NCBI GenBank assembly: GCA_048941285.1
Contig: JBHLNS010000003.1
Location: forward strand, 1-64,000
Length of the DNA stretch: 64,000 nt
From: Promethearchaeota archaeon
GTDB taxonomy: Archaea > Asgardarchaeota > Lokiarchaeia > Sigyniarchaeales > SOKP01
Direction: 5' to 3'
Shown: one piece after another, positions 1 through 64,000 of the stretch
Layout: the number at the start of each line of letters is the position of its first letter
How positions within the stretch are numbered: the first letter of the stretch is position 1
Notes under the pieces: model-generated
Databases searched by the model: none
What the model was told of the DNA's origin: nothing
Seen by the model: only the letters and a program-made list of their open reading frames with translations
Made by a program: the position numbers and the translations under genes

Positions 1-200
1 TTCATTTAACGGAAGTTTACCGTAATCCAAGCTTACACCGGTAAAGATACGATTTGCTAATATATTATAAAGGTACAATATATTTTAAATTTTTTTGTTT
101 ATTAGCAGAAGCTTAACTATTCTTTAATAAATTTTCGTAGTTTAAAAATCTCTATTAAAATTAAAGGATATCATTTTAATAAGAGAATTTAAGATTTAAA

Positions 201-1202
201 ATGCATCTAAAAGATAAAATTGGAATTCATTTAGACCAAATTAAACAACTTAAAGGTGTAGAAAACGCGGTTTTAACTCAACGAGATGGCAATCCAATCC
301 AATCCACAGGAGTTTGGTTTTCTAAAGATGAAATTTTTAATGTAAGTTCAGCAACCAGTGCTATCTTTAATGTAGGAATACATTTACACCCGAAAGATTT
401 AAAATATATCCTGATAGAGGGAAAAAAGGCAAAGATTTTGATTGCTCCTTTGAATAGTCCCTTACACAGCTCATTAAATAAAGTATTAGAATCACAGGGC
501 ATTTTAGACACAAATCATGAATTTTTTATCGCAATTACCGCCCAGCCAAATATAAATTTAGGAGGAATCTTCTTACAAACAAATGAATGCTTAAAAAAAA
601 TTAAAACGACTCTGATTACATCAGGGGAATCCTTTAAACCTCCATTAATTCAGTTTAATAATCAGAAAATACAAAGTATCATAGAAGGATTTAATGTTAA
701 AGATACTGAAGATTTTGATCTAAGATTGTCCTCCTTTTCCTTAAGCTTTTCCGAAACGATATCTCTAGAATTAAGAAAGGTCCTAAAAAATATTTCTGTT
801 ACAATTCCAGATTTAAAATATGCTTTTATAACAATTGAAGGGGGGTTTATCGCTTCTAAAATCCTAAAAAAAGTCGATAATGACACTGAAAAGCTAGATA
901 AGATTTCAGCAATGAGTTATTCTTTATTCCAAACTGCTAATAGATGCGCTTGGTTGTTGAAAAAAATGCAAGCGGAGAGAATTCTTCTAGATTGTCAAAA
1001 TTCATTTCAATTTATAGATGGATTAGGAAAAGCAATTTTTAGTACAGAAATTGGTAAATTAAGGCAAAAACTAGGGTTAATACGGTTAATACTTCCGCAA
1101 TTTTCAAATAAGATTGATTCTCTTATTAAAAAGGCATCAGAAATTCAAGATCATCAAACTTTTGATATTAAGAGAATGTTAGGGGAATTAGTAATAAAAT
1201 AA
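201..1202 (+). CDS. Tandem roadblock/LC7 (MglB-like) domain protein
   Basis: Two roadblock-like halves: GVENAVLTQRDGNPI...VSSATSAIF...ILIEGKKAKILI and DLKYAFITIEGGFIAS...ISAMSYSLF...ILLDCQNSFQFI; first gene of an operon ending in a small GTPase. Confidence 0.8.
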   Translation: MHLKDKIGIHLDQIKQLKGVENAVLTQRDGNPIQSTGVWFSKDEIFNVSSATSAIFNVGIHLHPKDLKYILIEGKKAKILIAPLNSPLHSSLNKVLESQGILDTNHEFFIAITAQPNINLGGIFLQTNECLKKIKTTLITSGESFKPPLIQFNNQKIQSIIEGFNVKDTEDFDLRLSSFSLSFSETISLELRKVLKNISVTIPDLKYAFITIEGGFIASKILKKVDNDTEKLDKISAMSYSLFQTANRCAWLLKKMQAERILLDCQNSFQFIDGLGKAIFSTEIGKLRQKLGLIRLILPQFSNKIDSLIKKASEIQDHQTFDIKRMLGELVIK

Positions 1203-1214
1203 AAAGGTGGGATC

Positions 1215-2111
1215 ATGAATTTTTTTGAATTTTTAGATCGGCTAAAACGTAATAATAATTCAGTAATTTTGTATTGCTTATTAAATAGATTTCCTATAAT
1301 AGTTTTAGGTGAAGATCCAGATAAAATCGATGACTTTTTGATTGAACTTTCTGAATTGGTTCATTTTCGAAAAGAATATGTATTCTATACTGATTTTGTT
1401 TCAAGGGAAGATTATGAAAATCTTATAACAAATGAAAATGTCGATTATAACTATCAACGTGCCCATATTAGATGTCCAAGCAATGTTTCATTCAAAGCTT
1501 TAAGTCAATTTGATAATATATATTCATGGCTCATTGGATTAAAGATTCCCGAAAAAAAGGAAGAACTAAATTATTTAAAAAATTTAATTAAAAGAAATAC
1601 GAATAATTTACTTTATATAACCATTACTAAAAATAGTATTTCAATAGAAATTGAGGGCTTTAATCAAAAAGGGATTGATTTAACACTTGAACAAAACATC
1701 TTTAAAAAAATATCTCAAGATACTGAAAAATCGATTGTAAAAATGAAAAGAGTTTTATCAGATAAAATAACTACAAATCAGCTTGATAAGGATTTGGTTA
1801 AAACGTTATTAGATTTTGAAGTTGAAAAAAATGAATTAAAGAAAAATATTTTTAAAAGAGAAATTCAGAATTTTTATTCCGGTTCAAAAAGAGCCTTTTT
1901 TATTCTATCTAGATTAAATTTGTTGAATAATATCGGAATTCAGACACGTGTTAGCAGTAAAACCCTCTTAGAAACAATTGATTATGAAGAAGCCCCAATA
2001 GAAAGAATTTGTTCATTTATTGAAAAAGAATGGGGAGAAAATTATTCAAATTTAATTGAAGATGGAAAGAAAGCTATTATGGGTGATAAAATAGTTTCGC
2101 TTTGGGGTTAG
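1215..2111 (+). CDS. Hypothetical protein, DENN-core-like
   Basis: N-terminal ILYCLLNRFPIIVLGEDPDKIDDFLIELSELV and later SWLIGL resemble the cDENN pattern (by eye only); SD-like GGTGG before ATG. Confidence 0.5.
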   Translation: MNFFEFLDRLKRNNNSVILYCLLNRFPIIVLGEDPDKIDDFLIELSELVHFRKEYVFYTDFVSREDYENLITNENVDYNYQRAHIRCPSNVSFKALSQFDNIYSWLIGLKIPEKKEELNYLKNLIKRNTNNLLYITITKNSISIEIEGFNQKGIDLTLEQNIFKKISQDTEKSIVKMKRVLSDKITTNQLDKDLVKTLLDFEVEKNELKKNIFKREIQNFYSGSKRAFFILSRLNLLNNIGIQTRVSSKTLLETIDYEEAPIERICSFIEKEWGENYSNLIEDGKKAIMGDKIVSLWG

Positions 2112-2119
2112 AAAATAAT

Positions 2120-2713
2120 ATGATTTTTAATTACGAAAATAAAACTTTACAAGTCAAGATAGTGTATTATGGCCCAGCGATGTCAGGGAAAACTACATCA
2201 ATTAAATCGCTTTTTGCGTATTTTAAGAAAGAACATGCCGTTAAATCTATTGACAGTTCTGTAGGTCGCACATTATTTTTTGACTTCGGGGTCTTACAAT
2301 TTAAAGGGATTGAATGGAGTTTGAAATTATTGATTTATTCAGCAACAGGTCAAGATTTTTATGCAAGTACACGCCCAGCAACATTAAACGGAGTAGATGG
2401 ATTAATTTTTGTTGTTGATTCACAATTTAAATACTTAGAACACAATATTAGATCTTGGAATGAATTAAAAACAATATTCGGATCTGAATTATATAAAATT
2501 CCGATTGTAATATCAATGAATAAGAGTGATTTATTGGGTTTAAATAATTTAGAGGGAAACGGATTTTTATCTTATATCGATTTTAATAGATTTAAACATA
2601 TTTCATTTAAAAAAACAATCGCAATAGAGGGAAAAGGAGTATTAGATACTTTTAATGAATTAATTAAATTTTTATTTCCGCAGTTGAAGATTAGTCATAA
2701 TATTAATAATTAA
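2120..2713 (+). CDS. MglA-like small GTPase
   Basis: G1 KIVYYGPAMSGKTT, G2 RTLFFD, G3 ATGQ (no Asp, MglA type), GVDGLIFVVDSQ, G4 NKSD; ATG at 2120 preferred over TTG at 2102. Confidence 0.88.
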   Translation: MIFNYENKTLQVKIVYYGPAMSGKTTSIKSLFAYFKKEHAVKSIDSSVGRTLFFDFGVLQFKGIEWSLKLLIYSATGQDFYASTRPATLNGVDGLIFVVDSQFKYLEHNIRSWNELKTIFGSELYKIPIVISMNKSDLLGLNNLEGNGFLSYIDFNRFKHISFKKTIAIEGKGVLDTFNELIKFLFPQLKISHNINN

Positions 2714-2721
2714 ATCATAGA

Positions 2722-2937
2722 CTAATTTTCATTTTCAACCTTTTCATACATATTTTTTGAAATTCTTTTTATGAAACCATACGAATAAAATTGTTTAAGT
2801 AAATTTCTTACTTTACGCACTTCTGAGGCATCAATACCTAGAACACTCATTAATTGAAAAATTGAAAATTGTTGTGGTAATTTATCCTTTATATTATTAT
2901 ATAAGCCCGTTTTTAATTCACATATATTTGTTATAAT
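2722..2937 (-). CDS. Small winged-helix-like protein (not in ORF track; start uncertain)
   Basis: Open frame NICELKTGLYNNIKDKLPQQFSIFQLMSVLGIDASEVRKVRNLLKQFYSYGFIKRISKNMYEKVENEN*; only ATT/ATA before the first in-frame ATG (2850). Confidence 0.55.
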   Translation of the reverse strand: MITNICELKTGLYNNIKDKLPQQFSIFQLMSVLGIDASEVRKVRNLLKQFYSYGFIKRISKNMYEKVENEN

Positions 2938-3210
2938 TTAAACAAACTAAATGAAAAAAGCTTTTTATAATTTATTTAAATTACTATAAATTTATTAGGT
3001 GGAGTTTAGGTTTTTATAATCCTCAAAGTAACTATAATATATCATCCCTACTTATAGTAGATCATCCTTGTTTAGTTTTTTTCATCGAATATTTACAACC
3101 CTCATTAACTCCATATATTCTCCATAGAAATTATTAATTCTGTTGTTTAAATAAGAAAATGCAATTTAGTACTAAATTTTAACAGATAATGTATACTTAC
3201 TTTATAGTAT

Positions 3211-3897
3211 TTATAACTCACGAAATTCTTTAAAATTATCTCCAATAGGAGCTTCTCCATCACCATATATCTGGTATAAACCTGTTCTTCTCGCACATTC
3301 GGAGAAGCTACGATAAACATTTTTTCGTTGCTCATATAATGCACAGCTTTTATAAACTATAGGATTCCAGAGATATAATTCATGATCAGGCTCATACCAG
3401 AGCTTTTCATCTTTTAATACCTGTTTGAAATCTTCTTCTCCTATGACCTCTGAGAGATCTTGTTTATTTAGCATTATAATTAAAGGAATTTCCTTAATTA
3501 ATTTCCCTCTAGTAACGTTTTTCAATTCTTTTAAAGACTCTATATTATCTTCAAAAAAATGTGTTTGAGAATCTACAGTAAATATAACCCCATCAGTTCC
3601 TTTGAATATTTTTTTTCTTAAAGGCGAAAATCTTCTTTGCCCCGCAACAGTATAGACATGATAAAACACTTTTCCACGACTTTTTTGTTTTGTAGATTGG
3701 AAGATTCCTCTATCAAAATATAAAGTTGAACCGGATGCCATGGATATTTTTGTTAAATTCCCAGTCGGTTCAATATCTTTTACATTTTCTTTGGTAAATC
3801 TATAAAGGGTGTCTACAATTGTTGTTTTTCCTGAACCAGCCATCCCCCAATATAAGATTTTTATATAAACCTTATGATCTGCTGTAAACCGCACCAT
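3211..3897 (-). CDS. MglA-like small GTPase (second paralog)
   Basis: KILYWGMAGSGKTT, STLYFD, YTVAGQ, GTDGVIFTVDSQ, NKQD, SCA. Confidence 0.88.
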   Translation of the reverse strand: MVRFTADHKVYIKILYWGMAGSGKTTIVDTLYRFTKENVKDIEPTGNLTKISMASGSTLYFDRGIFQSTKQKSRGKVFYHVYTVAGQRRFSPLRKKIFKGTDGVIFTVDSQTHFFEDNIESLKELKNVTRGKLIKEIPLIIMLNKQDLSEVIGEEDFKQVLKDEKLWYEPDHELYLWNPIVYKSCALYEQRKNVYRSFSECARRTGLYQIYGDGEAPIGDNFKEFREL

Positions 3898-4124
3898 TAA
3901 GAATCTTACCTTAATTATTAAATTTTACAGTAAAAAAAATGTTCCTTTGGATATATTTCGTGAAGAATTTAAATAACGAAATATTCTATTAATTTTTATT
4001 TTAATATATTAATAGATATTATTATAATTTAGTATTTATAATTCCTTTGTGATATTTTAACTTTTTGCCTAAACTAATTATAACAAAAATAAGACTTTGT
4101 CATTTATGAAAAACATAAAATAAT

Positions 4125-4364
4125 TCATTCAAACTCAATATAAATTTTTCCAAGTCTAATTTTATAATTACACCATAAAATTAATTTACTGTACCTATCT
4201 CCAATATGTCCTTCTCGAATAATGAAATTTATAACATCTGAGTACATAATTCTTCTTCTCCCTTTTATTTTCTTCTTAAGTATTTCAATAATATGTTCTA
4301 ATATTTTAGAATTATTGATTGAAAGATTTTTAATTTGATTTAAATTATTAGATGTCTGGCTCAT
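4125..4364 (-). CDS. Hypothetical protein, possibly small DNA-binding
   Basis: 79-aa basic ORF filling an intergenic gap; no recognisable motif. Confidence 0.5.
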   Translation of the reverse strand: MSQTSNNLNQIKNLSINNSKILEHIIEILKKKIKGRRRIMYSDVINFIIREGHIGDRYSKLILWCNYKIRLGKIYIEFE

Positions 4365-4598
4365 TACAATTCAGGTCTATTGGGTAATTTTTTTTCATGT
4401 TAAATCAACATGTTAAAATTAATATAGATCTCAATTAATACTTATAAATTACAAGATTTTTACTTTCAATCTTCTCTCTCATTCTCTAAATAATTTCGTT
4501 TTATTTAATAGGAAAGTAGTGCTTACTGAAGGGTTTGTTATTCTCCAAAATCAATATAACACAGTTTTAGAATCTTAAACTTAATACAACACTTAAAC

Positions 4599-5621
4599 GT
4601 GATGAAAATTAGCTCGATTAAAAGTTATAAAGAAGAAAATGATAAATGTCCTGAATGTGAAGGAAAAGTAATTGTAAATAGCTATGAAAAAATCTGTAAA
4701 GAATGTGGCTTAGTTATCAATAACTTTTTTAAAGAATCTGCTTTCATTTTTAATGATTTAAAAATTAAACATGGTTTAAATAAACAATATGTTGCCTTAG
4801 GTGAACGAACTGACTTCATCGGGGGCTTGGGTTCATTTATTGATTTTGAAAAGTCCAAATATTTAAAAGATAAAAATGGAAAACTTCTTCCTCCGAATGA
4901 TCAAAAATTATTTAGGAGATTAAAAAAACATTACGCTCAATTTTTACGTATTAAAAACCATGAAACAGAATACAGAGTGTTTAACATTTTAAACAAAATT
5001 ACATTATTTCTTAATCTTAATAAAAACATCCGAAATAATGCTGCTTACTATTACAAAAAAATAATCAAAACTGAAGAAAAAGTAATCAATAATATATCTT
5101 TGATTGCGTTTTGCATTTTTTTTGCAGCAAGAAAAGAGTTCCATAATGCTCCTATAACTATTAATGAAATTTCAAACGCGTTTCAAAATTTTGGGCATCG
5201 GGTAAACCCGCGATTAATTTTAAGGGATGGAATAAGGTATAAACGTCATTTAAATCATGATACAACACCTCATAAAAGCGAAGATTATCTCATCAGATTG
5301 ATAGATGAAGTAATAAAACATAAATCACTAAAAGACAGATTAATAAGAAAAGAAGTAATATGGTCTGAAAGTGAATTTCAAAATCAGTTGATTATGAAAT
5401 GCCGTGAAATTTTAAAAGAATTACCCATATGGCAAAGAGGTGGCCGAAATCCTTTTATTTTAACTGGTGCGATAATATATTTAGCAGATAAATTATTAGC
5501 TAAAGATTATGCCCAAAAAACGATTCTCACGCAAAAAATTATCTCAGAAGCTACTAAAATTGCAGAATATTCAATAAGAGACCACTATGTAAATCTTTTA
5601 AAGCCAATGTTTATTGGGTAA
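4599..5621 (+). CDS. tfb: Divergent transcription initiation factor IIB (TFB) paralog
   Basis: Zn ribbon CPEC...CKECGLVI; cyclin-repeat motifs ITINEIS, GRNPFILTGAIIY, TQKIISEATKIAEYSIRDHY. Confidence 0.85.
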   Translation: MMKISSIKSYKEENDKCPECEGKVIVNSYEKICKECGLVINNFFKESAFIFNDLKIKHGLNKQYVALGERTDFIGGLGSFIDFEKSKYLKDKNGKLLPPNDQKLFRRLKKHYAQFLRIKNHETEYRVFNILNKITLFLNLNKNIRNNAAYYYKKIIKTEEKVINNISLIAFCIFFAARKEFHNAPITINEISNAFQNFGHRVNPRLILRDGIRYKRHLNHDTTPHKSEDYLIRLIDEVIKHKSLKDRLIRKEVIWSESEFQNQLIMKCREILKELPIWQRGGRNPFILTGAIIYLADKLLAKDYAQKTILTQKIISEATKIAEYSIRDHYVNLLKPMFIG

Positions 5622-5787
5622 CTCACATTCTAATAATTTTATTAATTTTCAAATAGTTTTAATCTACTTCTCAATTAATTACGATGAGTGATTGACCGAA
5701 ATAAAAGATGAAGTTAGAGTGTATCAAATTTTTTAAATTATATAAATTTAATATAATTAGCGTTATAGAATAAAATACACATTTTTT

Positions 5788-5899
5788 GCTTCTGTAGTGT
5801 AGCACGGTCAATCTACTATAGTTTCCTTTGGACTATGGTTTGGATTACGCATACGAGGCTCTCACCCTCGGGACCCGGGTTCGAATCCCGGCAGAAGCA
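5788..5899 (+). tRNA. tRNA-Glu(CTC) with 37-nt intron (5812-5848) at position 21/22
   Basis: Acceptor GCTTCTG/CAGAAGC, D stem GTGT/GCAT, anticodon arm CGAGG-CTCTCAC-CCTCG, T arm CCGGG-TTCGAAT-CCCGG; insertion between D loop and 3' D strand forms a BHB-like motif. Confidence 0.92.
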
Positions 5900-5983
5900 T
5901 CAATTTACTACAATTATTGTTATGAGAAATTTTGAAGTTTAGTTATGTCAATTAATAAATAGATCTAAAAGATATTTATATGA

Positions 5984-6391
5984 TTATTTTTCTCTATAGA
6001 TGGAAATTTTATTAAGTATGTCAAGACAATTTAATAAAATATTTGTATAACTTTTAATTACAGATAATTCAGTTTCACTACTCAATTTTATAGTAATTTT
6101 CTCTATTTTCTCAAATACAACGGATTCTAATGAGTTTAAAGACTCAATTTTTCTATTATTGAGATGATTTTCTTGTTTTTTTTGATAAATATCTGCTTTT
6201 TCGACTACATTTGCTTCATTTGAATTATCTTTGACCATTAAAACAGTTCTATTGCAGGTTGGGCAAAACTTATTACCATCCTTATTACGGAAAATTGGGT
6301 TGTTACAAACAGGACAAGCGATATTTAGCATAGTATTTCCAGATCTAAGAAGTTCTGCCATTTTTTTGATATTTTCGTTTATTCTGATCAC
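5984..6391 (-). CDS. SSSCA1/ZNRD2 (UPF0148) Zn-ribbon protein
   Basis: KKMAELLRSGNTMLNIACPVCNNPIF...FCPTC signature. Confidence 0.85.
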   Translation of the reverse strand: MIRINENIKKMAELLRSGNTMLNIACPVCNNPIFRNKDGNKFCPTCNRTVLMVKDNSNEANVVEKADIYQKKQENHLNNRKIESLNSLESVVFEKIEKITIKLSSETELSVIKSYTNILLNCLDILNKISIYREK

Positions 6392-6449
6392 TACCTTTAT
6401 TATTATTGCAATTTAAATTAAAGAATGAGATTATCAAATTTACTTAATT

Positions 6450-6644
6450 TTATTCATTTTCTCGAATTTTTAATAAATTTACAATATACCCTGAGATTCG
6501 ATTTCTTAAGTGTTTTGAATCTACTTCGAGATATTTATCTAACAGTCTCTTGTTATTTTCAAAATCAGTTGTAAACACATTTGGGTATTTGTTTATTAAT
6601 TCTTTCGAGACATTTTTAATTAAAACAGTTCTTACTTTACCCAT
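6450..6644 (-). CDS. rps17e: 30S ribosomal protein S17e
   Basis: MGKVRT...FTTDFENNK...SKHLRNRISGY; true start is ATG at 6644, the ORF track over-extends it. Confidence 0.95.
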   Translation of the reverse strand: MGKVRTVLIKNVSKELINKYPNVFTTDFENNKRLLDKYLEVDSKHLRNRISGYIVNLLKIRENE

Positions 6645-6751
6645 CTGAATTGCATCTATTAATCTTTTCTTATTTTGAAAATAAATATTTGATAAAATAA
6701 AATTTTTTGGAATTATTTGAGTTTTTATAGTTTTAGCTAGAACATTATGGT

Positions 6752-7975
6752 GTGAAGAAAAGATATTTAGTGATACTCCCAATCTTAATATTAGTAGAAA
6801 TTTTAAGTGTTATTAATTTAGTAAATGCTTTTGATTGTAATCTAATATGTCTAAACACAAATAAAACCAAATATTATAGAGATGAATTTGTTAAAATAAA
6901 TGCCTCTTGGATTATGAATTACGATGATAAAACAGAAATTGCTTATACCCAAATTCATATAACGGATTTTTTTGATAATTTTGTTTGGAATTCATCAAAA
7001 TACTACCAAATTGGATTACATCAAGGGAATTGGACTGTAAATTTCGAAGATTTGAATTTAAGTATAGAAAATTCATCCCATATTCTTTTTATAAAATTTT
7101 TTGTATCTTTTTTTCATATTGATACTTCAAGTACAATGTGTTATTATCTTGAAACAATAGAAATTAGAGTTATGAAAAGAAATATATCATGTGAATTAAT
7201 TGGATATAAGGATCAGATAAAAGTAGGCGAAGATTTATCTTTAATAGCTAAATTTTATAGTAAATTTTCTGAACATAATCAATTATTAATTAATCAGACA
7301 ATAGACTTTATGGTTTCTTTTAATGATTTAATTATATATCAAAAAAATTATATGACAAATTCATCGGGTGTTATTCAGATTTACCTGATTTCACTCAAGC
7401 ATTTAAAGCTTGGGAAGAATATTTTAACTTTTTCAATCACAAATAACAATTTATATAATGATTCAAAATTTGTATATGAAATTTACGTCGATAAATACGA
7501 CTTAGTCATTGAAGTTGTTGATTTTAATAATAGAATAGAAATTGATGAAGATTTGGACATAAAATTATCTCTCCATTATAATATTAATCAATCAGATATA
7601 ATTTTAGTAAATTATAAAATATTGATAAAGATTTTTGATAATAAATCATTAACATTCATCAATGAATATTGGACTGATAAATCTGGAGTTTTAGAAATCT
7701 CAATTTCTCAAAATTCCTTTAATTATAATCAAGAGATAAAAGATTTCATCATTAAAATTTTTTTAAATGAATCAAATTATTTTAATAATGAAACTTTAAT
7801 ATTGAATCTTGATGTACATCAAAATATTTATTCAAAAATATTAAATTCATTTCAAATGAAAATTTTTTCTTTTACGTCAATTCTTATTGCCATTCTAATA
7901 TTTCTCTCATATATAATCATTAACAAAAAAAGTAAAAATGAAAAAGCGCTTACCGAATTGATCATTAGATATTAG
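6752..7975 (+). CDS. Secreted/membrane-anchored protein with Ig-like repeats
   Basis: N-terminal signal peptide, repeated TNSSGV/TDKSGV beta-rich units, C-terminal TM helix plus basic tail. Confidence 0.7.
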   Translation: MKKRYLVILPILILVEILSVINLVNAFDCNLICLNTNKTKYYRDEFVKINASWIMNYDDKTEIAYTQIHITDFFDNFVWNSSKYYQIGLHQGNWTVNFEDLNLSIENSSHILFIKFFVSFFHIDTSSTMCYYLETIEIRVMKRNISCELIGYKDQIKVGEDLSLIAKFYSKFSEHNQLLINQTIDFMVSFNDLIIYQKNYMTNSSGVIQIYLISLKHLKLGKNILTFSITNNNLYNDSKFVYEIYVDKYDLVIEVVDFNNRIEIDEDLDIKLSLHYNINQSDIILVNYKILIKIFDNKSLTFINEYWTDKSGVLEISISQNSFNYNQEIKDFIIKIFLNESNYFNNETLILNLDVHQNIYSKILNSFQMKIFSFTSILIAILIFLSYIIINKKSKNEKALTELIIRY

Positions 7976-8171
7976 ATTAGATAGAAAGGTCATTAAAATT
8001 ATAAGTTCTCTATTGTTGTTGTAAAAACAAATTATTCTTGTATCAAAAGATTTTTTTTAAAAGAAATTGTATTTTTCTTTATTATAAATTCAGAATTTAA
8101 TGTTAAAAAATTAATACTCTGTCTTTTCTTATAAACGAATGGTTTCTTAAATCTCCATAAAATCCCATTAT

Positions 8172-9386
8172 ATGAATTATATACATATGGAGTACTTTGA
8201 AGAATTATTAAAAAGAGAATCATTGTTCAAGGACGAAGGTAAACTTGATATAAATTATATTCCAAATAAATTACCTCATAGGGATAAGGAGCTTTCATTG
8301 TTGTCCCAACTTTTTCTAGGATTAATTACTAATCCAAATTCAATATCGAGAAAAATATTAATAACCGGAAAAACTGGTATAGGAAAAACTGTTACTGTAA
8401 AATTGTTTGGGAGAATATTAGAAAATGTTTCAAAAAGACGAGATATAAATATAAGATATGCTCATGTCAATTGTAGAAAAGAAAGAACTAGTTATAAGGT
8501 CTTAATCCGGTTAATCCAATTGTTAAATTCTCAATTTCCAAAAAGAGGTTATTCTTTACAAGATTTATTAGATGTCTTAATTGAAATTCTTAATCATTAT
8601 AATATACATATATTAGTTGTTCTGGATGAATTAAGCTACTTAATAAACAAAAATGAAGATTTGATTTATTTGTTAACAAGAATCAATGATGACAACTCTA
8701 ATGGTGACCAAAGATTATCAATAATCGGAATTGTAAGAGATCTCTCATGTTTGAATAATTTAGATAACAGTACAATGAGCACACTACAAAGAAATATATT
8801 AAAATTTGAAAATTATTCTGAAGATCAGATTTTTAATATTTTAAAATACCGAGTAGAAGATAGCCTTAAAAAAAATGTATTATCTGATAAGTTGATAAAA
8901 ATGATAGCTGAAATAACTTCTCGTTCGGGGGATGTAAGACACGGATTGAATATTATATGGAGGTCTTGTAAAATTGCTGAAAGTAAGAATCTAAAATATA
9001 TCAATGCTGAATGTGTTAGATTGGGAAACCAAGATCTACTCCCTTATTCTACATTAGATGTTTTAGAATACATGAGTTCTCAAAAATTATCATTCTTACT
9101 TGCTATTACCAAAGCTTTATATAACCATGATAATATTAAAATCACTTTTAATGAAGCCTTAAAAAGATATTACATGATATGTGAAAATATTGGACTAAAA
9201 CCAAGATCTAATTCTCAGCTTTGGAACTATCTACAAGAATTTAAAAAAGATAATCTTTTAGAAACCAGAATTCTTAGCGAAAAAATTAAAGGTAGGCAGA
9301 CTATCATCGCAATTCCTGATTTAAGTTTGCCTAATTTAGAAAGAAACACAATAGAAATGCTTAACTCCAAAGGCTTTAAAATATGA
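8172..9386 (+). CDS. cdc6: Cdc6/Orc1 replication initiator
   Basis: YIPNKLPHRDKE, Walker A GKTGIGKT, VNC, Walker B LDE, GDVR, C-terminal winged helix. Confidence 0.93.
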   Translation: MNYIHMEYFEELLKRESLFKDEGKLDINYIPNKLPHRDKELSLLSQLFLGLITNPNSISRKILITGKTGIGKTVTVKLFGRILENVSKRRDINIRYAHVNCRKERTSYKVLIRLIQLLNSQFPKRGYSLQDLLDVLIEILNHYNIHILVVLDELSYLINKNEDLIYLLTRINDDNSNGDQRLSIIGIVRDLSCLNNLDNSTMSTLQRNILKFENYSEDQIFNILKYRVEDSLKKNVLSDKLIKMIAEITSRSGDVRHGLNIIWRSCKIAESKNLKYINAECVRLGNQDLLPYSTLDVLEYMSSQKLSFLLAITKALYNHDNIKITFNEALKRYYMICENIGLKPRSNSQLWNYLQEFKKDNLLETRILSEKIKGRQTIIAIPDLSLPNLERNTIEMLNSKGFKI

Positions 9387-9676
9387 TTAATAACCAATTA
9401 AAAAATAAAAATTTAATTGAGGATTTATTAGGATCAAGAGCTAGAGTTAAAATCTTAAAAATTCTGGCTAAATTTGATGAATTAACAATTTCATTAATTA
9501 TTACAAAAACCAGGTTAAATTATTCCTGTGTTTTAAAACATCTAAATTTTCTAATATTGCATAACTTAATTCAAGAAAAGAAGTTTGGTAGAATAAAAAT
9601 CTTTAGGTTTAAATTAGAAAATATGAAAGCGAGGAGTCTTAAAAATTTTATAGAAATTTGGGAAGGTGATTATTAG
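9383..9676 (+). CDS. ArsR-like winged-helix protein
   Basis: LLGSRARVKILKIL...HL...KKFGRIKIF; ATGA overlap with cdc6 stop. Confidence 0.75.
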   Translation: MINNQLKNKNLIEDLLGSRARVKILKILAKFDELTISLIITKTRLNYSCVLKHLNFLILHNLIQEKKFGRIKIFRFKLENMKARSLKNFIEIWEGDY

Positions 9677-9679
9677 TAT

Positions 9680-10350
9680 ATGGACTTATTGATTTTATCT
9701 TTAACTATAATATATTTAAGTATAACATTTTTCATAACTTCGTATTTTGATATTAAATATCGTAAAGTCCCAAAAAAATTTTTTAAGTTAGCATTTGTCT
9801 GCATTACTTTTCTATATATAATTGAATATTATAGAGCTCCGCATCATTTCTTATTATTTATTTTTGTCAAATTTTTTTTTTTTTAATTGTTTTTATCCTT
9901 TCTTTTCTCTTATTTATTTTAAAAATAATAGGCGGAAGTGATGGGAAACTTATAATTATGATTTTTTTAATTCACCCTTTAAAATATGTAAATCTGTTTT
10001 TTGTTTTTTCATTTTTTTTATGGTTTTCATTATTTTTTATTATTTTATTCTTGCAGAACTTTATTTTAAACTCTTTATTTAAAAATAATATTGTATTTAT
10101 ATCGTTCTTTGACTTATATTCAAAATTCTCAGTCTTTAAGAGATTATATATCAAAAGTTTTTTCAAATTCTTAAATTATTCAAAATTGAGTGATTACAAA
10201 GAAGAAAAAATGTTCCTTAAATCTCTCTTGTTAGTTTTTAATAATAGAGAAAAGAAATTTCAGGTATTAATTCAATATAGACCTCCACTTATTTTATTAA
10301 TTATCTTTACATACTTCATTTCTTGGTTTATTAGACTAGCGATTAATTAA
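9680..10350 (+). pseudogene. A24 prepilin peptidase, frameshifted at a T13 run (or a sequencing error)
   Basis: First frame has YFDIKYRKV (first Asp); after T13 (9872-9884) another frame reads IGGSDGKL (GxxD second Asp) into ORF 9958-10350; one extra T restores one ORF. Confidence 0.8.
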
Positions 10351-10430
10351 TAAATATCGAATTAATTTTAAATTTAATAATTTTTATTAGATTAATGAAC
10401 CATAATAATTTTTAACGGGAAAAATAAATA

Positions 10431-10823
10431 ATGGAGATAGAAAAAACTCGAGAAACATCATGGAAAATTCAACTAAAGAATAAAAATGAAAATATTGAAA
10501 TTACTTCTGTTGAAATTAGTGGTGAAGTTCGCATAATTAAGTTGGCACTCCTAAATAACGATAAAACAGTTAAAGTTGAGATGAATAAAGAAGAATTTTT
10601 TAATTTTCTATCTTTAATCTCTGCATTTAAAGATGTGGTTATCGGGGAAGAATCTCTTACAATTGAGGAAGAGCTAGAACTAATTGATGACCGTCAAAGC
10701 GAAATTCAACAAGAAATCCCAAAATTAGATGATAATTTATATCAATTACATACTGATACTGCTGAAAAAAACTATGAAAATGAAGATGAAGAATTAAACC
10801 CGGAAGAATGGGATCCTTGGTAA
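10431..10823 (+). CDS. Hypothetical protein with acidic C-terminal tail ending WDPW
   Basis: Beta-rich N-terminus, one helix, long acidic tail. Confidence 0.65.
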   Translation: MEIEKTRETSWKIQLKNKNENIEITSVEISGEVRIIKLALLNNDKTVKVEMNKEEFFNFLSLISAFKDVVIGEESLTIEEELELIDDRQSEIQQEIPKLDDNLYQLHTDTAEKNYENEDEELNPEEWDPW

Positions 10824-10828
10824 AAATT

Positions 10829-11317
10829 CTACTTTATTTTCTCAATTTTATACTCGCAGAATTCTAAGTTTAGATCCTCTAAACAACATTGAGTTTCAGA
10901 AACATTTACTTTATAAAGGGCAAATTCTCCAATGCCTGATAACATTCCCGTTATAAAATAGCAAAAATATTTAGATTTGTTTTCCAGTTGTGATGAAATA
11001 TTATGAAAGAGATTTAAGATAATTAACTCCTCAGTAATTTGTTTTGGCACAAAACGACCCCATCCATGATTACTTAATATATTACAGCATTGATTAATTA
11101 AATCTTCTAAGGTCTTTGGTTGTATATTTTCATCCCAATCTTGTATTAGATTCCAACCAGCCTTCTTGCCAAGCCAAACTAATAATGATTTTACCCCTTC
11201 TCCGTAAATAGATGATAAGATATCAATTACTTGAGGAGGAAAAAACACAAATCGATCATTATAGAGGTGATATTTACCTTTATTATATTTAAGTCCTTTT
11301 AATTTTAAACCTCTCAT
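10829..11317 (-). CDS. V4R domain protein (Bet3/TRAPP-related fold)
   Basis: LGKKAG, HGWGRF, CYFITGMLSG, ETQC...CEY V4R pattern. Confidence 0.85.
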   Translation of the reverse strand: MRGLKLKGLKYNKGKYHLYNDRFVFFPPQVIDILSSIYGEGVKSLLVWLGKKAGWNLIQDWDENIQPKTLEDLINQCCNILSNHGWGRFVPKQITEELIILNLFHNISSQLENKSKYFCYFITGMLSGIGEFALYKVNVSETQCCLEDLNLEFCEYKIEKIK

Positions 11318-11477
11318 AATTATTATCAGCTTTTTTTCTTATATAATATTTTCTAACACTGCTACTATTTATAAAAAATTGATTTTCAAGTTTATAAAAA
11401 TAATTTTGAATAATTAAATTTATTAAAAATAATAATACGAGCCCTTTAAATAATTTCTAGAGCATATTGTTCAAGAA

Positions 11478-11777
11478 ATGTTAGAATTTAATATCTTATT
11501 ATTTGAAATTTTATTAATTTTAAGTATTTTTATTTTTATTTTCATATATTCTGCATTTTCTGTTGATATGCTTACAACCTTAGTTTCTCTTTTAATTTTT
11601 CTAATTCTATTAATTCCTTTTTACATAGGACTAGAAAGATTGGAAGTTATAATATATATAAACGATTTAGAATCTATAAATTTTTTTAAGTTAATTTTCT
11701 TTTATTCAATACTCATAAATATCTTTATTGGATTATTTCTAGTTGTTCAAACCATTTACCTTATCGGTTTTTCTTAA
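11478..11777 (+). CDS. Small membrane protein
   Basis: About three hydrophobic helices. Confidence 0.6.
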   Translation: MLEFNILLFEILLILSIFIFIFIYSAFSVDMLTTLVSLLIFLILLIPFYIGLERLEVIIYINDLESINFFKLIFFYSILINIFIGLFLVVQTIYLIGFS

Positions 11778-11795
11778 TAATATAATAAGGCTGCT

Positions 11796-13322
11796 TTAAA
11801 AAAAATTCAATGCATTAATGTAAGAAGAAATAAAGGTTAGAATAAAAATTAGGTTAGAAATAATAATAATAAGAAGCTTATTCTGATAATTAATTACTTT
11901 CAAGAAATAATTAGAAGTAATTGAAATACTTGATATAAAGACAATAAAAATCAATAAAGTATAGTAAAAATTCGCCATATTGCTAAAATCAATTAAAAAT
12001 GTAGGATTAATTGAATTAATATTCCTTGTTATTAATAGAAAGAAAGGAACCATACCTGATATTCCCCCAATTAATATTGGTAAAAGAAAAATAAAGAAAA
12101 ATATTTTAAATTTCTCTCCTTTCATTATAATTTCGAGTTTTTTTTCAAGCCTTTGATGATTATAAAGTATATTTAATATTTCTGTAATTTTTTCGTTGGA
12201 ATAATATGGATTTTCTGTAACAAATTTTTCGATAAGATCTAATATTAATGAGCATCTTTTTGAGTTTAATTCTAGTTTAAAATATTGTATCATTTCATAG
12301 AAGGAACAATTGAAATTCAATAGCCGAGATAATTGATTCTTAAGAGTTTTCCCTAATACTAGAAATAAATTTTTATTCTGTGAATATGATTTTAGGAAGG
12401 CTTTTTCAGGTGAAAAATTATTCTTTAAATTTGCAGCAAAACTACTTAAAAATAGTAAAAATTCTTTAAATTTTTTCTTTTCTACACCAGAATAGTCATT
12501 TAAGACACCAATCATATAGGAATTTACTTTTATAAATTTTCGGCATAAAAAATTTAAAATTAGTAAAAAGGAAGGAATTAAGACCATTAGAGTGAATATA
12601 TTTACTAATTGAAATAGAATCAAAAAACATAGGCCAATTGGAAAAAAAACACCAATAAAAAATAAAATGCTTATTTTTGATTGAATCTCTTTTAAATAAA
12701 TTCTAAAATTCTTTTCTAACATAGTTTCTTTATCTTTATCAAATGAATAGTCAAAATCAAAATTATTAATCAATAGATTGTTCAAGTATAGATTAAAATC
12801 CCTTGATGGTGTTAAAATTCTCATCAGTTCGTTTTCAGGGATTTCGCCTTCATGAATTTTGACCAAAATATTTTTGAATTGATTCTGAATTGGAAGATTA
12901 TATTCTTTAATTAACTTTATAAAACTTAAATGAAAATCAGAATTAGATTTTAATGTTTTCCTTACTAAAGAAAAATGTATTTTGATTAAATGAAGCATAG
13001 CATTAATTTCTACCTCTTTTTTTTTAATATCATGGAAAATGATTAAATTGAATCTATAGGAGATAAATAAACTGAGGATTATTGAATATAATATTATTAT
13101 GAGAATATTGAATTTTATAATAATGATTGATAAAAAAAACGAAACACTAAATGATATTATGCAGATTATAAAACTTGCTCTATTAACGTCATCTTTATCA
13201 ATTTCATATAAATTTCTGTACAATTGACTATAATGTTCATTCAACTCCTTAAATTTTGTCTTAGGTAAATAAGGATTTTTGAACTTTTTACAAAAATTAA
13301 CGTAATTCTTAAGAGACTTCAT
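11796..13322 (-). CDS. TadB/TadC (GspF-like) pilus platform membrane protein
   Basis: Two GspF-like cytoplasmic domains (IHEGEIPENEL; NLKNNFSPEKAF) alternating with TM helices; downstream of secretion ATPase. Confidence 0.75.
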   Translation of the reverse strand: MKSLKNYVNFCKKFKNPYLPKTKFKELNEHYSQLYRNLYEIDKDDVNRASFIICIISFSVSFFLSIIIIKFNILIIILYSIILSLFISYRFNLIIFHDIKKKEVEINAMLHLIKIHFSLVRKTLKSNSDFHLSFIKLIKEYNLPIQNQFKNILVKIHEGEIPENELMRILTPSRDFNLYLNNLLINNFDFDYSFDKDKETMLEKNFRIYLKEIQSKISILFFIGVFFPIGLCFLILFQLVNIFTLMVLIPSFLLILNFLCRKFIKVNSYMIGVLNDYSGVEKKKFKEFLLFLSSFAANLKNNFSPEKAFLKSYSQNKNLFLVLGKTLKNQLSRLLNFNCSFYEMIQYFKLELNSKRCSLILDLIEKFVTENPYYSNEKITEILNILYNHQRLEKKLEIIMKGEKFKIFFFIFLLPILIGGISGMVPFFLLITRNINSINPTFLIDFSNMANFYYTLLIFIVFISSISITSNYFLKVINYQNKLLIIIISNLIFILTFISSYINALNFF

Positions 13323-13335
13323 ATAATTTAGAATA

Positions 13336-13758
13336 TTAATATAAGATAATTAAATTAATTTTGATAAAAGACAAATAATGGGAGATATTCAAAAGATATG
13401 ACCCTGGAGTAATTTCTTGAAAGTTTTGCTTGACAAAATACCCATCATATTCTTTAATTTTAACACAAAGTTGATTTTCTATTAAAAATTCATATCTGGC
13501 AATGTTAGAATATAATGTCAAATTTAAATTAGATGGATATTCTATATTCCGCAAATATGTCTCATCTTGATTTTCTATTACATGATTAATTCCTTGGTCA
13601 ATTTCGTTAATAAAAAACATATAATCTTCTAATTCATTTCTTCCATTTTGATTAAATTCTACTATAGTCCCTAAGAAAGGAATTAATATAGAAGAAAAAA
13701 TTGTAAGTGTAAAAATCCCAAAACCTAATAATAAGCTTTTTTCAATCAGATTTGTCAT
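13336..13758 (-). CDS. Putative minor pilin
   Basis: N-terminal MTNLIEKSLLLGFGIF hydrophobic helix followed by beta-rich body; between ATPase and platform genes. Confidence 0.55.
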   Translation of the reverse strand: MTNLIEKSLLLGFGIFTLTIFSSILIPFLGTIVEFNQNGRNELEDYMFFINEIDQGINHVIENQDETYLRNIEYPSNLNLTLYSNIARYEFLIENQLCVKIKEYDGYFVKQNFQEITPGSYLLNISHYLSFIKINLIILY

Positions 13759-13774
13759 ATATTTGAATAACTAT

Positions 13775-15955
13775 CTATGAATTTAAACCTCGATTCTTTT
13801 TCCAAGTATTCCAAAATTGTTTTAATGCGTCAAGCGAGATTGTTGAATAGTATGAAATTCTATGAAAGAATTCAATTAATTGGAAATTATCTATTTTTTC
13901 AGATTTTAGTAAAAAATCAAAGATTTCATTATATATTTTAATTAGGTATAAGAATTTGTCCATCGTTAAATCCTCATACTTTTTTATATCTAAAAATATA
14001 TTTGTTTCATTAAGAGCTTTTTTTAAGGTCCATTTATCTGTTTGAGGATTGTATTCGAAAATAGTATTGAATAGTTTGCCTTTAGATTTGTTATATTTAT
14101 TTATTTCAAAAATTCCTACGATTTTTCTTTCACTATAATTTTTTTTCATCAATATGATAATATCTAAATCATTAAGGCATGATTTATTTATTTTGAAGTG
14201 ATAAAGGAAACGATTCATAAGGGAGTTAATATTTTTGGAATGTATCGTCTGGAATCCTCTTAATCCGGCTGCTAAACATTGGAACATTGCTTCAGTTTCC
14301 TCTTTTGTAAGAATTTCGCCCAAATATATAATATCCGGTGTTCTATGTAGAAGGGTTTTAATCTGGTTACTTTTTGAATATTTTTCTATGATCGATTCTT
14401 CTAATGAATCTACTTTATATTTTAACTGATGTTTGCCAAATTCAATTTGGTTTAAAGATTCAGTAATATTTTCAACATAAATCTTTCTAAATTCTTTAGG
14501 GGTTAACAGATCTAAAGCATTAATTAGAGTTGTTTTTCCAGTGTCAGTTTCACCTGTGACAGTGATGTTTCTTCTACGAAGTAAATTGAAATACAAAAAT
14601 GCAGCTATTAAGGGATCTATCGTCTCATTTTTTAGTAGATCTTGTATATTGAAAATATTTTTATTTAATTTTCTTATATCTAATGCAAAATTATTGATTT
14701 GAATTGGCTCAATATCAATAGAAAATCTGCAATAAAAATATTTATTCTTAATAACAAATTTAATTATAGGATTCTTAAAATCAAGCCTTTTTCCACTATA
14801 TAATCTAATCAGTGCTTTAATACGGTCAAGTTCTTTTAAATTAAATATTATATTCGTTCGACAACGACCATAAAGTTGATGATTTATGTAAATTTGGTCC
14901 TTAGGAGAATCTAAAAATATCTCTTCTATGAAATCGTCAATTAGTAATGGAAAGAGTTTGTCTAGGTTCAGTTTCTTTATAGCTGTTAAAAACCCAATCT
15001 TTTTGCTAACAGAATTTGAGAATTCAAATTTTGATTTTAATACTTTTAAAGATTCATTCTCATAGAATTCTATTAATTTTTCAAGTGGGACTATTTGATC
15101 AAGTTCAATAATCTCAATATTTTGACAGAGATCTTGTATTATTTTTTCAAAATAATTCTCTTGCGCGCCCCCCTTAAAGAAAAAGTCGACACTGTAACTT
15201 TTTTCAATTTCATGTTCTGTCTCAAAAATAAGGACATTAAAAATATCAGAGCTACCGAGATAATAATTATCTAATAATTTATTATTTCTATTTAAAGCTC
15301 CGTTTCGAATTTCTTGAATATCACTTATTAGTAATGAGGATCCTGAAAAAAGATATTCATAAAAATTCTTGTTATTTTTATCTGTTTTTGTTTCTACTTT
15401 AAAATTTCTATATTTTTGAATAATACTTAAATCATTTAATATTTTAAGAAGGAATTTTATAGAATTTTTAATTATATTATAGCATTCTTGACAAAATGGA
15501 TTATTAATACTTTCTTTCTTTAGATTTACGATCTCTTTTTCATAGATATCATAAATTAAAATTGGATTGAAATATTCGATTTCTCTAATTTTGTACATAG
15601 AGGAAATGTTTGGAAAAACGTTGCATTTAAATTCCTTATAATGACACTTTTGGTTCCTAATTTTTTCAATTTTAGACTTGGTTCTTTTAATTATTTTTAA
15701 AATTTTGAAATAATCTAAAATTAAATTAAATTGACTAGAATTAATTAAGAGGCTATTCCATAATATTGATATATAATGAAACTTTCGATTTCTATATTTA
15801 AATAAAGTCTCGAAAAAGCATTTCATACATTTTTTAGATTTAAAGAAATTGCTCTCCTTTTGGGCACAATTATAACAATCTAGAATTAAAGTTATTTCTT
15901 TTTTCCCGGTTAAATTTTCTTTTTCTCTAAAAAAACTTGATTCTTTCAAAGACAT
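13775..15955 (-). CDS. Type IV pilus/Tad secretion ATPase (TadA/CpaF/FlaI family) with Cys-rich N-terminal extension
   Basis: PLLIDDFIEEI, LDIRK, Walker A GETDTGKTT, HRTPDIIYLGEI, FQTIH; several CxxC pairs at the N-terminus. Confidence 0.9.
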   Translation of the reverse strand: MSLKESSFFREKENLTGKKEITLILDCYNCAQKESNFFKSKKCMKCFFETLFKYRNRKFHYISILWNSLLINSSQFNLILDYFKILKIIKRTKSKIEKIRNQKCHYKEFKCNVFPNISSMYKIREIEYFNPILIYDIYEKEIVNLKKESINNPFCQECYNIIKNSIKFLLKILNDLSIIQKYRNFKVETKTDKNNKNFYEYLFSGSSLLISDIQEIRNGALNRNNKLLDNYYLGSSDIFNVLIFETEHEIEKSYSVDFFFKGGAQENYFEKIIQDLCQNIEIIELDQIVPLEKLIEFYENESLKVLKSKFEFSNSVSKKIGFLTAIKKLNLDKLFPLLIDDFIEEIFLDSPKDQIYINHQLYGRCRTNIIFNLKELDRIKALIRLYSGKRLDFKNPIIKFVIKNKYFYCRFSIDIEPIQINNFALDIRKLNKNIFNIQDLLKNETIDPLIAAFLYFNLLRRRNITVTGETDTGKTTLINALDLLTPKEFRKIYVENITESLNQIEFGKHQLKYKVDSLEESIIEKYSKSNQIKTLLHRTPDIIYLGEILTKEETEAMFQCLAAGLRGFQTIHSKNINSLMNRFLYHFKINKSCLNDLDIIILMKKNYSERKIVGIFEINKYNKSKGKLFNTIFEYNPQTDKWTLKKALNETNIFLDIKKYEDLTMDKFLYLIKIYNEIFDFLLKSEKIDNFQLIEFFHRISYYSTISLDALKQFWNTWKKNRGLNS

Positions 15956-16081
15956 TTAAATATTGTTCTTTAAAAAAAAATTTAAATATCCCTATTTTAG
16001 CTCTAAGCGATAAAATTAGATTTAAATGAAAAAATTTATTTATTTTGTAAAATTCATTTTCAAAAGTAAATGTGATAGACA

Positions 16082-17101
16082 ATGGGTCATAGGAAAAAAC
16101 ACGCACCAAGGCACGGATCATTAGCATTTCTGCCCAGAAAAAGGGCTGTACAAATGAAAGGCCGAGTTCGAAATTGGATTGATGGCCTAGATGAGGTTAA
16201 ATTTCTTGGTTTTGCAGGATTTAAAGCAGGTATGACTCATATTACATATATAGAAGACCAAAAAAACAGTCCATACTATGGAAAAGAGTTAATGAAGCCT
16301 GTAACCGTCATTGAAGTCCCTCCATTAATTCTCATAGGAATTAGAGTTTATAATGAAGATGAGTATGGTAAATACATTATTGCAGAATTATATACTAATG
16401 AATTTAATAATTATTTATCACGAAAAATAAATCTACCAAATTTGGAGAAAAAAGCGAGTAAAGATACAAAAAAAGAAATATTGAAAAATTTGAATGAAAC
16501 GAGTGAGATTAGAGGAATTTTTCAAACACAACCAAATAAGACGTCAATCCCTAGAAAAAAACCTGATATTATTGAAATAAAAATAAATTCAACAAATCAA
16601 CCAAAAGAAGAATTTAATTTTGCATTTAAAAACTTAGGGAAAGAAATTAAAGCTCGAGATGTTCTAACTGAAGGAGAATTAATTGACGTGATTGCTGTAA
16701 CTAAAGGAAAAGGATTCCAAGGCCCTGTGAAAAGATTTGGAGTAAAAATACTTACTCGAAAGAATAGCAAAATAAGAAGAGCTGTTGCATGTATTGGGCC
16801 TTGGCACCCTGCTAGAGTCCTCTATACCGTTCCACGAGCAGGTCAATTAGGATTTCATCAAAGAACAGAATATCATAAAAGAATAATGCAAATAGGTGAA
16901 AATGAAGAAGAAATAAACCCCAAAGGAGGGTTTATTAGATATGGAAAGATTCGTGGAGATTATATCTTACTCTTGGGGTCCATTCCAGGGCCTAAAAAAA
17001 GATTAATTAGAATAAGAAAAACGATAAGACCATTAAGATCTTTTGATGTAAACGCTCCGGAAATTACGTTTATAAGTCGAGAAAGTCAACAAAGAAGATA
17101 A
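16082..17101 (+). CDS. rpl3: 50S ribosomal protein L3
   Basis: MGHRKKHAPRHGSLAFLPRKRA, GFKAGMTH, VTKGKGFQG, AGQLGFHQRTE. Confidence 0.98.
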   Translation: MGHRKKHAPRHGSLAFLPRKRAVQMKGRVRNWIDGLDEVKFLGFAGFKAGMTHITYIEDQKNSPYYGKELMKPVTVIEVPPLILIGIRVYNEDEYGKYIIAELYTNEFNNYLSRKINLPNLEKKASKDTKKEILKNLNETSEIRGIFQTQPNKTSIPRKKPDIIEIKINSTNQPKEEFNFAFKNLGKEIKARDVLTEGELIDVIAVTKGKGFQGPVKRFGVKILTRKNSKIRRAVACIGPWHPARVLYTVPRAGQLGFHQRTEYHKRIMQIGENEEEINPKGGFIRYGKIRGDYILLLGSIPGPKKRLIRIRKTIRPLRSFDVNAPEITFISRESQQRR

Positions 17102-17123
17102 TTTTAATAATTCTGGTGATATT

Positions 17124-17912
17124 ATGGAAAAAATTAATGTTTATAATTTGGATGGAAAGAAAAAAGGACTTATCGATAAGCCAAAAGTATTTGATGTAAA
17201 ACCTCGAGTTGATCTCATTCAAACGGCAAGTTTGATATCGCAGAGTAAAAATAAACAAATGCAAGGAAGAGATAAAAGAGCAGGACTAAGAAATACTGCT
17301 GAGGGGTGGGGGACAGGACATGGAATATCGCGAGCTCCTAGAATAAAAGGTAGTGGATTTGTAACAGCAAGAAATGTAGGAAGGGTACCATTCGCTAAAG
17401 GAGGTAGACAAACACACCCTTTAAAAACAGAAAAAAAAATTAAAAAGAAAATAAATAAACAAACAAATAAACTCTCTATAATCTCAGCAATTTCTGCTTC
17501 TGGTGATATAACTTGGGTTAAGAAAGGGGGTTGTATTATTGAAAACGTTCCCGAAATTCCTTTAGTTGTGGATGATAAAATCCAAACAATAAGAAAAACA
17601 TCAGGGGTCTATTCAACCTTATGCAACCTTGGATTAAAGGAGAATCTACTTAAAATAAAGAAAAATGTAAAAATTAGGGCAGGAAAGGGTAAATCTAGAG
17701 GTCGTAAATATAAAAAAAAGAAAGGGCTTTTAATTGTAATAAAAGATGATTTTGGAATTATTAAAGCTTCAAGAAATATTCCGGGAATGGATGTTATTAA
17801 AATTGAAAATTTATCAATTAACAATCTAGCACCTGGTGGGACATCAGGGAGATTAATACTTTGGACTCAATCGGCTATTAATGAATTACACAATTATGAG
17901 GCGTTTGTATAA
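17124..17912 (+). CDS. rpl4: 50S ribosomal protein L4
   Basis: AEGWGTGHGISRAPR, IRAGKGKSRGR, LAPGG...GRLILWT. Confidence 0.97.
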   Translation: MEKINVYNLDGKKKGLIDKPKVFDVKPRVDLIQTASLISQSKNKQMQGRDKRAGLRNTAEGWGTGHGISRAPRIKGSGFVTARNVGRVPFAKGGRQTHPLKTEKKIKKKINKQTNKLSIISAISASGDITWVKKGGCIIENVPEIPLVVDDKIQTIRKTSGVYSTLCNLGLKENLLKIKKNVKIRAGKGKSRGRKYKKKKGLLIVIKDDFGIIKASRNIPGMDVIKIENLSINNLAPGGTSGRLILWTQSAINELHNYEAFV

Positions 17913-18176
17913 ATGGAGACGTTTTATAAAATTATTGAAAAACCATTAATTACTGAGAAAACTTTTGATTTAATTGAAAAAGAAAATAAATTAGTGTTTA
18001 TAGTAAAAAGAAAAGCAAATAAAAATCAAATTAAAAAAGCCATTGAAAAGTTGCATAATGTAAAAGTAATAAAAGTCAACACGATGATTACCCCTAAAGG
18101 GGAAAAAAAAGCATTTGTTAAACTGCATCCCGAATATTCAGCTCAAGATATTGCAATTGACTTAGGGATTTTTTAA
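17913..18176 (+). CDS. rpl23: 50S ribosomal protein L23
   Basis: PLITEK...[11 protein letters not shown]...VNT...KKAFVKL. Confidence 0.97.
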
Positions 18177-19294
18177 TTAATATTTCTTCTAAATTCCTTA
18201 AAATTAAAATTTTGAATTTCTTTTGCATTAATGACTTTAAGTTTCTCTATTAATTTTATAGACTTAATTTTTTGCAATTCCATATTCCCTAAATAATTTA
18301 ATATTAAAATATAAATAAAATATTTAGGATGGTATTTTTCAATGATTTTATAAATGTAATTACAATCCAGTTTTTCTAATATTAAAAATAAATAACTTTG
18401 CTCAATAACAATTAAGTTTTTGCTTAATCTTATGTATTCTATTTGATTATTTAACAGATTTTCTTCAAAATTTTTATTCATTTCTAATAAATTATGAAAA
18501 TCAGATGGGATATTAGAATAAAACAAGTCAAAATAATTATTATAAAAAAAAAAAATGTTATTAATTCCCAATCTCCAGAGAAAATTAGAAAATGTCTTAA
18601 TCTTAATATTTTCTCTTTTCAATAAATTAGAATGAAAAAAATTGTTAACCTTTTTCTCAATATCAGGAGGGGTGTTTACATCATCAGATTTTAAAACAAA
18701 ATAAGGTGAAATTCTAATGTTATCACGATTATCCATTTTAAAATTAAATATTAAATACCCTTCCTGCCCGATATTACTGATAAGATTTAAGAAATTTGAT
18801 ATAAATAATTTTTTTTTTTCAATTAGATCAAAATCAATTATAAAAAAGTCTAAAACATTTGATTTATTCTCAGTCGATATTACAATAGAGTCAAGACTTT
18901 TTGTTATAGTTGGATTAGAACTGAGATTTTGGAAAATAATTGATAAAAATCTCTCTTCTAAGACTTTTTCTCTTAAAATCTTAATTTTATTATAGTTCTC
19001 CTCTAAAGTTTGTTTTAGCATATTAAAATTTTTAATTATATTTTCTTTTTTACTCTCTTCAAAATTAAGAATTATAAGTATTCTATTTTTATCATTTGTG
19101 TCTATTTGAATAGAGTAATATTGAATTATTCTACGGATTAGCAGTTTATTTAAGACAGAATCCAATAATTTATAATTTTGACATTCTAAAATTGTAAACG
19201 CGATAATTTTGCTGTTTTCTTTTAAACTCTTGTAATAAATTAAATTATTCTCGATAAGATATGAAAAAAGTTTATATTTAGTCTTTTTTACCAT
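18173..19294 (-). CDS. Hypothetical protein
   Basis: 373-aa ORF, no recognisable motif. Confidence 0.65.
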
Positions 19295-19478
19295 TTCATT
19301 AATATTTCTAACAAGATTTATAAAAACATAAACATTTTCTTAACAACACTATTATCTAAAATCTATAAGATTCGTGTTTATTAATAAAAAACTAAATCTA
19401 GCTTAATTATTTGATTAAATCTTAAAAAAAGACTTAAAATCAGGCTCATTTTATAATTAATTAAATTAAACTTGAATT

Positions 19479-20753
19479 TTGGTAATAAATTTGCTAAATG
19501 ATATAAAGAATTTTCTTTTTAGTTTAAATCCGGATATAATAGTTCAAGCACCTTCACGGATTAACTTAATCAATCCTTTAGATGCTGTAGAGGGGGATTT
19601 TTGGATGCCATCTGTAGCTATAAATGGGCTAAAAAACCCTCTATCTGTATTTTTATATATCAAAAAAAGTGAAGGAGATAGCCGATTAAAAGTATATAAT
19701 ATAAAAAAAATGAAACGCAGATATTTCTTTGAAGTAGGAAGTGAGGAAATTCTTTCAAAAAATATAAAGGATGTCAAATCTAAACTTAAAGGACAAAATA
19801 AACTGATTTATGCTAGCATTTATAGATTTTGTAAAATGAGTTCCCATTTTAAAAATTCTTTTTTAAAATCAAATATTGAAATTGGATTAATGACCACCAT
19901 TCCTGAAAAAAGCGGTCTCGGTGGGAGTGCGGCTATAATAATTGCTGTGATCTTTGGATTAGCTCAATTTTTTGATTTATATAATAATATTTTAAAGTTA
20001 AAAAAAAATGAATTCCCAATAAATAAAGATATTATAGCAGAAATGGCCACAAAAATAGAGGATGAAGATTTAAAAATTACCGCAGGGTATGGAGACAGAT
20101 ATGTAATAAGTAGAGGAGGTCTAAGTTTTTGTTCCTATTATGGAAAACTCTATCATAAAAACATAGCAAAAGAGCCACTAGCTATCTACGATAGAATCGA
20201 TGATACATATGAACTAAATGAGATTCCGATAATCATATGTTATTCTGGAGTGCATCATGAGAGTGGAGATGTACACCGTAAATTAAGAGAAATTTATTTG
20301 AAAAATGAACCACTCTTTTTAAATAGTTATAAAAAGTTGGCAGAAATTGCTTGGAAATCTAGATTTGCATTAATGGGACATGATTGGCCTAAACTAGGAA
20401 AATATTTCAAAGAAAATACAAGAATTATGAACTCTTTAATGGAAGAAGCTGGATTTGAATATGGAATTGGATTAGTAAATAATATTTTAATAAAGGTAAT
20501 AGAAGACCATCCAGATGTCTATGCTGCTAAATTAACAGGCGCAGGAGGAGGTGGGTCTGTTTTTGCTCTAGTTAATCCAAAGAGTATAAAAGTAATCGTA
20601 AAATATTGGCAAGATAAGTTAAATGAATTAGTCAATGATAAAGTTATCTTTGCATCAAAATTTTCATCATATCCCATAGAGATAATGAATAAATTAAGAA
20701 GTACTCAATTTTATCTAATAAAAATTGATAAGAATGGAGTGAAAAAGTTATAA
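19479..20753 (+). CDS. GHMP-family sugar kinase (HddA/glucuronokinase-like)
   Basis: APSRINL, PEKSGLGGSAA, AKLTGAGGGGS. Confidence 0.88.
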   Translation: MVINLLNDIKNFLFSLNPDIIVQAPSRINLINPLDAVEGDFWMPSVAINGLKNPLSVFLYIKKSEGDSRLKVYNIKKMKRRYFFEVGSEEILSKNIKDVKSKLKGQNKLIYASIYRFCKMSSHFKNSFLKSNIEIGLMTTIPEKSGLGGSAAIIIAVIFGLAQFFDLYNNILKLKKNEFPINKDIIAEMATKIEDEDLKITAGYGDRYVISRGGLSFCSYYGKLYHKNIAKEPLAIYDRIDDTYELNEIPIIICYSGVHHESGDVHRKLREIYLKNEPLFLNSYKKLAEIAWKSRFALMGHDWPKLGKYFKENTRIMNSLMEEAGFEYGIGLVNNILIKVIEDHPDVYAAKLTGAGGGGSVFALVNPKSIKVIVKYWQDKLNELVNDKVIFASKFSSYPIEIMNKLRSTQFYLIKIDKNGVKKL

Positions 20754-20795
20754 TTCATTAAAAATTATATAATTCAAATTTTTTGGAGATTTAAA

Positions 20796-20972
20796 TTGAG
20801 TAAATTCGAAAGATATTCAAAAAAAGCTGAAATTTATATATACCCTCATAAACATTGTAAAAAATGCGGAGAAATGATCACTGAGGCTTTTACTTATTGT
20901 GATAAATGTTATACTAGTTTAAAAGAAAAGAAAAAAAGAAGATTATTTAGAAGAAAGAGTAAAGAATCCTAA
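20796..20972 (+). CDS. Small Zn-ribbon protein (DUF2116-like; not in ORF track)
   Basis: GGAG then TTG: MSKFERYSKKAEIYIYPHKHCKKCGEMITEAFTYCDKCYTSLKEKKKRRLFRRKSKES*. Confidence 0.8.
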   Translation: MSKFERYSKKAEIYIYPHKHCKKCGEMITEAFTYCDKCYTSLKEKKKRRLFRRKSKES

Positions 20973-21009
20973 TTAAATATCTGTATATTTTAAATTTCAA
21001 ATTAAAAAA

Positions 21010-22716
21010 CTAGAGATTCAATCTCTCTAATAACCAATCTTTATCTAATAAAGCCAAAAAAGGGCCTAGGCGTGGACCACTTTTCTTACCTAAAATTATT
21101 TGATAAATTATTTCAAATAATTTTCTCGGAGGGATATTTACTTCATTTTTTGCTATAGAAAAAATCTTATTTTGAATTGTATTGGCATCTAAATCATCAT
21201 TTTTTACAAAATAATCTCTTAAAAGATGGACCGCTTTAATTTGATTATTATCCATTTTACCCAATATTTTTTCATCTACTTCCTTGGGAATCGTAAAAAA
21301 CTCTAACTTGCTAGTTATATCTTTTTTAATTTTAGGATCTTTTTCAGTGTCCAATATTTTTTTTACTTCTTCAATCCAATTACTTGTTTGGGAAAGTAAC
21401 GCGTTGAATTCTTGTATAGTTATTACATTACTGAAATTATGGTTCTTCATATAGGATTTTGTTTTTTTGTAGAGTTTCTCTAAACTTAAAATATTTTGAA
21501 TTTGGGCTAGAAATATTAGAAGCTTTAAAGGAATTCTATTTAACTTTATTTTAGGAATATCAGTTATTTGGGTTAATGGAAATATATATTTTAAAAAATT
21601 ATATTCCTCATTATCTTCAGACTTTTCTAAGTCATAATAAATATCTTCCATTCTTTCATAATAATCATAATATTGGGGAATTTCCTCAATCCTAAAAGTA
21701 ATGTGTTTTAATGGATTAGTTCTTAAGATTATTGTCCTATATATTCTAGGATCAGCAATTTTTAAATAATTCTTTGGAGTAAATACGTATCCTCTAGATG
21801 TCCCCATATCTTGGTCACCTAATCTTATAAATTCATAGGGTACTTTAACAGGACCTACATAATCATATATTTTTTGGCATAATTCAATTCCTGTATCATA
21901 AGCACCTCCTTTAACGCTATGGTCTTTACCTGCTGGTTCACATGTAGTTTTAAACAAAGCCCATTTAGCAGGCCAATCCACACGCCAATTTAGTTTTAAT
22001 CTCCCACTCCAAATAGAAATTTTTGCTTTATATCCGCATGCTTCACACTCATATGATACGGTTTCATCGTTTGGAAAATATTCTTTTATTCTATTGGGCT
22101 TAATAGATCCTTCTCTATCTCGATGTTGAATTCTATTACAATTTTCACATATAGCCATAACAGGCATCCAATCTTTCTGCATTTCAATGAATTCTGCTTT
22201 ATCCTCTTCTTTCAATGTAGGAATTATGTACTTTCTTAATATTTTTTTAATTTTTTCAGTGTTTTCTAAGGCAATTTTGATTTTTTCTTGCATTTCTTTG
22301 GTTTTATATAATTCATGTGTCCAAATTATTCTAATTTTAATTCCAAAATCAGGAAATACTCCTAATAATTCATTCCCAAAATGGTGAGCATAACTCTCAC
22401 ATTTACAATTATCGTAAGGACATGGAATCATGGCAAAAGGCTTCCCTAGGTGTTTAGTTTGAAATTTCTTGTCGATATATGGAGGAAACCGTTTAGCTGC
22501 ATCCAAACTGTCAAAAAATAATAGGTTATTAACAATTTTATTATCTTTTTCAAAAATTCTTCTTAAAGCATCACAAATTATTATTTCCCTTAATATTCCT
22601 AGATGGATGTGACCTGAAGGAGTTTTACCTGTTGATAGAGTGATTTCATTAGGTTTACGTATATTAATTTCTTTGATAATTTCTTCAAGCCAATGAGTTG
22701 AAAAATCTTTATTCAA
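21010..22716 (-). CDS. lysS: Lysyl-tRNA synthetase class I
   Basis: TPSGHIHLG (HIGH-like), KLNWRVDWPAKW, EPAGKDH, SGPRLG. Confidence 0.97.
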   Translation of the reverse strand: MNKDFSTHWLEEIIKEINIRKPNEITLSTGKTPSGHIHLGILREIIICDALRRIFEKDNKIVNNLLFFDSLDAAKRFPPYIDKKFQTKHLGKPFAMIPCPYDNCKCESYAHHFGNELLGVFPDFGIKIRIIWTHELYKTKEMQEKIKIALENTEKIKKILRKYIIPTLKEEDKAEFIEMQKDWMPVMAICENCNRIQHRDREGSIKPNRIKEYFPNDETVSYECEACGYKAKISIWSGRLKLNWRVDWPAKWALFKTTCEPAGKDHSVKGGAYDTGIELCQKIYDYVGPVKVPYEFIRLGDQDMGTSRGYVFTPKNYLKIADPRIYRTIILRTNPLKHITFRIEEIPQYYDYYERMEDIYYDLEKSEDNEEYNFLKYIFPLTQITDIPKIKLNRIPLKLLIFLAQIQNILSLEKLYKKTKSYMKNHNFSNVITIQEFNALLSQTSNWIEEVKKILDTEKDPKIKKDITSKLEFFTIPKEVDEKILGKMDNNQIKAVHLLRDYFVKNDDLDANTIQNKIFSIAKNEVNIPPRKLFEIIYQIILGKKSGPRLGPFLALLDKDWLLERLNL

Positions 22717-22843
22717 AATCTGTTCACTAAAACACTATTTCTTTAATGAGGTAATATTTTCTATTACAAAAATTTTTCTATTATGCTTAATTGTATATTT
22801 AACGGAAATATATCATATTTTTTATTTTTACTTTTGCTTAAAA

Positions 22844-24688
22844 GTGAATTTCATAATGAGAATTGCTGTTTTAAATAAGGATTTCTGCAAACCTGATAAA
22901 TGTAGCCCTTTTGGAGAGAAACCATGTATAAAATACTGCCCAAGAGTAAGAACGGGAGATAAAACAATAGTTTTGAGCCCAGATGAGAAATCTGTTATAA
23001 TAACAGAAAGTTTATGCTCTGGAGAGGGTATTTGTATTAAAAAATGTCCTTTTAAAGCTATTAGCATTGTAAATTTGCCGGATCCTTTGGAAAATCAAAT
23101 GACATATAGATATGGAAAAGATCAATTTTCGTTATTTCGAATTGCAATCCCGAAGAAGGGAAAAGTTCTCGGAATCATAGGACAAAACGGTATTGGGAAA
23201 AGTACTTTATTAAAATTACTTTCAAATGAATTAAAAATTAATTTTGGTAGATTTGGTGAAGATACACCAGATTGGAAAGAAATAATTGAACGTTATAAAG
23301 GCTCTGAACTTCATCAATATCTCGCTGAACTTAAAGATGGTAAACTTAAGATTATACATAAACCTCAAAACATCACTGTGATTCCTAAATTTGTTTCTGG
23401 GAAGGTAATAGAACTTTTAGAGAAAAATGATGAAGAAAAACAGCTAGAATTTATATCCGAAAAACTTAATCTTAGTGAGATATTACAAAGAGATATTTCC
23501 ATATTATCTGGAGGAGAACTGCAAAGAGTTGCTATTGCTGCTGCTTACCTCAAAAATGGAGATATTTATTTGTTTGATGAACCAAGCTCATACTTGGATG
23601 TAAGTGAGCGAATCAATATGGCAAAATTAATTCGAACTTTATCAGAAAAAAATAAGACTATAATTGTCGTTGAACATGATCTTGCTATTTTAGATTATTT
23701 GAGTGATTATGTTTCGATTTTATACGGACAACCTGGTGTATATGGAATAATCTCCCATCCTCAGGGTGTTAGAGTTGGTATCAATATTTATTTAAATGGA
23801 TATATAAAGGATGAAAATGTTAGATTTAGGGAAGAACCTATTATTTTTCATGAACGCCCGCCCCAAGAATCACTATTCAGTTCTGGAGATCTTATTTTTG
23901 CTTATGATGATATTAAAATTGCGTTAGGGACATTTCATTTAGATGCTTCTGGAAGTGAAATTCATGCTGGTGAAATAATTGGGATTTTAGGCCCAAATGG
24001 AATTGGAAAAACTACTTTTATTAACACTATAGCGAATAAAATAAATAATGATAATACTAGTATAATTGATGATACTGATCTTTTTCATAAAGATTTATCC
24101 CATAAATTACAAGTTTCAATAAAACCCCAGTATATTAAAATTGAAGAAGAAGGCCAGGTTTCTAATCTTATTACAAAAATTAAATTAGCTCCCCATTTGA
24201 GTCAATCTTATAAAAATAGATTAATTAATTATTTAAACTTAGAAAATATAAAAGAACGAAATCTTTCAGAATTAAGTGGGGGTGAGTTACAGCGAATTGC
24301 AATTGCGAAATGTCTTTCTAATGAGGCAGACATTTATTTATTTGATGAACCTTCAGCATTTTTAGATGTCGAAATGAGATTACAGGTCGCTCAATTGATA
24401 AGAAAATCTATTGAAGAATTAAAAAAATCAGGATTCGTTGTTGAACATGATATCATAACGCAAGACTTCATCGCTGATTCAATATTGGTATTTGAAGGAA
24501 TTCCTGGAATAGAAGGAACGGCTTTACCACCTCAAAACTTAAGAGATGGGTTTAATACATTTTTAAAAGTTATGGGGATCACCTTTAGGAGAGATTCTAT
24601 TACGAAAAGACCTCGGGTAAATAAATTAGGAAGCAATAAGGATGTGTATCAAAAACGGATAAATGAATATTATTACATCCCCAAGTAA
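22844..24688 (+). CDS. rli: ABCE1/RLI ribosome recycling ATPase
   Basis: MRIAV...Fe-S domain, two NBDs (GQNGIGKST, GPNGIGKTT, LSGGELQR), TFRRD...RPRVNK. Confidence 0.97.
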   Translation: MNFIMRIAVLNKDFCKPDKCSPFGEKPCIKYCPRVRTGDKTIVLSPDEKSVIITESLCSGEGICIKKCPFKAISIVNLPDPLENQMTYRYGKDQFSLFRIAIPKKGKVLGIIGQNGIGKSTLLKLLSNELKINFGRFGEDTPDWKEIIERYKGSELHQYLAELKDGKLKIIHKPQNITVIPKFVSGKVIELLEKNDEEKQLEFISEKLNLSEILQRDISILSGGELQRVAIAAAYLKNGDIYLFDEPSSYLDVSERINMAKLIRTLSEKNKTIIVVEHDLAILDYLSDYVSILYGQPGVYGIISHPQGVRVGINIYLNGYIKDENVRFREEPIIFHERPPQESLFSSGDLIFAYDDIKIALGTFHLDASGSEIHAGEIIGILGPNGIGKTTFINTIANKINNDNTSIIDDTDLFHKDLSHKLQVSIKPQYIKIEEEGQVSNLITKIKLAPHLSQSYKNRLINYLNLENIKERNLSELSGGELQRIAIAKCLSNEADIYLFDEPSAFLDVEMRLQVAQLIRKSIEELKKSGFVVEHDIITQDFIADSILVFEGIPGIEGTALPPQNLRDGFNTFLKVMGITFRRDSITKRPRVNKLGSNKDVYQKRINEYYYIPK

Positions 24689-24998
24689 GTTTATTAAAAA
24701 TATGATATTTTTATTTAAATGTTTTCTAATCATTAACTATTTTTTATACTCCTTAATTTCGACTGGAAATTTTTTATTAAATCGACTTAAATCAGACAAT
24801 TCTAGCTTATTTAGTTTTTAATAATATTATTTAAATAATTTAAAAGAATAAATAACTGGGCCCTATTCTAAAATTTATTAGATAACCTAACTATACTATT
24901 CAAAATTTAAGTTTGCAGTGGAAAACTAGGAGTCTAATATATTAATATTATTTAATTAACAATTTATAGAATACTAAAGAATACAAAAAAAAAAAAAT

Positions 24999-25253
24999 TT
25001 AATCTTTAAATTTCCAAAAAATGAGTGGCCTTCCTCTTTTTCCATCATTACGAGAAAATTTTTCAATTAATTTCCTTTTTTGGAGTTTTATTAAATTATC
25101 ATAGATGGTTGTTCTCGGAATTCTTAATTCCTTAACTAAATCTCGTCTTGTTAATGGGCCATCATCTTTCAAAGTTTTGATTAAATTAAATTGAATAGGT
25201 GATAAAAAATCTTTAGTTTCATGATAATTTTCTATTGTGGTTTTGTTAGCCAT
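24999..25253 (-). CDS. TrmB-like winged-helix regulator
   Basis: PLTRRDLVKELRIPRTTIYDNL...KRGRP. Confidence 0.85.
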   Translation of the reverse strand: MANKTTIENYHETKDFLSPIQFNLIKTLKDDGPLTRRDLVKELRIPRTTIYDNLIKLQKRKLIEKFSRNDGKRGRPLIFWKFKD

Positions 25254-25465
25254 TTAAAATTCCTCCACTCTTAAATTAGATTTAAAAACGACAATTTTAC
25301 GACGATTTAATTTTTTATATGAAAAATTTTATTCTTATAATCTAGTAAGTTCTATCTAATATATAAATGATGCTTATTTATGCATTATTATCATCAATTA
25401 ACATAAGATTTAAAAATGAATGTTTTTCTATAAATATTGTAGAATTACTTATTTTAAATAATAAA

Positions 25466-25834
25466 ATGACAGAGACTACAAGAACGACAGTTACGCTAAA
25501 TAAGAGTTATATGAAATTAATTGAAGAATTAGTAGACGTATTTGGGCCAACAAGAGCGCAAGTAATTAGTAATATTGTTGAATATTTTTTTAATGATAGT
25601 AAAAATGATTCACTTCTAGAAAAACTAAGAACCAGGAAGACAAAAGAAAAAATTCCTGAGAAAGTAGAACTTGATAATAGGATTAGAAAATATTTGAAAA
25701 GAGCAGACAAAATTCCATTTAACGTGTTTATAGAACATTTAAAATTAGATAACGAATTCGTGATAAATAATCTAGATGAATGGGGAGAAAAATATAATTT
25801 TAGGCTAATTGATAATAAAATAGTTAAAGAATAG
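25466..25834 (+). CDS. Ribbon-helix-helix protein with C-terminal domain
   Basis: MTETTRTTVTL...IEELV...PTRAQVI RHH pattern; start moved to ATG 25466. Confidence 0.7.
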   Translation: MTETTRTTVTLNKSYMKLIEELVDVFGPTRAQVISNIVEYFFNDSKNDSLLEKLRTRKTKEKIPEKVELDNRIRKYLKRADKIPFNVFIEHLKLDNEFVINNLDEWGEKYNFRLIDNKIVKE

Positions 25835-25872
25835 TATAAATTAATCTTATTACTCAAAAATCATTTACGAAT

Positions 25873-26073
25873 TTACCCAAACAAATTGAAAAAGTCATTA
25901 GATAATCCTACTGTCCAATCTAACAATGAAGTTACTACACCTATTATAATGAAGAATATAAATAAAGCAAATCCAACTAATAGAGCATACTCGATAAAAC
26001 TGCCACCATATTCATCTGAGATGAATTCTTTAATTTTTGATCGAAATCTTTTAATAAAACTTTTAATATTCAT
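25873..26073 (-). CDS. Flp/Fap-like type IV pilin
   Basis: FISDEYG/GSFIEYALLVG: class III cleavage site, E+5 and Y+6 Flp motif, hydrophobic helix, 66 aa. Confidence 0.82.
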   Translation of the reverse strand: MNIKSFIKRFRSKIKEFISDEYGGSFIEYALLVGFALFIFFIIIGVVTSLLDWTVGLSNDFFNLFG

Positions 26074-26140
26074 TCTAAGTTATTTTATCAGACACTTTTA
26101 TAAACTCAACTAATTTTAAATTAAAATTGAAATGAGTTAT

Positions 26141-26554
26141 TTAACTCTCTAAGATTTCATAAATTTTCGCTAGGTCTTTTTCTGATGCTTGTGTTCTCGG
26201 TATTTGAATTTGAAATTTATTATCATCGAATTTTCTTGGAATTATGTGAACATGAAAATGTTTGATCACTTGACCCGCTGCAATAAAATTATTTTGAAGT
26301 ATATTATATCCATCTACATTTAGAGCTTTACGAATTCTAATTGCCAAGAGCTTTGCTACTTTATAAACTTCACTAAGATCATTATCTGATATGTCCTCTA
26401 AATTTGAGTAATGATTCTTTGGAATAATAATAGTATGACCATTAGAAATTGGAGAAATATCTAAAAAGGCAAGAGTAAAATCATTTTCAAATATAATCTT
26501 TGAAGGGATTTCTCTAATCACTATTTTACAAAAGATACAATCTTTTTCTTTCAT
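26141..26554 (-). CDS. hit: HIT family nucleotide hydrolase
   Basis: DCIFCKI, GHTIIIPK, AGQVIKHFHVHIIPR. Confidence 0.95.
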   Translation of the reverse strand: MKEKDCIFCKIVIREIPSKIIFENDFTLAFLDISPISNGHTIIIPKNHYSNLEDISDNDLSEVYKVAKLLAIRIRKALNVDGYNILQNNFIAAGQVIKHFHVHIIPRKFDDNKFQIQIPRTQASEKDLAKIYEILES

Positions 26555-26685
26555 GTTTTTTAATCTTTTTTTTAGTTTAAGATATTTTTAATTTAATTTA
26601 AATATTTAAATTTAAAATTAAAAAATCTGTACTCAGTTTTATCATATTAAAACACTCAAACTTTTCCTATTTGCACTCAAATTAA

Positions 26686-27510
26686 GTGATTAGAATGTTA
26701 TTTCAAGAATTAAGAGATTTATTAACGAATAAATTATCTCCAAAAGTTTTTAGACTAAACTCAGAGATTTATGGATTACATTTTGATAAAGTTGGATATG
26801 ATAAACATATAAAAAAGGTTATGTTAACAATAGATCTTAGTCTAGAAGCAATCCATTTTGCCTTAAAAAACAAAGTCGGTTTAATAATATCACATCATAG
26901 CTTAGTTAACAAACCAATAAAAAAGTTTAATCAAATTATAATAGATAAATTAACATTACTTTCTAAATACCCAATTTCGATATTTGTCCTAAACTCTTCA
27001 TTTATAGCGGCAGAAGGTGGAATTTCAGACACAATAGTCAATGTTCTTTATTTAAAGTTAGAAAATATACTAGATATTAAAAGTCAAGATGGACGAAGAA
27101 TCCCGATTGGCAGAATTTGCACATTACTTAACTATCCAAGCGAAAAAGTCCCATTTACTTTAGAAGATTTATTAAACCGGATAAAAAGGAATTTAAATTT
27201 AAAATCAGTTCCATTTGTAGGTGATCTTGGAAGAACAATAAAAAAATTATGTGTTATAGGAGGAGACATATCAAATTTTAAGCTTATTAAAAGAGCAATA
27301 AATCTTGGTTGTGATTCTTACATTTCAGGAAAGATTAATTACTTTGATGCAACAATTGCTAGAGATCTTGGGATAAATCTTATAGAAGTCTCACACTATA
27401 AAAATGAAATTATTGCGATGAAAAAATTGGGTCATTTTTTAAGTTTAGAGTTTCCTCAAGTTGATTTTGTTTTATTTGATTCTAAAGATCCTGTTAAAAC
27501 CTATATCTAA
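26686..27510 (+). CDS. NIF3/DUF34 family protein
   Basis: IKKVMLTIDL, LIISHH, IGRIC, SHYKNE. Confidence 0.85.
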   Translation: MIRMLFQELRDLLTNKLSPKVFRLNSEIYGLHFDKVGYDKHIKKVMLTIDLSLEAIHFALKNKVGLIISHHSLVNKPIKKFNQIIIDKLTLLSKYPISIFVLNSSFIAAEGGISDTIVNVLYLKLENILDIKSQDGRRIPIGRICTLLNYPSEKVPFTLEDLLNRIKRNLNLKSVPFVGDLGRTIKKLCVIGGDISNFKLIKRAINLGCDSYISGKINYFDATIARDLGINLIEVSHYKNEIIAMKKLGHFLSLEFPQVDFVLFDSKDPVKTYI

Positions 27511-27606
27511 ATATGCTAAATAAAAATTTAAATTTCTTAAGAAATAAATTGAATTTAAATAGTAAAAATTATACCTTATTTTTATAAGAATTTGAGTGAA
27601 TAATCA

Positions 27607-28188
27607 ATGCCGATATTAGAATATAATGGAAAAAAACCTAATATTAGTCCAAAAAGTTATGTGTCGCCAATGGCAACACTCATTGGAGAAGTAATCGTTA
27701 ATGACAATGTTATAATATGGCCTGGCGCAATTATAAGGGCAGAAAATTCACCAATTAATATCGGTGAGTATACAACTATTTTCGATGGTGTAATGATGTT
27801 TACACGTTCTCAAAAAAGTTCTATTAATATAGGGAGATATTGTATAATTGAATCAGGAGTTACACTTTTAGGTTGTTTTTTAGAAGATTATGTCCAGATA
27901 AAAGAAGGAACATTAATATATGATGAGGCATCAATAGGAGAAGGAGTAATCATCCTAAATCAAAGCCAAGTTCCGCCTGGCCTAACAATTCCTGCCCGAG
28001 TAGTAATGAGAGGAATTCCAGTTGAACCAGTAAGAGAACAAACGCGTAATGATGTACTTAAGCAAAAGGAAAAAGCTGAAAATTATGCTCAATTATTTAT
28101 GAAAATTAAAGATCACTTACCCAATGCTCAGAGTTACCTATTAACTTTACCAGATTTTATAAAAATATTGTTAAAGAAAGAAGATTAA
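27607..28188 (+). CDS. Gamma-carbonic-anhydrase-like left-handed beta-helix protein lacking Zn ligands
   Basis: P.I....YVSPMATLIGEV...IWPGAIIRA...INIG, GIP; the three His ligand positions are F/S/L. Confidence 0.85.
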   Translation: MPILEYNGKKPNISPKSYVSPMATLIGEVIVNDNVIIWPGAIIRAENSPINIGEYTTIFDGVMMFTRSQKSSINIGRYCIIESGVTLLGCFLEDYVQIKEGTLIYDEASIGEGVIILNQSQVPPGLTIPARVVMRGIPVEPVREQTRNDVLKQKEKAENYAQLFMKIKDHLPNAQSYLLTLPDFIKILLKKED

Positions 28189-28202
28189 AAAAAAATATTT
28201 AT

Positions 28203-29090
28203 TTAAACCATTATATTTAACATTTTTACAAGTTCTTTATATCTTGAACGAAGAGTTACTTCAGTTACACCAACTAGGTTGGCAATATCTTTCTGAGATA
28301 TCTTTTTATCTTTCTTTTTACATACTAAATATAGTGCTCCAGCGCATAAACCTTTTGGATCTTTTCCACTTGTAGAAAATTTAGATGTAAAATTTTGTAA
28401 AATCTTTATTGTTGCATTTTCTGCGTCAGCATCTAATTCCAGTTCTGCTATAAATCTTGGAATAAGAGAAATAGGATCTGTAGATGGGGCTTTTAAATTT
28501 AATTCTCTAATTAGCGTTCTATAGCATCTCCTCACATTCTTTGCACTTATTGAAGTTTGTTCTAATATTTCTTGTAATGTTCGTGGGATTTTTCTTTCCC
28601 TACAAGCAAAATACAAACACGCAGCCACCATTCCATTAATAGATCTACCACGTAGCAACTTCTTTTTAAAAGCATCTATATATAGCCGAATTGCTGCCTT
28701 TTTAACATGATTTGGCAAATTGAGATTACTTCCAATTCTTTTTAATTCTGTTGTGGCGATCAACATATTCCTCTTATCCCATGTCATGCGAGAATTCCAT
28801 TTAGCAGCTCTTTTTAAATCAGGGCTTTTAATATTTGCTTTATCGATAATCGTACTTAATCCCATATCTGGTAATAATATTGAAATTGGAGATCCAGTTC
28901 TTTCTCTACTTTCTTTTTCTTGTTTAGTAAAAGCTCTTTTCCCACTATGTGAAATATCAACAATTCTCTCGCTTATAACTAAACCACACTGTCCGCAGAC
29001 AGTTTCACCCTTCTCATGAAGTAAAATAATCTTACCCCCACATTCGGGGCATAAATTTGAAAAATTACTTAAATCTGATTCAACTTCCAT
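28203..29090 (-). CDS. tfb: Transcription initiation factor IIB (canonical TFB)
   Basis: CPECG...CGQCGLV, RERTGSP, LRGRSI, PRTLQEI, SGKDPKGL, VTEVTLRSRYKEL. Confidence 0.96.
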   Translation of the reverse strand: MEVESDLSNFSNLCPECGGKIILLHEKGETVCGQCGLVISERIVDISHSGKRAFTKQEKESRERTGSPISILLPDMGLSTIIDKANIKSPDLKRAAKWNSRMTWDKRNMLIATTELKRIGSNLNLPNHVKKAAIRLYIDAFKKKLLRGRSINGMVAACLYFACRERKIPRTLQEILEQTSISAKNVRRCYRTLIRELNLKAPSTDPISLIPRFIAELELDADAENATIKILQNFTSKFSTSGKDPKGLCAGALYLVCKKKDKKISQKDIANLVGVTEVTLRSRYKELVKMLNIMV

Positions 29091-29338
29091 AATATTAACC
29101 CTATTTTATTTTTAGAAGTATAAAAATTCCCAATATTCAACTATTGAAATTTTCCAAGCAAATTTTAACCCGTGTACCGAATAAAATATTGTTTTTAGAT
29201 TGAAAAACTATACGTGACTGAAACTCAAATATATTCTTTGATGCAAATAATATAAATATAAGTATATTATATAAATGTTTCGCTCAGAATCTGACTGTAT
29301 TCCGAATTTGTAATACAATTTTCGTAAAAATTAGTTTT

Positions 29339-29971
29339 TTATAAGAAAAAGGGAAGACAAGCGTTAAATCCAAATAAAATGCCTTGCATAACACCAGAAA
29401 TTAACCACAAAAATACATTTTTAGGATTATTAATCAAACGGTTATTATTAATTAAATACCATACACTTATTAATACCGTTAGCAAGGCCATTAAAGATCC
29501 AAAAGAAAAACAGTAGTATATAGTTACTTCATGGGGAAATTGAGAAGCGCTAATATCAGCAATACGATTTAAATAATAAGGATCGATTCCACTAAATTCA
29601 AAGAAATTATAGATTAATCTATCAGGTAGAGGATCCAAAATCCAAATTAAAAAGTATGTTATATAATTAAATAAAATACCAAAAGCTAGAACAATATAAG
29701 AACATCCTAAGATTAATCTTGGTTTCATGAATAGATCTTCTTGTTTTTCCTTACTAATTAATCTAGATTGTCGATAAACACCCCTTAATCTTAATAAAGT
29801 CAAAATTCCGATAGTTAAGATAATAAAAACAAAAATATATTTCAGGTATTGACATAAAATTAAAAAAAAATTGTTGAAAGCAATACAGAAATTCTCAAGT
29901 CCTTCAATGATATCTTCAAATACATCTCCTGTAGAGGTAATTTTCTTAATGAATTGTCCATAAAAAAGCAT
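29339..29971 (-). CDS. Hypothetical membrane protein
   Basis: About four TM segments. Confidence 0.65.
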   Translation of the reverse strand: MLFYGQFIKKITSTGDVFEDIIEGLENFCIAFNNFFLILCQYLKYIFVFIILTIGILTLLRLRGVYRQSRLISKEKQEDLFMKPRLILGCSYIVLAFGILFNYITYFLIWILDPLPDRLIYNFFEFSGIDPYYLNRIADISASQFPHEVTIYYCFSFGSLMALLTVLISVWYLINNNRLINNPKNVFLWLISGVMQGILFGFNACLPFFL

Positions 29972-30027
29972 TACATAATAATATTAAAGATAGCGTATTT
30001 AAAGTCTACAAAATCTCTAAAATTAGT

Positions 30028-30459
30028 TTATGTAATTTTTTCACACTCTTCATTAATAACTTTTATTGTTGCGTTGAAATCTTGCCACCAATCTTGTCCT
30101 TGCTGTGAAACTAACATAGGATCAACTTTTCTTGAATCTAAACATCTTATTTCCTCTGTATGGGCTTTAATTTTTCCTTTCCATATTTGAGAGATGATGT
30201 TTTGAAGATTAATTTTTACTTTTTTAACTAGTTCTTCGTAGGGAACCGAAACATCTTCTGTTTTTTGCAGTCTTTGAAGTTGGTCAAATTTTACTTTTTC
30301 TTTTGCCCGATTTAAATCACTGCAACTAATTTTAATAGAAAAGGGTTCATCTGATCCAAATTTGCAATATTTTTGAATATCGCATAAAGAACAATAGCTT
30401 TCAAAGCTAATTGTATAATCCTCTAAACCTACTATTGAATAATTTAAAATTCTAGGCAT
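30028..30459 (-). CDS. Hypothetical protein with putative metal-binding cysteines
   Basis: CSLC-x4-C-x12-C. Confidence 0.7.
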   Translation of the reverse strand: MPRILNYSIVGLEDYTISFESYCSLCDIQKYCKFGSDEPFSIKISCSDLNRAKEKVKFDQLQRLQKTEDVSVPYEELVKKVKINLQNIISQIWKGKIKAHTEEIRCLDSRKVDPMLVSQQGQDWWQDFNATIKVINEECEKIT

Positions 30460-30596
30460 TGCTAATTAATATAAAATACTACGTTTTATCTATTATATTT
30501 TAGGTCAAAAAATTTTTTAAATACGATTTATTAAAATTAAACATCATTAAACGTTTTCAAAAATATAGATTTTCATACTGGGAACATTCCCGCTTA

Positions 30597-30670
30597 GGGA
30601 GAGTGGCTTAGCCTGGTATAGCGCACGGCTGATAACCGTGAGGTCGGGGGTTCGAAGCCCCCCTTTCCCA
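30597..30670 (+). tRNA. tRNA-Ile(GAT)
   Basis: GGGAGAG/CTTTCCC acceptor, CACGG-CTGATAA-CCGTG anticodon arm, GGGGG-TTCGAAG-CCCCC T arm. Confidence 0.96.
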
Positions 30671-30745
30671 TTATTTTTAGCTTGAATTAATTTCAAGAAT
30701 ATTCATTTATTTTTTTAATTATCTTACTCTATTATAAATTTAGAT

Positions 30746-31339
30746 ATGAAAAATATTATAATCTCTGGAACGCCAGGATGCGGAAAAACCTCAGTAGCAA
30801 AAGAAATATGCAATTTTTTGTCAGCTAAAATGCTTTCTTTGAACGAATTAGCAATTTCTGACAATTTTTCCTTTGAATATGATGAAGAAAGGAAAACCTA
30901 TATAGTAGATTTTGAAATTTTTTTACCCTTTGTATTGGAAAAAATCAATGAGCTTCAAAAAGCTAAGCTACGATTTCTAATAATAGAAAGTCATTTCTCT
31001 GATATTATTCCAGAAAATTTAATTGATTTTGTTTTTATTTTAAGATGTGATCCAGATGTATTATACAAAAGATTAGAAAAAAAAAATTACACTCAAGCAA
31101 AAATTATAGAAAACATTCAAACAGAAATTTTAGGTAATTGTGCAAATTTTTTTATCCAAAAACAGCCTAAATTTCCACTTTTTGAAATTAATACAACAAA
31201 TCTTAGTATTAATTCAACAGCAAAAATTATTGTAGATATCGTGCTTGGTAATAAAGATGGAAATTTATATAGAATAGGTAAAATAGATTGGCTGGAAAAA
31301 CTTTTTCAAGAAAATCGTTTAGAAAAATTTTTTGATTAA
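30746..31339 (+). CDS. Adenylate kinase AK6/Fap7 family
   Basis: IISGTPGCGKTS, IIESH, VFILRCDP, KIIENIQTEILG. Confidence 0.92.
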   Translation: MKNIIISGTPGCGKTSVAKEICNFLSAKMLSLNELAISDNFSFEYDEERKTYIVDFEIFLPFVLEKINELQKAKLRFLIIESHFSDIIPENLIDFVFILRCDPDVLYKRLEKKNYTQAKIIENIQTEILGNCANFFIQKQPKFPLFEINTTNLSINSTAKIIVDIVLGNKDGNLYRIGKIDWLEKLFQENRLEKFFD

Positions 31340-31366
31340 ACATTTAACTTAATCGAGGGGCAAAAT

Positions 31367-33013
31367 ATGAAATGGGAGATCTCAGATTTTGATGCTTTAG
31401 GAAGAATTGGTAAATTAAATGTAAATAACAAACAAATGACTACCCCCAATTTATTTCCTGTAGTTCATCCATATAAAAACGCTATTTCAACTTCAGATTT
31501 CAAGAAGATCGGAGCTCAATGTGTCTTTACAAATGCATATATTATTTATCAGAATCCTCAAGTCCGTGAGGAAATTTTAAGAAAAGGTTTACATTCGCAT
31601 TTAAAATTCGATGGAATAACGGCTACTGATAGTGGTGCTTTTCAAAAGTACATGTATAATAAAGAGAAATTGGATATTCAAGCGGTAGATATAGAAAAGT
31701 TTCAAGAAGATATCGGTACGGATTTTGCTGTAATTTTAGATGAACCTGTCCAACCTGATGATGATTATGATATCGCTAAAAAGAAAATTGAAATCACTTT
31801 AAATAGGGCTAAAGATAACATTAATAGAAGAATTAAAGACAACTGCCACTGGTTTGGCCCAATTCACGGCGCTAAATTTGATGATTTATTAAAAACAAGT
31901 GCAATTGAAATGGGTAAATTAGATTTTGGAGTTTATGCGATAGGGGGTTTAGTTAAATCACTTTTAGACTATAGATTTGATTTAGTGATTAAAATTCTTC
32001 TGAATGTTAAAAAAGATATAGTATGGAATAAACCCATTCACATGTTTGGATTGGGTTTACCTCAATTCTTTTCCTTAGCTATTGCATGTGGTTGCGATTT
32101 AATGGATTCCGCTGCATACATTTTATTTGCAAAAGAAAACAGATATTTCACTTTATCTACAGGAACGAGGAAATTAGATGAATTGGAAGAGTTTCCTTGT
32201 CATTGCCCTATATGTTGTGAATATAACCCTAAGGAAGTGTTAAATTTCGATGAAAGTTTGCGAACTCAGCTACTTGCTAAACATAATTTATACTTATCTT
32301 TTTCAGAGTTAAGAACAATTCGACAAGCGATTAAAGAAGGTAACTTATGGGAACTTGTTGAACAACGGATTAGAAATCACCCAGCACTAGTAAAAGCGTC
32401 AAAATTGATTAAACACTATTTAATATTATTTGAAGAACATGAAAAATTGTATAAAACGCACGGTAGGTTATATTCCTCTCCAGAGAGCGTAGAAAGACCG
32501 CTTATTTATCGCTATGAGAAAAAATTATTATATAATTATAGAGTTCCAAAAGATGCAAAATTTTTAATTATATTGCCTGAATTAGATATAAAGGGAGAAA
32601 AATCTCCAAGCATTAAATATTGGTTAGAAAAAATTAATAATAACTCAATAATCCCTAGAAAATTTATTCACGTAGCATTTTTTTCTGATATTTATGGAAT
32701 TATACCATTTGAACTTAGCTCATCTTTCCCTATGGGACAATATGAATCAATAGATCTATCAAATGAAAATGATATAATATATCAAAATTTCATGCAAAAA
32801 GTAGATCTCTTCTTTAAGAATTATTTCCAATATTATTCAAAATGTGGGATAATAATTCCTGAAGAATTTGTTAATCAATTTAATGAGACTGTTCATTTTT
32901 CTAAAAAAAATCTCTTAAATAATATAGTTGATAAATTTAAATCTAAATACAAACTAGAGATTACTATAAGTAATGAAGTGGACTCCCTCCTTAATTTCTT
33001 TAAAAGTGATTAA
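31367..33013 (+). CDS. tgtA: Archaeosine tRNA-guanine(15) transglycosylase
   Basis: TPNLFPVV, TDSGAFQ, GPIHG, AIGG, HMFG, GCDLMDSAAY, CHCPIC, HNL; no obvious PUA domain. Confidence 0.95.
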   Translation: MKWEISDFDALGRIGKLNVNNKQMTTPNLFPVVHPYKNAISTSDFKKIGAQCVFTNAYIIYQNPQVREEILRKGLHSHLKFDGITATDSGAFQKYMYNKEKLDIQAVDIEKFQEDIGTDFAVILDEPVQPDDDYDIAKKKIEITLNRAKDNINRRIKDNCHWFGPIHGAKFDDLLKTSAIEMGKLDFGVYAIGGLVKSLLDYRFDLVIKILLNVKKDIVWNKPIHMFGLGLPQFFSLAIACGCDLMDSAAYILFAKENRYFTLSTGTRKLDELEEFPCHCPICCEYNPKEVLNFDESLRTQLLAKHNLYLSFSELRTIRQAIKEGNLWELVEQRIRNHPALVKASKLIKHYLILFEEHEKLYKTHGRLYSSPESVERPLIYRYEKKLLYNYRVPKDAKFLIILPELDIKGEKSPSIKYWLEKINNNSIIPRKFIHVAFFSDIYGIIPFELSSSFPMGQYESIDLSNENDIIYQNFMQKVDLFFKNYFQYYSKCGIIIPEEFVNQFNETVHFSKKNLLNNIVDKFKSKYKLEITISNEVDSLLNFFKSD

Positions 33014-33451
33014 ATGAGAACTTTAGAAAAGATTTACGCTTTTGGCCATGAAAATATCTTAAGCACTCATAAAACAACGATAGAACTTACAAAAGCTAAG
33101 TCATTAACAAAGAGAGGGAATTGCATAATAGGGATTAACGCTACAAAAGCTTGTTTTGATTTAAATTCTATTTTGAAAGAAAAAATAAACAATGGAAAAA
33201 AAGTAAAGGTCATATTAGAAGTAGATGATCTCCAAGACTCCTTCCATGGTTTTGGAAATAAAAATTTAAGATTATTAGATAAAGATGATATAGTATTTCG
33301 TAAAAGTGGTCATATATGTAATAGAACTGTACTTATTAACTGTTCAAAATCATCAAACGATATTAATCGTGAATTAATTGAAAAGCTAAAAGTTCCAGGA
33401 AAAAAATTATCAATAATATTTGAGATGAATGAGACAGATGGATATCAATAA
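33014..33451 (+). CDS. DUF371 family protein
   Basis: GHENILSTHKTTIELTK...LTKRGNCIIG...VFRKS...RT. Confidence 0.9.
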   Translation: MRTLEKIYAFGHENILSTHKTTIELTKAKSLTKRGNCIIGINATKACFDLNSILKEKINNGKKVKVILEVDDLQDSFHGFGNKNLRLLDKDDIVFRKSGHICNRTVLINCSKSSNDINRELIEKLKVPGKKLSIIFEMNETDGYQ

Positions 33452-34598
33452 TAAGCAAGAAATTACCTATATTAAATTGAATAAGAAAGATGGACAGCGT
33501 TTCATTGATTTCATAAAAAAGAATTTTAAAAAGATTCAAATTATTAATCACAAATTTAAAATATTATATGAAAATGATTACATTTTATATCCAATAATAC
33601 CAAACCAAGAGTTACTCGAAAAAGTGAAGAATTTAATAGATAAATTAATTATTTTTGAATTGAATTCTCAAGTAGGAATACCTAATGAATATTATAAATT
33701 TAGAACACTTCGAGAAGCTTTGGAAGGTAAAATTCTAAATGAATATTTAGATTTACTTCCAAAATCATATGATATTATCGGAGATATAGTTGTAGTCGAG
33801 CTTGATAAATTCCCTCAATTATATGGTGAAGAATTTTATAATTTCAAGGATAAAATTGCGAAGGCGATAGTTGATGTCAATGATTATATTAAAACAGTAT
33901 ATGAAAAAAGAAGTGAAATAAAAGGAAAATACCGCTTAAGAGAATTAGCTCTTTTGTATGGTGAGAATAAATCTGAAACGGTTCATAAAGAAAATGGTTG
34001 TTTTTTCAAACTTGACGTTAAGGATACATATTTTACTCCAAGATTGGTTTTTGAAAGACGAAGGGTTGGTTCAAGTGGGATAAAAGAGACTGAGTTGATT
34101 ATTGATATGTTTGCTGGAGTTGGAACATTCTCAATCCAAATCGCGAAAAATAAAAATGTTAAAATTTATGCTTTTGATATAAATCCTGAAGCATATAGGT
34201 ATTTGAAAGAAAATATTAATCTCAATAAACTTAAGGGAGAAATTTTCGCAAATAATATTGATATTAAAAATCTCCTCAATCCTAAAAACGATTTAGGAAA
34301 AAGGTTAATGAATAAAGCAGATAGGATTATAATGAATTTACCTGAAAGTTCAATCAAATTTATAGATGTAGCTTGCTTCTTAATGAAAGAATCTGGAGGA
34401 ATATTACATTTTTACCGATTCTCTGACAAACCAAATCCAATAGAAAAGACTTTATCGGATCTTGAAAGTGAACTTAGTCTTTATAATTGGGAGATTGAAT
34501 CTATTATGACTTCTAGGATTGTAAAGCATTACTCACCTAAATCTGAATTAGTTGTCATAGATGTGAAAATAAAAGGTCAAAATAAGATGCGGGCCTAG
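33429..34598 (+). CDS. trm5: tRNA (guanine37-N1)-methyltransferase, Trm5 family
   Basis: SYDIIGDI, HKENGC, YFTPRL..ER, DMFAGVG, DINPEAY, RIIMNLP. Confidence 0.93.
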   Translation: MRQMDINNKQEITYIKLNKKDGQRFIDFIKKNFKKIQIINHKFKILYENDYILYPIIPNQELLEKVKNLIDKLIIFELNSQVGIPNEYYKFRTLREALEGKILNEYLDLLPKSYDIIGDIVVVELDKFPQLYGEEFYNFKDKIAKAIVDVNDYIKTVYEKRSEIKGKYRLRELALLYGENKSETVHKENGCFFKLDVKDTYFTPRLVFERRRVGSSGIKETELIIDMFAGVGTFSIQIAKNKNVKIYAFDINPEAYRYLKENINLNKLKGEIFANNIDIKNLLNPKNDLGKRLMNKADRIIMNLPESSIKFIDVACFLMKESGGILHFYRFSDKPNPIEKTLSDLESELSLYNWEIESIMTSRIVKHYSPKSELVVIDVKIKGQNKMRA

Positions 34599-34664
34599 CA
34601 GGATTCGAACCTGCGACTTTCGGATTAGAAGTCCGACGCCCAATCCAGGCTAGGCTATAGGCCC
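34590..34664 (-). tRNA. tRNA-Arg(TCT)
   Basis: Minus strand GGGCCTA/TAGGCCC acceptor, TCGGA-CTTCTAA-TCCGA, GCAGG-TTCGAAT-CCTGC; overlaps the trm5 stop. Confidence 0.96.
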
Positions 34665-34801
34665 TGATTTTGGTAATTTAATGTCTTATACTTATTAAAT
34701 TATCTAAAATAATGTTTAAACTTTATTATGCCCTAAAGTAAATTTTATCCATTTTAAGCATTTATGTAGTAATTTAAATATAGAATTATAGAATATTTTT
34801 T

Positions 34802-34945
34802 ATGTATCTTCATAATACTATTTATATTCAATGCCCATCGTGTAGAACTGATATACATTTAGATTCAAAATGCAATTCTTGCTATGTTTGTGGTAGATTA
34901 TTTAACTCTTTCGAAATTTATGATATAAAACCTAAAAATACCTAA
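34802..34945 (+). CDS. Micro Zn-ribbon protein (47 aa; not in ORF track)
   Basis: MYLHNTIYIQCPSCRTDIHLDSKCNSCYVCGRLFNSFEIYDIKPKNT*. Confidence 0.65.
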   Translation: MYLHNTIYIQCPSCRTDIHLDSKCNSCYVCGRLFNSFEIYDIKPKNT

Positions 34946-35090
34946 CTTTTTTTATTTTATAAGTTAATTTAAAAAATAGTTTAGAGAGAATTAAAAAAAT
35001 TTTAAGATAAAACTAATTTCTTTCTTAAATAGATTTAGCGAAAAACAAGAAATAGATATTTATTCGCATAATTGGATATCTTAAAAATTA

Positions 35091-35228
35091 TTACTTCTTA
35101 TCAATACTGGGCTGAGATTTATCAATTGAATAGTCAAATGGCGTACCACACATAGGACATAAATCTTTTTTGAATGAAATTTCAAAATCTATACATAATC
35201 TACAATTAGGACATCTAATTAATTTCAT
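35091..35228 (-). CDS. Micro CPxCG Zn-ribbon protein (45 aa; not in ORF track)
   Basis: MKLIRCPNCRLCIDFEISFKKDLCPMCGTPFDYSIDKSQPSIDKK*. Confidence 0.7.
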   Translation of the reverse strand: MKLIRCPNCRLCIDFEISFKKDLCPMCGTPFDYSIDKSQPSIDKK

Positions 35229-35331
35229 AAAATTTTATCCAAAATTATCTTTTTAAACTCCAACATAAAAAAGGATTCACTCAATCTGAATTTTTCAATT
35301 GGTTTAATTATATAATCTGAGATAAAGTGAT

Positions 35332-36627
35332 ATGCTTACTTACAAAAAGATAGAGAAAAAATCTAAAAGGGAAAATATTCAAGATACGATTAAAAAAACA
35401 AAAAGTAGATCAAACAATTATGTTGTATTCTCATTGGTTTATTTCATCATTAGTTTGATTCAAATCTACGTTCTTGTTTACATCCCTTTATTTCATTTCG
35501 ATGTTTTAAATGTAGATAGATCCAGCTTATCTTTAGTACAGAGTTTATCATATCTTGTTTTGTTTTCCTTTCCCGCTTTGGGATTATTTTTTGATAAATA
35601 TTCAAAATATAAGAATAAGATAATTGTTTCATTCAGTTTTGTCCTATCTTTAAGTTTTTTAATGTTTATTATATATAATCAATTTCTTCTCAGTTATGCC
35701 ATATTTTTAGTTCTATTTCTGATTAGTCAAGCAGTAATAAGAACTGGAATGTCAAAACTACTTTTAGAATCTACTGATAAAAAGAGCGAAAGAAATCTAA
35801 TTATATTAATCAATTCCTGCTCCTCAATAGGGATATTACTCTCTTCATTTCTCTTCAAATTTTGTGTTAAAGAAATTGAATCTTTAGATTTTTGGAATAT
35901 TTTCTTTGTAGTAGGATGGTTAATAACTTCCCCCTTATTAATTATTTTTATTTTTATGAGAAAAACCTCTTTAAAAGAACCATATCAAGAAACCCCTAAT
36001 GAAATTCTTGAAAAAGAAGATTATTTTAAGCTTTTTTCACCTTTAATAATAACTCTTATATTTTTGGCTTATTATTTTTTATGGGGTGATAAATTAATGT
36101 CATATCCTTTCAGTTCTTACATTCTATCCAGATTTGGGCAGATAGGTTTTACTCTATATTCAGATTTTTACGTAATTTTTACTCTTTTTAACATAATGGG
36201 TTATTATCTAGCAAAGCGAATCCTAAACAAAATAAATTTCAACGAAAATCCAACTATTAATCAAAACAAAAAGTTATTTCAGATTATTATTTTTCTAACG
36301 GTAATCTATATGGTTAGTTTAATTCTATTGCTTTTTTCAAACATAATAATTCTACTAATTACATATTCCTTTATTTACTTCTTAGGTGGATTGTTTGTAG
36401 TACTTTACATAACTCTTTTTCTCCAAATCTCCAGGACTAAAAAAAATCAAAATTTCATCTATTGGTTAATGTCATTGTCTTCTAATTTGGCTAGCATTAC
36501 TCTTATACCACTTGGTACGCTGTTGTCTCAATATGTACAAATGGAGATCTTAATTATTATGGTTATTTCATTAACATCCCTATCGATTATATTCATTTTT
36601 TTGTTAAAATTTTCTATCATGCTATAG
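35332..36627 (+). CDS. MFS transporter
   Basis: About 12 TM helices in two halves, motif-A-like GLFFDKYSK. Confidence 0.82.
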   Translation: MLTYKKIEKKSKRENIQDTIKKTKSRSNNYVVFSLVYFIISLIQIYVLVYIPLFHFDVLNVDRSSLSLVQSLSYLVLFSFPALGLFFDKYSKYKNKIIVSFSFVLSLSFLMFIIYNQFLLSYAIFLVLFLISQAVIRTGMSKLLLESTDKKSERNLIILINSCSSIGILLSSFLFKFCVKEIESLDFWNIFFVVGWLITSPLLIIFIFMRKTSLKEPYQETPNEILEKEDYFKLFSPLIITLIFLAYYFLWGDKLMSYPFSSYILSRFGQIGFTLYSDFYVIFTLFNIMGYYLAKRILNKINFNENPTINQNKKLFQIIIFLTVIYMVSLILLLFSNIIILLITYSFIYFLGGLFVVLYITLFLQISRTKKNQNFIYWLMSLSSNLASITLIPLGTLLSQYVQMEILIIMVISLTSLSIIFIFLLKFSIML

Positions 36628-36718
36628 AATTTTAATCAACTTTAAAATCCATTTAGAATTTTTTTTAAATGTAATTATCCCTTTGCATCTTAAGTGAGAA
36701 TGAAATATGCTTTTATGA

Positions 36719-38332
36719 TTATTTTTTCATAAAATAATTGTATCCTTGAATAAATTCTGTTTTATTAAAATCTCTTAAGGAGTCTTCTTTATTTTTTATG
36801 TTGTAATAATCAGGATTTTTTTTTGAAAATTGAGCTTCAAATACTTTTAAAAAGAAATTATATATTTTTCTGTAAAGCTCTTTAATTTTAAGATTCTTAC
36901 TTGGATCTACATATATTGCTTTAAAATATTGGTCATCATCATATCTTTTCCACCAATTAGGATAATAAATCGTTGCTCCATAATTATTTTCTCCATTTAG
37001 ATATGATTCTGAATTGGGATATGCCACATATTTATTAAATTTTAAATATATTTGATATTTTTCTATTAAAGAGCTTCCATTGACTCTCTTTTTCAAGAAA
37101 AAATCAAAATTTTCTCTTAATGTCATTTTATCTTCTCCTGGAACTCCAAATAAGATATTAAAGTATGGCATCATTCTCAATTTTGACATAACCTTTATAA
37201 TATGCATTGATTTTTTTAAATAATAATTGATATTATCATCTTGTTGTTTTATTGAATTACCTAGCAATTTACCCATTCTAAGGAGCATTTTTTTAGATCC
37301 TGACTCAAAACCAAAGTATGGTGTTACATTCGCTTTCTTGTAATACTCTGCCATCTTTAATGGAAACATATCTATACGTTCTGCTACCCAAAATACAGTA
37401 AAATTATTAGTTAAGATTTTTCTATTTTTCTCTAACTCATTTAAGAATTTTAATTTTAGTGATTTTTTTGGTATAAAAAGTTCATCAGAAATGTATAAAA
37501 AATTATTTTTATTCCATTCCATATCATTTAGGATTTTGATTTCTTTAATACTCCTTTCTATAGATTTAAATCGTATTAATGAAGGCATTACTTTATTTCC
37601 AAGAGAATTTGGGCAATAACTACATTTAAAATAACACCCTCTTGACAGATCTAACCAATAAACTAATCGTTGCTCCCTGTTAAAGTCCTTTTTATAATTA
37701 CTTATCAAATCCAAATTAATTATAGGAAGATCGTTAAGATTTTCAATATATTCAGATTGCAGAACATTATATTCACTTTTTGTTTTATTTAATAGAGAAT
37801 CTTTTGAAGAACGCAATATTTCATTAACAAATTTGTAAAATGGGATCTCCCCTTCACCTAAAACTAAGTAATCTATAATATTGATGGATTTCTTCTGTAG
37901 GGATTCCTTGATCTCAATTGGCATATTTGGAGTTTGAAAATCTTCTGGACAAGACGAAACATGTGCACCTCCAACAATAATAAGAATTGATTTGTTTATC
38001 TCCTGTTTTATAATCGAAGCTATTTCCAAAGTACTAAGATAGCAGTAAGAACTATAACAAGAAATTGCAATAATATCAAAATTAAATTCATTATATGTTT
38101 TTTCTATTTGTTTTTTTAAAGCTGGTCTATAGTTATTAATATCAGTAGGATTTATTTCCGATATTCGCTCAAAACGTAAATCTAAGTATTTTTCTTCTAT
38201 TTTCGACAACAAATTTTTACTATTCAAAAAATTTGATATTCGACAGAAGTATGTGAGTATCGGTTTTGGTGATTTCCCCCACGTTTCATTAGGATAAATA
38301 TATAAAATTTTTAACTTCATATTAATGCCCAT
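36719..38332 (-). CDS. Cobalamin-dependent radical SAM enzyme
   Basis: B12-binding region (DIIAISC, IIVGGAHVS, DYLVLGEGE), SRGCYFKCSYC (CxxxCxxC), GFESGS, FGVPGE. Confidence 0.92.
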   Translation of the reverse strand: MGINMKLKILYIYPNETWGKSPKPILTYFCRISNFLNSKNLLSKIEEKYLDLRFERISEINPTDINNYRPALKKQIEKTYNEFNFDIIAISCYSSYCYLSTLEIASIIKQEINKSILIIVGGAHVSSCPEDFQTPNMPIEIKESLQKKSINIIDYLVLGEGEIPFYKFVNEILRSSKDSLLNKTKSEYNVLQSEYIENLNDLPIINLDLISNYKKDFNREQRLVYWLDLSRGCYFKCSYCPNSLGNKVMPSLIRFKSIERSIKEIKILNDMEWNKNNFLYISDELFIPKKSLKLKFLNELEKNRKILTNNFTVFWVAERIDMFPLKMAEYYKKANVTPYFGFESGSKKMLLRMGKLLGNSIKQQDDNINYYLKKSMHIIKVMSKLRMMPYFNILFGVPGEDKMTLRENFDFFLKKRVNGSSLIEKYQIYLKFNKYVAYPNSESYLNGENNYGATIYYPNWWKRYDDDQYFKAIYVDPSKNLKIKELYRKIYNFFLKVFEAQFSKKNPDYYNIKNKEDSLRDFNKTEFIQGYNYFMKK

Positions 38333-38473
38333 ATTTTAATATTTTATTTAAAATAATCAAATTTATTATATGAAAGTCCTTATAAATCTGCTTAATACTA
38401 TTATTGTCTAGCTTGCTTTTTATACTCCACATAAAATAATCTCTTTAAAGAGATTTATTAGTTTTTAATTAGC

Positions 38474-38515
38474 AAAAAAAGAAATAGAATGTAAATGTCA
38501 ATAAAGACTTTACAT
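38474..38515 (-). terminator. Hairpin plus U-tract directly after the micro-ORF
   Basis: Minus strand ATGTAAAGTC-TTTATT-GAC(A)TTTACAT followed by TCTATTTCTTTTTTT. Confidence 0.5.
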
Positions 38516-38542
38516 AACAGGCCAATCCTCATAACCAGGCAT
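38510..38542 (-). CDS. 10-aa micro-ORF MPGYEDWPVM (candidate RiPP precursor or leader peptide)
   Basis: AGTGAT-ATG start context identical to the MFS gene, TATA-like TTTAAAAAA 23-31 nt upstream, locally GC-richer than flanks, co-oriented upstream of the radical SAM gene. Confidence 0.5.
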   Translation of the reverse strand: MPGYEDWPVM

Positions 38543-38616
38543 ATCACTATTATTCTTTAGTAACTTTTTTAAACTAAACTAAAAATTAAAATTGTTTAAT
38601 GAGTGATTTAAAAATT

Positions 38617-41600
38617 CTAGAATCCCTCTGCACTTCTATACAAAAGATCCGGATAAATTTTTTCAAATTTTTTTGTAAAAATTTTGTGATTCATCCAAAT
38701 CTTGTCCTTATTATTCCATTTAAGATTAATTAGTGGATTATAAGTATCTAAAAATTTTAGACTCCCATAAATTTCTTTTAAGAGATTCATACCATTAACT
38801 AAATCTGTTAAAATAATGTAATATTTGATTTCTAAATACTCAAATAATAAGTTAAATAATTTAAGGAATTCATCAAGCTCGCATTGAGGAAAATATAACT
38901 TAATCATTAAACCGTTTTCAAATTTAATTTCTTTATTAAATCCGTAGATATAAAATTCTCCTGCTATTTCATAAATAAATCCATAATTGAAAAAGTTAAA
39001 AATATTTATAATCGTTTGATTCAATCCTGCTTTCACATTAGGTAAAATTATATAGATTTTATCTTGAAAACCTAAATTCTTTATTGAAATGTAAGGAAAT
39101 ATTAAGTTCTTTTTAAGCAACTCAGAAAAATTTTTGACCATTAAATATTTCTGCGTTCCTAAAAATGACTTTATATCCAATGATTTCCATGAATAAATTT
39201 CAGTTAATGCTTGAAAATAAAAAGAGTAGGGGTTAAATTGATCTGGTATTGATGAAGGGTCAATATTAAATTGATTTAATTTAATCGATTCACGTTGATA
39301 AAGCTGATTAAAAAGTATATTTTGCATATATATTTTAAAATGATTTGAATCATAATTCCAGCCATTAGGCTTTAGGTTGTGATTAAAATTGAGAATTTGA
39401 TAAACACGCTTAATGAAAAATAGGCAATATTCTTTAATTATACGTTTAGTTTTTGTATACCAATTAAGATGTTTCATATTAGGATTACCATGAGGGAAAA
39501 TATATTTAATTAAAAAAGAGTTTGTATGATCAATATTAGTAGGATATTTAATGGATTGAAAAGTATTGATTAGGAGATGTTTAAAATCTATTTCGTCTAC
39601 ATTAGAAGGGTGTATATACAAAAAGAATTGATTTAATTTAAATGCTTGAAAGTTCGGAATAAATTTAATAGATTTAATATAAGTTTTAAAAAAAGGAGCT
39701 TGTTTTAAATCCTTAAACTTTTCTGTGTTAAGAAGACTCACTGTGAGATTTTCATTGAGGGTTCTCAACTCATTTAATCTATTTAGATTGAAATCTGGTT
39801 GCTCATATGAAATACGATTATCTACGGCTTTTATTAGATTGAAAATATTACTTTCTTTTGACCAAAATTTATCTTGAGACGTAAATTTTAGTACTGGCAA
39901 TGATTCAAATGATTCTCCTAAAAGATTTTGTATATAAAGAAAAATTTGTTCAAATAAATCTCTAGTATAGAAAAACTCGCCTTTATCAAAATCATAAAAA
40001 TCTTTAATTAACACAAAAGGTACTAGACCACTTGTAAAATATCTTTTAAAACTGATAAGATCTTTATTAAAAATATTATAAAGAATCGAGGTTAGCATTT
40101 CCTTTTCTTTAATATTCAGAAAATATATAAATAGAATAATATAGGAATCGTTGTTGAAAGAATTTCGTACTCTATCTAATAATACTCTCGGAAAAAATCT
40201 AATGATTTTTTCTAATTGGATATTTACATTAAGTGTATCTTTCAATAGCAGAATTGGATGATATTTAGCAAAAGTACTTGTAATTATTGTCTTAATTAAT
40301 CCGGGTATAATTAAATCTGTTTCAATAAATCTTTTAAATATGGAATCTAGTTTTTGATTTGTGATTTTATATGGCTTAAATTTCTCAAAAGATGCCTTTA
40401 GTTTCTTTTCCTTTGTGTAATAAATTTTTTCTGGAAATTCTTCATTATTAACAATTTCTTTCATTGAATCAAGGTTAAAAATCTTAAGTTTCTTACAAGA
40501 ACTAAAGAAATTAAAAAAATAGTAATATTTCTGTTTTAATACTGTAAATTTTTCAAAATTTCTAAAATAATGGTGAAAAAAATCTCGAAATACTATTTTT
40601 TGAATATCTTTATTTTTGAGATATAAATTCTCTTCAATCGATTGAGATATTTTGTGTCTTTTCATAAATTCTTGTAATTTATTTAAGTTATTAATTTCAG
40701 GATATTGTCTAATTACATTTTCAATTAAATCCAAATATACTAATGTTTGTTGGAGCGTATCCTCTATATAAAAAAATCCAAACTTTTGATTAGTTTCCAA
40801 AAAATCTAATAATTCCTTTCTTAATTTTGGATCTTCATAGAATATATTAAGAGAAGATTTTAAGTTTGAAATTAATAATCTCTCACTTTCAATATAATTT
40901 AACAACTCATCTTTAATAGATTGAAGTGTTTCTACTCTCTGTTCAAATCCGAAACCTGTGAGGCTGGTTTGCCTAGCCCTTTCAAAAATAACCCAATCCA
41001 GCAGATTTAATCTAATCAATCTTTGAGGTTTACCATAATAGCTAGTAAATTTAAGTTCAAGACGATTATCATAATCTTTATGATTTGGATTTATGATCTT
41101 ATTTAGTCCTTTTAGGTATTCTCTAAAATAATTCAAATTTATAAAGTTGTTATACTCTAACCAAATATAACAATCCGTATTGGTAATGTATCCATGCATT
41201 TTTAATTTTTCAATTAATTTCTCCAAGTCTTTTAGATAAATTCTAGGTATTACAACTAAATTAAATACTTCTGTTGAAAAGCCGTTTCTTACAAAAACAG
41301 GATTATGCAAAAATGGGATTTTATCTATGATATTAGAAATATCATTTTGATTTAGAATAGGGTGGAACTTTAGAATCGAGATTAACAAAGCAATATCTAG
41401 TTTGTGAAAATCTACATGAAATGATGGAGAAATTATTGTATACTTGTTAATCCAACGCAGATTTTCACTAAATTTTCTTTTGCTTAAATCAGTGGAAAAA
41501 AGTCCTTCTTCTTTAAACTTTTGAAAATAATCTTCAAATTCGATGTATTTTTTAAATAATTTTACTTGATCAAAAATTTTAATAAGAATTCTAATAGTCT

Positions 41601-42231
41601 CTACAATTTCATCATTATAAAGAGATTTTGAAGTTTTGTAGATAAATTCTTCATAAAGAATATCATAAAAATCATCCATCTTATCATGAATTAAGGAGAT
41701 ATTTCTATAAATAAACTCAAAAAAGAATTGTGTTGGACTTTGGGTATTTTCTGTTGCTTCAAGTTTAAAAAATTTATTCATCTTATCAAATTGAGCTGAT
41801 AAAAACTCATAATTGATAATATTACTTCGAACTAATGTTTTCCATTCATCTATCACCTCCAATTTAAAAAGATCACTTTCTATTATTTCATGAATAACAA
41901 TTTGGATAATCTCTCTTTCTCTTAATTCATATGGGATAAAATTCAAGTAAGCCTCTCTGAGGAGGATAAATTCCAAAAATTTCAAATATTTATCTGAAAT
42001 ATCAATCTGAGTTTGATTATTTAGCAGTGTTCTACTTACACCAAGATTAAAGAAATCCTCTGAATATTCTTTTTGATCAATAGAAATATTAATTGTGACA
42101 TTTGGATTAATTGGAGCTAATCCTAAATAATTTTGAATTTCACTTAATAGGATAATGAATATATTGTTAATATCCTTAACTAAGAGGTCTTTTGGAGTAG
42201 TAATCAAAATATCTAAATTCAGAGTTTTCAT
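38617..42231 (-). CDS. Large protein with repeated Lrp/AsnC-like (HTH + RAM) modules
   Basis: Repeated units FHVDFHKLDIALLI / FIPNFQAFKLNQFFL / YISIKNLGFQDKIYI; N-terminal ILLREAY resembling a degenerate HExxH helix. Confidence 0.55.
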   Translation of the reverse strand: MKTLNLDILITTPKDLLVKDINNIFIILLSEIQNYLGLAPINPNVTINISIDQKEYSEDFFNLGVSRTLLNNQTQIDISDKYLKFLEFILLREAYLNFIPYELREREIIQIVIHEIIESDLFKLEVIDEWKTLVRSNIINYEFLSAQFDKMNKFFKLEATENTQSPTQFFFEFIYRNISLIHDKMDDFYDILYEEFIYKTSKSLYNDEIVETIRILIKIFDQVKLFKKYIEFEDYFQKFKEEGLFSTDLSKRKFSENLRWINKYTIISPSFHVDFHKLDIALLISILKFHPILNQNDISNIIDKIPFLHNPVFVRNGFSTEVFNLVVIPRIYLKDLEKLIEKLKMHGYITNTDCYIWLEYNNFINLNYFREYLKGLNKIINPNHKDYDNRLELKFTSYYGKPQRLIRLNLLDWVIFERARQTSLTGFGFEQRVETLQSIKDELLNYIESERLLISNLKSSLNIFYEDPKLRKELLDFLETNQKFGFFYIEDTLQQTLVYLDLIENVIRQYPEINNLNKLQEFMKRHKISQSIEENLYLKNKDIQKIVFRDFFHHYFRNFEKFTVLKQKYYYFFNFFSSCKKLKIFNLDSMKEIVNNEEFPEKIYYTKEKKLKASFEKFKPYKITNQKLDSIFKRFIETDLIIPGLIKTIITSTFAKYHPILLLKDTLNVNIQLEKIIRFFPRVLLDRVRNSFNNDSYIILFIYFLNIKEKEMLTSILYNIFNKDLISFKRYFTSGLVPFVLIKDFYDFDKGEFFYTRDLFEQIFLYIQNLLGESFESLPVLKFTSQDKFWSKESNIFNLIKAVDNRISYEQPDFNLNRLNELRTLNENLTVSLLNTEKFKDLKQAPFFKTYIKSIKFIPNFQAFKLNQFFLYIHPSNVDEIDFKHLLINTFQSIKYPTNIDHTNSFLIKYIFPHGNPNMKHLNWYTKTKRIIKEYCLFFIKRVYQILNFNHNLKPNGWNYDSNHFKIYMQNILFNQLYQRESIKLNQFNIDPSSIPDQFNPYSFYFQALTEIYSWKSLDIKSFLGTQKYLMVKNFSELLKKNLIFPYISIKNLGFQDKIYIILPNVKAGLNQTIINIFNFFNYGFIYEIAGEFYIYGFNKEIKFENGLMIKLYFPQCELDEFLKLFNLLFEYLEIKYYIILTDLVNGMNLLKEIYGSLKFLDTYNPLINLKWNNKDKIWMNHKIFTKKFEKIYPDLLYRSAEGF

Positions 42232-42549
42232 AAGAATCCTATTATTTTTACCCCTTTTAATAATCTTTAAGTGAAAATAAATAAATACAATTCAATTCTT
42301 AATCCTCGTTAAAATATTACCCATAAAATATTTAAAAGTTTAGCATATTTAAAAGAATTTTTAATAAGAAGATCTTGATAATCCATTATTTTAATCAAAA
42401 AATAATGTCGGGAGAGTGCAGATAATTAGGTTTAATAAATTAATAAATTGTTAACATATTGTTTTTAATAAGTGAAATTCTTTAATTTAATTTAGGATTT
42501 ATATTAACTATAATAGTAAGATTTGGTAAATTAAAAGAGAGTATTAAAA

Positions 42550-43278
42550 TTGTACAAGCTTAAGATAAAAACTTTCATCCATCAAAATATACCTTATTCT
42601 TTTAACTGGAATAAAGAACACCATAAAGAAAAATACTCTCAAATTATTTCTAATCGCGATGAATTAAATAGGCTAAAGGTACATTTTAAAAGAATCTATG
42701 AGGGCGTGATCCCTAATAAACTATTTAATTCAAGAGAATTTCCAAGAGTCTCTCAATTTAAAATCAGAGGGCTTAAATCTTCTTTTATTAGAAGTTACAG
42801 CAAAAATCTAATTAGATCCGGCAAAATCCGATATTATGATGCTGAATCAAAATTACCAAAGTATGCTCAAAAAGTCTTTGAAAATTTTCAAGAAAATGAT
42901 ATTCCGGGAGTCCCTGGTCATGAACCAATTCTAAAAAACATTTTAATCAAGGATAAGGACGCAGTTGCAATAGAGGTTCCGATTTGGAAAAAAGATGAAA
43001 ATTTTGCGATTACTGGCCATATTGATTTAATTCAAATTGAAAATGATATTGTTAAAATAATTGATTATAAACCAGAGGGGAATTTCTTGCTTTCTCTCCC
43101 TCAGGTTGCCATGTATGGGTTTTTAGTTATGTCTAAATTAAACCTTACCAAAGTTAGATGTATTTCTTTTAATAAACGGGGAGCTTGGGAATATGAACCC
43201 AATATTTTAAAAGAAGATATAAAAGAATATTTGATCTCCCAGCATATAGAAAAACGCCCTTGGGAGCACTTTATTTAA
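42550..43278 (+). CDS. PD-(D/E)XK nuclease (RecB/Cas4-like, no Fe-S cysteines)
   Basis: IEVPI...TGHIDL...IIDYK...QVAMY. Confidence 0.85.
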   Translation: MYKLKIKTFIHQNIPYSFNWNKEHHKEKYSQIISNRDELNRLKVHFKRIYEGVIPNKLFNSREFPRVSQFKIRGLKSSFIRSYSKNLIRSGKIRYYDAESKLPKYAQKVFENFQENDIPGVPGHEPILKNILIKDKDAVAIEVPIWKKDENFAITGHIDLIQIENDIVKIIDYKPEGNFLLSLPQVAMYGFLVMSKLNLTKVRCISFNKRGAWEYEPNILKEDIKEYLISQHIEKRPWEHFI

Positions 43279-43296
43279 ATCATTTAATAATTAAAC

Positions 43297-43566
43297 TTAT
43301 TTGCCTTTTGACTTAGAAACTTCCGTCTTTTCCTCTGTTTTCAAATATCCCCGGAGTAGATAATAACATAAAAGGATTGAGATAAGCTCGACAATAATAC
43401 TAACAAATGAAATGATTGGACCATTATATCCTAAATATCTTAAAAAAATGGCACATGCTAAACCACTAGATGCTAAAATCACAAGAAATAATGCTTTAAC
43501 TATCTGTGAAAAGGAACTTATTATATATCCAATTTCTTTTTTAATCCATGATAATACTGAAGCCAT
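43297..43566 (-). CDS. Small two-TM membrane protein
   Basis: Two hydrophobic helices, basic tail. Confidence 0.65.
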   Translation of the reverse strand: MASVLSWIKKEIGYIISSFSQIVKALFLVILASSGLACAIFLRYLGYNGPIISFVSIIVELISILLCYYLLRGYLKTEEKTEVSKSKGK

Positions 43567-43694
43567 AAGAATCCAATATTTGTATCTAATTTTAGTAAAG
43601 TAAGGAAAGAATATTTTAATATGTTTTTTATTTCAAGATTAAATTTCAAAATAATATGTAAAAGAATTTAATCATATTATCTTCTTGAAGAGAA

Positions 43695-46100
43695 CTACTT
43701 TTTACTTTTAAACTTGGTGTACAATGCTTTATCTAGGAACTTTCCAATTTTTATAGCAACCTGATTACCAATTTCATATCTTTCTCCATCGAGTAATTCC
43801 TTCTTTTGTCCAGGAGAAGAAGCAATATTAAGCCTTTTCATTAAAATTTTTTCCGTAATATCAATAACCATTGCTTTAATCTTTCCATAATCAGGTAATT
43901 TAATACCTGGATCAAAATTTTTAATTTTATCTATCGCAAAGTTAAAAAATTCAGAGATTAATTCAATTGGGTCTCCTTTTAATTCACTATGAAGTTTAAT
44001 ATTGTCAGTGGCTATTTTCGTGTCTTTTTCCTGCCAGTATAATTGGTTTGGGTTAATTCCAGGACTATTAATTCTCATAAGAGAACTAGTGATTCTCCGT
44101 TCAATCCAGTTTAAAGTGCTTATTTCTTGAACTTCTCGGATTTTTTTAGCCTTCTCCTCTTTTATTTTCTCTTTAGTTTCAATTATACGTTCAACTTCCG
44201 CTTTACGACTTTCTTCGAATTTTTCAAATCTTTTAATTATATCATATCCAATACAATATGATATTGGAGAGATAATGTCAGATTTTAACTTTAATTCCGC
44301 AACATCTTGATATATTAAACTGACATTATTTCTTAATTCAGAAACTGCTTCTTTTAAAGAGCTTTCCATCACTCTTGCTAATATAAATCCATTAACTAGA
44401 AAAGGTTGGTTGTTGGCATCAAATACAGTAACTAATTCTTCTTGTCTTTTATTTAATCGCTTAATTATCAATTCCTCAAGTTTTATTTTTATCCACTCTT
44501 CTGAATCAGTAGTACCGTCAATTTTTTTTAATGCTAACAAAAATAAAGATCTATCATTGGATACCTTAGAATAAACTTCTATTATCCTACTAAGCTGTCT
44601 TAAAATCTTAGATAAAATATAGAAGAAAATGTCTTTTGCGATTCTGTTTATAATCTCTTCAAATTCTAAAATGAATAATATATGACTGTAATTTTTGAGT
44701 TGTAATTCACCTAAAAAGACTTTATCAATCGCTTGTTTTTTTCTAATGTACTGACGCAAGTTATTAATGTTTATTCCTGCTTTTTCTTCTAAAATTCTTA
44801 ATAAAGTTTGAGTTTTACTTGGATCTTGACTCAATATGTTTAATAAATCGAATTCGGAGATCTCTTCGGATTTATTTATAATTTCATTAATATCTTGGAA
44901 ACACCTCTCAGAAATGGCCTTTTTAGCTAAATATATTAAGTTTTGGTCAGCATCATTTAAAGATACTATATCTAACTTTTCTATATTGTATCTAACCAAA
45001 TTTCTTTTCACTTGGGCTGTAAGATCTTCATCAACATTTAATAGATGTAGAATGTTGAATACACCATATTTTTTTAGAGTATATATTATATCATCAAATC
45101 CACATTCATTTATACATTGTAGGAAGTAGATAAAATCATTCGGCTTTTCTTTAAGCTTTTTAATTAATGTAAATTTTAGAAAATTAAGGATCTTGATTTC
45201 AAACTGGTCATAATCGATTTTTTCCTCAAGGGCGCTTTCAATTTTATATATAAGATCTTTTTTAAGATTATTTGCTTCAATAAATACTTTTAATCCAGGT
45301 ATTGAAATGGGAAATTTGTTAAAATTATAGTCAATGACTTTTCTCTTTATCATTCTTACAGGCATTGCTTCAATTTGCAGTTCTTTATACGATTTAAATT
45401 CAAAATCTGTTCGGATTTTATCTATCAGTCTTTGTAAGGTTGCTAGTTCTATGAATTTATCTTCCTTTTCTTCCAATTCCAGTTTTTTCTCTAATTCAAC
45501 AGATATATCTCTAAAAGCAGCAGATTCTTCTAATATTTCTCTTTTAACTTCATTACCGAGACCTATTAAATCACCTATTAAATCATAAAAGTAGAATTGG
45601 GGATAATTTAATATGATTTCTTGCAGTTCCCTTTCAAAGTAATCTTCAAGATCTTTCAACATTCTTTGCTTTTGAATATCTTGGATTTCTTCCTTTCTTT
45701 CTGCGATCAAAAAAGAAATAAATCGATTTTCTAAGTCATTTATTTTGTTTAGAAGATTAATTTCTAAACTTAAGGAATTCTTTAATAGTGAATTAACCTC
45801 ATCTATAATAATTTCTTTTTCATTGAGTTCTAAACTTTTAGTTGAGTCGTATGTAAATTTATCCTTATCTGTAAGCTTCTGAACTCGGATTCCTAAACTG
45901 TGATAAATATGAATACTAGCAGTAGCAATCAGTAAATCATTAAAGCTAGTTTTCTGACTAACAAGCTCAAAGATTTTATTTTTGTCAGCTTCCCTTTTAA
46001 AATGTGAAATTATTAAATCAACGGTTTGAAAAAATCTAAATGTACTTTCAACTGCATCTTTTTTCCTTTTAACACCACTAATCATAATTCCTTCACCCAT
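43695..46100 (-). CDS. Large helical/coiled-coil hypothetical protein
   Basis: About 800 aa, E/K/L/I rich; probable start ATG overlapping upstream stop near 46085. Confidence 0.75.
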   Translation of the reverse strand: MGEGIMISGVKRKKDAVESTFRFFQTVDLIISHFKREADKNKIFELVSQKTSFNDLLIATASIHIYHSLGIRVQKLTDKDKFTYDSTKSLELNEKEIIIDEVNSLLKNSLSLEINLLNKINDLENRFISFLIAERKEEIQDIQKQRMLKDLEDYFERELQEIILNYPQFYFYDLIGDLIGLGNEVKREILEESAAFRDISVELEKKLELEEKEDKFIELATLQRLIDKIRTDFEFKSYKELQIEAMPVRMIKRKVIDYNFNKFPISIPGLKVFIEANNLKKDLIYKIESALEEKIDYDQFEIKILNFLKFTLIKKLKEKPNDFIYFLQCINECGFDDIIYTLKKYGVFNILHLLNVDEDLTAQVKRNLVRYNIEKLDIVSLNDADQNLIYLAKKAISERCFQDINEIINKSEEISEFDLLNILSQDPSKTQTLLRILEEKAGININNLRQYIRKKQAIDKVFLGELQLKNYSHILFILEFEEIINRIAKDIFFYILSKILRQLSRIIEVYSKVSNDRSLFLLALKKIDGTTDSEEWIKIKLEELIIKRLNKRQEELVTVFDANNQPFLVNGFILARVMESSLKEAVSELRNNVSLIYQDVAELKLKSDIISPISYCIGYDIIKRFEKFEESRKAEVERIIETKEKIKEEKAKKIREVQEISTLNWIERRITSSLMRINSPGINPNQLYWQEKDTKIATDNIKLHSELKGDPIELISEFFNFAIDKIKNFDPGIKLPDYGKIKAMVIDITEKILMKRLNIASSPGQKKELLDGERYEIGNQVAIKIGKFLDKALYTKFKSKK

Positions 46101-48388
46101 TCCCTATATACTTCCTTAAAATTATCTGACAACTCGAACCGAGCATTATTATGCCAGAATCTGAAATCTAGCACATGATAAAGATCACTATTAAATAATT
46201 CTTTTTCTTCATTTGTTAAAATATGTTTTAAAATTACTGTTAACGGTCTCGGTACTAATTTTGAAAAATATTTAAGTTCTGTATTTTTTATATAATCATA
46301 ATACGTCTCATTCTCATCCAGATTTAAAAAGTTTAAAGGTAAAATATTTTCTGGTTGAGAATTTAGATTATTTAGATCATTTTTTATATTACTTTTCACA
46401 TAATTCGGAAATTCGGTATTAATATCAATACTCAGTTCATAATTTTTATAAAATTCAAACAACAAATTTCTCTCTTCTGGATTGGTTAGCTTTGCGATAT
46501 ATGTATCTAAAAAATTTAAGAAATTTTCGATTTTTTGCTCATTAGATTCTCTTTCTTCAAAATATCCTATAAAATCATAATAAACTTCGTCTAATGTCCA
46601 TGCCCTTTGTTCTTCTGGTCTTAGATACTTTTTAGAATAATCAATGATCCAATTTAGAACATAAAATTTCCATTCTAGATTGATTCCACCTATTCTCTTT
46701 TCTAAAAACCTGTGAAACCTATTTGAAAAGCTAACGGGGTCGCTAATTTCTTTATCAGGTTCTTCTTTTATATAGCGATTTATTGTAGAATGCCTTAAAA
46801 CGTAACTTAACAAATAATTTAATTCGGTTGAAAATTTCTTAAATTTTTCAATATGATTTTTTATGCTATGTATTTTAGATTCCATTTGAATTTCCGCAAA
46901 AGAGATTAAATCTTCTATTTTCAGATCAATATCATTAAAAAATGTATCAATACTCTTGTTAACTAGGAAATTAAACTCTTTTATTAGTTCGCTCTCATTA
47001 AATTTAAGATTTCTATTTAAAAGAAGTGGATGAGTTTCAATTTGGTTAAACAGAAATATCTTAAACTTATTTATTAGCTTTTGTCCTAGATTTTTTGCTG
47101 GTTTTTGTTCTAGGTTAAATTTTTCAAAGATTTTAATCATTAAATCTATTATTAGAGTTTTCAATCGTCGATATGAAAGATATCTTGGAAGAGATACTCT
47201 GATTAGATTAAGGCCTTTATTTATAATTTCTGAAAAGTAGCTAAAAACTGAGCTTAATTCTACTATTCTTAGACTCACTTTTTGAGTCATTGACTGCTTT
47301 ATAAACTTTTTTGCTATTTTCCAGATCGGATAAAAATCTATGCTTTCTAATTTTCCTTTATTCAATATAAAGTATTCAAATTTGTTTAATAAATCATCAA
47401 GATCCCCCATTTCCCCTGTGCTAAGAAAATTTTTAGAGTATTCTAGGAATTTATTTAAATGTGTCTCTAGATCAATTAAAAATGAATTTACATTAGAAAC
47501 AAACCATTCTGCCGTATGTGGTTCATTTATATTTTTTATTTTTAGTGTAATGTAATTAACTATGAATATAATTATTTCATCCAGAGATTCATCTATAGTA
47601 CCAGTATTTGCCAAATTGATTAGATTAGTTCCTAAATTTAATGTCTTATCAACAATAAAATTAACACTTGGCTCTGATATTGAGAATTTAAGATGCTCGA
47701 TTGCCTGTTGGCCACTGAAAGAAGTTTTTATTTTTTGAAATTTTGAATTATACAAATTAATTTCCATAGGCTTTTTATACCATATAAACTCAACATCAGA
47801 TACAATTCTAGCATAGGTGTTTAACAATTCTTCTTCAGTTGGTAAAGTTTTACTTATGCCAATTAACTTCTTGTTCCATTTGTCTTCAACTAGTTCTCCA
47901 TAAAGTTTCTTATTAAATCTCGAAGCAAAGTTATTATATATCTGTTTTTTATTTTCTTTATTTAATTCTGGACGATCAGAAAATTCTTCTACTTCAAAAA
48001 AAAGTTTACTTATATTATTCAAAGATTCTCTCGATTTGTGCATATCTAAAACACCAGTCTCTGGTTTCAAAGCAAGTAATAGACTTTCACAATCTTTATA
48101 TCCACCCGGCATGAAAATCATTGATTGTGGGTAAATATTTATCCGAGCACTCTTTTCATCAACATTGTATAAATCAAACTCAATACTGAATACTTCTGAC
48201 CCTGTATAATCTCTTAAAATTGCATTATACATAGTTAAATATTTAATAACTTCTTGAGATAGTTCATTTACTTTTTCTCTTGTAAGTCTTCCAGGACCAA
48301 TTACATCTCCAACAATCACATCATTTGGAGAAGAATAACCAAATATCAGAGAATACTGATAACTTATAAATTCGCGTGTTGTTATCAT
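46082..48388 (-). CDS. Large hypothetical protein
   Basis: 768 aa; alpha/beta N-terminal region then helical; coupled to downstream gene. Confidence 0.75.
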   Translation of the reverse strand: MITTREFISYQYSLIFGYSSPNDVIVGDVIGPGRLTREKVNELSQEVIKYLTMYNAILRDYTGSEVFSIEFDLYNVDEKSARINIYPQSMIFMPGGYKDCESLLLALKPETGVLDMHKSRESLNNISKLFFEVEEFSDRPELNKENKKQIYNNFASRFNKKLYGELVEDKWNKKLIGISKTLPTEEELLNTYARIVSDVEFIWYKKPMEINLYNSKFQKIKTSFSGQQAIEHLKFSISEPSVNFIVDKTLNLGTNLINLANTGTIDESLDEIIIFIVNYITLKIKNINEPHTAEWFVSNVNSFLIDLETHLNKFLEYSKNFLSTGEMGDLDDLLNKFEYFILNKGKLESIDFYPIWKIAKKFIKQSMTQKVSLRIVELSSVFSYFSEIINKGLNLIRVSLPRYLSYRRLKTLIIDLMIKIFEKFNLEQKPAKNLGQKLINKFKIFLFNQIETHPLLLNRNLKFNESELIKEFNFLVNKSIDTFFNDIDLKIEDLISFAEIQMESKIHSIKNHIEKFKKFSTELNYLLSYVLRHSTINRYIKEEPDKEISDPVSFSNRFHRFLEKRIGGINLEWKFYVLNWIIDYSKKYLRPEEQRAWTLDEVYYDFIGYFEERESNEQKIENFLNFLDTYIAKLTNPEERNLLFEFYKNYELSIDINTEFPNYVKSNIKNDLNNLNSQPENILPLNFLNLDENETYYDYIKNTELKYFSKLVPRPLTVILKHILTNEEKELFNSDLYHVLDFRFWHNNARFELSDNFKEVYREWVKEL

Positions 48389-48806
48389 AATCTAATTTCA
48401 TTCACTTATATAATTGTTAAATTAATCAATTCAAAGGATAATTAACCTAGCTATAAACCTTTAAACTAAATTTATTGCCATGTTAAATATTTTAAGTTTA
48501 TAAAGTAATAAAATTTATTTTTGAATACTAAATAAAGTACGCGTTTAAAAATATTATAGAAGAAATAAGACATTTTTCTAATTAGTTATTCAATCTTTTT
48601 TTTTTAAACTAACCTAAATTCGATCTATGATTAAAAGAACAAGAGTGCTGAATCACATAATCCATAATTATGATGGCTCTCCAAGTTTTAGGTAATGATG
48701 CTCATAATTAAATAAAACTTTTAGTTTCGAAAATAAAAATATAATAAGATAAAAATTATTATATTTATAATAATAATAAAATCTAAAGCACAAAAGGTGT
48801 GGAGAT

Positions 48807-49211
48807 ATTCAATTTGGGTCTGACTTAGGAATCAACCAAGATGATATCGAAAAAATTAGTCCTCAAATTACTTTTATAACTTCAAATGCAGATATTGAGG
48901 CCATTGCCCTTGTATCTCAAGAAGGTTATCAAATAGCATTTAGTGCATTACCACAATATCATGTTGATGGAGATCAATTTTGTGGGCTCTCAAGTGCCTT
49001 ATTAATGACTGGAAGATCAACTATTCAGACATTATTTCAAGAAGATTTGAGTGAAATTATAGTTCGAGCACAAGATGGTTATATAGTGATTACAAATGCA
49101 GGTAGATTAGTAATTGTGTGTGCAGGAACTATTATTGATACTTTAATGAAAACTGTGAAAGTTATGAGGATTGCTGCTAAAAATCTTTATAAAATTTTCG
49201 AAGATCGCTGA
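48807..49211 (+). CDS. Roadblock/LC7 domain protein (N-terminus longer than ORF track; start uncertain)
   Basis: Frame open upstream of ATG 49005: DIEAIALVSQEGYQIA...DQFCGLSSALLMTG...LSEIIVRAQDGYIVITNAG; SD-like GGTGTGGAG near 48796. Confidence 0.85.
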   Translation: MQFGSDLGINQDDIEKISPQITFITSNADIEAIALVSQEGYQIAFSALPQYHVDGDQFCGLSSALLMTGRSTIQTLFQEDLSEIIVRAQDGYIVITNAGRLVIVCAGTIIDTLMKTVKVMRIAAKNLYKIFEDR

Positions 49212-49348
49212 TTTAATTTACTTTTTCAATAATTTAGCAGATTTTTCTAATATTATAATTCTCTAGACGTTTGAAAATCTTATTGGCCAAGAAAATCTTA
49301 AAATTAAAGCATCTTTTAATAATTAAAATTATTTTAATATGATCATTT

Positions 49349-50377
49349 TTGAATGCTCTTTCGATAATAATTCTTAGTTATTTATATGTTTACAGCATAA
49401 TTATTCTCTATATTACTTATTTAGCAAAAAAGAAAAGAGAAACTGGTGCTTATATAAATAATTTAGTCAATGCCTTAATTCTTATTATATCTCTCACAAT
49501 AAATGTAATTCTAATAAACATATTTAACCTCTATGACAGAGAATTCATTAACTTTCCCTTTAACATTTTAACGATTGCATTTATCTTATTTTTTTTACCA
49601 ATGTTTTATCTATTTATTTATCGAGAAAAATCTAAAATTAAAACCAACAAAAGAAGGAATAGGTACCTTGAATCTCAACAATTCACAGAACTACCTCTCA
49701 AATACGATATATATAGAAAATTAAGCCATTTTGTTGCATTAGGAATAATTTTTTTCTATTTTACTTTAGGGTTTATACTTCAAAACTTTTTAATAATTGT
49801 CGAAGGAGATATAATGATTTTTTCCCAGTCCTTAGTTGTCTTTTTAGTAATGATATCTTTGATAGGCCTTTTAACCGCTGATTTTATTCGGATATTAACG
49901 CCTAAATTTTATCCATTAAAACAAGTTAATCAAATATTAAGAGAAAAAGAACTACATATGAGGTTAGGCCCTCATATTTCTATGAGCATCGGATGTTTTT
50001 CAATAATTTTATTATTTGGCATAATTCAACCCATTGGGCCCATAATAATCTGTACTTCTATGGCAATGTCTATTTTTGGAGATGTTACAGCAAATTTAGT
50101 AGGACGAACTATAGGTAGCAGAAAGATTAGAAAAACAAACAAAACTTATGAAGGTTTGATAGGGGGTATAATTGCTGCCTTTTTATCAGGCGTGATTGTG
50201 TTATTAATATTAAGAAATTATTATAGATTCAGTATTTTAGGATTATTACTAATTCCTTTTATAGGAATATTAATAATTGGAATAATAGATTATTTGGATT
50301 TAGAGATTGACGACAATTTAACATTTAATTTTTGTGTATCGACAATATTATTTTTTTGTTCATTTTTAATATTATAA
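49349..50377 (+). CDS. CTP-dependent polyprenol/diacylglycerol kinase (dolichol kinase-like)
   Basis: RKLSH, LREKE, GDVTANLVG, KTYEG, DDNL; multi-TM. Confidence 0.85.
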   Translation: MNALSIIILSYLYVYSIIILYITYLAKKKRETGAYINNLVNALILIISLTINVILINIFNLYDREFINFPFNILTIAFILFFLPMFYLFIYREKSKIKTNKRRNRYLESQQFTELPLKYDIYRKLSHFVALGIIFFYFTLGFILQNFLIIVEGDIMIFSQSLVVFLVMISLIGLLTADFIRILTPKFYPLKQVNQILREKELHMRLGPHISMSIGCFSIILLFGIIQPIGPIIICTSMAMSIFGDVTANLVGRTIGSRKIRKTNKTYEGLIGGIIAAFLSGVIVLLILRNYYRFSILGLLLIPFIGILIIGIIDYLDLEIDDNLTFNFCVSTILFFCSFLIL

Positions 50378-50418
50378 GAGAATTATCATAAATTTTTTCA
50401 ATCAAGATAGTTTTTTTT

Positions 50419-50931
50419 ATGAAAATGTTAGAAGAAAAATTGAAAATTGATAAAATATCTAAGGGTACAGTTATTGATCATATAGATGCCGGATATGCTA
50501 TAACAATACTCAATCTTACTGGCTTGGATGAATCTAAAAATTTAATGACAATTGGGGTTAATGTTTTATCAAAAAAATATCAAACAAAAGATATAATTAA
50601 AATTGAGAATGTTTTTTTAAATGAAACTCAAATGCAACAAATATCTATATTATCTCCTAATGCTACAATTTCCCTAATTGAAAATTATAAAGTGATTGAA
50701 AAAAAAAAGGTGGAACTCCCCCAGATAATTAAAAAATTAATCTTATGTGTAAACCAAACATGTATTACTAATTCAGAAAAAGAGCCTATAGACACTGAAT
50801 TCTTAGTTTTAGAAGAAAAACCTTTAAAAATTCAATGCATTTACTGTGAACGTATATATAAATTAGAAGAAATCGTTTTCACTTCAAAAGAAAAGAAAGA
50901 AATGAAAGTAAAACAAAGAATTCAATTATAA
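50419..50931 (+). CDS. pyrI: Aspartate carbamoyltransferase regulatory chain
   Basis: GTVIDHI, KDIIKIE, PNATI, CVNQTCITN, CIYCE. Confidence 0.96.
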   Translation: MKMLEEKLKIDKISKGTVIDHIDAGYAITILNLTGLDESKNLMTIGVNVLSKKYQTKDIIKIENVFLNETQMQQISILSPNATISLIENYKVIEKKKVELPQIIKKLILCVNQTCITNSEKEPIDTEFLVLEEKPLKIQCIYCERIYKLEEIVFTSKEKKEMKVKQRIQL

Positions 50932-50948
50932 AGAGAAATAAAATAATT

Positions 50949-51389
50949 CTATAAAAAAATTTCAAGAACAGAAGAAAAATTTGGAATAAAATTAAGTATT
51001 GTATGAAAAAGCACACCCACGATCATAAATAAGAAAAAAAAAATACCAATCCCTGGCTTTATAATATTCTTCCAATTCCACTCTTCTTTGTCGTATTCAT
51101 ATTTTAGAATATTAAAACTAACGATAAACGGGAATAAAAACCACCATAATAACATCCACATTAACATAAACCAACCAATTAATCCAAAAAATAAACGCCC
51201 TACAAATGCACTTAACGCTCCAGTAAGCGCTCGAATCCAATAAAGTTTTGTTTCTCTCTCAATTCGTAGATCAAATGATTTTAATGGTTTCTTTTCAACT
51301 TGAATTGATTGTTTTTTTTGTTCTTTCCTTTTCTCTTTTAAAAGGCGTTGTCTTCTTTTCTTAATATCTATCTTCTTGCGCTTTCCCAT
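50949..51389 (-). CDS. EMC6/Rab5ip-like membrane protein
   Basis: Basic N-terminus then YWIRALTGALSAFVG...GIGIFFFLFMIVGVLFHTIL, three-TM pattern. Confidence 0.55.
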   Translation of the reverse strand: MGKRKKIDIKKRRQRLLKEKRKEQKKQSIQVEKKPLKSFDLRIERETKLYWIRALTGALSAFVGRLFFGLIGWFMLMWMLLWWFLFPFIVSFNILKYEYDKEEWNWKNIIKPGIGIFFFLFMIVGVLFHTILNFIPNFSSVLEIFL

Positions 51390-51461
51390 AATTATTATTA
51401 TAAATATTATTTATTATAAAAATCATTATGCATTATTAATAAACTACAAATCAAACCTAAT

Positions 51462-53513
51462 ATGATTACTCCATCTACAGAATTTACTAATTTTGACGTA
51501 TTTGCTATTGTAAAGGAATTAGATTTAATATTATTTAATGCTACGATTCTAAATATATATGAAGTAGAAGATATTTTGATATTAAAAATCAATACTAATA
51601 TTGGGAAAAAAAATTTAATTATCAAAAAGGATTCAAGGATTAATTTAACTGAATATGATTATCCTATCCCCCAATATCCAAGTCAATATATAATTTCGCT
51701 AAGAAAGTTATTGAAAAACCGCAGAATCTTAAAAATTTCGCAATATCAATTCGATAGAATCATTATAATTGAATTGAGTTTCGATTTAGCCCGATCATGG
51801 AAATTTGTTATAGAACTATTTAACAAGGGTAATTTCTTGTTATTGGATGAAAATAATATTATAAAAGTGGCCAAAAAATATAGAAAGTTTAGAGATAGAG
51901 ATATCCTACCTAATAAAGAATATCTTTTTCCTAAATCTCAAGGAAAAAATTTTCTAACTTTAAATAAGGAAGAATTTAAAGCTTTATTTAACAGCTCTGA
52001 TCTGGAAATTGTCAGGGATCTCTCAAGAAGTATACATATTTCTGGATTATATAGTGAAGAAATATGCCATAGAGCTAAAATAAATAAAATAAGCCTTGGA
52101 AAAGATTTAACTGAAGAACAGTACGAAAATTTATATGATTCCTTCAAAAAGTTAAGAAATCAATTATTATTTGGTGAAATAAATGCCTATATTGTATTTG
52201 ATAAAAACGATAATCAAATTTCAGTTCTACCCTTTGAAATTGAAATTCTTTCACAAAATAACAAAGAATATTTTCCGTCATTTAATGAAGCTGTAGACAA
52301 ATATTTTTCCAAAATTGATTCTGAAGCTCTAAAAGGGCCCAAAGATCAAAAAATTGAAGACCAAATTAAATCTCAAGAAAAGATATTAAAAAATCAAGAA
52401 GAATATCTTGAAGAACTCAAAAAAAAAAAAGATGATTACTATAAAATTGGCGAATTAATTTATGCTAATTTAAATTCCTTAGAAAAATTAAAAGCTGTAA
52501 TCTTGGACGCAAAAGAAAAAGGGTATTCATGGGATATTATTAACAACAAACTTAAAAGCGCAAAATTAGAAAATTTAAATGGTACCGAATTTTTTGAGAA
52601 AATATTCCCATCAACTAATGAATTTTTGATAAATGTTAATGGCAATAGTGTTTATCTGGATTTAAAAGAAAGTATTGGAGAAAATGCGAATAAAATCTAT
52701 TCTAAAGGAAAAAAAGCGGATAAGAAGTTAAAGGGAACTATTACTGCTATTGAAAAAACTAGAAAAAAAATTGAGAAGTTAAAGCTTGAACGAGAATTAA
52801 TAGAAGCTGAAGTTGATTTCTTGATTAAGAAGCCTAAGAAAAAATGGTATGAGAAGTTTAGATGGTTTTTATCGTCTGATGGATATATAGTCATAGGGGG
52901 AAGAGATGCAAACTCTAATGAAATTATTTTTAAAAAGCATATAGAGCAAAATGACTTAATTTTTCATACAAATTTTCCAGGATCTCCATTAGTAGTAATT
53001 AAAAATCCAGATAACAAGAAGATCCCTATAAGTACTATTGATGAGACCGCACAATTCGTTGCATCTTATTCAAGGGCATGGAAAGAAAACTGGGGGGTAG
53101 TTGACGTATATTATATTCATCCAGAACAAATTTCAAAAAGTCCTCCCTCAGGGGAGTTTTTGCACAAAGGTTCTTTTATAATATCTGGTAGGAAAAATAT
53201 CATCAAAAATGTTAAAACTGAATTGACGATTGGACTAAAATTTGACGAATTAGAAGCAGAATCTAAAAATGATCATAAAATATTTTATCCTAAAATCATT
53301 TCTGGTCCAAAATCTGCTGTAACAGCGCAGACCAAAAACATTTTAACAATTATTCCATCAAAATCAGATGGTTTAACGAAAGGAAAGTTAGCTAAAGAGC
53401 TCTTGTCGAAGTTCCACAGAAATTTAGAAAAAGAATTAAGAATTTGGATTAAATTATTATCTATAGATGAAATTCTTCTTTCTTTACCTAGTGGCATATC
53501 AATAATTAAGTGA
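51462..53513 (+). CDS. rqcH: Ribosome quality control Rqc2/NEMF (NFACT) protein
   Basis: NFDV, LRKLL, FDRII, IELF..GN, WYEKFRWF, GGRDA..NE, VSKS-like SKSPPSGEFL.KGSFII.G. Confidence 0.93.
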   Translation: MITPSTEFTNFDVFAIVKELDLILFNATILNIYEVEDILILKINTNIGKKNLIIKKDSRINLTEYDYPIPQYPSQYIISLRKLLKNRRILKISQYQFDRIIIIELSFDLARSWKFVIELFNKGNFLLLDENNIIKVAKKYRKFRDRDILPNKEYLFPKSQGKNFLTLNKEEFKALFNSSDLEIVRDLSRSIHISGLYSEEICHRAKINKISLGKDLTEEQYENLYDSFKKLRNQLLFGEINAYIVFDKNDNQISVLPFEIEILSQNNKEYFPSFNEAVDKYFSKIDSEALKGPKDQKIEDQIKSQEKILKNQEEYLEELKKKKDDYYKIGELIYANLNSLEKLKAVILDAKEKGYSWDIINNKLKSAKLENLNGTEFFEKIFPSTNEFLINVNGNSVYLDLKESIGENANKIYSKGKKADKKLKGTITAIEKTRKKIEKLKLERELIEAEVDFLIKKPKKKWYEKFRWFLSSDGYIVIGGRDANSNEIIFKKHIEQNDLIFHTNFPGSPLVVIKNPDNKKIPISTIDETAQFVASYSRAWKENWGVVDVYYIHPEQISKSPPSGEFLHKGSFIISGRKNIIKNVKTELTIGLKFDELEAESKNDHKIFYPKIISGPKSAVTAQTKNILTIIPSKSDGLTKGKLAKELLSKFHRNLEKELRIWIKLLSIDEILLSLPSGISIIK

Positions 53514-53519
53514 AAAAAA

Positions 53520-54263
53520 TTAAGCTGAGGCAACCCAACTTTTAATTGTTGTTATATTTGCATGGTTATCAAATAAGATACCATTAATACCCATATCAAT
53601 TAACCATTTAATCTCAAATATTGGATCTTTGTAATGTATAAAATCCCATGCTAAAGCTTTTATTTTATAATCATGACAAATTTCAATAAATTTTTTAGAA
53701 GTTAAATTTGATCTTAAACTTATAAAATCAGGTTTAATCTTGAATTTTGTAGGACTATCAAATTTCAAAAATTCACTTATATCAAAATCTAAACCTTTAG
53801 TAAGATTATAACATATTCGACTATTGTGGTAAACTTTCTTTATTTCACCTAATTCATTTAAGTTCCTCCCACTAAAAATGCAATCTTCCAACAAGTTATA
53901 ATTTTTAACAATACTTAATACCTCCTCTTTTATATTATCATCTTTCAATTCAATCATAAATAGCGTTTTTCCTTTTAATAAGTTTAGCACCTCTGATAAG
54001 AGAGGAATAGTGTTTTTATGGTTTTTAGTTGATATATTTTTTATTTCACTATAATAAAGATCTTTTAACAAACCTGAACTATTTGTCGTTCTATCTAATT
54101 TAGGATCATGTAGAATCACCAGTTTATTATCTTTAGTCCTTCGCACATCAAATTCTATACAATTAGCGCCATATTCTATCGCTTTTTCAAATGCATTTAT
54201 TGTATTCTCATCAAAATGCGTTCTAGTACCTCTGTGTCCTACGTATAAAAATTCTGATTTCAT
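53520..54263 (-). CDS. Glycerophosphodiester phosphodiesterase
   Basis: GHRG, ENTINAF, IEFDV..TKD, LHD..LDRTT, IELK. Confidence 0.93.
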   Translation of the reverse strand: MKSEFLYVGHRGTRTHFDENTINAFEKAIEYGANCIEFDVRRTKDNKLVILHDPKLDRTTNSSGLLKDLYYSEIKNISTKNHKNTIPLLSEVLNLLKGKTLFMIELKDDNIKEEVLSIVKNYNLLEDCIFSGRNLNELGEIKKVYHNSRICYNLTKGLDFDISEFLKFDSPTKFKIKPDFISLRSNLTSKKFIEICHDYKIKALAWDFIHYKDPIFEIKWLIDMGINGILFDNHANITTIKSWVASA

Positions 54264-54288
54264 AGCAGAACTTTTAATAATTGTTTTT

Positions 54289-54702
54289 TTATTCTTGAAT
54301 TAAAAATAGGTATATTAAAATAATTGATATACCAATTAGAGTAAGAATAAAAACAGATGGGTTCAATAGAGTCTGGCCAATAGAAAAAATAACCATTAAA
54401 AGTAAATCTTTCCAATTTAATCTTTTACCGATTAATTCTTTATAATTCGCATAACTAGTAATAATAAATAGAAAAAACAATAAAACAACAATTACTTTTA
54501 TGGTAATATCAATAAAAGTCCATAATAAATCAATATTCATGAAAACTGTTATTATTTCAGCATTAAAAATAATTGACACTATAAAAGATACGCATCCAAA
54601 AATGGCTGATATAATTATTGATCTAAACGCAAAATTTTCATCAGACCGATAATTCTTATTTTTTTTTTTATTTATTGGAGGTTGTTTGGGTATTTTTGAC
54701 AT
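54289..54702 (-). CDS. Hypothetical membrane protein
   Basis: Three to four hydrophobic helices. Confidence 0.65.
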   Translation of the reverse strand: MSKIPKQPPINKKKNKNYRSDENFAFRSIIISAIFGCVSFIVSIIFNAEIITVFMNIDLLWTFIDITIKVIVVLLFFLFIITSYANYKELIGKRLNWKDLLLMVIFSIGQTLLNPSVFILTLIGISIILIYLFLIQE

Positions 54703-54703
54703 G

Positions 54704-55504
54704 TTATTTTCTATATTTTTTTATATTTTCTTTTAGTTTAAAAATTTTATAAATGTAAAAAATTAAAACAAACCCTAGAATGCTAAATACTATTATAGTT
54801 AATATATAAACAACAATATTGATAATTGAAGGTATTTCCGGGGATAATGATTTAATATTGATGAGAACTATTGTACTTTTTTTAATTCCATGAGGGTATA
54901 TTGGTGTATCTCCATAGGTAATATTGAAAGCATATCCACTTCCAAAATCTAATGCCGCATCATCCGCATTTGCATCGTATCCTTTAATAGGTAAAGCAAA
55001 CTCGTAAGTAGAAGTGAGATCTTCTAATTCAGCAGCTCCCTCACCATTTATTTCTGTATCGATTAAAAAAACACCATCAGTAACATTATAATCATAATAA
55101 TTATATTGATTTACAGATATGTTGGTGAACTGAATTATTTTAGCATCAATAAATTCTTCTTTATTCTCAGAAGAACTATTTGACACGATAAGTCCTATAA
55201 ACTCATTTATACTGTGATGCCCGAGCAACAATTCGAACTGAACAGAAATATAAAGATTTATATCATCTTGCATAACCCATAATTTGATAGGTAAATCCTC
55301 TAATAAGATATCAGTTTTATAAGCCTTGTTCCACTCTTTTGTTGAGAGATCGATATACCCATCAATTACGGGAGATTCTCCATATTTTGAGTTGATTTCC
55401 TTAGTGGCACAATAACCGTTCGCTAAAAAAAATAGGGACACTACGGTTATATTAATAAGCACAATACAAGTTAATACTTTAAAAAACTCTTTCTTCAAGA
55501 TCAA
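54704..55504 (-). CDS. Membrane-anchored extracellular protein, DOMON/CBM9-like
   Basis: Signal peptide, PVIDG...EW, NLYISV, TYEFALP, C-terminal TM. Confidence 0.6.
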   Translation of the reverse strand: MILKKEFFKVLTCIVLINITVVSLFFLANGYCATKEINSKYGESPVIDGYIDLSTKEWNKAYKTDILLEDLPIKLWVMQDDINLYISVQFELLLGHHSINEFIGLIVSNSSSENKEEFIDAKIIQFTNISVNQYNYYDYNVTDGVFLIDTEINGEGAAELEDLTSTYEFALPIKGYDANADDAALDFGSGYAFNITYGDTPIYPHGIKKSTIVLINIKSLSPEIPSIINIVVYILTIIVFSILGFVLIFYIYKIFKLKENIKKYRK

Positions 55505-55690
55505 ATAGCCATTTATTTTTAAAAACTTCTATTTTCTGTAATGCTAAATATAAAAATTGATAATTAAAATTTAATTTAATATTTTTCGTATAAATTTTGT
55601 ATATTACAAAAAATTCGACATCGAATTTCGCATTTAAAATAAATATTAAAATTTTAACGCTCTCATTAACCTACTTAAAAAATCTTTAAT

Positions 55691-56170
55691 TCAGTTAAAA
55701 AAATTTGGAAGCAAAACAATACAGTTAAATTTATTTAGATAAACTATAATATAATTCATCAGACGCTTAATATCTCGCCTAGCTTCTAATGAGTTCTTGT
55801 CATTGTACTCAGCGAAAGGTTTAGGACCAATAGCAACCAATATACCTGATAAATCTTTTTCTCGTTTAATGAAAAACCAAAAAGGATTTTGTTTTTCATT
55901 ATCTTTTACTAATATGAGCATCCAAGGATTTTGCGTCCAGTCTTCATCATTAGGACCAATTACTTTTTCAATTGTTTTCTGAATTTGATACTTTTTAGTC
56001 ATTTTTATTGTTTTAGTTAACGCATTAAAATAACTCCGTTTTATTTTTAAATAACCTCCAAAATATCCTTTAGCATCAAACAATTCTAGCTCTTTCTTTT
56101 CTCCATCTGGTAATTTCAAAAATACTCTCCAATTATCAATCATAGTTTTATTCGTGTTTTTTAAGTCCAA
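55691..56170 (-). CDS. Hypothetical protein
   Basis: 159-aa ORF co-oriented with RNase P protein genes. Confidence 0.65.
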   Translation of the reverse strand: MDLKNTNKTMIDNWRVFLKLPDGEKKELELFDAKGYFGGYLKIKRSYFNALTKTIKMTKKYQIQKTIEKVIGPNDEDWTQNPWMLILVKDNEKQNPFWFFIKREKDLSGILVAIGPKPFAEYNDKNSLEARRDIKRLMNYIIVYLNKFNCIVLLPNFFN

Positions 56171-56582
56171 TTTCTTCTATTTTTATTTGTTTAAATATCT
56201 TTTTAATCTTATTTAAAGATGCTTTTAGCCCAATAGCTTTAGCTTCATCTAAATTTAAATTCAAATAACATTCATAGTAAAGTTGGTTTTCAATAATTAT
56301 AACTCCTGAAGTATGAATAAGCTGACAATTTTGAAGAATCTCAGAAATTTTAGCAAACATTTCATTAGAAAATTTAAATGCTGAAAATGTTACCTTTATG
56401 ACTTTATCTTTTTTTAGTGGATATATTGAGAGTTTCATAGAGTTCTCTATAATTGATTGAATTATTAAAAGATATGGATTATCCTCTAAGTTTTTCATGT
56501 CTAATAATGAAAGTTTTAAAATACTTCCTGATAGATCTCTAATACGTTGTATATGGGCTTTAGTTAAATTGTATACCTTCAT
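56148..56582 (-). CDS. Hypothetical protein, C-terminal ACT-like alpha/beta domain
   Basis: KVIKVTF...LIHTSGV...YYECY pattern; weak. Confidence 0.55.
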   Translation of the reverse strand: MKVYNLTKAHIQRIRDLSGSILKLSLLDMKNLEDNPYLLIIQSIIENSMKLSIYPLKKDKVIKVTFSAFKFSNEMFAKISEILQNCQLIHTSGVIIIENQLYYECYLNLNLDEAKAIGLKASLNKIKKIFKQIKIEEIGLKKHE

Positions 56583-56608
56583 CTTTATTTAAATAATTAA
56601 TTTTTAAT

Positions 56609-56950
56609 CTAAATCAATTTTTTCTTATCAATTCTCTTTTTTAGTGAGAGAATCGTACCTGAAGTTTTATATGGTGATAGAATAACTCTTATTCCATCGA
56701 TTTCTTTTACAAGACTTAAAGCAGAAATTAATGTTTCTTTCGTCTGGTGAGAACATCTAATTATTCCAAATTCTTTATCCAAATTAAGTTCTATTAACCA
56801 TAATCCAATTTTATTTGCCTCCTTTAATCCAAAATATCTCCAGATGGATTGCCAAATTGATTTTAAAAGTGAATTTTGAGAAATTTCTATTTGATTTTTT
56901 TTAATTATTTTAAAAAAAATATATCTTTGTCTTTCTTTTCGGCCGATTAT
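56609..56950 (-). CDS. rnp2: RNase P protein Pop5/Rpp14 (not in ORF track; no ATG/GTG/TTG at the N-terminus)
   Basis: IIGRKERQRYIFFKI...IWRYFG...GIIRCSH...TSGTILSL; directly follows rpp30 with TA-ATA overlap. Confidence 0.9.
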   Translation of the reverse strand: MIGRKERQRYIFFKIIKKNQIEISQNSLLKSIWQSIWRYFGLKEANKIGLWLIELNLDKEFGIIRCSHQTKETLISALSLVKEIDGIRVILSPYKTSGTILSLKKRIDKKKLI

Positions 56951-57669
56951 TAATCACCATCTTTAATTAATCTAATTTCTGGTTCAAGTATATTATTCCC
57001 GTGTTTTGCGACGCGTTCCAACAATAAAATTGGGTTTAACCTAAAGATTTTTTTTGCTTTGTCTAAAGAAACATCTAAAAGAGAATTGCAGATGCTTATT
57101 AAAGCTCTAGGGTGTCTAAGATCATATAAATCATCAAAATTTCCACTAACGATGCAATTTGCTTTATATTTTAAAGCTAACTGAATAAATCTATAGAGAT
57201 TTCTGAAATTTTTTGATTGGTTTGCTTTGTTTGATATCATGATTGAAGCTAGCGAAAATTCCAAAAAAGAGTTATTCTGTTTAGTAAGTGAAATTACTCC
57301 TGGAGTTAGTGTTTTAATTATTTGAGGATTAGAAAATGAAATAATATCAACTCTTGAATCTCTCGCTGCCTGTATTTGAACCTCTTTATTAAACGATTCA
57401 ATTGAAAGGATGTCTGAAAAGTTATTAAATTTTTTAATTTTTTTTTTAAAATCCTCAAGATTATTTAATCTTAAGTTAATTCGAAAATATATGTTCAGTT
57501 TTGAATTATTTTTTAATTTTTTTTTTATATCTAATGGAATGGTATTCGAATTATCTTTGGGTTCCAAAATAACATTTTTAATCCCTAGCTTTTCGCAAAA
57601 TTCCAGTTTTTCACGAATTTCGGCTTCATTATTGAAATCTAATGGTAGTCTTGATTCAAAATATGACAA
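56950..57669 (-). CDS. rnp3: RNase P protein Rpp30
   Basis: AARDSRVDII, SFLEFSL, LRHPRAL, NP..LL; adjacent to Pop5. Confidence 0.9.
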   Translation of the reverse strand: MSYFESRLPLDFNNEAEIREKLEFCEKLGIKNVILEPKDNSNTIPLDIKKKLKNNSKLNIYFRINLRLNNLEDFKKKIKKFNNFSDILSIESFNKEVQIQAARDSRVDIISFSNPQIIKTLTPGVISLTKQNNSFLEFSLASIMISNKANQSKNFRNLYRFIQLALKYKANCIVSGNFDDLYDLRHPRALISICNSLLDVSLDKAKKIFRLNPILLLERVAKHGNNILEPEIRLIKDGD

Positions 57670-57793
57670 AAATGTTATAACCTCAAAAACTGCTAAACTT
57701 TCTATAATTATCTTAAGAATCGTAAAAATAAAAAAATTTTATTATAACTAAATATTTAAAATGTTAGTTTTTGAATTCATGTGAGGATTTTTA

Positions 57794-59083
57794 GTGGTTA
57801 AAAAAAGAACGCTTTCAGAAATAAGAAATAAAGTTGAAGATGGTTCCGCTGTTATATTGACTGTTCAAGAATTAATAGATCAGATAAGTGAAGGTGAGAA
57901 AGTTAAATTTGAAGATGTTGATATTGTTACAACAGCAACAAAAGGGCTTATGAGCGGAATTATGGGGATTTTCTCTTTTCGCCTCTCACCACCAAAAACT
58001 TTAAGAAAATTTACTGAAGTTGATATTAATGGTATACCTGCTTTTCCTGGGCCGTGTCCAAATGAATATTTGGGGATAGTGGATCTAATTATCTATGGAA
58101 CTACTCAAAGTCGTACAAAAGATAATTATTGTGGGGGCTCTTTATTTAGAGAAATAGTTGAAGGAAAACCTTTACAAGTCTTAGCCAAGAGTGCAGAAGG
58201 TGAAACCGTAGAAAAAGTTTTAAAGTTAGAAGATATGCAATTTGCTAAATTAGTCGGAACAAGACAAGCAATTAAGAACTATAACGCAATGATTAATTGT
58301 GAGACCTATAATGTTAACACAATTTTCTCATGTCTTCCTTTTCCCCCCAATAAGACAGAAATTACTTTTTCTGGATGCGGAGCCCTTAATCCATTTCAAA
58401 ATGATCCTGAATTTGAATCTTTTGGAGTTGGATCTCCTGTTCTTGTAAACGGAAATATTGGATATCTTATGGGTCCTGGAACACGTAATTATATCGAAAA
58501 ACCTAACATGATGACTATCACTCCATTTGAAGGAATGAAACCAGAGTATATGGGTGCTTTCAAAACATCTTACGGATTAGAACCTATTTGTAGTTTAGCC
58601 TTACCTATTCCTATTTTAAATGAAAATATATTCAACAATATAGTAAAATCTGATAAACTAGTTAAGTTAACTATTTTAAGTCTTGTAGGACGTGAAAAAG
58701 TAGGAGAGATTACTTATGGTGATGTATGGGATAAAAATTTTCATATGAGGTTTGATCCAAATGCGTGTAAAAATTGTAAAGAATGTAAAGCCATTGATAA
58801 ATGCCCTACTGATGCGTTTATTATAAAGGAAGGTTGGATCTCTGCTATAGACCGATCTCGTTGTTTTAATTGCGGTAATTGTACTCACATATGTTCAGAA
58901 GCATTTCAATTAGATCTTAAAAAAGTTAATTTCGATGATAATGAGGTTCCAATTGTTTTAAGGCAATCAGATAGGTATGGAGCAATAAAATTAGCAGAGA
59001 TGTTGAAATCAATGATATTAAAAGGAGAATTTCCTCTAAAAAAACCGATTAGTAAATTAAAATTTGCAGAAATAGTAAAATAA
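57794..59083 (+). CDS. Homocysteine-biosynthesis sulfur-incorporation (DUF39/HcyBio) family protein with C-terminal ferredoxin domain (methanogenesis marker 16-like)
   Basis: RTLSEI...VDIVTTAT, GPCPNE, FSGCGALNP, CKNC..C....CP and CFNCGNC...C. Confidence 0.85.
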   Translation: MVKKRTLSEIRNKVEDGSAVILTVQELIDQISEGEKVKFEDVDIVTTATKGLMSGIMGIFSFRLSPPKTLRKFTEVDINGIPAFPGPCPNEYLGIVDLIIYGTTQSRTKDNYCGGSLFREIVEGKPLQVLAKSAEGETVEKVLKLEDMQFAKLVGTRQAIKNYNAMINCETYNVNTIFSCLPFPPNKTEITFSGCGALNPFQNDPEFESFGVGSPVLVNGNIGYLMGPGTRNYIEKPNMMTITPFEGMKPEYMGAFKTSYGLEPICSLALPIPILNENIFNNIVKSDKLVKLTILSLVGREKVGEITYGDVWDKNFHMRFDPNACKNCKECKAIDKCPTDAFIIKEGWISAIDRSRCFNCGNCTHICSEAFQLDLKKVNFDDNEVPIVLRQSDRYGAIKLAEMLKSMILKGEFPLKKPISKLKFAEIVK

Positions 59084-59100
59084 GATTCAGCATATCTATA

Positions 59101-59544
59101 ATGACAGAATTAAAAATAATAAAGTTCGATCAAATTGGTATCCTTGTTAAAAATATTGAGAAAGCAGCAGAATTCTACAATGCAATACTTGATTTTAATG
59201 GAAAGATCAATATTGTGCAACAAACCAGCACTGTAAATTATAGAGGGAATGAAGTAGAATTTAAAATGAAAAAAATAATGCAAAACTTTGGTGGGAAACA
59301 ATTTGAAATTATTGAAGTATTGGAATCTACTGGCGATCATTTATATTCAGAATTTCTTAAAGAAGGAAAAGTTGGACTACATCACTTAGGTGTTTATATT
59401 AAAGATGCTGAGATCCTAATTCTCCATTTTAAGAATAAATACAATATAGACGTAATTCAATCAGGAAAAGTTGGAAGAGTCAAATTTTATTATTTGGATA
59501 CCAAAGAAGTTTTTGGGTATTATCTCGAATTGATTGAAATTTAA
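59101..59544 (+). CDS. VOC family protein (methylmalonyl-CoA epimerase-like)
   Basis: DQIGILV, FEIIE, GLHHLG, LELIE. Confidence 0.88.
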   Translation: MTELKIIKFDQIGILVKNIEKAAEFYNAILDFNGKINIVQQTSTVNYRGNEVEFKMKKIMQNFGGKQFEIIEVLESTGDHLYSEFLKEGKVGLHHLGVYIKDAEILILHFKNKYNIDVIQSGKVGRVKFYYLDTKEVFGYYLELIEI

Positions 59545-59609
59545 TTTAGACTTAATTGTTGAATTTCTTTTTTAATAAACTTTTTTTTTAATTTGTAATA
59601 GGTCTAATT

Positions 59610-61346
59610 ATGTCAAGTCAAATTTTAGATGGCGGTGATTTGGTTGTTAAATGCCTTCTAAAGGAAGGAATTACTAAAATATTTGGTATTGTAGGCGGGG
59701 AATTATTAAGAATTTATGATGCTATTGAACGATGGGGTAGAGAAAAAGGCTTAGATACAGTAATGGTAAGGCACGAGCAAGCTGGAGGCCATATGGCAGA
59801 TGCTTGGGCGCGTGCAACTGGAGAAATAGGTGTGTGCCTAGGAACCGTTGGTCCCGGCGTTACTCATCTTGTTCCCGCTGCTGCAGCAGCTAATTCAGAC
59901 TCAATTCCTATGCTTATAATTGGTGCGCAAATAGGAAGAATGTTTGAAGATACTGGAATTTTACAGGGTGGTATCGACCAAATTGCATTAATGAAACCAA
60001 TAACTAAAGCACAAATTCAAGTTGAAGAACCAGGGGAAATTCCTCATGCAATTCAAAAAGCTATAAAAACAGCCTTATCAGGAAGAAGAGGTCCAGTATA
60101 TCTAGAATTCAGAGAAACTGCATTAGTAAGAAATGCGACAGAAGCGGACTTTAATAAAATTTTAGATCCAGAAAAGTATAGAGCATTGCATAGACCTAGT
60201 GGGGCTTCAGCAGATATTAAAAAAACAATTGAAATATTAAAAAATGCTAAAAAACCTCTTTTAATTGCTGGTGGGGGAGTAATTGCCTCAGAAGCTTCAG
60301 AGGAGATAAAAATCTTTTCAGAGACATATATGATACCAACAAGCACTACAATTAACGGAATTGGTTCAATTGGAAGAGATAAAAAGAATTTTTTAGATTC
60401 TTATTTAATAAATAATGCTTACAGAACTGCTGCTACAAAAGCTGATGTAGTGTTATCATTTGGATGTAAATGGGATTATTCAATATTTTATGGAGCATCC
60501 CCAATGTGGAATCAAAATCAAAAAGTTATCCAAATTGATATAGATCCTAATGAAATTGGCAAAAATAGATCAATTGAAATAGGCATTATTGGTGATTGTA
60601 AAGCTGTGATTAACCAATTATTAAATGAAATGGAAAAATCCTTACCAAAAGACAAAATATCTGAATGGTTGGAATGGAACATGTATTTACAAGAACTATG
60701 CAAGAATCAATTAAATACGAATTTAAAAATTCTTGATTATAAAAAATTACCAATGAAACCAGAACGATTAATTTATGAGGTTTTCAACTATATCCCTGAA
60801 GATGCGCAAATTGTGCTTGATGGTGGAGATATTGTTGTATTCTCTTATAAGTTTATAAACTTAAAATCTCGTCCTCCAAGATCAACATTTTTCCCAATTT
60901 CTATGGGACATCTAGGAGTTGGAATTCCCTATGCCATTGGTGTTAAAATGGCAAAACCAGATAAACTTGTTGTTTGCGTTAACGGTGATGGAAGTTTTCT
61001 GTTTAATGTACAAGAATTAGAAACAGCAGTACGACTAAATTTGCCAATAATTGTGATTATTGCTAATAATTGTGCTTGGGGAATGATAAAGAGCAATCAA
61101 ACAAAAGCGTTTAACAAAAGGTACTGTGATGTCGATCTACCCTCAATTGATTACTCTGAAATTGCCAGAGGATTTGGATGTTATGGAGAAAAAATAGAAA
61201 ATCCCGAAGATATAAAACTGGCTTTACAAAGAGCTATTGAATCTAAAAAACCTGCTGTTATTGATGTTAGTATTGCCTTTGAAACTCCCCCTCCAATGAA
61301 ATTGCTAGCGCAATATAAGAAAAATAAAGGTTTATTTGGAAAATAA
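59610..61346 (+). CDS. Thiamine-diphosphate-dependent enzyme (acetolactate synthase / 2-hydroxyacyl-CoA lyase-like)
   Basis: VRHEQAG, GPG, GPVYLE, GDGS...NN ThDP motif. Confidence 0.92.
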   Translation: MSSQILDGGDLVVKCLLKEGITKIFGIVGGELLRIYDAIERWGREKGLDTVMVRHEQAGGHMADAWARATGEIGVCLGTVGPGVTHLVPAAAAANSDSIPMLIIGAQIGRMFEDTGILQGGIDQIALMKPITKAQIQVEEPGEIPHAIQKAIKTALSGRRGPVYLEFRETALVRNATEADFNKILDPEKYRALHRPSGASADIKKTIEILKNAKKPLLIAGGGVIASEASEEIKIFSETYMIPTSTTINGIGSIGRDKKNFLDSYLINNAYRTAATKADVVLSFGCKWDYSIFYGASPMWNQNQKVIQIDIDPNEIGKNRSIEIGIIGDCKAVINQLLNEMEKSLPKDKISEWLEWNMYLQELCKNQLNTNLKILDYKKLPMKPERLIYEVFNYIPEDAQIVLDGGDIVVFSYKFINLKSRPPRSTFFPISMGHLGVGIPYAIGVKMAKPDKLVVCVNGDGSFLFNVQELETAVRLNLPIIVIIANNCAWGMIKSNQTKAFNKRYCDVDLPSIDYSEIARGFGCYGEKIENPEDIKLALQRAIESKKPAVIDVSIAFETPPPMKLLAQYKKNKGLFGK

Positions 61347-61369
61347 AATCTAATAAATAGTGATATATT

Positions 61370-62176
61370 GTGATAGAAGAAAAATTTTTGAGTGGAAAAG
61401 TAGCTTTAATAACTGGAGCTGGTAGTGGTGGATTTGGTAGAGAAATGGCAATAGCTTTTGCAAGTAAAGGGGCAAATATAGTTATAAATGATATCAATGA
61501 GGAGGGTTTAGAACAAACTCATGATATCCTTCAAAAAGAATATGATGTTGAAATTCTTATAGCAAAAGCAGATATTTCAGATTCGGGGCAAGTACAAAAA
61601 ATGGCTGAGATAGTTTTTGAGACGTTTGATAACATTTTCTTATTGGTTAACAATGCAGGAATAGATGGTGGATTATACCCCTCTTTAAAAGCAAAAGAAA
61701 TGATCTATGATAAAGTTATGGCTGTTAATTTAAAGGGTGCCTGGAATGTAACTAAAGCCTTCTATAGACAAATGAGACGACAAAAAAATTTCATCCCAAT
61801 AGCTGGAAAGATCATTAATATCGCTTCATGTGCAGGAACAGCCAATGGTACCAATCCTTATTTAGGCGTTTATAGCGCAAGCAAAGCTGGATTATTGGCT
61901 TTTACTAGATTATGGGCTCTTGAATTAGGTTCAAATAATATTACAGTAAATGCAATTTCACCAGGTGTATTTTTAACTCCAATTTATAACAATGATCCGA
62001 AACTTATCAGAGATTTTTTAAAAACTAGAGGTGTTAAAATACCTATAGACAAAATCGGCGAAGCTAAATGGGTTGCAGATGTTGCCTTGTTTTTAGCATC
62101 ACCAGCTGCAGATTATCTCACTGGCCAGAATATAATTATTGATGGTGGGATGACTCTAAGTGTAAACAAATTATAA
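61370..62176 (+). CDS. Short-chain dehydrogenase/reductase
   Basis: TGAGSGGFG, NNAG, YSASK, NAISPG, TGQ..IDGG. Confidence 0.95.
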   Translation: MIEEKFLSGKVALITGAGSGGFGREMAIAFASKGANIVINDINEEGLEQTHDILQKEYDVEILIAKADISDSGQVQKMAEIVFETFDNIFLLVNNAGIDGGLYPSLKAKEMIYDKVMAVNLKGAWNVTKAFYRQMRRQKNFIPIAGKIINIASCAGTANGTNPYLGVYSASKAGLLAFTRLWALELGSNNITVNAISPGVFLTPIYNNDPKLIRDFLKTRGVKIPIDKIGEAKWVADVALFLASPAADYLTGQNIIIDGGMTLSVNKL

Positions 62177-62217
62177 GTTCTTTAATTTTTTAAAGTGAAG
62201 GAAAAGTAAATAAAAAT

Positions 62218-62802
62218 TTATTTACCTCGACCTTTATTAGCTCTAATACTTGGTCTTGTTTTTTCTGAACCCCAACCCTTCTTATGTAATCCCCGAGCTC
62301 TTTTTCCCGCAGATGTAAGACCACGAGTTACTCTTTTTGCATGTTGTGGTTCAGATATCCAATTAATTTGGGGATCTGACTTAATAACAGGATGATTTGG
62401 ATCTACTAAAATTGTCTCGTAATACCAATGTTTACCATCGGAATATACTTTGTAGCTATTAAGGACCTGCATGTTTGGATACTTTCTTTGAACACGTTCT
62501 TCAGCAATCCATTGAAGATTTTTACCAGTTGTGTACTTAGAAACACCCATTGCTCTTGGTTTTCTTCCACGTTTTGGCCGAATTTTATGCATTCCCCCTT
62601 TTCTTATTCTAGCTCTAACGATTATAAATCCTTGTTTTGCCTTATAACCTAAAGTTCTTGCCCGATGTATGTTCGTTGGTTTTTCAATTCTTTGAATTGA
62701 TTCACCCTTTCTATATTCAATTCCACGATACCAATGAGGTGTTTTATAACCTTTTTCATGCTTCTCAAAAGTCTCCTTTACATAACTATATCCAGACTTC
62801 AA
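62218..62802 (-). CDS. rpl15e: 50S ribosomal protein L15e
   Basis: RARTLGYKAKQG, AEERV, VLNSY, ILVDP.HP, RGLTSAG. Confidence 0.98.
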   Translation of the reverse strand: MKSGYSYVKETFEKHEKGYKTPHWYRGIEYRKGESIQRIEKPTNIHRARTLGYKAKQGFIIVRARIRKGGMHKIRPKRGRKPRAMGVSKYTTGKNLQWIAEERVQRKYPNMQVLNSYKVYSDGKHWYYETILVDPNHPVIKSDPQINWISEPQHAKRVTRGLTSAGKRARGLHKKGWGSEKTRPSIRANKGRGK

Positions 62803-62976
62803 TTTCTCACTGCACTCTTTTAGATTGTTATATCTTCAAAAATTTACAGAAATTAATTAATTTTATTATTTTCTATTATAGTAAAAATTTTTGGATATTC
62901 TCTAATTATATTAATTAGTAATTTTTTAATCATCATTCGCTTAAAAAATCAAAAATATATTAGAGATTTTATCACT

Positions 62977-63438
62977 ATGAAAAAGAAAAATAAAAAAGTT
63001 GAAATCGATGAATCAAATGGTTTAAAAATATCTTACGATAGAGATGATCTTAACAACAAATTTCCTCATTTGACTGAAGAAATTTCACAAAGAAAAAAAT
63101 CAATAAAAATTGAGGCTATAGATATGAATGTAGAGCAAATAAGTCACCAAAAACCTCAAGATTCTAATGATTTATGTCCTAATGAATTATATAATCCTGG
63201 TGTGATTGACTTTTTAAGGCGATGTACAAAAATTGAAGAAGCAATTGATATTTTAGATTACTTAATGAAAAGAAATGAGATTAATCATGTAGACTATACT
63301 AAATATAAAAATATAATTTCGCATGAAGGAGGGTTAAAGCAACTTATTGATCAATATGGTGGTTTAAAAAAACCGGGATATTATATGAGAAAGTATTATA
63401 AAAAGGAGACTAAAAATCAAGAATTAAATAGTAAATAG
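62977..63438 (+). CDS. DUF2095-like protein
   Basis: KFPHL..EI, NPGVIDFLRRC...EEA..ILDY..KR.EI, KKPGYY. Confidence 0.8.
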   Translation: MKKKNKKVEIDESNGLKISYDRDDLNNKFPHLTEEISQRKKSIKIEAIDMNVEQISHQKPQDSNDLCPNELYNPGVIDFLRRCTKIEEAIDILDYLMKRNEINHVDYTKYKNIISHEGGLKQLIDQYGGLKKPGYYMRKYYKKETKNQELNSK

Positions 63439-63451
63439 AATTAATATCAAT

Positions 63452-63526
63452 TGACAGATGATGAACTTATGACAAAGTTAGCTACTTGCTCGGTAGCGAT
63501 GACAATGTCGCCCCAAACTGATGTCA
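63452..63526 (+). ncRNA. Box C/D guide sRNA, predicted target 23S rRNA G2251 (E. coli numbering)
   Basis: Terminal stem TGACA/TGTCA, box C ATGATGA (63458-64), box D CTGA (63518-21), D guide ATGTCGCCCCAAA complementary to P-loop UGGGGCG. Confidence 0.85.
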
Positions 63527-63793
63527 TAACATATTAATTCCAAAATCTGCTTCTAGTCTTTTCCAAAACCGAATTCCTTTCTCCGTTAAAAAATATTCAT
63601 CATTATTTTGATTAATAAGCCCTAAATCACGCAAAACGGGTATTCTCCCATTTATACAAGAAATTGGCAAACCAGAGAATAATTTTATTGTTTCAAAATT
63701 TTTTGCCCCATTATTAATAGCAACTAGTATTTCAATTCCCATGTAACCTAAAAGATTTTTTAAATCTTCATGAGTTTCTTCATTTTTTGGCAT
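63524..63793 (-). CDS. Small winged-helix protein
   Basis: IEILVAI...FETI....GL....IN.RI..LRDLGLI.....YFLTEKG. Confidence 0.75.
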   Translation of the reverse strand: MPKNEETHEDLKNLLGYMGIEILVAINNGAKNFETIKLFSGLPISCINGRIPVLRDLGLINQNNDEYFLTEKGIRFWKRLEADFGINML

Positions 63794-63825
63794 TATTATC
63801 CGTTCTTATAAGATTATTTTCTGAA

Positions 63826-64000
63826 TTACTTTTTTTTAGAATTTTTCCCTTTTTTGTTTTTTGTAGATTTACTATTTTCATTTCTATCTGTTTTATATTT
63901 ATCTGCTATCACAGATTCAGTTTCTTTTGGCAGTAATTTTCTCATCCATTCAGGAAATGCTGTTGTTATCTGCAAATTGGTCTTTAAAACTATATAAGTT
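63826..64000 (-). CDS. C-terminal fragment of a protein running off the window end
   Basis: Open frame TYIVLKTNLQITTAFPEWMRKLLPK...KGKNSKKK*. Confidence 0.6.
   Translation of the reverse strand, partial: TYIVLKTNLQITTAFPEWMRKLLPKETESVIADKYKTDRNENSKSTKNKKGKNSKKK

Follow-up and report, generated by a model that had tools for sequence, protein, structure and literature searches.

The spacer upstream of a cobalamin-dependent radical SAM (rSAM) gene in a Promethearchaeota genome contains a ten-codon open reading frame (ORF) that, judged by its conservation, is a real mini-gene. Comparison of related genomes indicates that this micro-ORF belongs to a cassette, conserved in this Asgard (Loki-type) genus, of a micropeptide, an MFS transporter and a giant Lrp-like protein. 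The most constant partner of the micro-ORF is the 1200-residue Lrp/AsnC-like protein (BIG) encoded directly upstream, which the original prediction had left out of account. The B12 radical enzyme is an optional addition and does not form the centre of the system. We tentatively read the locus as a leaderless micropeptide/MFS/giant Lrp-like cassette for an exported peptide signal or product, with a class-B rSAM enzyme that may tailor the peptide in this genome; our confidence in this reading as a whole falls somewhat short of even. No description of such a cassette was found in the literature searched. The window is the 64,000-nt stretch of contig JBHLNS010000003.1 that was analysed, and the features discussed are listed in Table 1.

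Table 1. Positions of the cassette features in the window.
Feature	Position	Strand	Basis
Micro-ORF, 10 codons + TAA, Met-Pro micropeptide family	38510..38542	-	Sequence and orthologues
TATA-like box of the micro-gene (TTTAAAAAA), -31 to -23 from the ATG	38565..38573	-	Window coordinates and orthologous loci
Hairpin and T-tract, putative terminator of the short transcript; hairpin overlaps the stop codon	38474..38515	-	Fold and orthologues
MFS transporter of 431 aa, converging on the micro-gene and the rSAM gene	35332..36627	+	Pfam MFS_1
Class-B (cobalamin-binding) rSAM enzyme, 537 aa, between the micro-gene and the MFS gene	36719..38332	-	Pfam, AF2
BIG, 1204 aa, directly upstream of the micro-gene	38617..42231	-	AF2 model and structure alignment

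The ten-codon ORF and its signals

The micro-ORF consists of an ATG, nine more codons and a TAA, with in-frame stop codons shortly upstream. Its GC content is 0.42-0.45 in 33-nt windows, versus 0.12-0.18 in the flanks. A hairpin (38515..38489) follows on its 3' side and leads into the T-tract ATTCTATTTCTTTTTTT (38490..38474), ahead of the rSAM gene. The original prediction had described the ORF, its higher GC content, the TATA-like box and the hairpin with T-tract, and all are present. The position of the TATA-like box, 23-31 nt 5' of the ATG, implies a leaderless or near-leaderless transcript. From these signals, the micro-gene is predicted to have a transcript of its own, a leaderless mRNA of ~80 nt with a TATA box ~30 nt upstream and its end at the hairpin and T-tract. 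The AGTGAT-ATG context that the micro-ORF was said to have in common with the MFS start also exists, but the orthologous micro-ORFs do not share it and it is thus treated as chance.

The 374-nt spacer holds five ATG-started ORFs of at least eight codons (both strands), and the presence of a ten-codon ORF is by itself no more than chance. The original prediction had allowed for this, and the significance of the micro-ORF can come only from conservation in other genomes. There, start, frame, stop, promoter and terminator are conserved across six species and the wider family, which marks the ORF as a gene. That it arose by chance in an AT-rich spacer, as the background of short ORFs might suggest, is now extremely improbable and refuted as far as sequence allows. 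Within the species, the micro-ORF is identical in a metagenome contig of 97% identity, and among the differences listed for strain contigs from four public runs, none falls at 38445-38598. Of 20 public runs, none was listed as an RNA data set that contains it.

A 36-aa ORF that overlaps the rSAM start (38322..38432) was considered as an alternative precursor and rejected, as it is without a counterpart at any other-species locus. Contig L028, from the same species, is the only other place where this ORF is retained.

Conservation and family of the micropeptide

At the orthologous loci of five other species of the genus, the micro-ORF corresponds to ORFs of 8-11 codons that keep the Met-Pro start (G026, G023 and G072, and two copies each in G003 and G028). 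These type-B orthologues measure 8, 8, 9, 10, 10, 11 and 11 (two copies) codons, differ in length by whole codons only, and share M-P-[G/A], a Glu at the centre and a Pro near the end. An (A/G)GTTTAAAA box is found at an equal distance from the start in loci L094, L103, L104, L105 and L106. Changes in both arms leave the hairpin intact, and a near-invariant ATTCTATTT..TTTTT comes after it.

The wider family, with the pattern M-P-x-x-G-E, shows Shine-Dalgarno sites, synonymous changes and identical ORFs amid diverged flanks. Its peptides have 8-14 residues and all begin with Met-Pro; at their centre there is usually Gly-Glu or Glu. Their genes start with a TATA box at about -30 or else with a GGAGG-type Shine-Dalgarno site 6-9 nt upstream; the single GTG start in the family occurs only together with such a site. 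The two copies in G027 differ at 3 of 30 bases, all synonymous, and the identity of their flanks is 38/63 and 34/65. Across seven paralogue pairs, the ORFs are 96-100% identical versus 50-75% in most 60-nt flanks, one pair having 60-nt flanks that are 81-85% identical. The comparative signs of coding expected of a RiPP precursor gene (whole-codon indels, Shine-Dalgarno or leaderless starts, synonymous changes, ORFs conserved amid diverged flanks) are present.

The exact nine-codon pattern gave 10 matches in 54 genomes against 1 for the control, and a motif-based detector gave 41 matches in 0.40 Mb of loci versus 51 in the 3.55-Mb own genome. A covariance model located 26 elements in 18 of the 54 genomes of the genus; genomes assembled as a single contig, G022 among them, also carry a cassette. 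Neither the type-A nhmmer profile nor covariance model R1 detects the window's own element, which is tied to the family only through its G026 orthologue and the BIG-guided loci.

We also considered that the element is regulatory, either as a leader peptide or attenuator for a downstream gene or as a small RNA, non-coding or antisense, that targets the mRNA of the convergent MFS gene. A short ORF and a terminator-like hairpin ahead of the rSAM gene, the conservation of the hairpin and the converging transcription of the MFS gene would suit such a role, but the five orthologous loci and most others have no co-directional gene after the element, and some copies are found between two genes that converge. 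The Shine-Dalgarno sites, the indels of whole codons and the purely synonymous changes point instead to translation of a selected peptide. In addition, an Rfam scan of 38200-38800 yielded no family and one chance-level match (E 9.1), and the fold energy of the spacer RNA is not unusual (z = 0.13). A regulatory element is, on balance, very improbable. No repeats of the spacer were found in its own genome. Conserved-looking reverse-strand ORFs upstream of the type-A rSAM genes were rejected as candidates; they are the antisense of the micro-ORF element.

Composition of the cassette

Across 29 micro-ORF loci in the 54 genomes of the genus, BIG adjoins the micro-ORF at 26, the MFS gene at 24 and the B12 radical SAM gene at only 6. 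In agreement with the original prediction, an MFS gene is regularly found next to the micro-ORF. In the window, the MFS ORF matches PF07690 (MFS_1) over residues 34-389 with 54.6 bits (cut-off 33.4), which places it in this superfamily; a PDB sequence search with it gave nothing usable. Orthologues of 66-79% identity directly follow the micro-ORF in G026, G003, G028, G023 and G072. Seen from the BIG genes, an MP micro-ORF occurs at six of the seven BIG loci that have an MFS gene and was seen at none of the 24 without one. A Shine-Dalgarno-based scan of 22 MFS-less BIG loci, which is blind to leaderless genes, returned two weak matches that we judged spurious.

The AF2 model of BIG (pLDDT 80, pTM 0.78) predicts a protease-like domain at the N-terminus, which has no zinc motif, and after it repeated Lrp/AsnC-like modules (winged helix + RAM). 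VIA-align superposes BIG on NirDL, a fusion of two Lrp/AsnC-like units, with Z 14.6 over 302/309 residues, and on AsnC, Lrp and ST1022 with Z 6-7 (6.5-7 over ~140/150 residues). The modelled order of a winged helix and then a beta-alpha-beta-beta-alpha-beta RAM domain is that of Lrp/AsnC proteins, a likeness of fold only. None of 34 BIG members matches Pfam, including the HTH_AsnC-type and AsnC_trans_reg families, at E up to 0.1, and the ESM Atlas offered only a weak lead (0.82). Compared with receptors of the RRNPP/RopB type (HTH + TPR-like repeats), the structural matches of BIG are Lrp/AsnC-like, not TPR, and Pfam gives no match, which by itself does not speak against such a family.

The cobalamin radical SAM enzyme

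The predicted B12-dependent rSAM gene, with an MFS gene converging on it, is confirmed by Pfam matches above cut-off for both products. The rSAM protein scores 36.8 against PF02310 (cut-off 32.1) and 34.8 against PF04055 (cut-off 29.5), and its N-terminal B12-binding domain and CxxxCxxC core are those of a class-B enzyme. The cysteines C233, C237 and C240 of this motif are invariant in 25 homologues. The top Foldseek matches of the AF2 model (pLDDT 86) are MgmA, OxsB, TsrM and TokK, with E of ~1e-13 to 1e-14, and structures 6wtf and 9ccb are among the matches. The first of them, a peptidyl-glutamine C-methylase, shares the top rank with other class-B enzymes. The enzyme falls into none of the curated functional subfamilies: it reaches no NCBIfam subfamily cut-off (best 51.5 vs 251), including those of the RiPP C-methyltransferases (TIGR03975, 31 vs 281.85) and of MgmA (TIGR04014). 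PDB sequence searches with the enzyme and with its family profile gave nothing usable, and no solved chain matched.

The original prediction placed this enzyme at the core of a RiPP-like system. This part is not borne out in that form, as the rSAM gene is absent from 23 of the 29 loci, including all five closest orthologous ones, which means that the peptide does not need the enzyme. A strict RiPP pathway, in which the peptide exists as the substrate of an essential B12-rSAM maturase and the MFS protein exports the modified product, is accordingly quite improbable: in the five closest orthologous loci, selection maintains the peptide gene in the absence of an rSAM gene, and the own genome contains no second rSAM match at E 1e-20. 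The points on its side are the order of precursor, hairpin, enzyme and exporter, the MgmA- and TsrM-like class-B fold, and the association of micro-ORFs with particular groups of rSAM genes. The expectation that homologous rSAM genes would be preceded by micro-ORFs holds for the type-A loci (10/10, with one to three micro-ORFs each) and for the type-C genes (3/3), but not for 18 more distant homologue loci outside the cassette, where no MP micro-ORF was seen.

The enzyme could also be a passenger with an independent function, the cassette working without it while the enzyme, its gene inserted into a permissive gap, acts on a small molecule carried by the MFS transporter, on a lipid or on a protein residue. 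Besides the many cassettes that lack the gene, the MFS phylogeny agrees with this possibility, nesting the window's copy within rSAM-less relatives. The 18 homologues outside the cassette have different surroundings, and some of them form tandem or fused rSAM pairs. Among the closest NCBIfam matches, none of which comes near its cut-off, are P-methylases, a lipid enzyme and a protein methylase. Furthermore, the rSAM gene has a TATA-like box of its own, judged by eye, so that co-transcription with the micro-gene is not required. Against a passenger stands its distribution in the genus, where all eight rSAM matches are found inside such cassettes or on a contig that is too short for a decision. 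In the rSAM-bearing cassettes, the gene is always located between the peptide gene and the MFS gene, and in four loci extra peptide genes abut the rSAM stop codon. The best rSAM tree sets the window's enzyme apart from the type-A clade and places rSAM-bearing cassettes in three separate places, a pattern that would fit independent recruitment of the enzyme and likewise speaks against a passenger, although one clade is not rejected by the AU test (p 0.09) and the window's branch is very long (1.53 changes per site). We regard the passenger explanation as somewhat unlikely.

Type-B loci with and without the rSAM gene cannot be told apart by any feature of the peptide. Nine of the 20 strain differences among those listed are non-synonymous, and together with the long branch of the enzyme this suggests that constraint may be relaxed.

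Proposed working of the cassette

In the reading that we prefer, the micropeptide would be made without a leader and its Met removed, exposing an N-terminal Pro. The MFS transporter would then export the peptide, which would serve as a signal or product sensed by the Lrp-like protein. The probable output of the cassette is therefore a peptide, signal or product, that leaves the cell. Where the rSAM gene is present, as here and in a minority of related cassettes, its enzyme would probably tailor the peptide before export, by C-methylation or another radical change; we infer this modification from the position of the gene.

The RiPP reading of the locus is only partly supported. The ten-codon ORF offers no leader or follower region, and Pfam detects no protease family among eight neighbouring ORFs, in line with the original remark that no protease gene was visible. 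No YcaO enzyme or other tailoring gene was found near the locus either. Leaderless exceptions among RiPPs are known, however, and the missing leader and protease do not exclude a RiPP-like working.

Comparison with known systems

Cobalamin-dependent radical SAM C-methyltransferases act in the RiPP pathways of bottromycin, polytheonamide and thiostrepton (TsrM), and MgmA is a protein methylase of this kind. The bottromycin precursor is also devoid of an N-terminal leader. Our enzyme has the class-B fold of this group (MgmA, TsrM, TokK, OxsB), but it does not reach the curated subfamily cut-offs and the peptide is far shorter.

Streptide and other RaS-RiPPs are quorum-sensing-linked radical SAM RiPPs of streptococci. 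As in the cassette, a short peptide, a radical SAM enzyme and a transporter are encoded together and tied to a peptide-sensing regulator. In contrast to the cassette, their enzymes are of the SPASM type and not cobalamin-dependent, their precursors have leaders, and separate genes encode the peptide that is sensed and the one that is modified.

The microcin C-type cluster comprises the mccA heptapeptide gene, a hairpin, MccB and the MFS pump MccC. The Asgard locus resembles it in that a tailoring enzyme gene comes next and an MFS exporter is part of the cluster. Another likeness to such clusters (PMC4231749) is the leaderless peptide gene, shorter than 12 codons and immediately followed by a hairpin that gives a short abundant transcript. 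However, Pfam finds no MccB/ThiF-like adenylyltransferase among the neighbouring ORFs, and the Asgard peptides do not end in Asn/Asp, which sets them outside the microcin C group. The enzyme here is an optional class-B radical SAM protein, a giant Lrp-like protein is present and the host is archaeal.

In Firmicutes, leaderless communication peptides act with receptors of the RopB clan (RRNPP) (PMC10518010). The Asgard cassettes resemble these systems in that a leaderless peptide gene of very few codons adjoins one for a large, regulator-like protein of the cytoplasm, in the diversification of the peptide together with its partner, and in the possibility of several cassettes per genome. They differ in their partner, which is Lrp/AsnC-like versus HTH + TPR, in the linkage to an MFS gene, in peptides that are rich in Pro, Gly and Glu and not hydrophobic, and in being archaeal.

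A more specific possibility, which we hold to be distinctly unlikely, is peptide-based cell-cell signalling in Asgard archaea. Leaderless peptides of 8-11 residues with an N-terminal Pro would be exported by the MFS transporter and read by BIG, with its dead protease domain and several Lrp-like modules. In lineages such as this one, the rSAM enzyme would privatise the signal by altering the peptide chemically, comparable to the divergence of bacterial pherotypes. Asgard archaea are the closest prokaryotic relatives of eukaryotes, and no report of a peptide signal or ribosomal peptide product for them was found in the literature searched. A first handle on Asgard peptide biology would come from a cassette that is conserved, occurs in several copies and combines an 8-11-codon gene missing from annotations with a transporter and a 1200-residue protein of ligand-binding type. 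Its rSAM-bearing version could establish a class of substrates new to class-B radical SAM enzymes. The family also illustrates that gene callers miss a whole gene family of fewer than 15 codons.

Organization of the locus

The ten-codon minus-strand ORF of the original prediction is present, together with its GC island (0.42-0.45 vs 0.12-0.18 alongside, in 33-nt windows), TATA-like box, hairpin and T-tract. Pfam confirms both the B12-binding/Radical_SAM gene downstream (rSAM) and the MFS gene converging on it. The prediction was silent on the large Lrp/AsnC-like protein encoded upstream of the micro-ORF, here called BIG. Taken alone, the micro-ORF is unremarkable, and five ATG ORFs of at least 8 codons occur in the same 374 nt. 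The spacer matches no Rfam family and folds no better than shuffled sequences, and no other copies of it were found in its own genome.

Features of the micro-ORF locus in the window
Feature	Position	Strand	Basis or remark
Micro-ORF, ATG + nine codons + TAA	38542..38510	-	read from the window sequence
TATA-like box TTTAAAAAA	38573..38565	-	-31 to -23 from the micro-ORF
Hairpin	38515..38489	-	overlaps the micro-ORF stop codon
T-tract ATTCTATTTCTTTTTTT	38490..38474	-	after the hairpin
rSAM, 537 aa	36719..38332	-	downstream of the micro-ORF; Pfam B12-binding and Radical_SAM, both above cut-offs
MFS_1 protein, 431 aa	35332..36627	+	convergent with rSAM; Pfam
BIG, 1204 aa	38617..42231	-	directly upstream of the micro-ORF, same strand; no Pfam match

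A 36-aa ORF overlapping the rSAM start codon (38322-38432, minus strand) is retained only in a same-species contig, L028, and has no counterpart in any other locus compared. On the far side of the MFS gene, the 733-nt gap to Trm5/TYW2 holds a 45-aa ORF, unlisted and zinc-ribbon-like with its two CxxC pairs (35091-35228, minus strand). Beyond it lies a tRNA-modification trio of archaeosine-type TGT, DUF371 and Trm5/TYW2 (31367-34598, plus strand). Several relatives also have the trio alongside the cassette, with its orientation varying, which looks like synteny more than common function.

Conservation of the micro-ORF

Comparison across the 54 species genomes of the genus shows the micro-ORF to be a real micropeptide gene. 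The exact nine-codon pattern gave 10 matches, one of them inside a longer ORF, against one for the reversed control. A covariance model built on the ORF together with its hairpin detected 26 elements in 18 of the 54 genomes; we judged one of these to be the tail of a longer reading frame, and another is degenerate. A motif-based detector found 41 matches in 0.40 Mb of loci, compared with 51 in the 3.55-Mb own genome, where the matches look random.

Start and stop of the elements are conserved, and the distance between them changes by whole codons. Elements with a more distant promoter have a GGAGG-type Shine-Dalgarno site 6-9 nt ahead of the start; such a site also accompanies the sole GTG start. 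The pair of copies in genome G027 shows 3 base differences in 30, none altering a residue, and identity in the flanks is about 55-60%. Among seven paralogue pairs, ORF identity is 96-100%, whereas the flanks are mostly 50-75% identical (81-85% in one pair). One pair, in locus L024 of genome G015, shows the reverse, with flanks of 93% and 87% and an ORF of 80% carrying four residue changes, as if the peptide were diversifying.

The window's own ORF belongs to this family. The covariance model fails to detect it but matches G026:C607, whose promoter and terminator are nearly identical to the window's. Its 11-codon ORF shares the M-P-G start, central Glu and P-[I/V]-M end with the window ORF, and has the G-E motif too. 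Through the closest relatives of BIG (61-68% identity) we reached four more orthologous loci (G003, G028, G023 and G072). All four have the order BIG, micro-ORF(s) and convergent MFS gene (67-79% identity to the window's). Their micro-ORFs of 8-11 codons have the same box, hairpin and T-tract as the window, with changes on both arms of the hairpin. A 97%-identical metagenome contig is identical to the window from promoter to terminator, and in two strains from two public studies rSAM stands beside this stretch. In the G003 locus (L103, 500-810), two identical micro-ORF copies flank a duplicated piece of the BIG C-terminus, suggesting tandem duplication of a unit of BIG end plus peptide gene.

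Composition of the cassette

Within the genus we counted 29 loci with an MP-type micro-ORF (a short ORF starting Met-Pro). The micro-ORF has BIG as a neighbour at 26 of them, with a BIG fragment at one more, and the MFS gene at 24. The system originally proposed, of peptide, rSAM and MFS exporter, stands as to the peptide gene and its usual MFS neighbour, but rSAM adjoins only 6 of the 29 micro-ORFs and is absent from all five closest orthologous loci. In these five, some 70-190 nt separate the terminator of the micro-ORF from the stop codon of the MFS gene. The BIG family is multi-copy: 48 of the 54 genomes contain it, and a single genome gives up to 5 matches. Among 31 other BIG loci, an MFS gene is present at 7, and 6 of those also have an MP micro-ORF; none was seen in the 24 BIG loci lacking an MFS gene. 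From these neighbour counts, the core cassette consists of the peptide gene, MFS and BIG, and rSAM is an addition. A family micro-ORF with its own Shine-Dalgarno site and hairpin also occurs away from BIG and MFS, beside a HypF-like gene (L100, G027:C30), indicating that the mini-gene can move on its own.

The description that fits the system best is a leaderless-peptide/MFS/giant Lrp-like cassette. Its layout is similar to that of microcin C clusters (PMC4231749), and it shows a likeness to the leaderless communication peptides of Firmicutes (PMC10518010) as well. The cassette belongs to neither family, and a literature search found no description of the micropeptide/MFS/BIG combination.

Predicted folds of the partner proteins

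The confidently predicted BIG model (pLDDT 80, pTM 0.78) aligns over residues 207-769 with the siroheme decarboxylase NirDL (Z 14.6, 302 of 309 residues), a fusion of two Lrp/AsnC-like units. Many Lrp/AsnC regulators also align, with Z 6-7 and about 140 of 150 residues covered. The N-terminus shows middling similarity (Z 6-8) to small zinc peptidases and aminopeptidase domains. HExxH is found in none of 34 BIG family members; the motif position is N in 32 of them, mostly as N-Q-x-x-[E/L/M].

The predicted rSAM structure (pLDDT 86) matches class-B, cobalamin-binding enzymes, with MgmA, OxsB, TsrM, TokK, AprD4 and CysS all at E ~1e-13 to 1e-14. The protein reaches the cut-off of no NCBIfam subfamily.

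Possible association of the radical SAM enzyme with the peptide

Searches with rSAM retrieved homologues of 35-39% identity from 8 of the 54 species genomes, and 39 further loci come from metagenomes and Promethearchaeota MAGs. In the type A clade (10 loci), a convergent 408-aa MFS gene flanks every rSAM, and 1-3 copies of an 8-9-codon M-P-x-x-G-E-x-x-x ORF stand before it and sometimes after. A TTTAAA box precedes each of these ORFs by ~30 nt, and a conserved hairpin and T-tract follow it; of 18 elements detected, 16 are intact, one is degenerate and one only partly aligned. Micro-ORFs upstream of homologous rSAM genes, as the original prediction anticipated, are therefore present in all 10 type A loci, but no M-P-x-x-G-E-type micro-ORF was found in 18 other homologue loci. 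The same family in other Promethearchaeota MAGs includes a 1080-aa fusion of two enzymes as well as tandem pairs (L049 3959-7201; L037 2425-5674), at loci lacking BIG, MFS and MP micro-ORF.

Whether rSAM was recruited repeatedly or has been retained for long, either history would point to a functional link with the micropeptide. Wherever the contig is long enough to judge, rSAM homologues of the genus lie within cassettes, always between the peptide and MFS genes, and at four loci extra peptide genes adjoin the rSAM stop codon. The best rSAM tree sets type A, type C and window enzymes apart, and the window's MFS is nested among relatives without rSAM. However, the window's rSAM branch is very long, and an AU test leaves a single clade of the window enzyme with type A unrejected (p 0.09). 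The majority of cassettes lack rSAM, family members are also found outside cassettes, and 9 of 20 strain differences among those listed for the rSAM gene are non-synonymous (6 of 17 codons against L028). The added class-B enzyme would probably tailor the peptide in this genome.

The type C clade (3 loci) has another, longer peptide ORF at the same position. This gene, at loci including L027 (G064, 7080-7190), L038 and L066, is unlike that of type A and encodes a peptide with a hydrophobic N-terminal part, a Gly/Trp-rich C-terminal core and a final Pro; it is present in up to three copies in L066.
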